This document shows positions 1 to 64,000 of a stretch of DNA of 64,000 bases, piece by piece. A program made the position numbers and the translations under genes. The notes under the pieces are model-generated. The model saw only the letters and a list, made by a program, of their open reading frames with translations, was not told the origin of the DNA and did no database searches. How positions within the stretch are numbered: position 1 is the stretch's first letter; each line of letters starts with the position of its first letter. The stretch covers positions 14,260,001-14,324,000 of the forward strand of contig NC_087436.1 of NCBI RefSeq assembly GCF_036321535.1, in the 5' to 3' direction. Source of the DNA: Camelus dromedarius. Taxonomy: Eukaryota.

Positions 1-1589
1 ACGATTTTCTATACACGAAGCACCAGAGGGCAAGGAAATACTTGTACAATGCATAATAGGGAGCATTAAAAGGCCACCCGGACATTTGCCTAAATCGCCA
101 CTTTCTGGGCTGATCAAATAGCCAACCCTTGCCCTAAAAGTCAATAAATTCTGGTTTTGACAGAAAAAAAATCAGCTACTGAGAAACCTTAATCTGGGAT
201 TTTTTTGAATGTCATCCCTCAGTGGGCAATGTTTTACAGTTACAACTAGTCCATGTCTCAGCTACTTCATAAACAGCACAGAAAATTCAATCACCAAGCT
301 AAGCTAAGCTCAATAAAATCATAACTGTAATTTCAATAAAACAGAATAAATTATGGGGTGAGGTTGGTTATTATTGTTGGATTTTAAAGTACACACAGTT
401 GTCTAAAAGTTTCCTGACAACCAGCTACTGAGTACATATAGACTGGTTTATAATTTTGTTCAAAAGTTTCAAACAGATCAATTATATTGGATAAATTGAG
501 ATTTTGTATCACATTGTACATTGAGTGATTCCTCACTGCAATATGTGAAAATTATTTTTATAATTCGATGTGAAAATCTGAGATTAGTCTAGTTCAAGCT
601 TGAGGCCTAACGATCAAAAGCAGAACATAGGGGGCCCATGGGTTTTCATTTTGGCTTTAAAACTGGTTCCTAGTGAGCAAACCATTTAACCTCTAGAGGC
701 TTACTTTTCTCCTTTGCAGATTAAATATACAATGTTTTGTGTATGAACAGTCACATCTAATATATTTGCCCTTCTTTAACATGGGTTAATATTTTTAAAA
801 GCGTGTAAGAAATGAAGGCTGAAGAGAAAGACATTATATGCTTCAAATGAAATATATTTTATATTTTAAAATATACTAAGCTGAAATATATTTTAGTTGC
901 TAAAATAAGTGGACAAAGTAGAGAGACAAAAACTAGATTCACACAGTTCTTAACTGGGAAGTGGTAGGAGATACTTTTGGAACAAAAGAAGTTTCATCTT
1001 CAAAGACACAAATATTAAAATAATCTTAAAGACTAGAAAATACAAATGCTTAAAATGATTAGAGAGATCAAAGAAAGTATTCATTATGAACAAATTAGGA
1101 TATTATGAATAAGGAATAAACAAATTTGGAAAAGAACCAAATAAAGTTTATAGAAATGAAAAATATACATAATAAATCCTTTGAAAAATATAGGCAATGC
1201 CCATGGAAGGATTTAAATAAAGACTGGAGAACCAATTACTGGGAATGTTACTGAATTCCTACTGAAGTATATCTTATTGAGAGATTGCTTCAAAGTTATT
1301 GAAGGAAACGATATTGATAGATTTCTTCTGTTTCTTTTTTGCCAACTTCTGATTTTAATATTATGTTAGTAAACACTTCCAACAATAAAGAAAAGTTAAA
1401 AACCGAGTCCAAAACCTAAATAAGGTACAAGCTCCATATCTCCTACCAGACAACCACAGCTATTTGTCTTGACCTTCCTTTCCAAGTCACCAAGAATCTC
1501 ATATGTTAATGATACTAAACAGAAAATTATAAACACAGCATAGGACAGAAACATCTCTTCTTGTGCAGAAATCAAAAGTTAACTTTCCA

Positions 1590-3690
1590 TAAAAAAGCAA
1601 TCCCTTAAAATTGCATTAAAAATAAATAAAATACCTAGGAACAAACCTAACCAAGGAGATCAAAGACCTATCTGCTGAGAACTATAAAACACTGATAAAG
1701 GAAGCTGAAGGTGATTCAAAGAAATTGAAAGATATCGCATGCTCTTGGACTAGAAGAATTACTGTTGTTAAAATGGCAATATTACCCAAAGCAATTTGCA
1801 GATTTAATGTGATCCCTATCAAATTACCAATGACATTTTCCACAGAACTAGAAGACGAAATCCTAAAATTTATATTGAATCGCAAAAGACCCAGAATTGC
1901 CAAAACAATCCTGAGGGGAAAAAAAAACACAAAGCTGGAGGGATAGCCGTCCCAGACTTTAGACAATACTGCAAAGCTACAGTAACCAAAACAGCATGGG
2001 GTTGGCACAAAAACAGACATATGGATCGATGGAACAGAACAGAGAGCCCAGAAATAAAGCCACACACCTACGGTCAATTAATCTTCAACAAAGGAGGCAT
2101 GAATATACAATGGAGAAAGACAGTTGCTTTAGCAAGTGATGTCAGGAAAACTGGACAGCTGCACGTAAGAGCTGTGGCTCTTACATTACAGCACTCCCTC
2201 ACAACACACACAAAAATAAACTCAAAATGGTTTAAAGATTTAAATATAAGACATGACATGATAAAACTCCTGAAAAAGAAAACAGGCAAAATATTCTACA
2301 TAAATCGTAGCAGTATTTTCTTAGCTCAGTCTCCCAATGCAAAAGAAATAAAAGTAAAAATAAACAAATGGGACCTAATTAAATTTATAAGCTTCTGCAC
2401 AGCAAAGAAAACCATAAACAAAACAAACAGACAACACACAGAATGGGAGGAAATATTTGCAAATGATGTAACCGACTAGGGATTAATTTCCAAAATATAC
2501 AAACAGCTCATACAACTCAGTATCAGAAAAACAAAAACAAAAACAAAAAAACAATCCAATCAAAAATGGGCAAAAGATCTAAACATACATTTCTCCAAAG
2601 AAGACATGGAGATGGCCAACAGATACATGAAAAGATACTTAACATTGATAATTATTGGAGAAATGCAAATCAAAACTACAATGAGGTGTTACCTCACAAT
2701 TGTCAGAATGGCCATCATCAAAAAGTCTACAAATAATAAATGCTGGAGAGGGTGTGGAGAAAAGGGAATCCTGCTACTCTGTTGGTGGGAATGTAAACTG
2801 GTGCAGTCACTATGGAGAACAGTATGGAAGTTCCTTAAAAAAACTAAAAATAGAGTTACCAAGACCCAGCAATCTAATTTCTGGGCATTTATCTGGAAAA
2901 CATGAAAACTTTAATTGGAAAAGATACATGCACCTCAATGTTCACAGCAGCACTATTTATAATAGCCAAGTCATGGAAGCAACCTAAGTGTCCACCAACA
3001 GATGAATGGATAAAGAACATGTGGTGTGTATATGTAGACAAATACATAACGGAATATTACTCAGCCACAAAAAAGAATGAGATATTGCTATCTGCAGTAA
3101 CATGGATGGACTTAGAGATTATTACACAAGTGAAGTTAAGTCAAATAGAGAACGACAAATACTACACGATATCATTTATGTGTGGAATCTAAAAAATAAT
3201 ACAAATAAACTTATCTACAAAAAAGAAACAGAGTCACAGACATAGAAAACAAACTTACAGTTACCAAATGGGGATGTGGGGGGAGGGATAAATTAGGAGT
3301 ATAACATTAACAAATACACACCGATATATATAAAATAGATAAACAACAAAGATTTATTATTATAGCACAGGGAATTATATTCAATATCTTCTAATAACCT
3401 ATAATGGAAAAGAATCTGAAAAGGAATATATATGTATAACTGAATCACTTTGCTGTATACCTGAAACTAGCACAATACTGTAAATCAACTATGGTTCAAT
3501 AGAAAGAAAAAACATTTTCAGGGGATTAGAGAGGGTGTGCGCAAAAAGACAAACTATAGAGAGAACACAGTAATAACTTTCTTCCTTGAATTGGAACTGT
3601 GTGTTTATAAGGTACAGAAATGTTTTTGTTTATAAGGTACAGAAATGTTTTGAACAACTACCACCAAAAAATTGTAAGACAATTAAAAAC
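1590..3690 (+). mobile_element. 5'-truncated L1 (ORF2 C-terminal part and 3'UTR to about 3512) plus about 180 bp of extra 3' sequence inside the TSD
   Basis: ORF fragments [31 protein letters not shown] and CTSMFTAALFIIAKSWKQPKCP are L1 ORF2. Direct repeat CAAAAGTTAACTTTCCA at 1573-1589 and 3690-3706. Confidence 0.93.
3602..3651. repeat. Perfect 25-bp tandem duplication TGTTTATAAGGTACAGAAATGTTTT x2
   Basis: Units at 3602-3626 and 3627-3651 read directly. Confidence 0.97.
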
Positions 3691-3829
3691 AAAAGTTAAC
3701 TTTCCAAGTGGTTTGAACTTTTACTTGTAAAAGTACAGGATAAGGATACGTATAGAAAGCATTAGGGCATATACAGAGGAGGCAGAAATGAGTTGCACAT
3801 TCAAGAGAAACTGAAACTTGGAGTCTGGC

Positions 3830-4290
3830 TGTTGCGGAAGCAGCATAAGTGCTTCCATTGGGAAGCAGCAGTAATGAGGTTGACAAGGTAGGTTTAGGGC
3901 AGATTGGAGAGGGCATCTGGTACCTGCCTGGTAAAACACAAGGCCGTCTTCTTCTAAGGAAGCTGGAGCTGGGAGCTCTTCCATCTCCTTATTCTCTAGC
4001 GGGCAGGGTTTGGGTACATGACCAAGCTCAACCAGATACTCTCAAGGAAATGAAGGAAAGTATGCAGGAGCCTTTTGGAAATTATTATTTATGGGAGCTG
4101 TAGTAGCATCAAGTACCAGAGGTACCTGGCATCAGGATCCTAATTCGATTCTTCTGAAACATTATCTTGGCTTTGGTTCTTGCCTATTTCTAGAATCTCT
4201 TCTTCTGCCTTTCTGTTAGCTCTGTGGGCTATCCTATAACCTTCTAATACATTATTTTTCTGTCCATATCGGCCTCTTGTTTGCAATGTA
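3830..4290 (+). mobile_element. Ancient ERVL/MaLR-class LTR remnant
   Basis: The 3' part (cttctaatacattatttttctg...cttgtttgcaa) resembles the U5 end of old ERVL/MaLR LTRs. Boundaries approximate. Confidence 0.45.
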
Positions 4291-4334
4291 AAACCATTTG
4301 TAAAACAGATAATATAGTAAAAATCTATACCTAC

Positions 4335-4492
4335 CTGGCACTTTCATACTGTTTCACAGTCATTAAAGTATCTTCTATTGTTTTATTCACCAAAGTGTTC
4401 ACACTGGCGATGAAAAAATTAATGGCTCCTAGAAGAGTCTCTCCATTTTTAGCCAGAAGCTTCTGGGTATCTGCGTTATAGCCAAATTCTTC
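4335..4492 (-). CDS. ARFIP1: Arfaptin-1 exon, AH/BAR domain; [52 protein letters not shown](R)
   Basis: Translated by hand. Acceptor gttttAG, donor CAG|GTAGGT. 158 nt, phase 0 to 2. The remaining exons are left of the window. Confidence 0.97.
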
Positions 4493-6949
4493 CTAAAACA
4501 AAAGAAGTCACCTTAACTTATCCAGTTATAAATGAGTAAATGTGACTAAAAAAAACCTCAAACATATCCCTACTGGGAAAATACCTGATTTAGAAATCTA
4601 GCTACAGAAGTTTTTTCTTTCAATGTTTAAATAAATAAATAGGAATCTAAATCCCAACTAGCCATACAAGTACAGAAAAAGTCTAATAAACCAAAATTAT
4701 CATCAGCTCAGATGCATAGCTAAAATCAAATAATCTTAAAAAGTTAAACTACTTTGTACTAGAAAGAATATTTTCATTTCTACGTTTTGTTTCTATTATA
4801 CTGTAAGCACAGCTGCGAAGAAGAAAAATATAGCAGATTATTAATCAGAGAAACTTTAACTTTCACAACCAAATTAGGTAACAATCGGCTAAAACTTTCA
4901 GACATAAAATTGACTGCAAATTTTATGTTTTGACTGAATCTCCTCAAAGTATAAATATTAACAATACACATTTCTTTGTAAACTTAGTGACCAGTTGACT
5001 CCCAAGCTCAGATCCATCTAGACAAACAGCTCAGGAAAGATCACTCAACACCAGTTTTAGTTCATTCTCTGAACAAACTGAGTCTTGGCTTAGCAAAGAT
5101 TACACGTGACTCCTTCACATATGGATGGCAGGGACTAACTCTAAATTTTCAGCAATGAAAGCTTTCTAGTCTAAGTTTGGTTAATTAACAGGTTATCAGG
5201 AACACATCTGACCAAATTAAAAAACTGCTCATATCTTATTGTAAGATATATCATTTAAGTTGAGAATTCTGAGTTTATTATATAATACTTTTAAAAATTT
5301 CAGCTGAAAACAATAATGCAATAATGTAATATTAAATTAACTAGAATCTTAGCAGATGCAAATTTCATGTTAGTGCTATAGCTATAATTAAATTTCTAGA
5401 TAGAATATTCAATCATTAATAAATAGCAGGAAAATAAAATTATCTTTATTATTCTAAAAGCATTTCCCATTCAAGAGAGGTCTATGTAACTCTTAACTCA
5501 TGTAAGTTTTGAACTCAGTCTTCAAAACTGTAGTTTTGCAAATATTGGCAGATAAGGATTATATAAAACAACTATCAATAAATGTATGTAAAAACTAAAA
5601 TGAAAGGCAGAATAGCTGAAGTTTTTTGGCACCATTTTTGCAAGCTAAGTTACAATACAGAAGACTAAATAAATGTTACTACAAACAGAATACAAGAGAA
5701 AATATTTTTTACAAATTTTAGAAAAAATTCACACAACATATTATAACTATTCTTACTGTCTTCGATATTCATTAAGAGGTAAAAAGCAAAATAAAAAAAT
5801 TACCAAATAAGAGGAATAAAACTATAAACACTGAATTGGATATAAATATCATAATTATTAAAAACAAAAACCTTTACTACTCACTGTATCATAAAGTATG
5901 TATCATTGCATCATACCCCTGGTAACATTGTTCATTTCTAAAAGTTCTCAATATCCACAATTCCACATTACTAACTTTGAAAATGCCATGAGTTCTAATT
6001 TAGCCACAGGGAGAGCTATACAACCTAGGAAGCTTTGCTTTTACTAACAACAAATAAACAAAAAAACTAGAGTGTAGTAAGGTGAAATCACAGCAGACTG
6101 AAATGTTATGTAGCAGAATTTGGAATCCTATATTTACAGAGAAGGAAAACAGGCTTAAATTCAAAGCAGACAGGAGGAGTAAACGGATACTTGTTTCATG
6201 AACGTAAATCCCACCCTGTGAAGAAAATATGTATAAACCTTAAGATTTTACTGTGTAATATGAAACCTTAACTGGATAGAATAAAAAAGCTTTTTTAAAG
6301 TAAGGTACAAGAGACATGGTAGTAAAAGATATAAAATAATTAAGACACATGTACATGCATTATAAACACACACATATATAATTAAATATGCTTTCTTGGC
6401 AATGAAAATAAAATAAAGCATGACTCCTAAACTTCATTTAGTTGATAAGTGATTTCAGCGTTCTCAACTGGACGGGGTATTTTACACATCACTGTAATAG
6501 TCAAAGGGTACACACATCAAGAACAGGGCTGCAGTTCCTATCTGTCACTGAAGAAGAAAATAATCCCTTGATCTAAAAATCTACTTGCTTTGTACTTAGA
6601 GAATGAAGTTTCACAATATTTGAATTTTTTCCTCTTACATTATTTACAACATTTACTAGATGTAAATGACCACCACTTTCCATTCAATTTCTACATTAGG
6701 ACCAAATAATAGAAGCATCTGATTGGATCTAAAACATCACGTTTTAGTAACGTATTACTACCTAAATAGTAACAGATGAGTTATTTTAAACAAATACATA
6801 GAGCAATAAAAAACTAGAATCACAAGTACTAAGACAGTAATATGGATTGTGGAAACTTTCCTAACCTCAATGTAGGTGTTACCCTCTAAACTGAGAAAAT
6901 ATAATTTAATGAGGTACCGTGGTATAACAGAACTAGGAGTTAGAAGGCA

Positions 6950-7170
6950 CGTGATAAAATGGCAAAAGTCTAGTTTGGGAATTCAGTCCTTTTGGGAATT
7001 CATATCTTCATTCTGCCACTGGCTGGATTTGTGTCTTTCATGAATAACTCAAATTCTTTGGGTCTCAATTTCCTTACTAATAAAATGAAGATAATTCCCT
7101 TATAAGCCTGTAGGACGTGTAATGAGATAACCTGTATAAAGTTCTGAGAGATGAGAAGCATTTATTAAAG
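6950..7170 (+). mobile_element. MIR SINE
   Basis: MIR core-like ttctgccact...ctttgggtctcaatttccttactaataaaatgaagataat. Confidence 0.7.
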
Positions 7171-7453
7171 GATTATTTCCTATCCCCTTCAGGAGATTTG
7201 ACATTTTTATGTTTGGATACTGGTTGTTCCTCTAGAAAATGAAGAAATTAACCTCATCTTTAAAATCTTCCTCAGCCCCCAAAGGCCACAATCTCAACAA
7301 CAGCTATCATAACCATCACAATTTATTCAGTGCTGCTATGTGCCAGGCCCTGGGCCATGCATTTTCCAGGAATCTCAGTTACTATGGCACCAGGTGGAAG
7401 GAAGGGGACACCAGCTCTTCACTACTGTACTCTGTAAGCTTTCCCTCAGAAAG

Positions 7454-8170
7454 AACCAAAAGGCAAAGAAGGGAGTGACTCTGGCAGGTGTGGTTGATCC
7501 TGATTACTGAGGGGAAACTGGACAGCTACTCCACAATGGTGGTAAGGAAGGTATGCCTGGAATACAGGCGATCCTTTAGGGCGTCTCTTAGCACTACCAT
7601 GCCCTGTGACTAATGTCAATGGAAAACTACAACAATCCATTTCAGGAAGGACTACTAATGGCCTGGACCTTTCAGGAATGAAGGTTTGGGTTGCCCAACC
7701 AGGCAAAGAACCGTCACAGGCTGAGGTGCTACCTGAGGGCAAATGCAACATGGAATGGGTAATGGAAGAAGTTACAACCATGTGACCATTCGTAGAAATG
7801 AGGACTATAATTCTCATAAGCATTGCTTCCTTACTTTGTCATGAATGTCTGTATGTGTATAAGTGAATATCTTTGTTTTCTTTCCTTATCACCTTATCAT
7901 ATAAGATACATCAACTAACTTTATATCATAGTATTTAACTACTGTTAACTTTATATCATCGTATTTAAGGTTCAGAAGATCAAGGGAAAAAGTGACCCTC
8001 ACTCAAGGACTTCGTATCTTCTTCTGGGGAAAGGGTTAGTGTATGTTTAATAATACACAGGATAGTTGTATCATGTTAGGTGGAAGTACGACTTTATTCT
8101 CTTGATTTGGAGATCAAGTGTGGTTTAAAGAGATGTGTATTAAGTGCTGGTAAGCTGACAAAGGGTAGAC
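7454..8170 (+). mobile_element. ERV-L internal fragment (degraded dUTPase region to polypurine tract)
   Basis: Translates with stops and frameshifts to ...AKKGVT-LAGVVDPDY*GETGQLLHNGGKE...GDPLGRLLALPCPVTNVNGKLQQ, typical of the ERV-L dUTPase. A PPT-like gacaaagggtagac abuts the LTR. Confidence 0.85.
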
Positions 8171-8636
8171 TGTGATGGTGAATTTTATGAGCCAACTTGA
8201 TTTGACAATGGTGTCCAGTTGTTTGGTCAAACTTTAGTCCAGATGTTGCTATGAAGGTACAGATTTTGTTGATGTGATTAACATTAACATTTATACTGAT
8301 AAACATTGTAGATGTGATTTCAAGTTGACTTCAAGGAGATTATCCTCCATAGTGTGAGTGGGCCTCATCCAATCAGCTGAAGGCCTTAAGAGCAAAAGAC
8401 TGATTGAGGTTTACCGAAGAAGGAATTGTTTTAAAATTGTAATACAGAAATCCTGTCTGAGTTTCTAGCCTGCTGGTCTATCCTACAGATTTCAGACTTG
8501 CCAATCCCTAGAATAGTGAGAGCCAATTCCTTAAAATAAACCTCAAAATGTGTGTGTGTGTGTATGTGTGAGTGTGCGTGTATTAGGTACATATCTCGTA
8601 TTGATTCTATTTCTGTGGAAAACCCTGACTGATACA
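8171..8636 (+). mobile_element. MLT2-type (ERV-L) 3' LTR
   Basis: TGTGATGGTGAATTTTATG...GAAAACCCTGACTGATACA termini, internal gggcctcatccaatcagctgaaggcctta motif and a (TG)n tract. Confidence 0.9.
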
Positions 8637-8980
8637 AAACATCCATCCTATAACTATTGATTTCAGATTTCAAATTCATCTCCAATAGGTACTAGTTTAC
8701 CATTATTTTTACACTTATAAACAGCAATTAGAATATCGAATCCAATGAATTTTAAAAAATTTCTATATTATCCATTTCCTTGAAATCATTTTTGTATACA
8801 CACTTACTCTCAGTATCTGTTCACTAACAAACATACAAAGTACATTTTGGTGCATAAATATCATAAAAGAAGAATATATCATGTCTTTTTAGCAAAATAG
8901 GATGGTCCAGATGCATTTCTGTCAAAAAATGTTACATGTTGGGGTCATTCCTGTTGAACAACTAACTAGATGAAAACATT

Positions 8981-9384
8981 TGTGATGGTTTATGTGTCAA
9001 CTTGGCTGGGCCACAGTGTCCAGATATCTGGTCAAACATTATTCTGAATGTTTCTGTGAGAGTGTTTTTGTAGATGAGACTTATATTTTGATCAGTGTAT
9101 AATCTGTAGAGCAGACTGCCCTCCACAATGTGAGTGGGTCTCCTACAATCAGTTGAAGACCTTAATAGAACAAAGTCTGACATCTCCTGGGCTAGAAGGA
9201 ATTCTGCTAGCAGACTGCCTTTGTACTCATACTGCAACTCTTCTGTGGGTCTCCAGCTGCCAGTCTACCCTGCAGATTTTGGATATACCAGCCTCCACAA
9301 ACACATGAACCAATTTCTTAAAATAAAACTCTATATAGCTATATATCCTATTGATTATTTCTTTTGAGAATCTTGTCTGATACA
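8981..9384 (+). mobile_element. Second MLT2-type LTR
   Basis: TGTGATGGTTTATGTGTCAACTTGGCTGGGCCAC...TCTGATACA; homologous to 8171-8636. Confidence 0.88.
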
Positions 9385-10429
9385 ATACCATATTTCCTTT
9401 TTGTCCTTAAAAATATATTGTTATTCAGTGACTCTTTAAGAAAATTCATCCAGGATATCATCACTGGAACACTTATAGCCTGAGATTTCACTGATATAAT
9501 CAATTTTGCCATCACTGTTAAGAGTCAATACTATGGTCTTTTGTAGTCATCTTTTGATTTGTGTAATATTTGTGAAATGTCATCATCTGCTATTGTATTC
9601 TCTTTCCATTATGTGCAAAAATGAAAAATTTTGAATTCTTAGCTATGCTGCATGAACATTAAAAAAAAAAGACTACAGAAATAGTTTCTCCAGATTCTTT
9701 TTGAAAATGCAAACAAACAAGAAGTATTTATTTCACAAGTGAATCATTCTTCTAGGTAATGCTCTCATTCTTTTGTTTTATTATATTAGTCATTTTTAAC
9801 ATGGTAGGGAAAAACTGATGAGTAATGATGAAATAATTCCTAGGATGATGAAACAGCAAAATGTTTTAAGATGTAGGAAAATAAGATTACTAAGATCCCA
9901 TACTGTGTCTTTGATTCCCAATGGACCCATATGGTAGTTGCAAGACAAAGTTTAATTCAATTAAAAAAAAAAGTAAATTTTCTCATTGGAAGACCTCTAA
10001 GAAAAAATTAAAAGAGTCATGAAATATCAATCCTTATGAAGGGTTAGAAATGCTCAAATAAGAAACTCAAAAATTAAAACTGGGTCCAATAGGCTTAAAA
10101 TACTGAGGATTAATCTCTCAGTTTTGTTTAAAAAAAAAGGGGGGGGGGGAATTTCACATCCAGAAAAGAAGGATAATAAAAGTACTGCTAGCTACAGCTG
10201 AGCGTTAGATGAGCAAATACACATATAAACGACAGAATTGTACCTGGTGTGTAGTAACCCCCAATCTGTGTTAACAATTATAATTAACAGGGTCTAGTGA
10301 AGGTAGCGTCACTGGTAACACTGCTCCAACACTTCCCTAGACCCTATACTCTGGTTACCTCTTTCCATACTGTGGGAGCTTTTCTCTGGGTCAGAGATCC
10401 TCTACAGATTCCACTTAAAGAGACAGCAG

Positions 10430-10650
10430 GAGACCATGCAGAAACAGAAAGGCCTGGGTGTATATTCCAGTTCTATCTTTTGTTTGTTTTGTGATCTTGT
10501 AAAAACTACCTAATGTCTGTTGGCCTCAATTTCCTCATCTATAAAATGGGGATAACATTTCTTGCAGTGTTGTCAGATAAGTTACATGATATAATGGCTA
10601 TAAAGCACCTAGCCCATTACATTGAAATTGTGGATACTCAACAATTGCAA
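10430..10650 (+). mobile_element. MIR SINE
   Basis: Core ggcctcaatttcctcatctataaaatggggataa. Confidence 0.8.
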
Positions 10651-11410
10651 CTCAGCTTCCTAAATATTAGCTTTGTTCTTCTTTTTGTATGTTTAATGAC
10701 TCATTTAGAACTGAATCTCAGTATTTTTCTCTATTATGATGTATACTGTCATCTCTAGTCAAATTTTCTTTGTCCAAGAGTCTAGATATTACCAAATGAT
10801 TTAATGCTCTAAATTATCTGTTCCAGCTTCTAGTCTGTAGGCAAGGGATTTCTGCACCTTTTGGCTCTCGGCGAGAAAAAAAGACATAGAAGGAGTCACG
10901 TAAGTTATTGTAAGAAATTGTTAGGAATGCTTAGCTGAATATATGCAGAAAAATAATTTCATTCTGAAATTCGTAATTTGTATTATTGATTTCAGTAGAA
11001 GTATATCACAAATCCGGTCAAGCAAGTTACTGTTTGTTCAGGACACTTAGAGACTAGGTAAGAGACTTCCAGCAGGTGCCTGAATTTACTTATTACTCAC
11101 GCCCAGTTGTGCACAGTATGATCCTTCCTAGGCTCAGGCAGGCTGAGGACTCCTTTTCCTTCCTCTATCCAAGTTCCCTTCGCCTGAAACCTCTAGCTGA
11201 CATCTTCTTTAGGGTACAACTGGATCACTATGTTGACAAAAGTCAGTTGGGCCTTCTTGAAAATTATATGAAATATCTAAAAGAACACCTCAAGAGTCCA
11301 AGCTTATTAAGAGTTCAGCAAATAAGAAATGTAATAAATTACCTCTCAGAATTCTCCTACTGCCATTTTCATCCCCCTCACTCCCCAGGAGTTATTTCAA
11401 ATAATCTTAC

Positions 11411-11632
11411 ATGGAGTTCTAGTGACTTCAAACTCAGGTCAGCAAATGCATCTCCGAGTTGCCTTTGGGTATGCACCATCTGGAAAAGCTGGGTTGACAA
11501 TGTCTGAGCCAGTTTTAGAATATTTTCATATTTCTTCTTGTTATCTCTTAATATATCAATCTGAGCTTCAAGTTCAAGGTCCACAGTTCTTGATCCACGG
11601 CCTAGCTTCTCAGAGATAATCTGCCGAGTGCA
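11411..11632 (-). CDS. ARFIP1: Arfaptin-1 exon, start of AH/BAR domain; CTRQIISEKLGRGSRTVDLELEAQ...SLKSLELH
   Basis: Acceptor ctttcAG, donor CAT|GTAAGA. 222 nt, phase 0-0. Contains the arfaptin-family motif SRTVDLELEAQI. Confidence 0.98.
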
Positions 11633-14600
11633 CTGAAAGTGGAAAGATGTACTTTGTTTAGGAAGAAAAAAAGAACAAAAGAAAAAATAGTAATACAGCA
11701 GCCAAAGTACAAATGCTAGAGCACATGACATACACCATTTCTGGCTTCAAACAAACCAGCCCAACAAACTGAAAATTGTCAGCCCCCTTAGAAGTCCATC
11801 AGAACTCAGAAGGTAAATTTACCAGACATGTCAAATAACTATTACTAATCAGAGGAAGTTTTAAGACTTATCTAGCTAATTTATATCCTGCCAGGTGAGC
11901 TCTCTCACATAACCATCATTCAAGCTTTGTGCACAAGTATCTCAGCTGTTTTAGAGATTATTTAAAGCAACTGAGATACTTGGCATTGATTTATGAACAA
12001 CACTGGACTATTAATATAGGTATAATAAGAATACCAAAATTCCACTCTCCTATTGGTTTCAAAAGCTTTTTTCCTTTCTATCTCCCCCTTAAATAGCTGT
12101 GTATATGTGTGTGAGTAGGAAGAATGAAGGGAAGAAAGGGAGAAGAAAGAAGAAGAAGAGGTGGGGAGGGAGGGGAGATGGGGAGGGACAGAGAAAGAGA
12201 ACAGAGATTCCTGAATTATTCTTCTACTTTTGCCCAGATAGAGTAATATTAAATTATGTTACTCTTTTCTGTCCTAGAAATGATACAGGAACTTGTAATT
12301 TTTTTTAAAGTACCTAATTTCAGAGCACATGGAAATAAGTTTTCCAATAATTTTTGTTAGAAATAAAAAATTATAAGCAAATTCACTACTTAATAATACA
12401 CTTTAAGGGTAACTACATAGGGCATTAATATACTCCTCATCATTTAAAGTTAACAAAAATATTCTAAAAAGTAGTAAATAAGTATTACAGTTTTTTAAAT
12501 TTACAAACTTGCTCTTTTATCACCTCTTTCAAAGTTTTGGTTACAGAATTACTGTTTGTTGAAGAAATTAAAATAATGAACGAAATAAAAGGTGAATTTC
12601 CTCTTCCTTCCTTTAATCTGACTAAATAGTAGAAAACTATTAACAGCTTGATGGGTATAGTCTAGATGCTCCTTAAAATCTATATAATCACATATATAAT
12701 ATTTTTAAAGTAAACATGAAACTATGCTATGCTACACATAATATCCTGAGCATTTCTCGTCTAAAAACAAATCTCTTAAGACTTCTCCCCATCAATATGC
12801 ATAAGTCTATATTTATCCTTTTAATGTTAGCATATTACATGTTACCCATATTTTTTCTACTTAAGATTGAAATGGATTTCTTCACACATTCTCTATTATC
12901 ACCAATTAATGATCTTTATGAATAAACATTTTTTATAAAGGAGTTTTCTTTTAATAGAGAAATAACTACATAGAAAATGATAGGAATGGTGAGAGGCCAA
13001 ACTCACAAAAGGGAGACAAAACTATTTCTACGGAAAACATACAGACACTTCTGGGAGATGAAAATCACAACAGGAGGAAAGTTTAACTGCAGATTTTGTG
13101 ATCTTCATGAGAGAAACATCAGCAAGAAATAATATCTGAAATGGTAACAAGATAAAAGGAGATAAGCCACTCAATCTCACTTTTCATCCACACCAGGACT
13201 TTCCCTATGCAACATAATATTACCAGAGACATTTACTCTACTCGCAAGCCAAAGCATGTGGTCCCTTCCATAGCAACCCAGATATAATAGTCTGTTGAAA
13301 GTCAGGGGCCAGAACTCATTGAAGGGACTTGGTAGATTGGGCAAAACGAAAGAAACGTCTACTGTTGTCTGAATGGTCACTTTTTTCCACAGAAGTAACG
13401 GTTACAAGCAGACAGTAGGGTCAAAGGTTTAACGAGGAAATGCTTTTTGTTTCCTGGAAGCTATGGCAGTGGAAGAAGTAAGGCAACAGTGAATATGAGG
13501 CATAATAAGATAAATCTGGACACTTGAAACAAGTTTTGAAACTGAACTTACAGAGCTTGTAATCCAATATAGGTAACTAATCACTCTTAAGGAAATAAGA
13601 GTGCCACAGAGAGCCTATGTGGAGCTTTGTAAAGAAAACTGTAGTGAGAAAATACAAAATTGCTAGTCATTTCTCCACTCATTAAGGTCCCAGAGCAAGT
13701 TTCTCATATGACCACTGAAGGATAGATTTTTATTTAAGTTGCTTCCTAGTAAATACTGAAATTAAAATACAAAATTAGAGATCGGTATATATAATAAAGC
13801 AAGTTCAAAACAGAAGAGAATTAAGAATCTCAGTTCTTTACCCTTCTTCAAAATTCCTTAAAATGTAGATGACTTCCAATGAGCTGGTGGTCCTACTCAG
13901 TTTTCCATACTTATAAATTAAGAATTCATTTTGAAGCCATCAGGCCAAATAGACCAAAGTTAAAGGGGGGAAAAAGCAAAGGAAATGATTGCCCTACATG
14001 GACCTCCTACTTGGGGGAGGGCAGATAAACAGTGTACGAAACATGAATCATCATCGCGCACACCATGAATTTAAGACAGTCACTGTGTACTCTCAGTATT
14101 TAAATACCGCCAAAGCTTTATCTATAATGCAGAAAAAAAAAGAATTAAACCATTTAAGTACAAAGAAAAGAGTAATTTCATGGCAACAACTGACAGATAT
14201 TAAAAGAGTTGTTAAGAGTGAAGGATAGGGAAGAAGGGAGCATAAAGGGAAATATAAGAAACTGAACAGGAGAAATAGGTCAATCAGTAAATACATAAGG
14301 CAATAGGATAAGAAAAACAAGAATGAAAGTTTAAAAGACACTAGCTTAAAGACCACAATTATTAATTTGATAAAGGTGTGAATACTGATGGTAAATTCTT
14401 AAACATCTAAAAAAAAGCACTGAATGTTTAGGAAAGATAACAGCGCTAAATGCTGAAACTGAGATTATTCTTAAAAAATAACAGGACTTCTAAAAGTACC
14501 CTATTCTACACTAGCAAAATTCAAAGCCAAACGAAAACAATAATAAACCAGAGTTCACCATTCACAATTATTCCTGCAGACGAGAATAATTAAGAAAATG

Positions 14601-15963
14601 AATATATTCTGGACTCACATTTTGTGAACAAAATCAAGTAGATTAAAATAATATTTCAGACGATAGACGCAAGGCCTAAACTTAAAAGCAGTCCTATTAC
14701 ATATTTGGTATTAATCACCAGGTTCGTCTTGGAGCCAAAATTAACAAACAATACAGGAAGTGCTAATATCCTCTTTGAGGAAAAGCCTTAAGCATTTGTT
14801 AGAGAATAAAACCAGACAGAAGACGTTAAAGGTAGGAATCATGAAGGAACTGAAGTCCAAGAAAGAGAAGATCAAAGTCATGGCCAGAACCAAGTTCCTC
14901 AAGAGTAAAATGGACAAAAAAGCACAGTCCTAAATCACCCAAATCAGAATCGTACTTGAAGGATTATCATATGACAATGAATATCCTACATTAGCTCACA
15001 ATTTGGACCAAAAAGGTCAAAAAGCCACAAGATCAGAGAGTCATATGTCAGCCCACGCACACTGGGCTACAAACTCAATAAAATCACGTAAGCTAGAACT
15101 TTCTCTTTTGACTTAGACTGAGTTATCTAAACTAGTCCGATGAAAAAAATTTTTAGTTAAAAATAAAACTCAGAGAGAATGATAACTCCTTCACATAGTA
15201 TTATGCCATGTGTACAACATTATGAAGACTGGTCATTTTCATTAACAGAAGTTTTAAGAATGTCTGAATGCAGTATGTTAATATAGAGATAACTACGAAA
15301 TCTTAAAAACGATTCAACTCAGATTATTATACAGGTGAGAGACAGAAGAAGAGGAATAGATGATAAACACACACATATAGGTAACTAAGCGGATTTGGGG
15401 CTTGAACTATTTGTAATATATCAAATATAGTATAGATTAAATAATTTGCTTATTTGTTTTATGGAGAACATAAGAAAAATAACCACCAATTACTCCGAAG
15501 TAATACAACTAACTACTATGAAACTCTGAAATCCAACTCATTTGCTGTCTGTACAGTTAGTGCTTAGTTATCACAATAACATCAGAGAATCCCAAACTTT
15601 GGAAAACTAATACACCCCTCCTGACATTCAGTTGCTATAAAGTATCAAAAAGATGGAGGTGGGGGCAAACATAGCTATAGCATTTCTACAGCTAAAGGTA
15701 TCCCCAGGCAATATATTTCTTCTTTAATTGTGTTGTCAATTAGTAAGAACTTTAGTAGCTTTTTTAATCTTTTGCTACTGATTTTTTAAATTACATTTAT
15801 GCAAAGATCAATAAATACTTCATTTTCTAATTGTATTTTTACGTTTAAATGGGATTACTCTCTTCTATATATTCATATAGTTGGAAAATAATAATTTGAA
15901 TAACATACAAATGACAATTCTTAGAGTTAGTTAGGGTGGAAACATTAAAAAGCAATCACAAAC

Positions 15964-16076
15964 CTTGTAGGTGTTTAGACTCCACTTTCTAACAAGCTCT
16001 AACTTTTCCATTGCAGGATTTTTAGTTTCATCTGCTAGAATAACTGGCCCACTTTTTGTCTGTGTTCTCTGGCCAC
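15964..16076 (-). CDS. ARFIP1: Arfaptin-1 exon with amphipathic helix and Ser132; (G)GQRTQTKSGPVILADETKNPAMEKLELVRKWSLNTYK
   Basis: Acceptor catgcAG, donor AAG|GTTTGT. 113 nt, phase 1 to 0. Confidence 0.96.
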
Positions 16077-17645
16077 CTGCATGATCGTAACAAAAGATAC
16101 AAATGTAAATCAGATAAAGACAAGTAGAGAAAGAAAACAGAACACTGATGCTGTTCAAATTAAACTACTTATTCATTTAAAGAAATAATGTTTCCACAAG
16201 GTAAATGACTAGGAATTCCTGGAATCATTTTGAGAATAATTTCCTAACACTTAAAACAAATTTTTGTCCATTAAACTCAAATACTATGTGGTTTGCCTGC
16301 CTTCTTAAAAAAAATGCTGCAATCAGCCTTCTTTTCTAAATAAGTTGCTGTTTGCTTTAAGAAAAACAAAGTTTCCACAATTACTCTTATAACCTAATGA
16401 CCCTAGAAAAAACTGTCAGTAAAAATCTGAAAGGCCAAGTACTCTTCACAGTGATTTTTCACTGTACTACGTAGAACAGAGCAACAACAGATTGTTACTA
16501 GAACTTTGGAGGATTTTAAAAATACTGTAATTTTAAATAGTCATTAAAAATATCTTACCACCAGTCTGAGAGGCTGTGTTAAAACAAGACCTACATTGTA
16601 CCTCGTTTTTTCTCGAGTCTCCCCTTCGAAAAAAGCCATAATTAATAAAGGCAGTATAAAGCCCTGACCATGTGCTGCTCCAACAATTAAGAAATTATTA
16701 CATAAAAGCAACTCTATAACTATATAGTTCCTAATAGTAAAGTACCTTTCATAGAAGAAAATATCTAATAAACATCTATGATGCTAATGACTTGGGATAG
16801 ACACCTTACAGTAATTTTAAAAAAAACAATAACATAAAGACAAGAGAAGACATTTTACAAAATGGTTTCAAAAAGTTAGCATCAGCAAGAATTTCTTTTC
16901 TTGCTCCTATAGCCAGACCAGCCTTCATCACATCTTTACTACAATCTAAGATTGAGTCAGTATATAAAATCAAACACATTTAAGAATTTACAAAATTCTC
17001 ATAGAAACAAAATATAAAATATTAACATTTCATATAAAAAGAAATATAGAATTCAGCTTCCCCCATTTTTACAGTCCAGCAATATTAAAATACAGAGCAT
17101 ATTCAATGTAAAGAAATGGATTTTTCACAAGTATTTTCCACTGAGTGTAACTGGTAAATTACATAGTATTGTGTTGCAATCTGACAGCTATCAGTAAGCT
17201 GAAATTGAAAAAAAAGAAGACACAACCTTTTCTACTTGACTCATTCCAAATAATGAACACTCCAACTGTTGAAGGCTCCTTTTTTTGTTTAATTGAAAAA
17301 AGAGTTAAGAGCTGCAAAGCCGAGAGTTTAGGATCAAATAAGTAAATACATTTTCCAGGACAAAGAAAGGATGATTCAAAATGAATCACATTTTACAATG
17401 TTTTTAAATCTTAAAGTGAGTTAAATTTCAGGTTTGAAATACAGCCTAATAACTGAAAAGCCAGAAAGATAGGCTATGGCTAGACAGATGATTTCCCTTA
17501 TTGTTAAAAAAAAACAGCAGCAGCCACCAAAAAAGCCAGAGTAACACACACCTAAGAATATAAGCAAGTGATTACGAAACTGAGTGAATTAGTTTAGCTT
17601 CAGCCTGTAGCAAGAAGGGCTTTATCCAATCAGTGCAGTGAATAC

Positions 17646-17741
17646 CTGCAGGAACAATTAAATCACTTCCTTGTTGAGCCAGTCGACTAGCTGCCACCCT
17701 GCTAGGAGACATAACAGATGGCAATGGTGGTGCTGGGGAAC
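17646..17741 (-). CDS. ARFIP1: Arfaptin-1 96-nt cassette exon; (G)SPAPPLPSVMSPSRVAASRLAQQGSDLIVPA(G)
   Basis: Acceptor ccttttcAG, donor CAG|GTATTC. 96 nt, symmetric phase 1-1. Corresponds to the 32-aa difference between long and short arfaptin-1 isoforms. Confidence 0.95.
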
Positions 17742-18275
17742 CTGAAAAGGGCAGACATTTAACTGTGAAAATCCTTTTCTTCCTCCACATACTGTACATT
17801 TTGAATACAGGTTTACCAACATTTCCTTTAAAATATTCAAAAACTAGGATTAAAAGCTGCAGTTAATATATCTGCTTTCTTGCAGGAATGGACTAATAAT
17901 AAATGGATGCCACTAGGCTGAGTTCTTGTATAAACTTTTCATCGAATTATTAAAACCAAACATCACACATAACTCTTAAGAAGAAACTGGGCAAGATTAC
18001 TTCTAAACAGGACTTCACCTAGGCTTTGCTATTTCCAAATCAATTAAAACAATGTGATTAAAGTTCCATAGCTGAATGATTTAAAGCTCAAGTAAATATT
18101 TTATAACATGCTATCCTAACATAAGAAAGAATGCTCTTCAAGTAGAAATCCAAAGGCATGTAACGCTGTATCAAATTCATAATTAAAATTCACAGAAATG
18201 TGAATGAATCATGGCCTTCACAGAAATTGTAGCTGAAATTTTCCAATCATAAATTAAATATCACATAGTGTAGAT

Positions 18276-18438
18276 CATTGCTGCTCACAGTATGGATGCG
18301 AGGAGCCTCCATTAGTTGTCACCTGGGAGCTCATTAGAAATGCAAAACTCAGACCCTGTCCCAGAACTAGTGGACCAGAATCTGCATTTCACATGGTCCT
18401 CACATGATTTTTATGTATTTGAAGTTTGAGAAGTGCTA
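18276..18438. mobile_element. MER5-like hAT-Charlie MITE
   Basis: cacctgggagctcattagaaatgcaaa...cagaatctgcattt...aagtttgagaagtgct motifs. Confidence 0.75.
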
Positions 18439-18589
18439 AAATAGAGTGCTATTCTGATCATAAGAATCACTTCTGCAGCTTTTAAAACATACCTGGGACA
18501 CTCCACAAGATCTGATCGTCAGTGAAGCAAGTATCTGTAGGGCTTTTTTGGGGGGATGACACTTTTAGCTTCATTATTCGATTGTTTTT

Positions 18590-18812
18590 TGGTTTCCATT
18601 AATTATTTATTAGACAAATAAAAACTGGATCTATTTAAGGTGTACAAAGTGATGTTTTGACATATATGTATACACTGTGAAATGATTACATCCATCACTT
18701 CACATAGTTACCTTTTGTGTGTGTGTGCTGAAAACACTTCAGATCTATTCTCTTAGCAATTTTAAGTACATAATACATTATTATTAACTATAGTCACCAT
18801 GCTGTACATTAT
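18590..18812 (-). mobile_element. Old L1 (L1MA-like) 3' end
   Basis: tttaaggtgtacaaagtgatgttttga...ttattaactatagtcaccatgctgtacat is an L1 3'UTR in reverse. Confidence 0.75.
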
Positions 18813-19146
18813 GAAACTATAGTTTTTTAAAAGCTACTTAGATTATTCTCAAACACAACTGAGTTTTAAGTTCTAACTCTGGGTTTGAAATTCTGGCTCT
18901 GTTTACCATACAGTATCAGGAATACCCCAGCAAATTACTTACCATCTCTGAGCCTTAGTTATCTACAAAGAAAAACTAGCTACCCAACATTGTTGCTAAT
19001 GTCCAGCATTAAACTTAAAGAAAACTGCTATTTCCATTAATTTCTTTATTTTAAATTCTAAAGGCTACATATTTTTAGGGAAGTGATAATTAAAACCAAG
19101 TTGAAAAAATTATTAACATTCTTTCACATTTAGCTGAGTGTGTATC

Positions 19147-19295
19147 TTTCTTCTTTTAAATTGAAGTATAGTCAGTTTACTATGCTGTATCAATTTCTGG
19201 TATTCAGCATAATGTTTCAGTCATACATATACAATCATATATTTCTTTTCATATTCTTTTTCATTACAGGTTACTACAAGATATTGAATATAGGT
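19147..19295 (-). mobile_element. Short L1 3'-end fragment
   Basis: aattgaagtatagtcagtttac...acaagatattgaatatag; the reverse complement resembles the 3' ends at 3360-3500 and 45500-45645. Confidence 0.8.
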
Positions 19296-20814
19296 TCTCT
19301 GTTGGCTGAGTATATTTTAATGTTTGTAAGATAATTTTATTTCAACTACATTCTTTCCCAGTCTCTAGAAAACATATAATGTGTCAAATTAATAGTTAAA
19401 ATTTTCTAGTAAGACAGAATCAGAATCAACTTCCTCATATCACAGATATGAGTTCTGATCAGAAACAGTCACCAGTTCTAACATGAAAACCTATAGATTG
19501 AATCTAACATTAAAATCCAAACATGCAATAGATCTAGTAGATCAATGATATCTTTCAAAGTGAAAGATATCTGCTTTAAAAAAAAACAACTGTTGAACCA
19601 TAAAATTAAAAACTGGGAAGGACAATGGAAATCAACTAGTCTAACATTAAACTACAGAAGAAATGGGGCCCAGAGAGGTAAAAACAGCTTCTTATTAGAG
19701 ACTCAGATGTTCTGAACCCACACCATAGCATCTCCATTTTTCAATACAGAAAACACTAATCCATAAATTACTTGCTAAGTTGGAAGGCATTTAATAAGTT
19801 ACCCAATCCAATGACCATTTTAAGCAAAGACTGTATCTCTAACATCCAAGGCACAAGGGTTTCTATTATATAAGGAAACCCTTATATAATATTCTATATT
19901 ATATAAATAAAAAATGACTGCCGTAGTTTCATTTCTTGATGATCCCAGGAACAGAGCTCCGTTGTTCTAGTTATTACTGTTTATTAATCTTGCATGAGAA
20001 ATAATCCCATGACACAACATGAGATATGTTGAATATATGTAACAAATGACACAGAACTTTCCAAACTAAAGTAGCAAAAGACATGGTGCTGGGGTAACTG
20101 GGTACTTCAACTGTTTGCTTTACTTTCAAGGGTAATTATTCTCTGTAACTTCAACCCTTTAAACCACTAATCTAAATTAGTTACTAAAATCATTCACAAT
20201 AAATAACTAAATCATTCCAGCAAAAATAATTCTTAGAACTCTAGGCTTTTGCTGACTGACTAAATCTGAGAATTTAGCTCTGTTTCATCTCAAAAGTAGA
20301 AATTTGGGAATATGAGTATGTGTATGCAATGATCAAAACTCCATTAAAACAAAACTCAGGGGCTAGGTACACTTCACTTTTATGAGTTTTAATTTATTCA
20401 TGATTTACATTATTATTGATTCTTCAATGTATTTGTTGGGCAGATTTCAACATTTGTTGTCATTAGGCTAAATTTAAGTATAATTTCTTCTAAATTTGCT
20501 CTAGAAATGGAAAAGCAAACGGTTAGTACTCTTACTGTAGTAATTGTTCAAGTAATAGAGTTATTATATTCTCATTCAGTTACTTTTCCAGAGAGCTAAC
20601 ATAGCCCCAACTCCTAACATTTTTTCATAAAACCCATTTCCTACATTTTAATCATGCTACTTTTTCTCATGTTCATTCCAATTTATCTATATATGTCTTA
20701 AAACAAGGGCACTTAACTACAACTTTCCAATAAATGCTTAAATAATCTAAGTATGGCAGAATGATTATCCTTTTATACACTGATTAACAATGTAGTTTAG
20801 GTTAAAAAATATTT

Positions 20815-21300
20815 TATAACATATGCACCTCAATGTTCATAGAAGCATTATTTACAATAGCCCAGATATGGAAGCAACCTAAGTGTCAGTTCTCTCAACA
20901 GATGAATACATAAAGAAGATGTGGAATATATATATATATATATATACAATGGAATATTACTCAGCCGTAAGAATGAGATTCTGCCATTTGCAACAACACG
21001 GATGGACCTAGAGGGTATTATACCTGGTAGAATAAGTCAAAGACAAATATTCTTGTTATCACTTACTTGAGGAATCTAAAAAATAAAATAAACCAATGTA
21101 TATAACAAAACTGAAACAGACTCACAGATACAGAGAACAAACTAGTGGTTACCAGGGGAGAGAGGGAGAGGAGGAGAGGGGTGCAAAGGTCTAGGATTAA
21201 GAGGAACAAACTACTATGTATAAACTAAATAAACTACAAAGATAAATTGTACAGCATAGGGAAATAAAGCCATTATTTTGTAGTAACTTTAAAACAAAGA
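20815..21300 (+). mobile_element. L1 3' fragment (ORF2 end and 3'UTR)
   Basis: tgcacctcaatgttcatagaagcattatttacaatagcc...ggaagcaacctaagtgtc, followed by 3'UTR motifs. Confidence 0.88.
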
Positions 21301-21777
21301 GACATAAATTACTGCCATTATCATAAAACGTATTTTTTATTCCAATTTAAAGGATTAGGATGCATTTATAAGCAAGTGAAACTGACTGGCATTTTCATGC
21401 TTATGCACAGCAGGTGATAATGGCCAGCTGATTTCGATTACTGTATAATATTATTCCACTTAAGGGCAAAAGGATAACACCAAATGTCATCTAAATAATT
21501 TCACTGAAAACACTTAAAATATGTTAATAGTAAAAGTACTTTTTAATTCTATATTGACATTTAAATTTGGAAATTGGTGATTGGTCCAAAAATGTTGTCA
21601 CATTATGCAAAGCCAGCCTTATATCTTTAAGTATTCATTTTAGGCAATCAGTTAACCTTTTCAAATTCAAAGTTAACCCCTAAATAAGGACACCACAACG
21701 CTACACAATGACTACTGATATATTGACATGTATGTTCCTTTCTATACCTTTATTTTTCCGAACCTAAGAACGAAAAG

Positions 21778-21871
21778 TAGGGGCATGGGTACAACTCAGT
21801 GGTGGAGCACAAGTTTAGCATGCAGGAGGTCCTGCATTCAATCCCCAGTACCTCCACTTAAAAAAAAATTT
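21778..21871 (+). mobile_element. tRNA-derived SINE (Vic-1-like, camelid)
   Basis: tRNA-Ala-like body with degenerate A box (ctcagtgg) and B box (attcaatccc), short A tail, and TSD TAAGAAYGAAAAG at 21765-21777 and 21872-21884. Confidence 0.85.
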
Positions 21872-22339
21872 TAAGAATGAAAAGGGGAAAAAAATGATGT
21901 CACTAGACAGCCCATTCATTTTACAGCCCAGAGTAGAAGGTATTATACCGGGTTATCTTAAATGCCTAGTTTCAGGATCTGTTTAGCAAAGAATACATTT
22001 CAAAATATAAATTGTTTTTGATTGAAGTACTGGCCATTGGTGTAATAAAAATATAGAATACCATCATCCGCAAGAGGGCTAAGGATTACAAAGGCATGGA
22101 GATATTTTTTTCATTTAGCAAAATTATAATGTAGTATTAAGATTGTTACACTTCACTAAGCATGAACCACAGCTGCCACTTTTATAGCTCCATCAAGAAA
22201 ACAATCCATTTTGCATCCAATTGTGCACATGATTTTATTTTCACTTCACTTGTGTGAAATGAAAAAACACCTAAACAAGGTTATTATAGGCAAGAGCATT
22301 AAAAAAAAAAGAGGTGTTTTTCTTTATATTAAAAGTAGA

Positions 22340-22362
22340 CATATATATATATATATATATAT
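22340..22362. repeat. (AT)n microsatellite
   Basis: Read directly; a similar tract lies at 20927-20946. Confidence 0.9.
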
Positions 22363-22368
22363 GGAATG

Positions 22369-22897
22369 TGTGCAGAAAAGAGCTAAAATAGCAGGTCTAA
22401 CTACTTATCCTTAAACAGACCAGCTTACAAAAAACTAGCCCTCGGTTGGCATCTGAGAACTTTAATTTTGGGTTGATTGCCTCCATTCCCAGAATGGTTA
22501 AGCCTCGCTCACTATGCTTCAACTGTTTATACTAACCGTGTGGTTTATGCTTTCCTTCTGGGAGTCTGGAATCTTTGTACACGCTAGGCAGAGGGTGCCT
22601 AAGTGAGCAGTTTCCAGCAAAAATCCTGGGCATCGAGTCTCTAATGGCCTTCCCTGGTTAGCAACATTTCATATTTGTTATCACAACTCTGCAGGGAGAA
22701 TTAGGTATGTTCCATGTGACTGTACTAGCAACAGACCCGTGCAGGCTTATGCCTTGTTTTCCCAGACTTTTGCTCAGGCATCCTTTGCCTTTGCTAACTG
22801 TACTAATCACAGCCTGGAGTATGACTACAGACTGAGTCCAGCGAGTCCTCTCGGCAAATTATTGAATCTGAGGGTGGTCTTGGAGACCTCCTACACA
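22369..22897. mobile_element. MER21-like solo LTR
   Basis: TGTGCAGAAAAGAGCTAAAATAGCAGG...GAATCTGAGGGTGGTCTTGGAGACCTCCTACACA termini. Confidence 0.78.
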
Positions 22898-23307
22898 GAA
22901 AGTATAGTAAGAAAAAGAAAAGTTTCATTTTCCTAATTGCTTTGAAATAGGAAATATGTATTTATACAAACCAATACTGGCTTATAGTTACACATTTTGT
23001 GGTTACAGTTAAAATAATTTAAATCTGCATTCCTTATGTAATTTTTGAGTTTTTATTTCAGTATTTTAAATTCAATTATTAAATAATAACCAGCAAAATT
23101 ATGAACAATGATCTATTTACATAAAGATGACTACTAAAAAGAATTCCTAAATTATTTAAATTGAAGAGAAAAAGGATTATGTTTATAGTCAGTGTTTTAT
23201 CATGGCATTAAAGGGGTCAATTCTTGTATTTTATTAATAAAGGTAGCACTTAGTGAACTTCTCCCACCCTCCACACAAGCCATCTTTAAAAATAATGAGT
23301 TCCTTAC

Positions 23308-23416
23308 CTTGAAATGCTCCTGCTTCAATAACTCCCTCTTTGGTACTGTCAAAGCCGTGAGATGTGATCTGGGTTTCTGAGAGACCAAGTCCAGCTGGTA
23401 ATGAGCACTTCAAATC
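23308..23416 (-). CDS. ARFIP1: Arfaptin-1 second coding exon; DLKCSLPAGLGLSETQITSHGFDSTKEGVIEAGAFQ(G)
   Basis: Translated by hand because the ORF track shows another frame. Acceptor ctaAG, donor AAG|GTAAGG. 109 nt, phase 0 to 1, in frame with its neighbours. Confidence 0.95.
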
Positions 23417-24439
23417 CTTAGCAGCATTTGAATAAAAAAGAAAATCTTGTAAAAACTCTCATATTCCATAACTTAATTGTTCAGCTTAATTGTGTCCTTT
23501 TAATAACACCTTTAACTATTTTTCTCTCTTCTATGTAGCATATCCTTATGCTGTCATGGCACTCTGTAATGATGTATAATCAGCAGCAAACTCAGCAAGA
23601 TTTGCTATTAAGAGGTGTAGTGTATACCAAATACAAAATACTTTCATCATTTTAGAACTAAGCATCAGACAGATATTAAGATTCAATTTCAAATTTCTAA
23701 TCTACTGATACACCAGGAAAATCATTTTAAAGAACAGAAGTAAGATGGCTAAAATGTCATGTCTAATATTAAAAAACTGATATCTAATATAATCATGATG
23801 AGTCTGGCTAATGTTCAGTATAAATAAATCATTAACTTGCAATATTAAATTTCCCTTTGATTTCAAGGCTAGTTAGGTAAACAGGGCTTCTCTCACTTCA
23901 AACAGAGTGAGGTAAAGGAAATTGTCTGCAACTTAGATTTACATTAAACATGGATGTTAGCCAAACTAATTGCAAGTTAGCTTGTAACTGTAATAAATGG
24001 AGTAATATCTGACATTCAGTCTTATAGTAACAGAAAAGAGAGGAAGCCAAAACACACAGATTTCCAGTTAGAAGTCTTTTCTTTCCTCTGGCTTAGGTAT
24101 GAGGAATTACCCAATTTTCATAATCAGAGTCTATGAATAGATCCTATTGTTTTTTTTACAACAATGACACGTTAGTGATGCATTAAAATATAAATGCCTT
24201 TGAAATCCTTTCTTAATACTCTATCCCACCACATACAATGTACAGTTATAATCTGAAAACTCAGAGTTAACATTTTGAGTTTTCCAATTTGCAAAGTCAA
24301 AACTTAAGAGATACAATCTCTCATAATTGACAAGTGTTGAGAAGGGCTTTTCTTGAGAAGCTCATTCATTTTGCCTAGGTAAATTACTTGATTGGTATGG
24401 TGGACCCTGAATTAATGACTAATGAAGTTAATTCTCATT

Positions 24440-25260
24440 TTACGTGATTTATCAAAGAGCATTTGACACAGGTGACTGTTCTCTCCTTATTACATTTTCA
24501 ACCCCCAGCTTCAGGACACTCCTATTTTCCTCTTATGTCATTTGATATGTGCTATTGTCTCCTTTGCTGATTCCTCCTCATCTCCCCAACTTCCAAATCC
24601 TGGAGTGCCTGGGCTTCAGTCAGAGGATTTTTTCTCCTGTCCTCATGTCTTGGATGATCTTATTTATTCCCTCCGGCTTTAAAAATCACCTATACATTGA
24701 CAACTCCAAAATTCATGTCTTACCTGGGCCTCCTTCTATAGTAATATCTAATTACATACTTCACACTTGTTATTTCTACTTGGATATCACATAGGCACCT
24801 CAAACTTAGTATGTCCCAAACAGACTGATTCCACAGTAAATCCCCACTCTCAACAGACAGAACAAAATACTACTACCTATAGTTTCTACTCTTTTCAGTT
24901 AATGGCATCTCTACTACCAAAATATTACCAAAAAATCTTAGAAGTTACCTTTGACTCTTCTTCCTCTCTTATACCCATATCCAAACCATCAGCAGCAGAT
25001 CCTATTAGATTTACCCTCAAAATATATCCAGGATCAAAACAACTCTCACCACCTCCACTGCTTCCACCCCGGTCTAAGCCAGCATCATATTTCACCCGGA
25101 TTATTCAAAGTGCCTTCCAATTGTTTCCCTCTTTCTATCCGTGACACAGACCTCTAACTCCACACATCAATCAAAGTTATTCCCTAGACAAAACTCTCCA
25201 GTCTCACTAGAAGTAAAATCCAGACTATTAAATGTTCTCAAAGGATTACATGGTTTGACT
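24440..25260 (+). mobile_element. L2 fragment
   Basis: catttgacacag..., gacaactccaaaatt..., acttggatatcacataggcacctcaaactta L2 motifs. Confidence 0.8.
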
Positions 25261-25313
25261 TCATGTCAAACACCATACAGACTAAAAAGTTGCTATAACA
25301 ATAGGATTGCTTT

Positions 25314-25525
25314 TGTAGATACTGACAGGCATATGCAGAATAGATAAACAAGATTATACTGTATAGCACAGGGAAATATATACAAGATCTTGTGGTAGCT
25401 CACAGCAAAAAAAAAATGTGACAATGAATATATGTATGTTCACGTATAACTGAAAAACTGTGCTCTACACTCGAAATTGACACAACATTGTAAAATGACT
25501 ATAACTCAATAAAAAATGTTAAAAA
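25314..25525 (+). mobile_element. Young, heavily 5'-truncated L1 3' end
   Basis: Perfect 14-bp TSD AATAGGATTGCTTT at 25300-25313 and 25526-25539. Very similar to 51056-51240. Confidence 0.93.
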
Positions 25526-25769
25526 AATAGGATTGCTTTAAATTTAATGAGTTATCTGCTTATTCTTACTATGTTGAACTTTCTGGGCAAGGAAAAAGAT
25601 AAGGTACAGTCCTTGCCTCCCTGGAGAGACAAGATACACAAACATTAATATAAAAGTTGAACTTGGTGCCAAAGTAAAGACAGTATCAGCAGCATTCAGA
25701 ACAGGGACTAAGTTCATGAGAACCGAACAGGAAAGGAGAAAGTACTGCTTGAGCTCTGGAACATAAAGC

Positions 25770-26335
25770 ATTTACTCACTGAGTCAACATTTAATGAGCA
25801 CCCAGTTCAAGACAGCCACTGCTCTAGACACTACAGATACAGCAGTGCAGGAAACAGACCAAGTCTGCCCATTAGACTCACAGGAGGCATCGGGGAAGGA
25901 GGAGACTGAGAGCGAGTAACTGCATCACAGGTAATAGTAAGTGCTGTAACAAGCACAGCTGATCCTTGAACAACACAGGTTTGAACTGCGTCTCCTTTTA
26001 TGCTTTTTTTAATAAATATGTTTGTACAACAGTGCTACATAATCCCAGGTGGCTGATTCCTCCGATGCTGAATTGCAGATATGAAGGGCTGAAGGTAAAG
26101 TTATATGAAAATTCAACAGCAGGGAGGGTGCGTGTCTCAACCCATGGTTCAGGGGTAAACTGTAGTAAGTAGTAAGCTTGTTTGTTTAATGCAGGATAAA
26201 GAGGGATACAGAGTGACAGGCAAAGGGTGCTTCTTTAGATGGGATACTCAGGGAAGGTCACTCTGAAGAGGTAAAATGTGGGCAGAATTCTGAACAAAGT
26301 GAGGGAATGAGCCATGTGGCTAAGTAGGGAAACAA
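25770..26335 (-). mobile_element. L2 3' fragment interrupted by a Tigger MITE
   Basis: caacatttaatgagcacc...gatacagcagtg, then cagggaaggtcactctgaagaggtaa...gaatgagccatgtg. Confidence 0.7.
25956..26162. mobile_element. Tigger2-like MITE
   Basis: Imperfect TIRs CAGCTGATCCTTGAAC / GTTCAGGGGTAAACTG, followed by TA. Confidence 0.75.
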
Positions 26336-26404
26336 CGACTTAAAATGTAAAACGATGTTCTAGCTCTTAATTGAATGGTAGACATATAGGTATTCACTGC
26401 ACTG

Positions 26405-28285
26405 TGAATTCACTTCACTAAAATATAACTATGTACTTTTAAAGTACATAATTCAGTGGCTTTTGGTATATTTACAGTTATATAGCCATCACTACTATCT
26501 AATTATAGAACATCTTTATCACCCCAAAAACAAACTCTGCACCCATGAGAAGTCACTTTCCATTACTACCCTTCACCAGCCCCTGACAACTACTAATCTA
26601 CTTTCTGTTTCTATGAATTTGCTTACTTTGGATAGTCATATAAATGGAATCATATACTATGTGTCTTATAGTATACTATTTTTAAGGTTCATTCATTCAT
26701 ATTGTAGCATATATCAGTAGTTCATTTCTTTTCATGGTAGAATACTATGCCGTTGTTTATTTACAATTTGTATATCCATTCATTAGCTGATAGCTATTTG
26801 GACTGTTTCCACTTTTTCACTATTATGAATCATGTTGCTATGGACATTATTGTATATGTTTTTGGCTAGGTCATATAGTAACTGTATGTTTAACTTTTTC
26901 AGGAATTGTCAGACTGTCTTCCAAAAGGGCTACACCATCTTACATTCCCAAAAGCAAAGTATGAGGGTTCCAATTTCTCCACATCCTCATCAATACTTGT
27001 TAGTATCTGTCTTTTTGATAACAGCCATCCTAGCAGGTAGGAACTAGTATCTCACTAAAGTGTTGATATATAGTTCCTTAATGACTAATGACGTTGAACA
27101 TCTTTTCATATGCTTATTGGCATTTGTATATCTTCTTTGGAGAAACGTCTATTTCGATTTTCTGACCCATTTTTAAGTGGGTCATTTACCATTTTACTGT
27201 TGAGTTGTTAAGAGAAAAATCACTTATCAGACATGATTTATAAATATTTTTTCCCATTCTGTCAACTGCCTTTTCACTTCCTTCATGGTGTTCTTTAAAA
27301 CACAAAAGTTTTAAATTTTGACAAAGTCTAATTTATTTATTTTGTTGTTTTTCATGCTTCTGGTTTCATATCTAAGAAACTAAAGTGCCTAATCTGAGGT
27401 CATAAAGATTCACAATTATGATTTTCTTCTAAGAGTTTTATAGTTTTAGCTCTTACGTTTAAGTCTTTGCTCCATTTTGAGTTAATTTTAGAGTATGGTG
27501 TGAGGGCTGGGTTCAACTTCATTTTTTGCACATGGATATCCAGTTGTCCGAGCACCATTTGTTAAAGGCTATTCTTTCGACACTGAAATATGTCTTGACA
27601 ACCTTGTTGAACCTCAACTAACCATAAATATAAGGGTCTATTTCTGTACTCTCAATTCTGTTTCACTATCTGTATGTCTTCCTTATGCCAGCACCATACT
27701 GTGACTGTGTTGATTACTGTAGCTTTGTGGTAGGTTTTGAAATTAGAAGTAGTGAGTCCTACAACTCTGTCCTTTTTCAAAACGCTCTGGGTATTCTGCA
27801 TCCTTTGCATTTACATATAATGTTAGTCAATTTCTACAAAAAAAGCTAGCTTGGATTTTAACAGAGATTGTGTTGAATCTGATTGATGTGAGGAGCACTG
27901 CCATCTAAACAAATTAAGCCTTCTGATTCATGAACATGAGATGTCCTTCCATTTATTTAGATCTTCTTTAACTTCTCTCCACATGTTCTATAGTTTTTAG
28001 GGTACAAGATTAGCACATATTCCTGAGTATTTTCTTATTTTTGATGCTATTGTAAATGGAACTATTTTCTTAAATTTGTTTTCAGATTATTTATTCCTAG
28101 AGCAGGGAAATAAAATTGAACTTTGCATATTGCTCTTATATCCTACAACTATGCTGAACTTATTAGTTTTAATAGGTTTTTTTGGTGTGTGGATTCTTTA
28201 GGATTTTCTATATACAAGGTCACGTTGCCCACAAACAGAGATAGTTTTACCTCTTCCTTTCCAATCTGTATGTCTTTTATATGTA
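26405..28285 (-). mobile_element. Old L1 (L1MA/MB-like) ORF2 3' half and 3'UTR, same sense as the gene
   Basis: Reverse L1 motifs such as gagggttccaatttctccacatcctc, gcacatggatatccagttgtcc and agagatagttttacctcttcctttccaat. Confidence 0.9.
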
Positions 28286-28699
28286 TTCTTATTTTTTATA
28301 CCTTATATATGTTATCAACACTCTTTTATATCCAGTATTTGATAAAAGCTTTTTTGAAAAAAAAGAGTAGTGGTAAAACCAATGTACACTTAACATCTAG
28401 AGTTTTTCATTAGCAAGACCAAAAAGACCAAAAGCGAACTCTTTGTTAGATAATCAATGGAGATTATCCAATCCAATCCAAATAAAATTTAATAAACATA
28501 AAGTAACACCACAACAACATAATAACATACAAACAAGCTGCAAAGATTTATTCTTGCTTTCTTTACCTTAATTAGAGTCCCTCATGAAATCACCTCTTGA
28601 ATTCTGTATGGCATACTTTAAAAATGTTAATCAATAGCAACGACTCTCAAATCACTTTTTAAAGTTTGTGACAGTCTCATCAAGTATCAGCTATTACTA

Positions 28700-28930
28700 G
28701 AAACATGAAAGACCTGGAAAGGTAATTCAGATGACCTCATCTGAATACTAGCTTTCTTATCTAGTTGGCTATGTGATCCTGGGCAAGTACTTAAAAACTT
28801 TCTTGGCCCCTGTTAGCTCAGCTGTAAAAAGAGGCTAAAATTACTCCAGAGTATTATGAAAATTAGATGAGGTAATATGGGCAAGGTACCCTGTACATAT
28901 TTCTAGGCACTCACTTAATATTAGCTATCC
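28700..28930 (+). mobile_element. MIR SINE
   Basis: ggctatgtgatcctgggcaagtactta...ctcagctgtaaaa. Confidence 0.7.
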
Positions 28931-29045
28931 CTCTCCCCTATTACAATCATCTTTACAACTAATTAGTGCTATTACTATTAATTAGAATAGTAAACGTTTC
29001 TCGAGCACTTACTATGTGCCAGGATTGTTCTAAGCACTTTACGTA

Positions 29046-29748
29046 CAGGCAGTCCTCACCTTGCATGACAGTGCAAGATCAAGACTGTAAAAACGACCAA
29101 GCATGTGGAAACCACGCAGACTGATTAAAGGGAACAAGTGATTATTCCATGACCTTTAAAAATTCTCGTCAAAATGTAAAAAGTCCTTCCTTGTTTATGT
29201 TGTTAAGCTGGGCTTCAATAAGTTTTTCTGGCTCAAATCTAGAGTCTCTCAAACAGCGGCAGTGTCAACAAGCTTATGGTCAGCTGTTTCTTCTATCACT
29301 TCATTTAGGTTTGACTTGAACTTCACTTCTTCCATTGTTACCACTTTTCATTTCTTTGCTGCACTTCTATCTTTGTTCACCCATTCCCTTTGGATTATCT
29401 ATTTCTGGAAAACGTCACATGAATTTATGACCAGGAGACAAGGTGGTAACACAGCCACATGATTTGCTGTCTGTTTGTGAAATGAATAACAGATACACAG
29501 TGACCAACTGCCAAGAGACTTTGGAAGAAATGACATGATTAGTCAATAATCACGATATGCATCTGTTACTTACATGTTGATTTATGGACTTGAGTGTTAG
29601 CAGGGAAGTTTGTACTTTATACAATTACAGTTCACACACTGTGGTGACAGAAGTTTGAGCTGTGTTATTGGAGACTGGTATTCTTCAATTAAACCATGGT
29701 AACTGAAATTAATGCATTTTGGAACTATACAGAGCAGGAACTGCCTTG
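29046..29748. mobile_element. Tigger-family DNA transposon inserted at a TA inside a MIR (MIR halves about 28985-29045 and 29749-29835)
   Basis: TA|CAGGCAGTCCTC...GGAACTGCCTTG|TA imperfect TIRs. The flanks join into a continuous MIR: gcactttacgTA / ttatctcatttaatc...tttacagatgagaaaactg. Confidence 0.8.
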
Positions 29749-32179
29749 TATTATCTCATTTAATCTTGACAATAATAGTTTAATTGGTATTTTCACTACT
29801 CTTTTACAGATGAGAAAACTGGAACACTGAAAAATGGCACTTAGTTACCAAGCTTCAAGAAACAAAATTAACTGTAATGTAAATAGCTACAAGCAACTTA
29901 TTAGTCTTAGAATTTATTTTGGTTAGTATGTGTACTAAAAAAATTATTTAAAAAATACCTTTTAAAAAATCATTATTTCAGAATCTGCTGAAGTTTAAAC
30001 ACACACTAATGCAAATACATTCTCATTTTGTGATTTTCAACTAGTTTAAAACATGAGTAACTTTCTTTCCATTTCACTTACTTCCTAACATCACTTATAA
30101 CCTTTTGTCACAATATCCTTTTCATCTGAGTATTGTTTTGGAGAACACTTAGAATTAAAAAGAAAATTCTTTACATCCAGTTTTATTTACTTCTTATTTC
30201 TACCAAATCTCTGAGTCTGTTCATTTGGTTGAATAAATGATCTTTACCGTTCCAGTTTATTTTTTTAGTACACTAATACATTAAATCAAACGGTTTCCAG
30301 TTTTAAATATTAGTGATCCTTTTATTCATATTTACATTAAAACCAGATAATGTTTTCTCTCTGAAAGACAAATACACCACTTACAAAATAAATAATGTCA
30401 AACCACCAAAATATTTCTTAAACTTTGCAAGTTTGGTCATTAAGCTCAATTATTTATAGAGTGATTTCCCTGGTTATTGCTTTGTTCAAGCCTTGAGAGC
30501 TTTTTAGCTCTCCTTAAGATAAAAAGTATCAAAGATATCTCTCAAAATGAGGGATTAAAAAAACCACAGACATACACGTGACAGAGAGGTTCAGAAGAGT
30601 CGTGTTTGCTGTGCTCTTAGAACTTAGCTGAAAGAACATTATTCATTTTGAATCATCTGTCCTGTCACAAAATATTGTGTAAATTCCCAGAAAAGAGATC
30701 CAGTAGTAGTAGCTGGGGAGAGGGGAGCGAGTACCAGGTTAAATAGTAAATATGGTGGACATGTCTCATTACCTAAGCTTTCAAGAATTTAAAAGGTGCT
30801 CCCATCCTGTCATGCACGGCCTCTGGAAGAAACAACTTCTAGCCGTCTGAGGATGTTACGTTTCACTCAGACCCCCCAGTGGTCTCCCAAGGATCCTCTA
30901 CTCAACGAACAAAAGTGCTTCCAGAAAAAAACCTCATGTCCTTTACGTAAAACAGCTGTAAAATCTGAAAAGCACTAAGGCCTTCTTTGCCTAAACTGTT
31001 ACTAATAGAAGGAACCTAACCAAAAGTGGTACAAATAGGTCTATTCATATTCTGAACAGAATTATCATTTTGATAGTGGTCTGGCAGCTAAGTTGCTGCA
31101 ACACAAAAGGACACGGGCTAGGAGAGAGGAATGCATGACTTGTGAGAAAACACTCAGTATTTTATGAGCTTGTTGACTGTTTTTTGTAAAATACACATTC
31201 TCTAAATAATATAATTTGGCCTCATAATTCACAGAAATCTAAAATGTGTCTTTACATAACCCTCATGAATTTCTAAAGTGTCTGTTACAAGGTTGTGCTT
31301 AGCTTAGTAACTTTTACAATATCTGCTACTGCACTTACGCCTATAGTTTCCAGAATGTATTTCAGAGACAATGAGCCCATTTATAACCAACAACATAAAA
31401 TCCCTAATTTGCATTTTTATGTCGCTGACATTCGCCTCAACGTTTAAGACTCTGCAAAGTTGTGCTTCACAATTGTACAATAAAATGGAATAAACCTATA
31501 GTTAACTTTCTATTCAAGCTACTAGGATAATGCTGGAGTATTTAATAGTTTTAAAAATAAATCTTCAAACAATTAAAATGAAACAAAATATAATGCTTTT
31601 GGCAAAAAAGTTTCATGTATAGTTTAAGTCCTTTTCAAAGGATACAAAATAATACTTATAGTTACAGCTTCGTAGGCTGTGAAGGGGTGCTCATTTTCAA
31701 CCAAAATAACTTGCCTCCATTTACATTTTAACCGAGGTAAAAAAAGAATGAGGTTAAATGTGTAACTTTATAATTTAGCACTAAAGTTGGTGCAATATCA
31801 ATACTTAAATGTTCAGCAAATTTGCTTTAAAATACACACCCTTAATCAGATGCACAACACTTTCATTTGTAAGCAGAACTAGAGTTTTATTAATGAATTC
31901 TCTTTCACTCAGGGAGGGGAGGAGAAATCTTAAAACAGCAGTGATTCCCAAAGTTCACATTGTAACCACCGACAATCTGTCAGGATTCCCCAAGTATTCT
32001 ATAACTTACATGAACTCTCTTCTCTCTAGTTTCCTTACACTACATTCTCCCAGTTTCCCCCCTATCTACATTTTAAAAAATGGCTTGGTGTTCTTTATTG
32101 GTTCTAGCTTCTCTACAAGAGCAAAGTCCGAAGTCTTCCTTCCCTTCTTCCCTTGGTGACCCAACTGACTTTGTCTCCC

Positions 32180-32700
32180 TCTCTAGTCATATCGGCCCTG
32201 AAATGCATTCTTCCAACAATAGGCAGAGACAAATTTCTAAATGCAAATCTGATGAGACATTTCATTTTTTATGACATTTAGCGGCCCTCCATTGCCTTCT
32301 AGGTAAAGTCCAAACTCCTCCACATATTTTTGAGGTTTTGCAGGATCTCATCCCTATTTCTCCAGTCTCCTTTCTCACACATCTGCCCACACATTCTCCA
32401 CTCCAACAATAGTGAATTTTCAACGCTATGGTCTTGCCACAGGTGGGAACATTCTCTGCCCTTCCTCATCTGGCTAGCTCATCCTTCCGATTCAGTGTGG
32501 AGAGAAACTCCTCAGGGAATCATTCCATACTCCTCCCACCTGCTCCCAGACCACCCTGTACCTGGCCCAGCATACCGCTTCTCACATGGTATTAACACTG
32601 TCTATACGCTCTTCTGCTGCAGACTGGAAGCTCCCTAAGACCATCTAACCTGCTCCTCTCTGGCAGACCTAGCATCTAGCCGATATAATATGAATACTAA
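32180..32700 (+). mobile_element. L2 3' fragment
   Basis: tttctaaatgcaaatctgat...ctccattgcc...taaagtccaaactcct...agactggaagctcc. Confidence 0.7.
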
Positions 32701-33074
32701 GTTTTCTCAATTTCAACACCTTATCTCATTTTTCAAAATGGATAAAACCTCCCAAAGCATTTACCTCATATACTTTTTAAAGAAACAAACTGAAAGTATT
32801 GTTAAATGTTCTATGAATTTTGGTAGTTTAAAAAACCCCTTTGTTGTTTTAAGTTAGCTGCTTCTAAGGAATATCTGCCAGAAGCAAAGCTGTTGTTCGA
32901 GCAGATCTCCACATTCCCAGTTTGACTGTAAACATATTGCAACATCCTTAACCTCCTCGCGGTGGCCTCTCTGCCACTCTACAATTATCCTGAGTCAAAG
33001 CTGATTATTCTCCCACATTCTGTTTATCAAGTGGGTAGAGGGAGGGTCAGCAATTTCTCAGCTCTCCACTTCTA

Positions 33075-33230
33075 AACTACCCATTCTCAAACTTGAGTTT
33101 GGGTAAGAACCACCTGAGAAATCTACTGAACAGGCAGATTCTTCTCAGCTGCCTGTTGTAACTTTCAGTAAGCTGGGGCATGGAGCCCAGGAGACAATTT
33201 CTAACAAGTAAGCGAGGTGATTCTGATGCA
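33075..33230. mobile_element. MER5-like MITE
   Basis: ttctcaaacttgag...cagtaagctgggg...cccaggagacaatttctaacaag...ggtgattctgatgcag. Confidence 0.7.
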
Positions 33231-36200
33231 GGTGTCCTCTGTCCTCTGTGTACACCTGGAGGAACTCTGCAGTTCAGAACTGCTTTTGGTCCTGCAATGC
33301 TGACTCCCAACCCCATTTCTTTGCAGGCCACCCCACAGCACTGCCCTCTTCCCCACCTTAACACCGTCATCTGCCTTCTTTCCAGTCAGTACCAAATTAC
33401 TGAGGGTGCTGTATCCAGGTCTTCTGCTCTGTCCCCATCTCTTATCATGACCCTCGGTGTTCCCAACCCTTTGCCTGCCATTGGGTCCACCTCAGGGATT
33501 GATTCTAGGTTCAGTTTACAGTTCCTTCGAGTAGTATATAAGGTGTCTAAGCTGAGATTTCATGGCTCATCAAAGACACAGACTACTAATGGCACAGTAT
33601 GTAGTATGCTGTTTTATTTTTTTTTAAATACAAATAGCAAAATACTTAAACTAAAACAAGAGCTATTGCATGAGCCTGCCTACCTATGCTGATGCAGATT
33701 GATGGGTTATAGTAAAACAATGTGTAAAGACGTATGATTTTTCCCCCCTCAGTATACTCGTAGGAAGCCTTAATTTGGTAGTTTGATTCAGATTTGATCG
33801 TTTGTATTTGGACAAGGGGCCAAAAAATGTGAGGGCAGATAAAAGATATATTCAAGTAACACAGTACATCCCAACCTACAAGTTAGTCTCAGATTTCATT
33901 AACTTCTTCATCTCTAATGCCTTTCACCTTTCTTGCCCAATTCTACTTAAGCAACTGGAATTCCCATGGCCACTCTTTGGACCTTATCATTGCTCAGAAA
34001 GTAATACTTTTAGAAAAATTTTAATTCTAGTGATTCACTTTAAGATCACAATCTCCTTCCATATCTGTAACTTCACTTGATGAAGATAGCAAACCTCCTG
34101 ACTTATTCTCTGTTTTATGTTCTATTTTCTTTATCAACACACATACACACACACACAATCTCAAACTCAATCTCATTTCTCTCTCTCTCCCCCCACCTCC
34201 CTCTCATTCATTCAACAAACATTTAATACCTTACAGTATCGTTACCTTCTGGCAGTTTACTGCCTACTCTTTTGGCCTCACTCCAACTCCTGCATTCAGA
34301 CTAAGGTCTAGATTCTAACTAGTACTGAAGTTTGATAAGAATGAAATCATGTACAAACTTGCATCAAGGAAATGCTGAATTCACTCAAAGACTATCGCTG
34401 TGGAAATACTAGTATGTAACTACACCCAAAAAAATTTCTCCTAGATATAAAAAAAAACTTATCCATGATTGCATTTGTTTATAAATAAAGGCACAATCTA
34501 CAAATTATAATTAAGATACATATGGCTTCAGTCTTTCATTAGAATCATATTTATTCACAATTTCAACAGGAATCCCAATCCAGAGTTAATTTAATAGATG
34601 TATATATAATACACATATTTTAGAACTTAATTTGTGGTAATAGTACTAAGAATATATTCTATACTTGGAAAGTAATTACTAAAATGAATCAGATTTTGCA
34701 CGGATTAAACAACCCTCGAAAAACATTTGCCATACCTTTAAAAGGGTCCAAGACATACATTTGGTAAAAACTGGCCATAAGAAAAAGTTCCCATGAAATC
34801 AATGCTGCCACTGTCTGAACTACTAAATTTTTCAGATATGAATAATGCAGAAACATTACACTGTTATCACCATACAGTATGTGGAAAAACCATGATCACG
34901 TGGTATCCAAATTCTAGGGCAGGATGACTGAAGTAGAAAATGTCAAATTTAAATCCTTACATTGAAATCCATTCTTTCACTGAACAGCTCTACTGTAAAC
35001 CATAAACTGTACAGTGTGCACACACTCTCTGCCTTCAATGTGATTCTAATCTCTCGGGAAAAGCAGATAAATAAATGGACAGTTACATCATTAAGGTGAG
35101 AGAAAGAAACATGTCCCACACAATGTTCTTACAATTTCTATTCTTATATTCTTTCCCAAGTCTTCCTTAGACTGCTAAAGTAGGTTATTCAGACTGATGA
35201 GTACAGGGGAATTGAGAAACTATTTAGTTTAACAAAATCATTAAAGAATAAAAGAAAAATAACAACAAAAATGTCCAAAACAAGAAAACTTCCAACAACC
35301 AACAAATACAACAAAGATGACTGTGATGCATGTTGGGAAATTAAGAACAAAAGATGTATCAAGTCTCAGAGTACAGTATCTCTTCCCTGTCTTCCTCAGC
35401 ACTCTGGAAACCTTGTTTCTAGTCCTGATTCTAACATCTATTCACTCATTCAACAAACATTTAATGAAGGCCCCAATTATCTATTCTGTGCCAGCACTGC
35501 TGCCAAGCCCCGCAGATGAGGTAACGAATGAGCACTCTTGCCCGCACTGTGCTTACCATGAAAGCCTTTGGTACTGTTAGTTAACATGGGTAATTTTATC
35601 ACAACCTCAGGGGCCCTTACCTCAGGTGTAAAATAAAGTAGTGAGACTCACAGACCTTTAAGGTACTCCTACTGAACTAAAATCCTGTCACTTAACTCAA
35701 AACTTGTAGACCAGGAGTATTTAAGACACAGGGAACCTAAGGATCCACAGACAGAGTTTAAGGGATCCTAAACTCATTCAAACTGGACACAAGATTTGGT
35801 AGTTTTGTGTATATATGCCTTTTCATAGAGAAAAGGTACATAGGTGGAAAAACCTAAATTGTGAATTTTAGCTTTGGGACTTCCACAGGGAAAGTTCTAT
35901 TTTAGCTGTATCTATTACGATGATTTCTCTAAATCTGCCAAATATAACTTAATTCACAAGAAGCTTCAACCATATGGAGCTAATACGTGCTTCTTCATTT
36001 TAACTCATGGCATACATCGCACATTTCTAATCTAGTATTTTGACCAGCACTATAACAGAATAAACTATAAATAATATGCAGTTTACAAGTAAAAGTATTC
36101 TTTAGAGGTTAAACTTTACTACACTTCAAAAAATAATAATTATTTTTTATTTAGAAGCAAAAATATTTTTGCTGTAAAAACTGCAGTAAGTATTACTATC

Positions 36201-37444
36201 CTATCCTCTCAACATACAGTTGTTGCCCCTTATCTTAATAAAAAGAATAACAAACCTTGAAACATTAATATATGTTAAGCTGCTGTCAGGGAATTTCCAG
36301 GACAAGTTCTCCCATTACATTCTCTATTTCAATGTGAATGTTGACTTAGAAACTACCCAGGGCCTCTCCTAGTAGGACAGATTTAGAAGGGAAATCAAAA
36401 GAAAAATGAAACATCAGCAATGAGACAGAAACAAGAACACACTCACTCACTCACAATTTCACTGCCTGGGCCATAGTGACACCAACTGGCCAGACAAGTA
36501 ATGACAACTTAATTAGGCACCATCTTAATTTATATAAGACTACTGTTTTAAAGTGTATTCTGCAGTATGCATTAAATAAAAGTCATTATATGATTTTAAA
36601 CATCAAATATGTATAAAAGGAAGATGTATGTTAATAAAATACCTCAGAAAACTCTGGTTATGGTCTAGTTTTGTATGAGACCTCTCTACTAGTCTATAAA
36701 ATACAATCTAATGCTAAGCAATATATTATTCACACTTTTTTCCCTATGAACTTTTATCTATAGTAAAATAGAAACATGGATTTCAGGTTAAATACAATTT
36801 CCCTTTCATTGCTAAGGAAAATAAAGGAGCATGCCAAAAATATAAGTAAGTACATGACTAATAGATCTTGCGTGTAATTTATTCAACAGTCAAAAGATGC
36901 TTTTGAAATCTTGTTTTCATTCATGGTAAAAGAAAACACATAGCCTTTCTTTTAAAAAAAAGAATATTAAATATGTAAGAGGCTCATGATGCATATATTT
37001 TTCATAAGAGCAGATATAAACAGAAACAATTTTTATGATGTTGAATTTCTTTAGGGAGATTAAGTGGGGTGTACTGGTTGAAGTGGATTATTGTTTCTAA
37101 GGAAACTTGCCCATTGGTAAAGTTCACATCCAATGAGAGGGGACCTCCAGGACAACCCCTTCTTTTTCCCTTCTCTACCTTCCCATAGAAAATGAAAAAA
37201 CATTAAAAGGTAATCTCCAAAAAGAGAATCAGATATTAAACAAGAAGTAAACTTACAAAGCTACAAGTTAACTGGCTTTGCATAAGCAAAAAAAAACTCA
37301 TACAGATATATTATGATTTAATTCACTTTACTCTAGTAAGACTTCATTCTAAAGTTAAAATTTGCAAGGATAAAGGAAAACTTTTTTCAGTGCTACTCAA
37401 AGGCAAATAAAGGTTCTTAACAAAAGACTCATAATAGATTTAAG

Positions 37445-38850
37445 GTATAAGGCAATCCTGAAGAACAAAGCTGGAGGAATTAACTACCAGGTATCAAGGC
37501 TGAAGCTAGTATCTGTTCCAGACTTAATTACTCTAATAAGTAAGTAGGTAAGATAATTTGGTATTATTGCAAGGACAGACAAAAAGACAAAGAAATAAAA
37601 CACAGAGCCCAGTAGTAGACCCACATGTATATGATCACCTGATTAACAGCAAAGGGCCCCTGTGGAGAGTCTTTTCAATAAATGATGAATATCAGATGAT
37701 ATTCATATGGGAAAATAAATAAACCTTGACCCCTACATCACGCCATACACAAAATTCAAGATGAATCTCCACGTGAGAATCAAAACAGTAAAATTTCTTA
37801 GAAGAAAACAGAGTATCTTCATGATACTGGAATAGGCCAATTTTCTTAGAAGGGTCACAAAAATTATAAACACTGAAAAATCAGATTTCAATAAAATTAA
37901 CTTTTGCTATCTAAAGATACCATTAATAGAAAACATCTGCAATACACACAAACAAATGACTTGTACCTCAAATATATAAAGAATTCCTACAAATGAATTA
38001 GAAAAGGGCATACACTCAAAAGAAAAATGGACAAAGGACTTGAAAATGCACTTCATAAAAGATAATATCCAAGTGGTCAGTAAGAATATGAAAATATGCT
38101 CAACATCATTAATCATCAGGGAGATGCATATTAAAACCACAAGGAGACACCATTATGATGCTATTAGAATGGTTAAAATTAAAAAGTATCACAATATCAA
38201 AAATTGGTAATGATGTGGAACAACCACAACATTCATTCACTGCTGACAGGACTGTCAACTGGTTCAATCACTCTAGCAAACTAGTTGACAGTATCTACCA
38301 AGGCCAAAAGTCATGTACTGTGACCTGGCAATTCCACTCCAGGGTATATACCCAACATAAACAGGTGATTGTGTGCACCAGACCTGGACAAGCATGGTCA
38401 CAGCAGCTTTATTAACAACAGCCATGAACGGGAAACCACCTAGGTATCCGTCAATTGAAGAATGGATACACAGATTGTGGTGTATTAACACAACAGAAAA
38501 CGATGTTACAACAGAAAAGAATTAAATACTGCCAAAGTAACAATACGAATAAATTTCACAGACATGATGTTGAATGAAAGCCAGTCAGAAAAGAGTACAT
38601 ACTGTATGATTCCATTTACATCCAGTCCAGGAAGAGTCAAAAGCAATCAATGGTGTCAGAATTATGGCAATAGCGATGACACTGGAAGGGAGGGAGGCGT
38701 ACTGCCTAGAAGAGGGCAAGATGGAGCCAGGTAACGTCCTGGAAAAGTTCTACATCTTGATATAGGTGGTGTTTCCATCGAGCTTTACACTTAACATTTG
38801 TGCTTTTTGCTATGTAAAAGTATAAGCTATAGATCAAAAAATAAACAACA
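37445..38850 (+). mobile_element. Old L1 (L1MB/MC-like) 3' portion
   Basis: gaagaacaaagctggagga, gctcaacatcattaatcatcagggagatgca and gtacatactgtatgattccattta motifs. Confidence 0.88.
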
Positions 38851-39461
38851 ACAAGAAAAATGATAGGTTTAAGATGGCAGGTGAATCTCCAAAACAATGC
38901 AGCATTTTGTATGCAATGCATTTTTGTTAGACAAAGGTTTCCTTAGACTGTCTATTAAATCCCTGATGGCAGGTATTTTTGTCATTTTTTGTTCACTAGG
39001 ATATCTCCAGTGCCTGGTACACAGCAGATCTCAAAAAATATTTGCGGAATAAATTTGCAAAAAGGAGCTGTTATCAAAAATGAGATGAAGCAATCATTAA
39101 TTAAAATCCTGGTACAATGAGTTATTTGAATTAATAGAAGTTTATAAAGTAACTGGTAGAGTCTAATGATGGTAACTTGAGTTTCTTTGATATGCAAGTG
39201 TACCTTAGTGTTTCCAAATATCAGAAAACTAAAACCTGCTATGAAAATTTCCTTTGTGTGCTCAGAATTTAAGTCTCCTTCTTCTGTCAGTCACTCTGTA
39301 CTGGTCCATGGGTGCTTAGAAATCAAGTTAAAACACTTGCAATTAAAACAAACACATCCCAAGCTTGAAAATACATTTGTTTCTTCCAAAGGACTACTGA
39401 GGCAAAAATAAGTGAAACTCAGTGTAATTTTCTAAAATCAATTAAAATGATCTATCTAAAA

Positions 39462-39683
39462 CAGTGGTTCTCAACCAGAGGCAAGTTTTTCCCTTCCCGC
39501 GGGGACACATTTGGCAATGTCTGAAGACAATGCTGCTTGTCACAACTGGAGGGTACGGTACTTCTGGCATCTACTAGGAAGGGGCCAGGCATTCTGCTAA
39601 CCATCCTACACACATATGCCAACACACCACAGAGGAGTCTGTCTGGCCCAAAATGTCGGTAACACTGAGACTGAGAAATCCTG
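39462..39683. mobile_element. MER20 hAT MITE
   Basis: CAGTGGTTCTCAACC...TGAGAAATCCTG, with 8-bp TSD ATCTAAAA / ATCTAAAC. Confidence 0.9.
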
Positions 39684-40624
39684 ATCTAAACTATCACCTT
39701 CTGTTACACTAAAACACAGAATTTTATTCTTAAATATATGAAGTAAAACGACTCCTATTTAAACTGTAAAATGAATTCAAGTATCTTTCAACCATCGCTT
39801 TTTCAAAAATATGAAAACTATCGTTTTAAAGTTATTTACAGTTGTACACATGTATCAAATGTCATTAAAAGGGATGTTTGATGCAAATGTCTCCAGAAAT
39901 AACCTATCATTTCTAGGACTGTGTTAGGCATATTACTTATTTTAATCCCATTTAAAATTAATATCCCCCACGAAAAGAAATAAGGTGCTCATTTATAGAG
40001 ATTACGAAAAAAAACTAGAAGAGATTAAATAAATATCAGGGTTACACTGTTAGAAATGGCATAGATGAACCCACATTATTTCCAAATCCATGGTACTCCC
40101 ACTAAAATACATTATATTTCAATTTCAAATGAGAGGCAGATCAAAATTAAACACACTCCAAGTTTCATTTTCCACTGAGTCAAGTATGTCACTTTAGAAA
40201 GTGAACAGCAAAGTCAGGAGAAGCCTACTTAGGAATTATGTATTAAGGACACACAGAAAAGAGATCAGACAATGCCAATTTTTTACAGGATAGTCTAGAG
40301 TTAATATTTTTTCTTATCACAAATAGAATGAAATAAAGTTTTTAATAAAGTTATATACTAAAATCATCAGACACACCCTTGTTCTGGTCATATAAGAAAA
40401 TCACTGACAGTAACATCAAAGTCTAAATGCTTTACTAGTCTAGAGCTTTATCTTGAAAAATCACGAGCATGACACACCTCGTCATCCCTACATAGTAACA
40501 TGAGATTCTTGGCATTTCAGCCAATGTAAGAAAATACTCCTATATTAAATTCTATTTCTTTCATCTCAATATTTAAGGAGCGTATCATGATTCTCTGTAT
40601 TAAGAGAGAGAAAAGTGTTCTTAC

Positions 40625-40717
40625 CCTATTAAAGCCATGTTCATGAGAGTCATCAACTTCTCCATTGCTAGTCACTGGAATTTCTGCTGCTGAATTTTTT
40701 GGAGATTCTTGAGCCAT
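40625..40717 (-). CDS. ARFIP1: Arfaptin-1, first coding exon (exon spans 40625-40726 including 9 nt of 5'UTR); MAQESPKNSAAEIPVTSNGEVDDSHEHGFNR
   Basis: Matches the arfaptin-1 N-terminus as I recall it. Acceptor ttttttttAG at 40728-40727, Kozak ACCATGG, donor AGG|GTAAGA. 93 nt, phase 0. Confidence 0.97.
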
Positions 40718-42884
40718 GGTAGACTCCTAAAAAAAAGGAGGTAAGAAACAGTTATAAATAACACCAAATCATAGAAGGCAAATATTCAAAAGACTATATT
40801 CATATTTATAGCACTTAAAAGCCACTTTTATAGCCCCTTTTTAAATAATTATAACATACCTATCCTTATATAATAATCATCATACTGAAATAATACAAAA
40901 TACAACTGGCTTTTAAAATTGCATTCAACTTAGATTTCTTGATCTTGCTGTAGATACCAGGGGGTAATATCCTTACCTTATAAATGGTGCAAATGACACA
41001 GAAATCAAAAATGCAAATAATGTCTGAGTATTATTAAAAACAGTTTTGACCTTGTAGATTGCCAGAAAGATTCTTGGACCTACAGACCACACTTTAAAAA
41101 ACAAAATTTAACCAGTATTTAGTGAAACTTGTTATGTGCAAGGGATTCTATTAGATTCTATAGAATATAAAAAACAAATAATGTGTGTCACTGATCTGGC
41201 GGAAGGTACCACTGATTCAGTTTGGGAGGCTGACTGTACTCTTCAGTAAGTATCTGCCTCTCTTTCTTTAGGATCCTCTAAAACCAAATTCTTTGGAATG
41301 GTTACAGATTGTATAAATCCTAGGGTCTTCCTGGGCTAGATTTCTATTTCTTGGCAATTGTAGAAATGTTCTGCTTCTCACAGAATCTCATATATACAAC
41401 ACTTCTACTTCTTATACAAACTTCTTTTTCTTTACCACGACAAATTTTATACATAATAAAGTTTCTATTTTCTGACACAAAAATGAATAGACCATCTCTA
41501 TATCTTTGTATTCCCAGGGCAACAGAATGAAGATCTAAGTAAATAAATAAATACTTTTCCTTTTAGTAAAGTCAGGGCCTTTAAGGACAGAGACAGCCCG
41601 AGCCATCTCTTTATCATTGGAAATTAGCCCAGGGTTTGGCAAACAAGAATTTCTCAATGAATGTCTACTGACTGGAAAGGATATGAGCTAAAACAAAAGT
41701 CCGATCTGTAGTTACGAAGGTGTTAAAATGACCATTATACATTTGTGCTCCACATTCACTCTCTCCCTTGTCCCACCCATGGAGCATGTGATAACACATT
41801 CATTTCTTCTCATGGGTATCATTGCAGTAAAACAAACCAAGGGGAAATATCTGAAACAGCCAAAAAAAAAGTGAATTATCAAGTACCTCAAAAATCAGTG
41901 TACTTGAATTATTTGGAAACAGTTTTGAGAAAAGACTAAAATGTCAAATTGAAATCCTAATTGGTTAAGCCAATGAAAAAAGAACTTTCAGAATAATGCA
42001 AAATTCTGCTATTATTACTTACAACATTTCCCAGAAAATTTACTTATTTCCTTGTATTCCTCAATATCTTATTTAAAAAGTCGTAGTTCAGAGTTCCTCT
42101 TACCACAAGCCTGAAACTAGTGAGGAAATTAATACAGTTAACATTCCATGTAAACCTTGAAAACTAAAAAAAGAAAAAATTTCAGACAGAAGACTTAAAA
42201 AATTCAAGAAAGGAAAACAAAAACTCCTCTGCTTTAGTCTGGATTCTGGGGAAAGAGTCTCTGAAATGAAGTTTGCATGCAGAAAACTTTCTGTGGAGTT
42301 AGTTCTCCACTAAAATGAGTGGAGACAATACTTCAAGGACACAGAGACTTTGAGACACAGAATAAAACTGCCGAGCGGTGTCGAACAGAGCAGGCGAATG
42401 GAGTACCATTCTAAACAACTGCTTATCTATCGGTTCCACTAATCGGATCGTGTATCACTCTGAGCTAATGAATATCAAAGTAACGCCACAGCATCCAAGA
42501 CTATCCCATTACCTGATTTATTTTGTGCAGAATAATGACATTCCAAGAAGAAATAAAACTGTAAAGAGGTTGAAAATTGAAAATAAGAAAAGCAATTGTT
42601 TTTTGAAAACAATTCCAATTATATTGGAAAAACAGATTAATGATGAACATATACACTGTTAATGCATTACACTACAGTGAAGTGTGAATTTGGGCCCGCA
42701 GGAAACACACCTGATCCACAGTGGGCAATCAATGTGTTAATCAGAGGTGATATTTAAGATGTATCTTATAGGATGACAGATGGGAACAGTTGAGGGATTC
42801 TAAATAGAAGGAAAAAAAGCACAGCAGAAAAAGAGTCTAGTATATTCTAGAAGCTGCAAGTAAAGCGACTTGGCTAGAACGGTG

Positions 42885-43350
42885 ATTATTCATTCATATA
42901 TTCATCGTTCAACTAATTTATTGAACTCTCTAATGCACAAGGCGTAATTTCAGACACACAGGATAGAGCAGTGAACAAAACAGACAAAACTCCCTACCCT
43001 CACAGAACTTACATCTTAGCTGGGGAAAACAAACTGATAAATACACACATCATACAGTTGTGAGTGCTAATGGGCACATGTATCTACACGTGTTCATAAA
43101 TGTGCTGTTTTAAAGAGAGTGATCAGAGAAAACCTCTGAAGAGATACAGTATTTTTGTGAGACCTGAATAAAGTGAGGGAGTGAGCCATAAAGATACCTG
43201 GGAGTACAGCATTCCAGGCAGAGGGAATAGTAAATACAAAGATGAGGAGATGGGAACATGCTCAGCTTTTCGAGGAATGCCAAGACGACCATGCAGCTTG
43301 AGAGAAGAGCCAGAGGAAAACAGAAGAAAATGTCAGAGAGGCAGCCAGTG
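42885..43350 (-). mobile_element. L2 3' fragment
   Basis: ttcattcat...tttattgaac...gcagtgaacaaaacagacaaaactccctaccctc...cattccaggcagagggaa. Confidence 0.85.
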
Positions 43351-43514
43351 GCAAGAACATGTGTGAAATGAGCAATACAAGCAAATTTCCATCTCCTTGG
43401 ATTTTAGCCTAAAACTAAGTCCTACCCATACTGCGCACCCAGTAGTTGTGACAGCACACAGGAGAAAACTAGTCTTTTTGAGTTGGAGAAGAGTTAGGCT
43501 AATAAAATTAATGG

Positions 43515-45668
43515 GAATGACACTCTCATCACTTCTATTCAACACAGTACTGGAAATCTAGCCATAGCAGTCAGAAAAGAAAAAGAAATAAAAGGGATCC
43601 AAATTGGAATGGAAGAGGTAAAAATGTCACTATATGCAGATGACATGATACTATATATGGAAAATCCTAAAGACTCCACACAAAAACTACTAGAGCTGAT
43701 AAATGAATTCAGCAAAACAGCAGGTTACAAGATTAACATACAGAATTCAGTTGCATTTCTTAACACTAACAATGAAATATCACAAAAGGAAAGTAAAAAA
43801 GAAAAAAAAAACTTTAAAAACTGCATCAAGAAACCAAATACTTAAGAATAAACCTGACTAAGGAGGTGAAAGACTTATACACTGAGAATGTAAAACATCG
43901 ATAAAGGAAATTAAAGATGATTTAAAGAAATGAAAAGCTATCCCATGCTCTTGGACTAAAAGATTTAATATTGTTAAAATGGCCATACTACCCAAAGCAA
44001 TCTACCAATTTAACGTGATCCCTATCAAATTACCCATGACATTTTTCACATAAAGAGAACAAATAATCCTAAAATTTACATGGACTCACAAAAGACTCAG
44101 AATTGCCAAAGCAATACTGAAGAAAAAGAATGAAGCTGGAGGCATAACCCACCAAGAATTCAGACAGTACTACAAAGTTACAGCAATTAAAACAGTATGG
44201 TATAGCACAAAAACACACATATGGATCAACGGATCAGAAAAGAGAGCTTAGAAATGAACCCACAGATTTATGGTCAATCTTCGACAAAGAAGGCAAGAAT
44301 ATGCAATGGAGAAAATACAGTTTCTTCAGCATGTGATGTCGGGAAAGCTGAACAGCCATGTATAAATTAATAAAGTTAGAACATTCCCTCACACTACCAC
44401 AAAAATAAACCCAAAATGGCTTAAAGACTTAAACATGAGACAGGACATCACAAATCTCCTAGAAGAGAACACAGGCAAAATATTCTGACATAAGTTGTAG
44501 CAACATTTTCCTAGGCCAGTCTACAAAGGCAATAGAAATAAAAGCAAAAATAAACAAATGGCACCTAATTAAACATAGGCTTTTGCACAGCAAAGGAAAC
44601 CATAAACAAAACAAAAAGACAACCTACGGACTGGGAGAAAATATTTGCAAATGACAAGGGTTTAACTTTCAGAATATACAAACAGCTCATACAACTCAGT
44701 ATCAAAAAACCAAACAATCCAATCACAAAATGGGCAGAAGATCTAAACAGACATTTCTCCACAGAAGACATACAGATGGCCAACAGGCACATGAAAAGAT
44801 GCACAGTATTGCTAATTATCAGAGAAATACAAATCAAAACTACAATAAAGTATCACCTCATACTGGTCAGAATGTCCATCATTAAAATGTCCACCATAAA
44901 TGCTGGAGAGGGTATGGAGAAAAAGGAACACTCCTACACTGTTAGTGGGAATGTAAATTGGTGTAGCCACTATGGAAAACAGTATAGAGATTCCTTAAAA
45001 AACTAAAAATAGACTTACCATATGACCCAGTAACCCCACTCCTGGACATGTATCTCCAATTAGAAAAGATACATGCACTGTCAATGTTTACAGCAACACT
45101 ATTTACAATAGCCAAGACATGGAAGCAACCTGAATGTCCACTGACAGATGACTGGATAAAGAAGATGTGATAAACACACACACACAATGGAATACTACTC
45201 AGCCATAAAAAGAACAAAATAATGCCATTTGCAGCAACATAGATGGACCTAGAGATTATCATACTAAGTGAAGTAAGTCAGAGAAAAATAAATATCATGA
45301 TATCACTTATATGTGGAATCTAAAAAAAAGACACAAATGAACTTATTTATAAAACAGAAACAGACTCACAGATACAGAAAACAAACTATGGTTACCAAAG
45401 GAGAAAGGGTGGGGCAGCAAGGGATAAACTGGGAGTTTGGAATTAGCAGATACAAACTAGTATATACAGAATAGATGAACAATAAGGCCCTACTGTATAG
45501 CACAGGGAACTATATTCAATATCTTATAATAACCTATAATGAAAAAAATATGAAAAAGACCGTGTATATATATGTGTGTAACTGAATCACTACGCTGTAT
45601 CCTAGAAACTAACACAACATTGTAAACCAATTATACTTCAATTAAAAAAAAAGAAAAAAAGAAGAAGC
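43515..45668 (+). mobile_element. 5'-truncated L1 (RT domain to poly(A))
   Basis: ORF piece [35 protein letters not shown] contains the RT YADD motif. 3'UTR and A tail at about 45644-45668. Possible decayed TSD (aatgggaatg / aaagggaatg). Confidence 0.95.
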
Positions 45669-45689
45669 AATAAAGGGAATGGAGGAATC

Positions 45690-48259
45690 CTAACAAGGAA
45701 AGATCCAGAAAGAGGATCCTCACACTCTTTTTACTCTTATCTAACCCCTAAATGCACCTGCACAGAACAGACTCCACTGAATGCAGCTAATGACAAAAGA
45801 TCTGAATTGAGACCAGAGCTGCCATCCAACAAACAATATCTCTAATGTAAGTCCAGCCAAGAAAATTATCAGCCAAAACAAAGGAAGCAATATTCTTTCG
45901 AGAAAAATAACAGAATCTAAGACTTCCACATCTCAAGTTCAAAATGCAATCTAAAATTACCAGACATATGATGAACCAAGAAGATAAAACATATTTCCAA
46001 GGGAAAAGAAAATCCATCTAATCTGAGATGAACCAGAGATTGGAAGAAACAGATATGGATTTTAAAAACACCTTCAATTAAGTAAAGCAAAATATTTTTA
46101 ATGAATCAAATCTCAGTGAAAAAATAGAAAATCTCAGCACAGAAAAAGAAACAGTAAAAATGAGGCAAATGGACTCTAGAACTGAAAACTATAATTTTTC
46201 AAAGAAAAAAAATCACTGGATGGACTTAGCCAGAAAAAGATAACAGGGTAAAAAGTAAAACTAAATTAAATCAATATAAATTATCCAAGCTAAAGAACAA
46301 AGAGAAAAGAACACTGAAGAAAAAGAGCTTCAGAGACCTATAAGCCAATATTAACTATTCCAATTTATGTGTAATTAAAATACCAGAAGAAGGAGAGAGA
46401 AAAATTGTACAGAAAATGTATTTTAAGAATTAATGGCCAAACTTTTCCCAAACTTGATGAAGGACAAAAATTTATAGATTTAAGATGCTTAATGAACATG
46501 ATGCAGAATAAACACCAAATCCATGCCAAGGGACATCACACAGTCAAATTATTTAAAACCGAAGATAAAGAGCTAACTTCTAGAGCAGCAAGAGAAAAAC
46601 AATATATTACTATCAGGAAACGACAATCCAACTAATGGCTGATTTCTTATCAGATACTATAAAGGCCAGAAGAGAGTGGAACATTGCAGAAAAAAGAAGA
46701 AAACCATCTACCCAGCATTCCATATCCAGTGAAAATACCTTTGAAGAACTAGAAAAGAATATTAAGGGTATTTTCAGATAAAACTAAAAGAACTCATCAC
46801 CAGCAGACCTGTACCCCAAGAAATGCTAAAGGAAGTTCTTCAGGCTGAAAGGAAATAAAACCAGATAGGAACATGGATATTCAGAAAAGAATGAGAAGGA
46901 AATAAAATATTAACTACTTGGGTAAATGCAAAAGACCACTCTTTTTCTTTTTGCCTCTTCCTCAGTTTCTTTATAAACCACACAACTGCTTGAAGCAAAT
47001 GTTATAACATCATTTCTGTGGTTTATAATGTATCTAAATGTAATATATATAAAATACCTATATCAAAGAACAAGGTGGGAGGGTAAGGATATATGGCCTT
47101 AAAAGGTTGCTAAATTTTTGTCTTAAGTGCAGCAGTGTGTTAGTAATTGTCAGTGAAACATGAAGTTTAAGATATATACTATAACTGTTACAGCAACCAC
47201 TAAAAGTATAATGCAAAGTAAAGCTAAAAAATTATCAGGAAAATGAATATGGCATTCTTTAACATATTCAAATAATAAGAAGGCAGTAAAAGAAGAGGAG
47301 AAGGAAAACATAGAAAAGTAAAAAACAAAGAAACTAAAGGGGTGGATACAAAATCAACCATATCAATAACTGCATTAAATACTATTGGAGTAAGCATTTC
47401 AGTTAAAAGGCAGAGACAGTCAGAATGTATTTTTTTTAATGACCATACTATATGCCATATAAGTGAGATGCACTTTAATAACAAAGATATAAATAGACTG
47501 AAAATAAATGGATTAAGAAAGGTAAACTATGCAAAGAGCAGCTGTAAGAACGTCGGCATGGCTTTATTAATACCTGATGAAAGTTTTTAATAAACTATTA
47601 CCAGAGATAATTACCAGGGACGTTTCATAATGATAAAATGATCAATTCATCAGGAATATGTAACAATCATAAATGTGTATGTTGGTCCCAATAACAGAGC
47701 TTCAAAACAAATGAAACAAACACTTACAGAATTAAAAGGAGAAATAGAGAAGTCCACATTCATACTTGGAGACTTTGCCACAAAGCTCAGTGCAATTGAA
47801 AGAACAACTAGACAAAGAAAACTGGCAGAGACACAGAAGTTCTGAACCCTATCAGCCACTTTCGTCTGATATTTACAGAACAATAAACTTAATAATGGCA
47901 GAATACACATTACTTTCATATGAACATGACATGTTTAGCAAAACAGATCATATCATGGGCTCAACAAAACTCAATAAATTTTAAAAAATGCAACCACAGA
48001 GTATGTTATCTGACCACAGTGGAATTTAATTACAATTAATCACAAGAAGATATGCAGAACCTCCTCTCACCCCATTTAGAAACTGAACAACACATCTAAA
48101 TAATTAATGGAAAAAAGAAAAAAATCACTAGGAAGAAAATATTTTGAACTGAATGATAATGAAAATACAATGTATCGATATTTGTGGGATGCACCCAAAA
48201 TGCTTAGAAAAGAAACTTATAACTTTAAATGCTTGTATTCAAATAGAAGAAAGATCTTA
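45690..48259 (+). mobile_element. Old L1 host element (degraded ORF1 and ORF2 endonuclease region); continues at 51262-51312 and 53696-54210
   Basis: ORF1-like SRAAREKQYIT and EN-like ISITALNTIGVSISVKRQR and HDMFSKTDHIMG. The sequence reads continuously when the two TSD-bounded inserts are removed. Confidence 0.85.
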
Positions 48260-51251
48260 GAGAAGCAAAATGGCGGAGTAGAAGGATGCTTGTAGCTCAC
48301 CCTCTCCCACAAATACACACCAAAACTCACATCTATGGACATACTCAGCCAACCAAGAGCACCTGCCAAACTCCGACAGAACATCGCCCTCTTCAAAACA
48401 CAAAGATGCCAAAAATCTGGTAGGAGAAAAGGAAAAAAGAAAGAAGAAAAAGCAAAACAGTGCAGGACCAATCCTGCAGGGAGGGAGCGGCAAAGGAGGA
48501 CTGGCGCGCGTTCACTGGGTCTCCCCTCTCCAATGGAGAGGCCAGCGGGACGGAGGGGGAGGCTTCGAGGCTCAGATCTGCCTCGAGCACCCCTTGACCG
48601 ACAGAACTGAGTTAAATGGGCACAAAGGGTCCCCACAACACCCAGCCCAAGATGTGAGCTGACAGCTGGGGGCCAGGACAGGCTGCCCAAGTTGGGCAGA
48701 GGACTGGGGCAGCTGCACTGAGGCAGCCCTGGGCAACTGCAGGGTGCTGCGCACCATGGCTGGGAGGGGATATGGAGCAGAACCACCTCGGTCCCCTATA
48801 AACTGCGAAAAAAGCAAAGCAACATGGCTGCTGTGCCCTGGGGGAAGGGGCGCCATAGCCTTTGTCTCCTCAGACCTGCGCCGCCATGACTGGCGCTTCT
48901 TGAGAGAAGAGAGGTGGGGCGCAGCCACAGCCGCCATCTCCTCCTATGCGCAGTGCCCAGGCAGGGGAGGGGCCAAGACCTGAATCCACACCCAGGGGCT
49001 CCGCAACCTCCTAGGCAGGACTGAGACTTGTTTACAGCCTGAGGCAGATAGGATCTTTCTGCGCTGGCACCTCAGAGAACTCACACCACCAAGACAAACA
49101 AGGTGCTGAGATTCGGTAAGGAGCAGGAGCAGGGCTGTTTCGCGGTCTTCCCCGAGGCCTCCTCAGAGCACCGACCCCGAGGAACATAGCACCTGACCAC
49201 GATGCTGGGAGGGGACGAGATCTGCCCACCTGCCTCGCCAGAGCTTAGCATCTGACTGCAGCATCGGGAGGGGGAGTGACCCACCCGCCCACCAGGTAAG
49301 AGCTCAGCACCTGACCCAGTGTTGGGAGGGGGCACGATCTGCTAGCCGACAGCCACTGGGAGCAGCACAGACGAGGGCGCCAACAGAGGGCCTCTGGAAA
49401 CAGCAAGCTGAGTTCGCAAAACAGGGTGAAGACACAAAGACCTCTTGAAAAAATCATTAAGAGCACACCGTCTCCAGAACTAGATAACTGATACTCCTTA
49501 AGTCGTAGTGCCAGAGAGATATGAGCAATAAGAAGCAGAGGAACCACTCCCAATTAAAAGATCAAGAGAAATCCCCTAACAGCACAATCAAGGAAATAGA
49601 CATTGATGGCCTACTAGATCAAGATTTCAAAAAAGGAGTAATCAAAGTACTGAAGGAACTAAAAGAGTTTTGAGATATAAAATATGTCAAAAATGAAACA
49701 GAAGCTATAAAGAAGAACCAAGTAGAATTAGTAAACTCATTTGCTGAGATGAGAGCTGACCTAAAAGCTATACAAAGCAGACTAGATAATGCAGAGGAAC
49801 GAATAAGTGACCTAGAAGACAGGACAACAGAAAGCACCTAATCAGAACAGCTGAGAGAAAAACAAATGAAAAACAATGAAAACAATATAAGGGACCTATG
49901 GGATAATATAAAGCGTGCCAATCTATGCATAATAGGGGTTCCAGAAAGGGAAGAAAGAACAAAGGGGATTGAAAAGGTATTGGAAGAAATCATGAATGAA
50001 AACTTCCCAAACCTAAAGGAATCAGAAATCCACTACAGGAGGCTCAGAGGGTCCCAAACAGGAAGAACTCAAATACACCCACACTAAGACATATCATAAT
50101 CAAGATGGCCAGAGTCAAGGATAAAGAAATGATTCCAAAGGCAGCAAGAGAAAAGCAAAGAATGAGTTACAAGGGAACCCCAATAAGGTTTTCAGCTGAT
50201 TTTTCTACACAAACACTACAGGCCAGAAGGGAGTGGCAAGATATATTCAAAGTCCTGAATGAAAAAAAGATGCAGCCTAGGATACTCTATCCAGCAAGGC
50301 TATCCTTTAGAATAGAAGGAGAGACAAAAAAACTTCACAGACAAGCAAAAACTAAAAGAGTTTAGCAACACTAAACCCATGCTAAAAGAAATATTGACAG
50401 GTCTACTCTAAGTAGAAAAGCAGCAGGATGCTACAAAAATGAGAAACTCATAACTGGAAAGGAGATAACTGCCATGAATTACAAAAAGAATAAAGACAAA
50501 ATTGTAAAAGAAGACATCTAAATCATTAAGAGTGAGAGAGGGAAGCAAGGAAAGCCACTGTTGAAAACAGTATGGAGATTCCTCAAAAGACTAGGAATAG
50601 ACTTACCATATGACCCAGGAATCCCGCTCCTGGGCATATATCCAGAAGGAACCCTACTGCAAAAAGACACCTGCACCCCAATGTTCACAGCAGCACTATT
50701 TACAATATTCAAGACATGGAAACAGCCTATATGTCCATCAACAGATGACTGAATAAAGAAGCTGTGGTATATTTATACGATGGAATACTATTCAACCACA
50801 AAAACCGACAACATAACACCATTTGCCGCAACATGAATGTTCCTGCAGAATGTCATTCTAAGTGAAGTAAGCCAGAAAGAGAAAGAAAAATACCATATGA
50901 GATTGCTTATATGAGGCATCTAGAAAAAAAAAAACAAAAAAACAAACAAAAAAACAAATACAAAACAGAAACAGACTCATAGACATAGAATACAAACTTG
51001 TGGTTGCCAAGCGGGCAGGGGGTGGTAAGGGACAGACTGGGATTTTAAAATGAAGAATAGATAAACAAGATTATACTGTAGAGCACAGGGAAATATATAC
51101 AAGATCTTGTGGTAGCTCATAGCGAAAAAAAAAAATGTGACAATGAATATATATATGTTCATGTATAACTGAAAAATTGTGCTCTACATTAGAATTTGAC
51201 ACAACATTGTAAAACGACTATTATTCAATAAAAAAAGTAAAAAAAAAAAAA
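48260..51251 (+). mobile_element. Young 3-kb L1 derivative: 5'UTR, ORF1, short spacer, ORF2 extreme C-terminus, 3'UTR and poly(A)
   Basis: 5' start ...AAAATGGCGGAGTAGAAGG; ORF1 ATG at 49521 to TAA at 50411 (disrupted); junction to the ORF2 end at about 50553; poly(A) about 51228-51254; TSD AAAGATCTTA at 48250-48259 and 51252-51261. Confidence 0.93.
49521..50411 (+). pseudogene. Disrupted L1 ORF1
   Basis: Fragments NIRDLWDNIKRANLCIIGVPE and KAAREKQRMSYKGTPIRFSADFSTQTLQARREWQDIFKVL lie in different frames. Confidence 0.9.
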
Positions 51252-51308
51252 AAAGATCTTAAACCGACAATCTAAGATTGCACCCTAAGAAAACAGAAAA
51301 CAAGCAAA

Positions 51309-52004
51309 TTAATCAGCTGAGAGCCTTATGGGGGTTCCCTTGTAACTTACTCTTTGCTTTTCTCTTGCTGCCTTTAGAATCATTTCTTTATCCTTGACTC
51401 TGGCCATCTTGATTATGATATGTCTTGGTGTGGGTCTATTTGGGTTCTTCCTGTTTGGGACCCTCTGAGCTTCCTGTACTTGGATATCTGATTCCTTCTT
51501 TAAGTTTGGGAAGTTTTCAGTCATGATTTCTTCAAAAACCTTTTCAATCCCCTTTGATCTTTCTTCTCCTTCTGGGACCCCTATTATGCGAAGATTGGGA
51601 CGCTTTATATTATCCCATAGATCCCTTATGCTATTTTCATTATTTTTTATTTGCTTCTCTTGTAGTTCTTCTGAATGGGTGCTTTCTATTGCCCTGTCTT
51701 CTAGATCACTAATTCGTTCCTCTGCATTATCTAGTCGGCTTTGCACAGCTATTCGATCATTCCTCATCTCTGTCAATGAGTTTACCCATTCTATTTGGCT
51801 CTTCTTTATAGCTTCAATTTCATTTTTGACATATTTTATATCTCTAAACACTATCTCTTTTAATTCCTTCAGCAATTCGATCACTCCTTTTTTGAAATCT
51901 TGGTCTAGTACGCTATCGATGTCTATTTTGTTGATCTTTCTTTCAGGGGATTTCTCTTGTTCTTTTAATTGGGAAAGGTTTTTATGCTTCTTCATCTTGC
52001 TCAT
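51309..52004 (-). CDS. Open, C-terminally truncated L1 ORF1p (231 aa); expression unknown
   Basis: Uninterrupted ORF with coiled coil, RRPNLRIIGVPE-type motif (KRPNLRIIGVPEGEE) and TPRHIIIK. The stop codon comes from the TSD. Confidence 0.6.
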   Translation of the reverse strand: MSKMKKHKNLSQLKEQEKSPERKINKIDIDSVLDQDFKKGVIELLKELKEIVFRDIKYVKNEIEAIKKSQIEWVNSLTEMRNDRIAVQSRLDNAEERISDLEDRAIESTHSEELQEKQIKNNENSIRDLWDNIKRPNLRIIGVPEGEERSKGIEKVFEEIMTENFPNLKKESDIQVQEAQRVPNRKNPNRPTPRHIIIKMARVKDKEMILKAAREKQRVSYKGTPIRLSAD

Positions 52005-53695
52005 ACCTCTTTGGCACTGTGGTTTATGGAGTATCAGTTGTTTATTTTGGTCCTTAAGGATTTTATCTATCTGATGCCTATTTAGGAATAGAACTTAGGA
52101 AAAAAAAAGAAAAAAAATAAGAGAGAGAGAGAAAGAATTTTAAAAGAAGGGAGAAAGAGGGTTTGAAAACAGTGTATAATGAATAATAGAAGAGTGAGTT
52201 GAAGCAGAATATTAATCGGGTTGAGACGTCCTTTTGAAACCTTTACAAAAAAAGGGGGGGGAGATGAATAGATGTATTTGAAAACTGTGTCTAATCAATA
52301 GCAGGACATCAAAACCCAAGAGAAATAGAAATGAATTAAGAAGTAAAGATTAAGAGAGTAATAGAAAATAGAACAGGTAAAAACAGATTTAAAAAAAAGG
52401 GGGGGGGGTTGTTGGTGTTCTCCTGGAGTCTGTGTGCTTTTAATGTGAAGTCTTTCTGTCTTCGTCCTGTTTTGGAAGCTCAGCTTGCTGTTTTCAGAGG
52501 CCCTCCGTTGGCGCCCTCTTCTGTGCTGCTCCCAGCACCTGTCGGCAAGCAGATCGCGCCTCCTCCTAACACTGGGTCAGGTGCAGCTCTCTGCTGTGGG
52601 CGGGCGGGTCGCTGCCCCTCCGGATGCCGCAGTCAGATGTTGCAGACTGGCCGGGTAGGAGGGCGGGTCGTGCCCCCTCTCAGCACCTCGGTCAGGGGCT
52701 GTGTTCCTGCCCGAAAGGCGGGGTGCTGCTCTCACTCTACCTGCGCCGCCGCCGTAGCTCCGCTGCTCTGTGCGGCTGCATGCTCCGCCCTGGTCGGTGC
52801 TCCGCCCTGGTGGCGCTCCGCGGGTGCGCTCGGGGAAGACCGAGGGACAGCCCTGTCCCTGCTCCGAGTCAAAACCCAGCTCCTTGTTTGTCTTTGTGGA
52901 GCAAGTTCTCTGAGGGACCAGGACGGAAGGATCCTATCTGCCCCGGGCTGCAGGCCAGTCTCAGTCTGGCCTTTGAGGATGCTAAGCCCTTCGGTGTGGA
53001 TGCAGGTTTCGCCCCCGCCCCCGCCTGAGTGCTCACCGCCGAGGATATGGCGGCTGTGCCTGAGCCCCGCCTCTCTTCCCCCGAAAACTTTCCGCGGGTT
53101 TTCAGAGATGGGGGTGTGCACCCTTCCCCCGAGAGCACATCAACCTTGCTGTTTTATGGAGGGCCCAGGTTGTTCTGCCCTGTGCACCCACAGCCATGGC
53201 ACGCAGCCCCTTGCATTCCCCCGGGGCTGCCTCCGTGCAGCCACTTCTGTCCTCCACCTGGCTTGTGCAGCCTGGCCCTGCCCGCGGCTGCCGGCCCGCG
53301 TCTCAGGCTGGGTGTCGGGGGGACGCTCTGTGCCCGTTTAACTTAGTTCTGTTAGTCAAGGGCTGCTCTGTACAGATCCGAGCCTCGGAGGCTCCCCCTC
53401 CGTCCCGCTGGCCTCTCAGTTGGAGAGGGGAGACCCAGCGAGCGAGCGCCAGTCCTCCTTTGCCGCTCCCTCCCCGCGGGACCTGTCCCGCGCTGCTTTG
53501 CCTTTTGTTTTTTCTTTTTTCCTTTTCTCCTACCAGATTTTTGGCGTCTTTATCTTTTGAAGAGGGCGATGTTCTGTCGGAGTTCCACAGGTGCTCTGGT
53601 TGGCTGAGTGGGTCTGTAGATGTGGGTCTTGGTGTATTTGTGGGAGAGCGTGACCTGCGAGCGTCCTTCTACTCCGCCATCTTCTCCCGGGTGTC
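51313..53695 (-). mobile_element. Young L1 5' portion (complete 5'UTR and first 231 codons of ORF1), no 3' end or poly(A), bounded by a TSD
   Basis: Minus-strand start GACACCCGGGAGAAGATGGCGGAGTAGAAGG; CpG-rich. Perfect 17-bp TSD GAAAACAAGCAAATTAA at 51296-51312 and 53696-53712. Confidence 0.95.
52500..53695 (-). promoter_or_regulatory. CpG-island-like L1 5'UTR (putative internal Pol II promoter)
   Basis: Dense CpG and a YY1-type AAGATGGCGG motif at the 5' end; an internal promoter here is established for L1. Confidence 0.65.
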
Positions 53696-54214
53696 GAAAA
53701 CAAGCAAATTAAACTAAAAGTAAGCTATAGGAAGGAAATAATAATAAAGACCAAAGATTACAGAAATAGCAGAAAAACTGGCCTGCATATTTCAAAAAGG
53801 TTAAGCTCATAAAAAAACAAAAGTAGATGAATTACTGCAGCATAAAAGGACAAGATAAATGACAGCTAAACACAATGCACAATATGGCCTAGATCACAAA
53901 GTAGGAAAAAACTAGCTGTAAAGGTTATTACTGGAACAACTGGATTAAATAACAGTATTGTACCAATTTCCTAAATACATTTTGTAATTCTGATAAATGT
54001 GCTGAGGTTATATAAGACAAAGTCCTTGTTCTTAGGTATAAAAGGACCTGATGTCTGCAAATCACTCTCAAATGGTTCAAAAAAGAAGAAACTATACATA
54101 GAGAGAAAATGTTAAAGTAAATGGGACAGAACAATGATTGGTGAATCTGGGTAAAGAGATTAAGTTGTCTGTATGAAACTTTATAAAAATTTAAAGTTTT
54201 AAAAATAAAAACAC

Positions 54215-54940
54215 CAAGGAGGCTAGAAAAGTATGCAGGAGATTATTATGATGAATAATCTTTATAAATGCCAGCCCCAAAGCGTGAACTTCCCCTGAAA
54301 GGGATAGAGAGAAAGAAGTCGAAGAATCTGACCAATTAATTTTTTCAGAAAACAGTCTGGTAGGAGGTTAGACTGAAGGGAAGGAAGGAAAGACGAGAAG
54401 TAGAAAAACTATTTAGGAGGCTATTTTACAGTCCAAGTAAGGAAAAATAAAGATCTAAATTAAAGTTGTGGAAATGGAAGAAGGTAGATTCAAGAGTTAT
54501 TTAGGAGGTAGAAGTGTGAGACTTGACAGTGACTGGGTTGTGCAGGATTAAAACTGAGGAGGCATGCAGGCTGATGACCTACGTCCCTTACCTGCCTTCT
54601 GCCCAATTTGTGTTTGGGCAACTAGAAAGATGAACATGACTCTTGCCAAAGTGGGAAAAGTGGGAGATTTATTTGGTGGGAAAAGGTCAGAGGACAAGTT
54701 CACGGACATTCTGAATTTGAGAATGTTTGTAGGGTATCCATGTCCACCAGTACATTAGTAATTTCAAAAATGCAGGTGTAGAGCTCCAAGCTGAAGACAT
54801 AAATCTAGGAGTTATCATTGTAGGGATGCAATGGCATGAAAGATAAGAGAGGAAAAGCTGAAGAGAAGCATTCAGTGGAATATTAAAAGGCAGAGAATAT
54901 TGCAAAAAAGATTCAGTAGATTGGAGGAGGTGAGGAGTAA
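54215..54940 (-). mobile_element. L2 fragment
   Basis: ttaggaggctatt...cagtccaagtaag...tagattcaagag...ttaggaggtagaa...gctgaagacataaatctaggagt. Confidence 0.75.
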
Positions 54941-55423
54941 ACAGGTTCATGACGCATATACAGCTGAGAAAATTACAGCAGTGGAACTATGTGTTGTTTT
55001 AGTTTGTAACTTTACGGAGGAAACAACTGTTCTGAAAATGAGAAGTATAATAATAAACTAACAATCCTTCATGCCATAAGGTAGGTAGTACAAACATTCC
55101 AGCTATTACCTATTAATTTCCTTACCCACAAAGAAAGATCTACTTTTAGGAACATCATTTACTAAAAATTAATTACAGTAATGGAAGTTAATAGCCAACA
55201 CACAAATTGGTAGAATGGTGTGCAAAACAAAAAACTCCATGTCATCTCCCTGGACAAAAACCATTCATGGTACTGAACCGATGCTTTAAACTGAAATTGA
55301 AATTGGATTTGAATTTAAATTAGACACTCAAAATAATTACAAAAAAGGCTTTGGGGAATAATAATGTTCTTTGGAAATAAAAATAGAATCTCTTTAGTTT
55401 CACAATTCATGTTATTTAAGGTC

Positions 55424-55767
55424 TGCTATGGTCTCAATGTTTGTATTCCCCTGAAAAATCCTAAGTTGAAATCCTAATGCCCAGTGCGATGGTATGAGGG
55501 GAGGCCTTTGGGAGGGAGAGCCCTCATGGATGGGATTGATGTTCTTATAAAAGAGATCCCACAGAGCTCCCCAGCCCCTGCCACCAAGTGAGGACACAGT
55601 AAGAAGTTAACAGTGCACAACCGGGAAGAGGGCCTTCAGCAGACCCTGACCGTGCTGGCACCCTGATCTTGCACTTCCAGCTTCCAGAACTTTGGGAAAT
55701 GTTTTTCTTTGCTTATTAGCCACCCAGTTTGTGGTACTTTGTTACAGCAGCTGGAACGGACCTCACA
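55424..55767 (+). mobile_element. MLT1A-like MaLR solo LTR
   Basis: TGCTATGGTCTCAATGTTTGT...gctggcaccctgatcttgcacttccagc...tttgttacagcagc...CACA. Confidence 0.9.
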
Positions 55768-56219
55768 ATAGGGTCCAACCAATTTTTCAGGCTTTACTGC
55801 TCTTTACCCTTCTAAAGACCCTCTACTACTGCATCTACTTACTTGTTATTTCTGGAGAAATGCACTTTGGTACCTGAACACTTGCTCAAACAGTTTCCAA
55901 TGTTTAAAATATTCCTTCATCTTCATATTTAGTAAAATTCTGTCCATAATTTAGCATTCAACTCAAACATGACCTCTACTATAAAACTTATTTCACAGCC
56001 TCTGAGAGACTGCGTGATATAATTAGAGTTTGAAATACGAGAAACAAAAAATCCAAGCCCTGCAATACAGTAGCTGCTTTGTGATCTTTATTTCTTATTT
56101 TTCTCATCTATAAAATTAAGAAATATACACATCTCAGATTAATATTTGAGGGAAGATATGTTCAAAGCACTTATAAAGAGTACCCAGCACACATTCACTG
56201 AATAAAAGAACGATGCTTT

Positions 56220-56647
56220 CAGTGATGTGCCAGTAAATGTTTGACAACGGGTTCACCAAGTTGAAATAATAATAATAATGATAAGCCCTACTTTGCCCAT
56301 TTCCATGGTGTCATTGGTTCACTATGGCCAACTTCAAGCTGCCAACACAACCTCACTGAATTCAAGAGGTGGGAAGAGATGACAATAGTGCCAAATCACT
56401 ACTCAGTATTTCCACCAGAGAAATACCATAGACACAAGAGGACAGATAATAGTGAAATATAGTAAAATATTTAGAAACTGACAAGTTTAAGTATTTATCA
56501 TCTTTGTTTTAAATATACGTATTTAATTATACTTTATACAGTTTAATTGTAAAACAATGTCTGTGTTTAACATCTGGCTTATAAAGTTCTTGCAAATTTA
56601 ACAAACAGCTCTTGCAGGTCAGTATGAGCCAGCTCCAGCTAGCACAG
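56220..56647. mobile_element. MER63-like hAT element
   Basis: CAGTGATGTGCCAGTAAATGTTTGACAAC start and ...tatgagccagctccagc...cac end. Confidence 0.7.
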
Positions 56648-57357
56648 AATTATTTTCATGTCAGAAAATAAGTACTGGGCACCCACATTATATAGTTGAA
56701 TCTCTGGAAACAATGCTGAGATCTAAACTTAAAAGAATCTTTAAAAATCCAGGATATGGATATCACATTTCAGACGACGATGTTACTTGTTTGGGGATGA
56801 TCTAAAATCATCCTCATACGGCAGAACTATGTATCAGTAGGAGGCCAGATTTGCTACTATACTCATGAACAAAAAAAGTGAACACATTTTACTTACTTTT
56901 TATTTCACAAAGCAACAACTAAATCTTGTCCCTTTTTGTTTGTTCCTTGTTAATTCCAAACACATTCTAAATTCAGTCATGTGTAAGGCAAAGATCAAAG
57001 CTGAGCAAACACTGTACAGGACTGCCACACTGTTTTCTGTGCTAACAGAAAAAGTGTATTTATTTTATAGTACGTGATTTTCTTGATTCATATACACTAG
57101 CACGCATTTTACAAGAAGAATTAGTCTTGTAATGTGAAGAGAACAAACAAAAATGAGCCTGGAACTGACCTCAAGAGTTAATATATTCTATAATGAAAAA
57201 GGTGAGAGTTGGATACTAGCTTCCTGAATCCTTTTAATGGGTCAATCAGAGATAAATTAACATGGCATATACCTAATAAAGATTTTATAGTTGGTGCTTC
57301 ATTCCTAAAGGATGAAGCAAAGCCCTGAGAGGCATGGAATGTTTCATTCACAAATGC

Positions 57358-57535
57358 CAATGATTTTCAACCTTCTCTGCATCTTAGAACTATCTAGGGA
57401 ACATTTAAAAGAATACCACACCTGACAAAGATCAATGACTTAATGACGGGCTCCAGTAAGTTCCCATATGAATGTCCAGTAAGTTTTAAAAAGTTTCTAA
57501 AGCTAACCAATGTGCAGCCAATTGAGAACCACTGC
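57358..57535. mobile_element. MER5-like MITE
   Basis: ttttcaacctt...tgcatcttagaac...aatgtgcagcc...ttgagaaccactg. Confidence 0.65.
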
Positions 57536-57604
57536 TATATGCATGTCCTAGACCCTTTAAACAAACAAATATAAAACTCTGGTATTGAGAAGGGTCTATA
57601 AATC

Positions 57605-58645
57605 ATTCAGTTCAATTGTCATGCAGATTAAAACCACAAATCAGATACTGTTATTATACACCCATTAGAATGACCAAAATTAGAAAGACTGACAAAATCA
57701 AGTGTCAGCAAGTATGTAGACACTCATACGTTACTGGTAAATGATAAAATCACTATGGAAAACTATTTGGCAATACTCCTAGAGTTAAACATATGCTTAT
57801 CCTATGACCCAGCAATTCCACTCCTAGGAAATATACTTAAGAAATATAGTGCACATGTCCATCAGAAAATAAATACAAGAATATTCACAGCAGCTTTGTC
57901 CATAATAGCTAAAAACTTGAAACAACCCAAATGTCCATCAACAATAGAAAAGATAGAAACTTTAGTATAGTCATAAAAGGGAACACCAAGTAGCAATAAA
58001 ATAAAACTACTGCTATATAAAACAAAAAAATCTCACAGTGTTGAACAAATGAAGCCAGTCCCAAAGAATACACACTATATGATTCAATTCAAAAAGAAAA
58101 CCATTAAAGTGCAATGACTGTAGGCACAACAGTGGTTCCTTTTGGGGGCTGAGGGGGAAGTACTGAGTCACGATCTTCAGGGCAGGACTTTTGGTTTCTG
58201 CTTCTGCATATAAGGCACTTGGGATTCACTGTTCCATTCTAATAACAAGTAAAAAACTGAACAGACTGAAAAATCAACAACTATTCCTGGATTCATAAGA
58301 GAGGGGAGGACATAAGGCACCCTGCTACTCCCAAAACTGGAGAGACAGGAAAATACAAGGAGTCATGGCTGAGCCAAAAAGCCAGACACAAAAAGAATAC
58401 ATATCATACAATTTCATTTATACAGAACTCTAGAACACATAAAACTAATCCATCATGAGAGATCAGTTGTTGCCTGGGGAGAGGGGTGGGAGAGGGGAGG
58501 ACTGACTGCAAAGGGACATAAGAAACTTTACCTGTATCTTGATTGTGAACGTGGTTTCCCAAGTTTATATGTTTGTCAAAACTCACTGGGCTGTACATTT
58601 AAAATGGATGCACTGTATCCTATGTAAAATTAACCTCAATAAACT
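57605..58645 (+). mobile_element. Old L1 3' fragments (composite)
   Basis: atgcagattaaaaccac; YDPAIPLLG...IFTAALSIIAKNLKQPKCP; 3'UTR to cctcaataaa. Confidence 0.85.
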
Positions 58646-59249
58646 ATTAATTTTTTTTAGGGTAAAATTCCATTCTACCATCTTTAACGGCAGAGATCTA
58701 TTTTTCCTGAAAGCCCAAAATCCACCCACAGGGAGACCATACCAGTCTGCTGGTGGGTAGGCATATGGCCCCGATCACAGTGCCCGCCTACAAGGAGGGA
58801 CTGACTTGCAGCCCTACAACCCAGTAGCAAATACAGTTTGTCATTTTCTCAAATATGTCTCCATGACAAAAATAAATTAGCCAATACCTTCTCACTATAA
58901 AATACTGCAGAATCCTAAGTGCCATTTATAGATATATATTCCCTGTTTGATCCAGTCTGAAAAATCATATGCACTTGCCTCTAAGAGAGTATCTGAAAAT
59001 GGCAGAGCATTAAAGAAATCCCTCTGTCCCACAGATCCAGTGTCCTTCATCCTGGATCTTTTAAAACAGCAACAGAGGCAATGGCTGGCTTGCCAAGTCA
59101 GATCTTAGCCAAGTATTGTGCATTTCTCTTTCTTTTGGCTGCCCAGCCACAGCCCCTGCCAGTGTTGGGGAAAACCTCTCCATAAGGCTGGGGAAAGGCA
59201 GGGTCTGCTTCTCATTATATAAAAGCTCAAAATACCAGATAATCAAGCA

Positions 59250-59460
59250 AATATCTGGAGCCAGATTACCTGGGTTCAATCCCTGGCTCCTCCATATACT
59301 AGCCATGTAAACTTAAGCAAGATCCTAAAATTCTCTTTCCTTGTCAGTAAAATGATAATAGTACCAACCTTGTAACACTGTTGTGAGGACAAAATACATT
59401 TAAAGTACTCAGAAAAGTACCTGGCATATAGTGAGTGCTATACAGGTTATGTCACCATTA
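59250..59460 (+). mobile_element. MIR SINE
   Basis: ctggagccagattacctgggttcaatccctggctc...cctggcatatagtgagtgct. Confidence 0.85.
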
Positions 59461-59464
59461 TTTG

Positions 59465-59876
59465 TTTCCTGAGCTCTGGAGACACTGCCATATGACTTAC
59501 CCTCCACCAAATCAGAGGCACTTGCCCCAGACCTGGAATCAGAAACTAGTGCTAACAAGAGGAATGACAAGGAACTCACTCTGGGGCAGCGATAACTGCA
59601 GTGAGGTCAAATGCCTTCAGCAATGGCCACAGCACCAGGGGCAGCATCCAGTCACCAGAGCACCGGCAGTGTGAGCTGCTACATCTGGTGCTAAGCAACG
59701 GCAGCACAGCATCCCAAATAGTGCTGGACCATGATTTGAGGGCATCCTCCTAGATACATAGCCTGGATTCTGGTTTCCCAACCTTCCTGTAAGCTACCTC
59801 ATATCCTCTTAGTAAATGTCTTTTCTGTGTAAGGAGCTGAAGTTGTTTCATTTGCTTCCAATGTAAGACCCTGACA
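59465..59876 (+). mobile_element. Ancient ERVL/MaLR-class LTR remnant
   Basis: 3' end tagtaaatgtcttttctg...tttgcttccaa...accctgaca. Confidence 0.55.
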
Positions 59877-60138
59877 GCAGACCTGCAAGAAGTGGGTAAA
59901 TGGGAAAAGGTCTTATAATATCTTTGTGATTGCTTTTGAATATCAAGTGATAAATATGAAATAGTCTAGAAACTTTTCAGACTGTTATTAGCACAGTGCC
60001 TGGCATGTAGAAGGCATTAATAAAGGTCAGTTTTTTAGTTATTATTGGGGTCTTAGATTAGGAAACCATGAAGCTATCAAACAAGCTTGTTATTGCAAGT
60101 GCTATCAGCCACATGTGTTATTATTGATCCTGGTAACT

Positions 60139-60354
60139 CAGTGGTCCTCAACTGGGGTTGATTTTAGCATCCATCCCCCCAAACATTTAGCAATGTCTAG
60201 AAACATTTCTGGTTGTTATAGTGGGGTGCTGTGCTACTGGCATCTTGAAGGTACAGTACAGGCCAGGGATGTTGCCAGAAGTCCTACAATGCACAGGATA
60301 ATCCCCCATGATAAAAAATCATATAGTCAAATATGTCAAGGCTGAAAATCCCTG
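60139..60354. mobile_element. MER20 hAT MITE
   Basis: CAGTGGTCCTCAACTGGGG...ctactggcatct...ggccagggatgttgc...tcctacaatgcacagg. Confidence 0.85.
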
Positions 60355-62469
60355 TAAATAACCTGATGCTATAAACTGCTTCTTACACTAGCAGGCCTGA
60401 TGGGTCTAAATGCTTACTCACTTTAATTCATGAATGTAACGCATTTCAAAGCATGAGACCAACTGCACTGGGGGAGAATACCTCCCCCACCCGTCCCTTT
60501 GGTGAACCACTCGACACTATCCATCACTCCAGGGAACCTTCTCAACACTACAACAGCTATAACGTGGCTCATAAAACTGCAGGCAGTCTGACCCCTATCT
60601 ACTCCAGTTGCTTCCCACACCATAATATTCTCCCTTAACTTTCTCTATTCCGGCCAGACAAATGTCTGCTCACTTCACCCTCACGCTCACGGTGCACAGT
60701 AACTCTTCCCTCTTTAAGTTCAACTCTGAGTCTATAGCCTTTTCTGTAGCTGCCCAAGTCCAAAGCTAAAGGGAAAAAGCTCATGTAATTTTTTCTGGCA
60801 CTACTTGTTTTTCTAATCTTGAAAATATACCTTGACATTAGCATCATAAAAGACTTTACATCTGACAATCAGCATTTATAGGAAATACTTCATGCAAAAT
60901 AAAAGATGTAACATTAACAAAAATTCACCCAAAGACTAAAAATCTATCTTAATAATGCAAGAGAAGGCATATTGGAAGTAAGTTTCTTGATGTTATCAAT
61001 ATGTTACATTATTAACGGTAAAATCTAATTTCTGAAATGCTTAGAAACAAGATAGAAACTTTCTAGAAAGGATGTAAAAGAATTTGTCTTAGGCTTAGTC
61101 AGACTTTTGCAACAATACAAGGTATCAGATCTTCTAAAACACACTCATTTAACATTGTTCTTTAATTCTATTTATGACTGAGTAGGCAAAAATAAAATGG
61201 TATAATAAAAAGCTTAAAGTTTTTCCAAATTTTTTTAAGTTTTGAAAATTCATTAAAAAGCACTGTGAAATATTTTCAATGCTCATTCATTGGCTGCATA
61301 TACTCAATAGGTATTTTGTTCTGCTTTCAAGTAGTTGCATTTTCTTCCAATTTAAAGGACTGAATTCTTAATTTCAGTCAAACCTAGACAAAAGAGCAGT
61401 GAATAAAGCAAATAGTGTGAAAGAAGAAAAGAAAGAAGAGAAGCCACAAATATTTAACTCTAATTGTTCTGGTTATGGCTTCAGACAATGAAGGTCGCAG
61501 TGCTCAGTGAACTAATTATGCATGTCAACAGAGACCATATTTTGTTTCAATACCAAAAAGCACAAATGCCTTCTGTGTCAGATGAAATTATTTAGATTTT
61601 TGTTTGCCTACAAAAAGAGAAAGCATTTCTATTAAACTCATAATTCACAGTCTTTGAAGTTTCCCTTTTTATTAGTAAAAATATAACCTTTAAAAAATGG
61701 TTAATGTATTTCTGACAAAGTTAATTTATCATGGTTCAAACATATTAAGTGAATAAGCCCATGCATGAGGTCTCAGAAGAACTAACCAAGGTATTGGGAG
61801 ACATAGATTTAAGGATCAGCACTGCTCCTTTTTATAACTTTATAAAAGTCACTGTACTTCGCTAAGTTTCAACTTCTTCATTTATAAAATGAGATTACTA
61901 ACCTTGCCTATATATTACACAGCAATTAGAAGAATCAAATGTGAAATTGCTGGGAAAACTGAAAATGCTATATAAAGATGTTATAATTCAGGACCAACAG
62001 CACAAATGTTGGAGTAGTCCCGTCAACACTAGTATTTACCAGCACAACTACTCCTCCGAACTTTGTCACCATGGGTACCCTAACCACACGTCTCTAAAAC
62101 AGACCAGTATCAAGACAGAGCTGAATATGGTTACAAATGTTATTGTTGCCAAGTTCTTTTTTTTTTTTATTTCTCTCTTGGCAATTTCATGGTTTTAAAA
62201 GGAAGACAATCCTTAAACCTATTATATAAGAATGGATAAAGCAAATGTGGTCAAGCCTAAATAATTACTGAATCTGGACAATGATTATATGGGAAATTAT
62301 TTACTATTTAACCTTTATTTCATCTGCTGCAAATTTTTCTACACAAACGTTTTAATCTACTAGTATTAATATCTACTTGTCTTATATTTTCAACCACTTG
62401 CTACTTGAATACTGCATTTCAGATCCCCCAAGTTTCTCATCTCCTTCCTGTCATTCTCGTTTCTGGGGC

Positions 62470-62850
62470 AAGCCAACCGTAGCCACCAGCTCCCCCTGGA
62501 ACCATATATCCTCCCATTCTTTCCTCACTGACCCTCAGTTCCAGCCAGAGCCCTCACCACTGTTCCTCAAATACGCCAATCTTATTTTTGCTCTTGCTGT
62601 TTCCTCTCTGGAAGGTTCTTACTCCCAGATTTCCACATGACCCTCCCTCATCTCATTCAGGTTTCTGCTCAAACATCATCTAAGAAGAGCCTTCCCTGAG
62701 AAACTGCTGTAAATCAGCACTCTTCTTCACTCTTGAGCCCCTTACCCTGCTTTACAGCAGTAAGGATATTATATATTATTATTGTATTATATAACTTATG
62801 TATATGTTTAGCACATCTGTCTCCCTCCCCAAGATGTTTACAACACAAAA
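62470..62850 (+). mobile_element. L2 fragment
   Basis: ctgttcctcaaatacgcc...gctgtttcctctctggaa...ctcattcaggtttctgctcaaacatca. Confidence 0.75.
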
Positions 62851-63484
62851 GCCAACTCCTCCTGACACTCAAAACCCTTCCATGACCTGAACTACCTTCT
62901 TTCTATCAGTTATGCCTCTTCAGATACTCTATTAAATCAAATTTAATTACTCATACTTCCCCATACACATCTTTCAATTTCCTTTCTCTATGACTTTGCC
63001 CAAGCAGTGACCATCATCATTCACAAGCTCAAATTCTACCCACACTGTAAGGCTCAGTTTAAACACCACCTTTACTGATACTCCTCTGAACTGCCACAAT
63101 TCTTCACCTGTACCACTCTAAAGGAATTATTATTCCACATTTTATTTATTTATTTTAAAATTTCCTATATTAATAAACATCTGTACTATTCACTTTTAGC
63201 CCTCCGGGTTACTTACATAAAAGAGAAATGCAAATATCTGTATATTTTTCTTGGATATTAGAAATTAATATAAGTATTAATGTTACTATATTGAAGGGAA
63301 GGCAGAAAAGAATTCATGCAATAATCCCAGGATAGACTAATAAACATCTAACACAACTACTTCACTTCCTTTCCTTTTTTGTTGTTGTTGAAAATACACT
63401 TGTTTTCCCAACTTCCTTGCTTCTATCTTTAAATAATTTCTTCCTATTAAGTTGCCTACCCTTACCCATCTTTCCCACTTTTCT

Positions 63485-63680
63485 TTGGGTTCAAATCACA
63501 GCTCTGTTCCTCAGTAGCTATGTTAACTCTTCCAGGTCTCTGTTGCCTAACCTATAAAATGAGGGAGAAAACCTCACCTATGAACAGGTTATTATAATAT
63601 TAAATGAGATAATATATGTAAAACCCAGCACAGTGTCTGGCACTTAACAGGCTCTCAGTGAATGGTGCCTATTAGGCTAT
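63485..63680 (+). mobile_element. MIR SINE
   Basis: gggttcaaatcacagctctg...ctataaaatgag...taaatgagataatatatgtaaaac...cacagtgtctggcac. Confidence 0.85.
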
Positions 63681-64000
63681 TATTTCTTCTATAGATACAG
63701 AAGCAGCAGTTTAAACACATTTCAAGGTATAAAGTTTGAATATCAAAAATATAAAAACAAAATCCATCTTTATCTGCTCTAATCAAGACTAGAACAGAGT
63801 ACAAGGCAAGCCAAGTTCATGCTTTCTTCTTTTTTTAATTCAAAAAGAAAAAAAAAACAATTGTCATTAAAGAAGAAAAAACACGAGAAGAAGAAAGCAT
63901 TTTTTATGGTCAATATTGGGACAGACATCTTAATGAAAACATCATTTGACTGAGAGGAAATCAACTGGGTTCTACAGTTAACCAGTTGAGTGCTCATGAG

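Follow-up and report, generated by a model that had tools for sequence, protein, structure and literature searches.

Does an L1 copy in which ORF1 is followed almost directly by the very end of ORF2 belong to an amplified ORF1-only family, or is it the product of a single internal deletion? This question is raised by a locus in Camelus dromedarius (GCF_036321535.1, NC_087436.1), studied within the 64,000-nt window corresponding to positions 14,260,001-14,324,000 of the forward strand; all coordinates below refer to this window. The element (48260-51251, 2,992 bp) is enclosed by a 10-bp target-site duplication (TSD) and consists, in this order, of a 5'UTR, a broken ORF1, 143 nt of spacer, the last 123 codons of ORF2, a 3'UTR and poly(A); the endonuclease (EN), the reverse transcriptase (RT) and the zinc knuckle are absent. 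It was confirmed as a genuine but decayed 3-kb camelid L1 copy, carrying the Transposase_22-family ORF1, poly(A) and TSD of an L1 insertion. As in half-L1 (HAL1) elements, ORF1 is present and the EN and RT of ORF2 are missing, whereas an autonomous L1 has an ORF2 with both, of which only the last 123 codons are found here. The element encodes nothing today, both ORF1 and the ORF2 remnant being broken.

The boundaries of the insertion are clear. The exact 10-bp repeat AAAGATCTTA occurs in the window at 48250..48259 and 51252..51261 (+ strand) and nowhere else, and can be extended into the A-tail to 19 nt with an 84% match; the second copy follows an AATAAA signal and poly(A) tail (51227..51251, +). 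Next to the element, on the opposite strand, lies a younger L1 of another subfamily (51313..53695, -; 97% to P0105), comprising a 5'UTR and the first 231 ORF1 codons with no 3' part, and flanked by its own 17-bp TSD (51296-51312 and 53696-53712). When both young insertions were excised, leaving one TSD copy each, the host, itself an old L1, formed one open frame across both sites. Because this frame is continuous, the TSD is genuine, as the initial annotation had proposed in placing the element within one TSD.

The 5'UTR (48260..49520, +) is GC-rich and CpG-decayed, with 30 CpG decays against 2 in the neighbouring copy. The opposite-strand neighbour has homologous counterparts of this region and of ORF1, consistent with the earlier description of a 5'UTR, a full-span ORF1 and about 140 bp of spacer, although the identity between the two 5'UTRs is only 77-88%. 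ORF1 (49521..50411, +; Pfam Transposase_22 and Tnp_22_dsRBD, with PF02994 and PF17490 matched on 50030-50329) spans the full length but is disrupted by two stops (49671, 49839), two frameshifts (near 50033 and near 50329) and three small in-frame deletions. Segment by segment, it is 78-89% identical to P0105 and 76-85% to P0226; of 31 diagnostic residues, 22 agree with P0226 and 7 with P0105, assigning it to the P0226-type camelid subfamily, which is further represented by P0226 itself and the P0227 cluster. Judged by these residues, the copy previously regarded as its sister is of a different ORF1 subfamily. The neighbour's ~400-bp T-rich 5'UTR block is indeed missing from the element, after 49477, and so are ~25 nt of the 3'UTR (50924..51226, +; 92.8% identity over 195 paired nt to the L1 fragment at 25.3 kb of the window), near 51050, where that fragment and a pair of older L1s retain them. 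Both absences had been reported before and taken as evidence of several deletions in one element; the gaps exist, but they were scored against copies from other subfamilies, for which reason they may be subfamily structure rather than deletions.

The inter-ORF spacer is represented by its first 143 nt (50412..50554, +), with a homologous spacer frame in P0088, and meets ORF2 at the deletion junction AG|CC (50553..50556, +). The junction reads GGAAAG|CCACTG and aligns to GTGTAG|CCACT (start 44961) and GTGCAG|TCACT (start 2801) in other L1s of the window; the break and its homologous sites stand as initially annotated, with the position moved from 50553 about 2 nt to the right, to 50554/50555. 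The element stays in sense orientation across the junction, without the inverted segment that is a hallmark of twin-primed L1s. The ORF2 remnant (50555..50923, +; 369 nt) comprises the last 122 codons and the stop, is 88% identical to dromedary P0002, and contains no frameshift and three premature stops (50750, 50834 and 50912). In dromedary proteins, the CX3CX7HC knuckle ends 4-5 residues ahead of the break, and the remnant begins just past it. The match of an 854-aa dromedary ORF2 protein is confined to the part of the element downstream of the junction, in line with the earlier claim that endonuclease and RT are missing. A fusion ORF starting from the ATG at 50474, in frame with the remnant, was considered but dismissed, since the frame contains a stop 11 codons upstream of the junction and P0088, the sole related spacer-frame protein, ends at the same place and does not have that Met. 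Protein matches reaching the spacer side numbered 0 of 86 (104 candidates), and the 20 dromedary-cluster proteins included 17 with normal ORF2 upstream, 2 starting downstream, 1 with an unrelated N-terminus and none with spacer; this test was given no weight, because copies of the junction would have no usable start and the test is blind to them.

The two halves of the element show no significant difference in decay. Compared with the majority sequence of 17 dromedary-type proteins, which themselves differ from it at 4-15 residues, the ORF2 remnant has changed at 15 of 122 residues; in ORF1, 11 of the 140 columns shared carry a private change, a difference that, with references of mixed subfamilies, is not significant (p = 0.30). 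In a HAL1 whose ORF1 stayed under selection once ORF2 was lost, the remnant would be expected to decay faster than ORF1. Since the remnant stays in frame, without indels, and its decay is not significantly above that of ORF1, the comparison gives no sign that the remnant would have spent a long time as a non-coding passenger in a lineage.

We lean towards the interpretation that the element is a single internally deleted, dead L1. Insertion into the ancient L1 by ordinary target-primed reverse transcription is shown by the TSD, the poly(A) and the seamless host frame; the RNA would have been a full-length one of an older camelid L1 subfamily. A one-off event would have removed ~3.7-3.8 kb (estimated from pig L1 dimensions), from mid-spacer to a point immediately after the zinc knuckle of ORF2. 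This loss could have accompanied insertion, through a reverse-transcriptase template jump or end-joining of unfinished cDNA, or have occurred later in the chromosome, with an overlap at the break of probably at most a few bases; the copy would afterwards have decayed neutrally. The TSD, the tail, the continuity of the host and the frame kept over 122 codons speak for a one-off deletion, and internally deleted insertions are a recognised class, described in a genome survey that set them aside as 'uncharacterized' (PMC2912911). Three considerations keep our preference slight. The gap leaves the complete promoter, the full span of ORF1 and the 3' end in place, a layout that is kept by HAL1 families and that a random deletion need not produce; a family with hundreds of copies should be likelier to be met in a random window than a unique deletion; and a young HAL1 would be expected to show little remnant decay too. 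For the 2600 bases at its 5' end, rat RNHAL1 is reported to be 98% identical to active L1 (PMC2241872).

It is conceivable, though we are doubtful, that the element is instead one decayed copy of an amplified, undescribed camelid HAL1-type family, whatever its origin. Under a scenario that we hold equally tentatively, a deleted master would have kept its promoter and ORF1, with ORF1p made in cis, and would have been copied in trans by the ORF2p of full-length L1s. The anatomy of the element agrees with HAL1; such elements are reported to have had several independent origins among mammals (PMC5753468), with precedents in rat, with about 7500 copies (PMC2241872), and in pig (HAL1_Ssc; PMC6501411). 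Its ORF1 type, distinct from that of the neighbour and with other representatives, also fits an amplified family, and the two UTR gaps might be lineage streamlining. Against it, a second copy of the junction was not seen, in searches with no real power; decay of the ORF2 remnant does not significantly exceed that of ORF1; and the P0227 cluster, in which all 10 members share the same frameshifted end, looks like one duplicated locus rather than independent insertions. Among the papers searched, none reported a camelid HAL1.

The DNA collections searched contain no camelid L1, and blanks reflect that gap rather than uniqueness of the junction. In these collections, a purine-rich 20-mer spacer motif gave no hit in viral contigs and three matches in prokaryote MAGs, taken as chance; the ORF2 motif right after the junction gave none in metagenome, viral and GTDB contigs; the spacer frame as protein was confirmed in 0 of 32 and 0 of 355 stretches; P0226 gave one weak 39% match in 8 viral-contig stretches and 0 of 163 in GTDB; and plasmid and phage collections yielded no match. 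Among 24 sequencing runs, of which 4 are unindexed raw reads, fractions of 0.53-0.59 of 336 sampled words were present in the 14 runs whose records do not class them as RNA (from 7 studies, under 3 organism codes) and 0.11-0.41 in 6 RNA runs, values with no bearing on junction copy number or orthology.

Alternatively, an L1 RNA, spliced from a donor in the spacer to an acceptor just past the zinc knuckle, would have been retrotransposed once in trans, as a SpIRE-like dead end. An AG that homologous ORF2s also have can be taken to precede the break, and the left side ends in AAG, as exon ends often do. Nevertheless, we regard this as unlikely. The AG before the homologous ORF2 site is present in two other, older L1s of the window, and in both proxies the acceptor is poor, with 31% pyrimidine at -20..-5 and no polypyrimidine tract; the homologous acceptor is equalled or outscored by 122 of 134 and 98 of 110 AG sites. 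Moreover, 7.0-7.5% of positions in the L1 ORF2s of the window follow an AG, so its presence at the break is explicable by chance. Because an intron's terminal AG is removed on splicing, the AG seen must derive from the left side, with GT next in the parent. The earlier reading of this AG as compatible with splicing loses weight given the ~7% chance expectation and the 31% pyrimidine content, and a splicing origin of the element appears disfavoured. Spliced L1 retrocopies are reported to make up ~2% of full-length primate L1s (PMC5860796). A template switch between two L1 RNAs, one supplying the 3' end and the other the 5'UTR, ORF1 and spacer, would account for an ORF1 of the older P0226 type next to an ORF2 remnant resembling the commonest dromedary C-terminus; with decay similar in both halves, such a chimera is quite improbable. 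We give still less credence to an undescribed half-L1 family of camelids, founded by spacer-to-post-knuckle splicing of L1 RNA and then amplified in trans. An assembly misjoin inside the repeat is scarcely credible: the window has no N, the TSD and host frame are intact, and the shared junction sequence, seemingly 1-2 nt on the ORF2 side, would be too short for an overlap misjoin.

Deletion, a HAL1-type family and spliced RNA are all known kinds of origin. If single-copy, the element is an ordinary dead repeat, relevant to annotation only. If the junction were common to many loci, it would mark one more independent HAL1 origin, with a clean, datable breakpoint near the parent L1, and such a family would help in studying how L1 parasites with ORF1 alone start and why ORF1 is kept. 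Specialists would be surprised only by a family that was both born of splicing and amplified; it would link the birth of HAL1 to the splicing of L1 RNA and stand as an exception among spliced copies, which are viewed as dead ends.

Among known systems, camelid L1s, represented by dromedary ORF2 proteins such as KAB1262767.1, have an ORF2 C-terminus 88% identical to that of the element over 123 aa, but ~90% of ORF2, by the length of pig ORF2, is missing here. With SpIREs, the element shares a full-length 5' end, an internal gap, a TSD and poly(A) (PMC5860796); the SpIREs described there arise by splicing within the 5'UTR or from the 5'UTR into ORF1, and leave ORF2, whereas the element has lost ORF2 and its acceptor context is poor. 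HAL1 families (rat RNHAL1, pig HAL1_Ssc) have in common with it the 5'UTR, ORF1, absence of EN and RT, an L1-type 3' end, poly(A) and TSD, and the element too would need ORF2p in trans. However, HAL1 is by definition multi-copy and the element is known from one copy, with a dead ORF1 and 369 nt of ORF2 retained in frame. Internally deleted single L1 insertions, from which the element showed no difference, likewise have an intact TSD and poly(A), one internal gap and an uninverted junction.

The element, a 2,992-bp L1 copy at 48260–51251, is bounded by exact 10-bp target site duplications (TSDs) at 48250 and 51252; this motif is absent from the rest of the window. Its 5′UTR leads into ORF1 (49521–50411) and a 143-nt spacer, which is joined at 50554/50555 directly to the last 122 codons and stop of ORF2 (to 50923), followed by the 3′UTR, an AATAAA signal at 51227 and an A-tail. 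The anatomy proposed in the initial annotation is thereby confirmed, as is the absence of the endonuclease (EN) and reverse transcriptase (RT) domains: an 854-aa dromedary ORF2 protein matched the element only downstream of the junction. Moreover, the CX3CX7HC knuckle of intact dromedary proteins ends a few residues before the junction-equivalent point, so that EN, RT and knuckle are all gone. Judging from the dimensions of pig L1 (ORF2 of about 3,800 bp, spacer of 390–529 bp; PMC6501411), the gap would span ~3.7–3.8 kb. The L1s of this mammalian window are camelid: among named proteins, Camelus dromedarius L1 ORF2 fragments came closest to the ORF2 remnant (85–92% identity over the matched part). 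No recognised camelid L1 DNA was recovered when viral, metagenome, GTDB, plasmid and phage collections were scanned by pattern and by protein. P0004, a 105-aa UniRef entry labelled painted turtle, is near-identical in sequence to the C-termini of dromedary L1 ORF2, and its label probably reflects contamination of the record.

The sequence around the element is itself an old L1, with pieces at about 45800–48249, 51262–51312 and 53713–53790. Removal of the element and of a neighbouring L1, with one TSD copy each, left a single open frame spanning both sites, indicating that both are true insertions. These two young L1s of different subfamilies lie about 35–50 bp apart, tail to tail, in one old host, and their ORF1 and 5′UTR form a 2-kb inverted repeat (77–93% identity). 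The neighbour (51296–53712, minus strand) comprises only the 5′ 2.4 kb, namely the 5′UTR and 231 open ORF1 codons, and lacks a 3′ end or tail, yet carries a perfect 17-bp TSD on both sides; this TSD starts A-rich on the plus strand and shares 2 nt (51311–51312) with the L1. Such a structure is consistent with twin priming or internal priming in which hardly any of the insert was primed from the poly(A), and related variants have been described (PMC2837659).

The neighbour is not of the parent type. Its ORF1 is 97% identical to P0105, an intact 300-aa ORF1 protein, whereas at the 31 columns where P0105 differs from another ORF1 protein, P0226, the element followed P0226 in 22, P0105 in 7 and neither in 2; the 5′UTRs of element and neighbour are 77–88% identical by segment. 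Consequently, the earlier argument from several deletions, although not disproved, loses most of its force: the T-rich 5′UTR block after 49477 and 25 nt of the 3′UTR are truly missing, but their absence cannot be taken as deletion private to this lineage. A 214-bp 5′-truncated L1 3′ end at 25300–25541 (14-bp TSD) may mark an intermediate subfamily, since it is 93% identical to the element's 3′UTR yet retains the 25-nt segment that older L1s also carry. Ten ENA proteins of the element's ORF1 type (P0227–P0236) share an identical frameshifted C-terminus, a pattern that points to a single locus, either duplicated or amplified, or represented by several alleles.

An exon-like stretch in a minus-strand ORF at 11378–11731 presumably resembles a coding exon of arfaptin (ARFIP), in which case the L1s would be intronic and the element antisense to the gene. 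With 30 CpG decays in its 5′UTR versus 2 in the neighbour, the element is the older of the two. Two stops (49671 and 49839) and two frameshifts (near 50033 and 50329) break ORF1, which also carries small in-frame deletions, and the ORF2 remnant contains three stops and no frameshifts; the element no longer encodes anything.

The deciding question is whether the element belongs to a family or is a single copy. We slightly favour a one-off deletion, in which a single event at a very short overlap would have opened the gap, either during cDNA synthesis, in the course of repair or at a later time; for rearranged L1 insertions, the routes described are template jumping and microhomology-mediated joining (PMC2912911). 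That the element is a copy of a HAL1-type family is a lesser but real possibility. A long history as a passenger should have left the remnant more decayed than ORF1; in this indirect test, 15 of 122 remnant residues had changed versus 11 of 140 in ORF1 (p = 0.30), which lends no support to an old lineage, although a young family would look alike: the 5′ 2600 bases of rat RNHAL1, which has about 7500 copies, share 98% identity with active L1 (PMC2241872). No junction peptide occurred among 86 hits and 20 dromedary-cluster proteins, a result that carries no weight: protein databases are blind to the junction, since the spacer frame meets a stop 11 codons upstream of it, at the point where the spacer-frame protein P0088 also ends.

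A one-off splice product is improbable. Splicing would require that the left break be followed by a GT in the parent. The initial annotation had noted a break right after AG, and both older L1s of the window do have an AG before the homologous site in ORF2; in these proxies for the true parent, however, AG precedes 7.0–7.5% of all ORF2 positions, pyrimidines make up 31% of the acceptor context (−20 to −5, 16 bases), and 122 of 134 and 98 of 110 AG sites score equal or better. In the neighbour (52050–52110, minus strand), the T-rich 5′UTR block closes with an all-pyrimidine tract and then an AG, which together form a strong acceptor-like site some 75 nt upstream of ORF1; the element's gap does not end at this AG. 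We consider a chimera still less probable and an assembly misjoin the least probable of the five readings, these odds being a judgement from evidence points and base rates, not a measurement. The observation in the initial annotation was right, and its interpretation as a streamlined ORF1-only lineage mobilised in trans by ORF2p is unproven.

Spliced integrated retrotransposed elements (SpIREs) make up about 2% of full-length primate L1s and are "dead on arrival", but as described they concern the 5′UTR and ORF1 (PMC5860796). HAL1 is an established class with several origins in mammals (PMC5753468, PMC5786205, PMC13756887; further background in PMC5203782, PMC2837659 and bioRxiv 2024.08.27.596794). 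No camelid HAL1 was found in the literature searched, and one would be a candidate novelty; in the text consulted, a camelid TE survey mentions neither ORF1 nor ORF2 (PMC8605555), and the only Repbase names in a casein-locus paper are L1-2_Vpa and that of a bat HAL1 match (PMC6726744). If the family reading holds, a master copy would have supplied ORF1p in cis while using borrowed ORF2p, the arrangement proposed for HAL1. As it stands, the element works like a dead L1 with a HAL1-like anatomy, a candidate member of a HAL1 family.

Follow-up and report, generated by a model that had tools for sequence, protein, structure and literature searches.

A young L1 copy with a complete 5' end, a missing 3' part and no poly(A) lies between exact target-site duplications (TSDs) in the 64,000-nucleotide stretch of Camelus dromedarius DNA analyzed here (the window), and we conclude, with a probability of about 0.8, that it was primed internally on its RNA at insertion. 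That figure covers two forms of internal priming jointly. In one, to which we give an even chance, the reciprocal, A-rich end of the cut target primed internally and the T-rich end was never extended; the other is plain internal priming, considered below. Genuine and well formed, the feature falls within a known class, tailless L1 copies being uncommon but described in other mammals. An earlier note on this DNA had proposed internal priming, and the proposal is now well supported by the true TSD, the complete 5' end, a 2-nt overlap at a U-rich RNA site and a target that, read along the element, would prime very poorly on poly(A).

The copy occupies positions 51313-53695 on the minus strand (2,383 nt), with exact 17-bp repeats on both sides in the assembly sequence, and corresponds to the front third of a family about 7.1 kb long, about 4.7 kb being missing. 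From its 5' end it runs through a 7-nt leader, the AAGATGG start and a 5' UTR of about 1.7 kb into ORF1. The leader, GACACCC (53689-53695, minus strand), followed by GGGAGAAGATGG, is of the type found on full-length siblings and resembles the leaders of 26 of them, yet it is unique in the genome; like the 26 siblings, the window copy begins ahead of the conserved GGAGAAGATGG region, in its case by 7 nt. Extra 5' bases are a mark of full-length L1 RNA copies (PMC2912911), and an RNA intermediate is therefore likely. The 5' UTR (52005-53688, minus strand) is GC and CpG rich, and by likeness to other L1s it is a putative internal promoter region. ORF1 is open from 52004, and its truncated frame (51309-52004, minus strand) holds 231 open codons of about 300, the latter number coming from a sibling's frame, before a stop codon, TAA, that arises inside the TSD. 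Profile matches identify the L1 trimerization and RNA-binding domains (PF02994, E = 2e-17, 63.6 bits, cut-off 22.4; PF17489, E = 3e-6, 28 bits, cut-off 22.2). The last bases before the break are ...CTCTCAGCTGA. The L1 with a complete 5' end and neither 3' end nor poly(A) that the earlier note described is thus confirmed, the leader and conserved start being present and an A-tract absent; its placing of the break in ORF1 also stands, although the position is late, after codon 231, rather than in the middle.

The repeated 17-mer, GAAAACAAGCAAATTAA, is found at 51296-51312 and 53696-53712 (plus strand), the sole two matches in the window with up to 2 mismatches allowed, as expected from the earlier description of a perfect 17-bp TSD. 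The chance mean is 0.11 matches, and none of 100 shuffles gave two. The final AA of the left copy (TT in the L1 sense) is common to the L1 sequence expected next, and the minus strand of the right copy ends in ...GCTTGTTTTC, a T-rich end joined to the 5' end of the L1. Because the target shares TT with the continuation of the relatives, the TSD can be read as 15, 16 or 17 bp long.

The L1 copy lies within a plus-strand host sequence, the fossil of an ancient L1 ORF2. This host is split into a left piece (47534-48259; 31% amino acid identity to a young ORF2, E = 6e-17, many stops), a middle piece that includes the left TSD (51257-51312) and a right piece that resumes at the TSD (53696-53790). 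Aligned singly to an old homologous copy, L067, the host pieces fall at 1342-1448, 1451-1510 and 1492-1572 and are colinear. The middle and right pieces overlap on L067 by the length of the TSD, and hence, with L067 as an indirect substitute for the empty site, the alignments indicate that the 17-mer is a true duplication and that target loss is not visible. Nothing useful aligned to the host pieces in stretches 1-4000 and 42001-45700 of the window, and no second copy of the locus appeared among 16 matches to the right flank. In a sequencing-run index, 20 of the 24 listed runs (10 studies, three organism codes) contained 0.76-0.81 of 21 sampled left-junction words, a share compatible with the filled allele, given the variable poly(A) nearby, and with the empty allele alike. 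The region 47534-53790 as a whole consists of three nested layers, the plus-strand fossil and two later insertions, whose target sites in the fossil are 34 nt apart.

The other insertion (48260-51251, plus strand) is an ORF2-less, half-L1-like element with a 5' UTR, ORF1, a 3' end, poly(A) and its own TSD, AAAGATCTTA, at 48250-48259 and 51252-51261. In it the post-ORF1 region passes straight into the last part of ORF2 and the 3' UTR. This internal junction has 545 genome matches at 1 mismatch or fewer (control, 1), and 17 of the 28 listed C1 matches lie 330-400 nt from an ORF1 motif; since the junction recurs so often, we regard the element as a member of a non-autonomous half-L1 (HAL1-like) family. 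The word HAL1 is absent from the main text of a Camelus repeat survey (PMC8605555). Together the neighbor and the L1 copy make up an inverted repeat, each arm about 2 kb long, with 77-86% identity. We rejected this "sister copy" as source or comparator of the L1 copy because the two are only 77-85% alike and it belongs to an ORF2-less family. The earlier reading of the neighbor's TTTTT as a sign of pairing with the target's AA accordingly used the wrong comparator: the true relatives read TTTCTCT, and the overlap is TT. A short 5'-truncated 3'-end copy at 25333-25527 (plus strand) is 92% like the tail of the neighbor.

Those relatives belong to a young family, and the L1 copy is about 1% from the nearest of them. 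Its last 388 nt are one base off 28 other copies (among 40 scored of 1,833 candidates), and over the last 700 nt it shows 7-18 differences (median, 9) from 29 relatives, which differ among themselves by a median of 5. These distances suggest, very roughly, an age of 2-4 million years, the lower figure following from a rate of 2.5e-8 per five-year generation (PMC8605555). One full-length young sibling, L034 with L088 (G000:C6:28064700-28071930), is 7.1 kb long with ORF2 frames and a tail, sits at a canonical TT/AAAT target and has a 3' transduction of about 90 nt with a second A-tract before its TSD. For comparisons of 5' ends the sibling set is 26, with L042, L045 and L051 of the 29 left out because the exact anchor is absent. 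Relative to the window copy, the close relatives L020, L021, L025, L027 and L029 show 5' UTR deletions, truncation or apparent inversion.

All 29 close relatives carry on as L1 beyond the break point, 27 beginning with TTT and 2 with CTT. The target in the element sense is TTAATTTG, and its overlap with their continuation is the 2 nt TT; the RNA site at the break, UUUCUCUA, is U-rich. TT starts at 3.3% of ORF1 positions and at 4.6% of those in the sibling's 3' 5.3 kb, and better primer matches than this 2-nt overlap exist elsewhere in the L1 RNA.

The earlier note called for a genome search for other copies that end at the same place. The last 21 nt of the copy occur at 1,300 exact genome places, 14 of which are followed by TT and a non-T base: the window copy itself, 12 that carry on as L1, and L081, whose break comes 8 nt later. 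A second junction pattern, which misses about half of possible junctions, including the window's own copy, gave 14 matches, with L081 again, 6 that continue as L1 and 6 with shifted family letters; among those checked (one lay outside) there was no further junction. No other copy ending at the same ORF1 base was thus seen among the 1,300 places with the two patterns, the second about half sensitive. We rejected a non-autonomous family with a fixed ORF1 end on the same evidence.

L081, together with L087 (G000:C37:45102400-45104160), is a conventional twin-priming L1 with a tailed, antisense 3' arm. Its inverted ORF1 arm of 147 nt ends at TT(C)CTCTA, where 7 of 8 bases match, which is the TTTCTCTA site; the gap between its arms is 3.2 kb, its TSD is 18-21 nt, and its nick is TTTCT/AC. 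Second priming can thus take place at the U-rich ORF1 site, even with the first arm 3.2 kb away. L081 is a precedent for use of this site and not a hotspot, the search having been aimed at the site without a control site. The host of L081 is likewise an old L1 ORF2 fossil, and the insertion lies close to the homologous position.

To compare the two target ends, nicks were scored by the Meyer scheme against TTTT/A, lower scores being nearer; sibling nick positions are best-of-window estimates, with both ends known only for L034. Whichever of the three TSD readings is used, the 3'-junction end scores 2.0; the 5'-junction end (TTTTC/TG) scores 1.5 in the 17-bp reading and 1.0 if the C is assigned to the leader. 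The target is T-rich at the L1 5' junction, a polarity reversed relative to all 26 siblings. Read in its own orientation, the element has no endonuclease site better than 2.0 within 7-22 nt upstream, whereas each of the 26 siblings has one at 1.0 or less; A minus T over the 17 upstream bases is -9, more T-rich than every sibling (-6 to +10); and the first 10 target bases in the element sense hold 2 A, compared to 3-10. Of the last 10 bases of the opposite-strand end, at the 5' junction, 6 are T, and the terminal base is C, the best-tolerated terminal mismatch for a primer (PMC4014453). By the snap-velcro rules given in that paper, GCTTGTTTTC-3', but not AGCAAATTAA-3', is predicted to be able to prime on poly(A). 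Because AGCAAATTAA-3' is a poor poly(A) primer and the nick there scores 2.0, a tail-primed insertion in the L1's own orientation is unlikely, which in turn weighs against a later deletion.

The 5'-junction nick is itself a weak, non-canonical endonuclease site. It lacks the T/A step preferred by the L1 endonuclease (PMC8565326), and it is not among the sites TTTT/A, TTTT/G and TTTC/A given in PMC12016303. The earlier note had likened the left end of the TSD, ca|GAAAA, to an endonuclease nick; the other strand is T-rich there, but the consensus T/A step is missing, with a score of 1.5 against 2.0 at the other end. In the host fossil, moreover, 172 of 1,074 positions (16%) equal the 5'-junction end as poly(A) primer and 221 of 1,074 (21%) score 1.5 or better, so that the polarity may reflect host composition.

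The form of internal priming that begins at the reciprocal end would run as follows. A break staggered by 15-17 nt with 3' overhangs, as the TSD suggests, would have been made in the old A-rich L1 fossil, the cutter probably being L1 ORF2p. The T-rich end, 5'-...GCTTGTTTTC-3', of the kind that normally primes on poly(A), would have stayed unextended or been trimmed flush. The reciprocal end, 5'-...GCAAATTAA-3', would have paired by two bases with a rare U-rich spot late in ORF1 of a full-length L1 RNA, and reverse transcriptase would have copied 2,383 nt up to the RNA 5' end, after which the cDNA end would have been joined to the T-rich end, with no visible overlap. Such a course of events would correspond to twin priming reduced to its second half, the first arm having zero length. 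We infer the identity of the cutter, the order of the nicks and any contact with the poly(A) tail from the product, which alone cannot tell which nick came first.

Twin priming had been favored in the earlier note, and the comparison of ends supports it modestly, through the T-rich end at the 5' junction and the use of the ORF1 site by L081; against it stand the lack of a non-inverted arm or of a single extra T and the weak nick. No poly(T) lies between the TSD and the leader at this locus, where the TSD abuts the leader with 0 extra T. This zero first arm counts against the reciprocal-end form, because the loci of Meyer 2010, which were selected for it, keep 14-39 T. Secondary priming, too, usually adjoins the end of the first cDNA (PMC11702581), which would predict a first arm of about 4.7 kb and likewise counts against this form.

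Plain internal priming, starting from a first nick or from a staggered break of non-L1 origin, is a possible but clearly less favored account, in which the TTAA end would have been free by chance, the T-richness of the other end would also be chance, and there would be no link to twin priming. It is helped by the non-canonical character of both ends (scores of 2.0 and 1.0-1.5) and by an A-rich host in which T-rich minus-strand ends are common (16-21%). The 15-bp TSD reading also gives a plus-strand nick, AAATT/AA, with a TT/AA core, and internal priming reportedly does not always require the L1 endonuclease (PMC5402677, citing Srikanta 2009). Published tailless targets, however, are A-rich in the element sense, unlike the 2 A in 10 bases seen here (3-10 in 26 siblings), and a stagger of 15-17 bp is the typical signature of ORF2p (PMC11702581, PMC2912911). 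The reciprocal-end form and plain internal priming leave identical products, and the twin-priming refinement is plausible but unprovable from one product.

An improbable origin is a later loss of the 3' 4.7 kb from a normal full-length insertion on the minus strand, possibly through a tail-to-tail near-palindrome with the neighbor 34 nt from the TSD. The neighbor's 3' end is about 85% like that of the young family and would have faced the L1 inverted, the surviving ORF1 parts are still an inverted repeat, and non-canonical insertions can stem from subsequent rearrangement (PMC12350158). Such a deletion would nevertheless have had to stop exactly at the edge of the TSD, without leaving one A of the tail and with the TT match arising by chance (3-5%), and the own-orientation target is worse, both as poly(A) primer and as endonuclease site, than that of any of the 26 siblings. 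Very unlikely is a template that was already a shortened RNA, through premature polyadenylation or cleavage, with a short tail hidden in the target's AA. Although the 15-bp TSD reading sets AA directly after the TT of the L1, neither AATAAA nor ATTAAA occurs in the final 120 nt, a test of 12 variant hexamers placed the nearest ones 76-80 nt upstream, no second copy was seen ending at this base among the 1,300, and Noll 2015 (PMC5322556) found no truncated-RNA intermediates for tailless 5S and U2 copies. That the assembly wrongly omitted the 3' part of a full-length L1 is scarcely credible even in a region of nested repeats, given a 2.3-Gb assembly in 171 contigs, private sequence in the copy (7 or more differences in 700 bases from every one of the 29 relatives), a 34-mer and a leader that are each unique in the genome, a colinear host fossil and an overlap at the join of only 2 nt.

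The reciprocal-end form of internal priming invites a broader and distinctly tentative idea, that the copy is a fossil of "reciprocal-end-only" retrotransposition. ORF2p would cut both strands before cDNA synthesis, the T-rich end would fail, and the A-rich end alone would prime at a U-rich RNA site and be extended as far as the RNA 5' end. In that case a sizable fraction of 5'-complete tailless L1s would be zero-arm products of twin priming whose orientation has been recorded wrongly. If this were true, second-strand cleavage would not depend on prior first-strand synthesis. Our literature search, conducted outside subscription papers, among which is Srikanta 2009, found no paper stating this idea. 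The timing of the second nick is listed as an unresolved step of L1 integration (PMC11702581), and it would be informed if many 5'-complete tailless L1s were to show a T-rich 5'-junction end together with U-rich RNA at the 3' junction.

The window consists mostly of introns of an arfaptin gene on the minus strand, whose first coding exon spans 40726-40625 and in which 11378-11746 holds an exon with the Arfaptin domain (about 11.4-11.6 kb; PF06456, E = 8e-21). By its sequence, the gene is probably ARFIP1. The L1 copy is 10.6 kb upstream of the start codon and first coding exon, on the same strand, and probably lies co-oriented within the first intron. It retains its whole CpG-rich 5' UTR and 231 open ORF1 codons upstream of the gene. 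As a single locus it is a curiosity; it shows that a young L1 family outside the primates, in a camelid-type genome, can also give rise to a class that is known mostly from primates.

Among the known systems, endonuclease-independent insertions, with features as given for Alu (PMC5402677), resemble the copy in their 3' truncation, missing tail and lack of a canonical site. They have no TSD, are often 5' truncated and may delete target sequence, whereas the copy has an exact TSD and an intact target, which places it outside that class. Classical twin priming (Ostertag and Kazazian 2001, as cited; PMC2912911, PMC11702581) shares with the copy a discrete TSD and overlap at the reciprocal junction (2-5 bp in PMC2912911); PMC11702581 gives TSDs of 12-18 bp and an overlap of at least 2 bp in 71% of reciprocal junctions. 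The poly(A)-primed arm and inversion junction of classical twin priming are both absent here.

Also comparable are the 39 twin-priming loci of Meyer 2010 (PMC2837659), in which the first arm is just 14-39 nt of tail. Like the copy, they carry sense L1 without a 3' tail and with overlap at the 3' junction; their TSDs are 7-20 bp, an endonuclease-like site lies on the opposite strand at the 5' junction, and 2 of the 39 are heavily 3' truncated, mapping near the L1 start. They differ in having 14-39 T and a near-canonical nick, with none full length at the 5' end, compared to a zero arm (0 extra T), a weak nick and a complete 5' end with leader in the copy.

A further group is that of tailless retropseudogenes and internally primed L1 and Alu insertions (Noll 2015, PMC5322556; Srikanta 2009, as cited in PMC5402677 and PMC2837659), which are 5' complete and 3' truncated without oligo(A) and have TSDs of 8-35 nt and short complementarity at the 3' junction. 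The copy agrees with the definition of Noll 2015 in its complete 5' end, its truncation of at least 10 nt without oligo(A), its TSD within 8-35 nt and its target-RNA complementarity, which is short (2 nt, TT) with a chance of 3-5%. Priming in that class tends to occur at A-rich RNA, with a target consensus of TT/WAAAAWW, a tendency and not a screening filter; the copy instead has TTAATTTG and a U-rich UUUCUCUA site, with the opposite polarity. A survey of human polymorphic insertions reports 1,901 3'-truncated cases among 5,523 non-canonical ones (PMC12350158). Under relaxed screening, Noll 2015 counted 90 3'-truncated human L1s flanked by TSDs against 708 full-length ones, and for that reason the structure of the camel copy appears less unusual than was first held.
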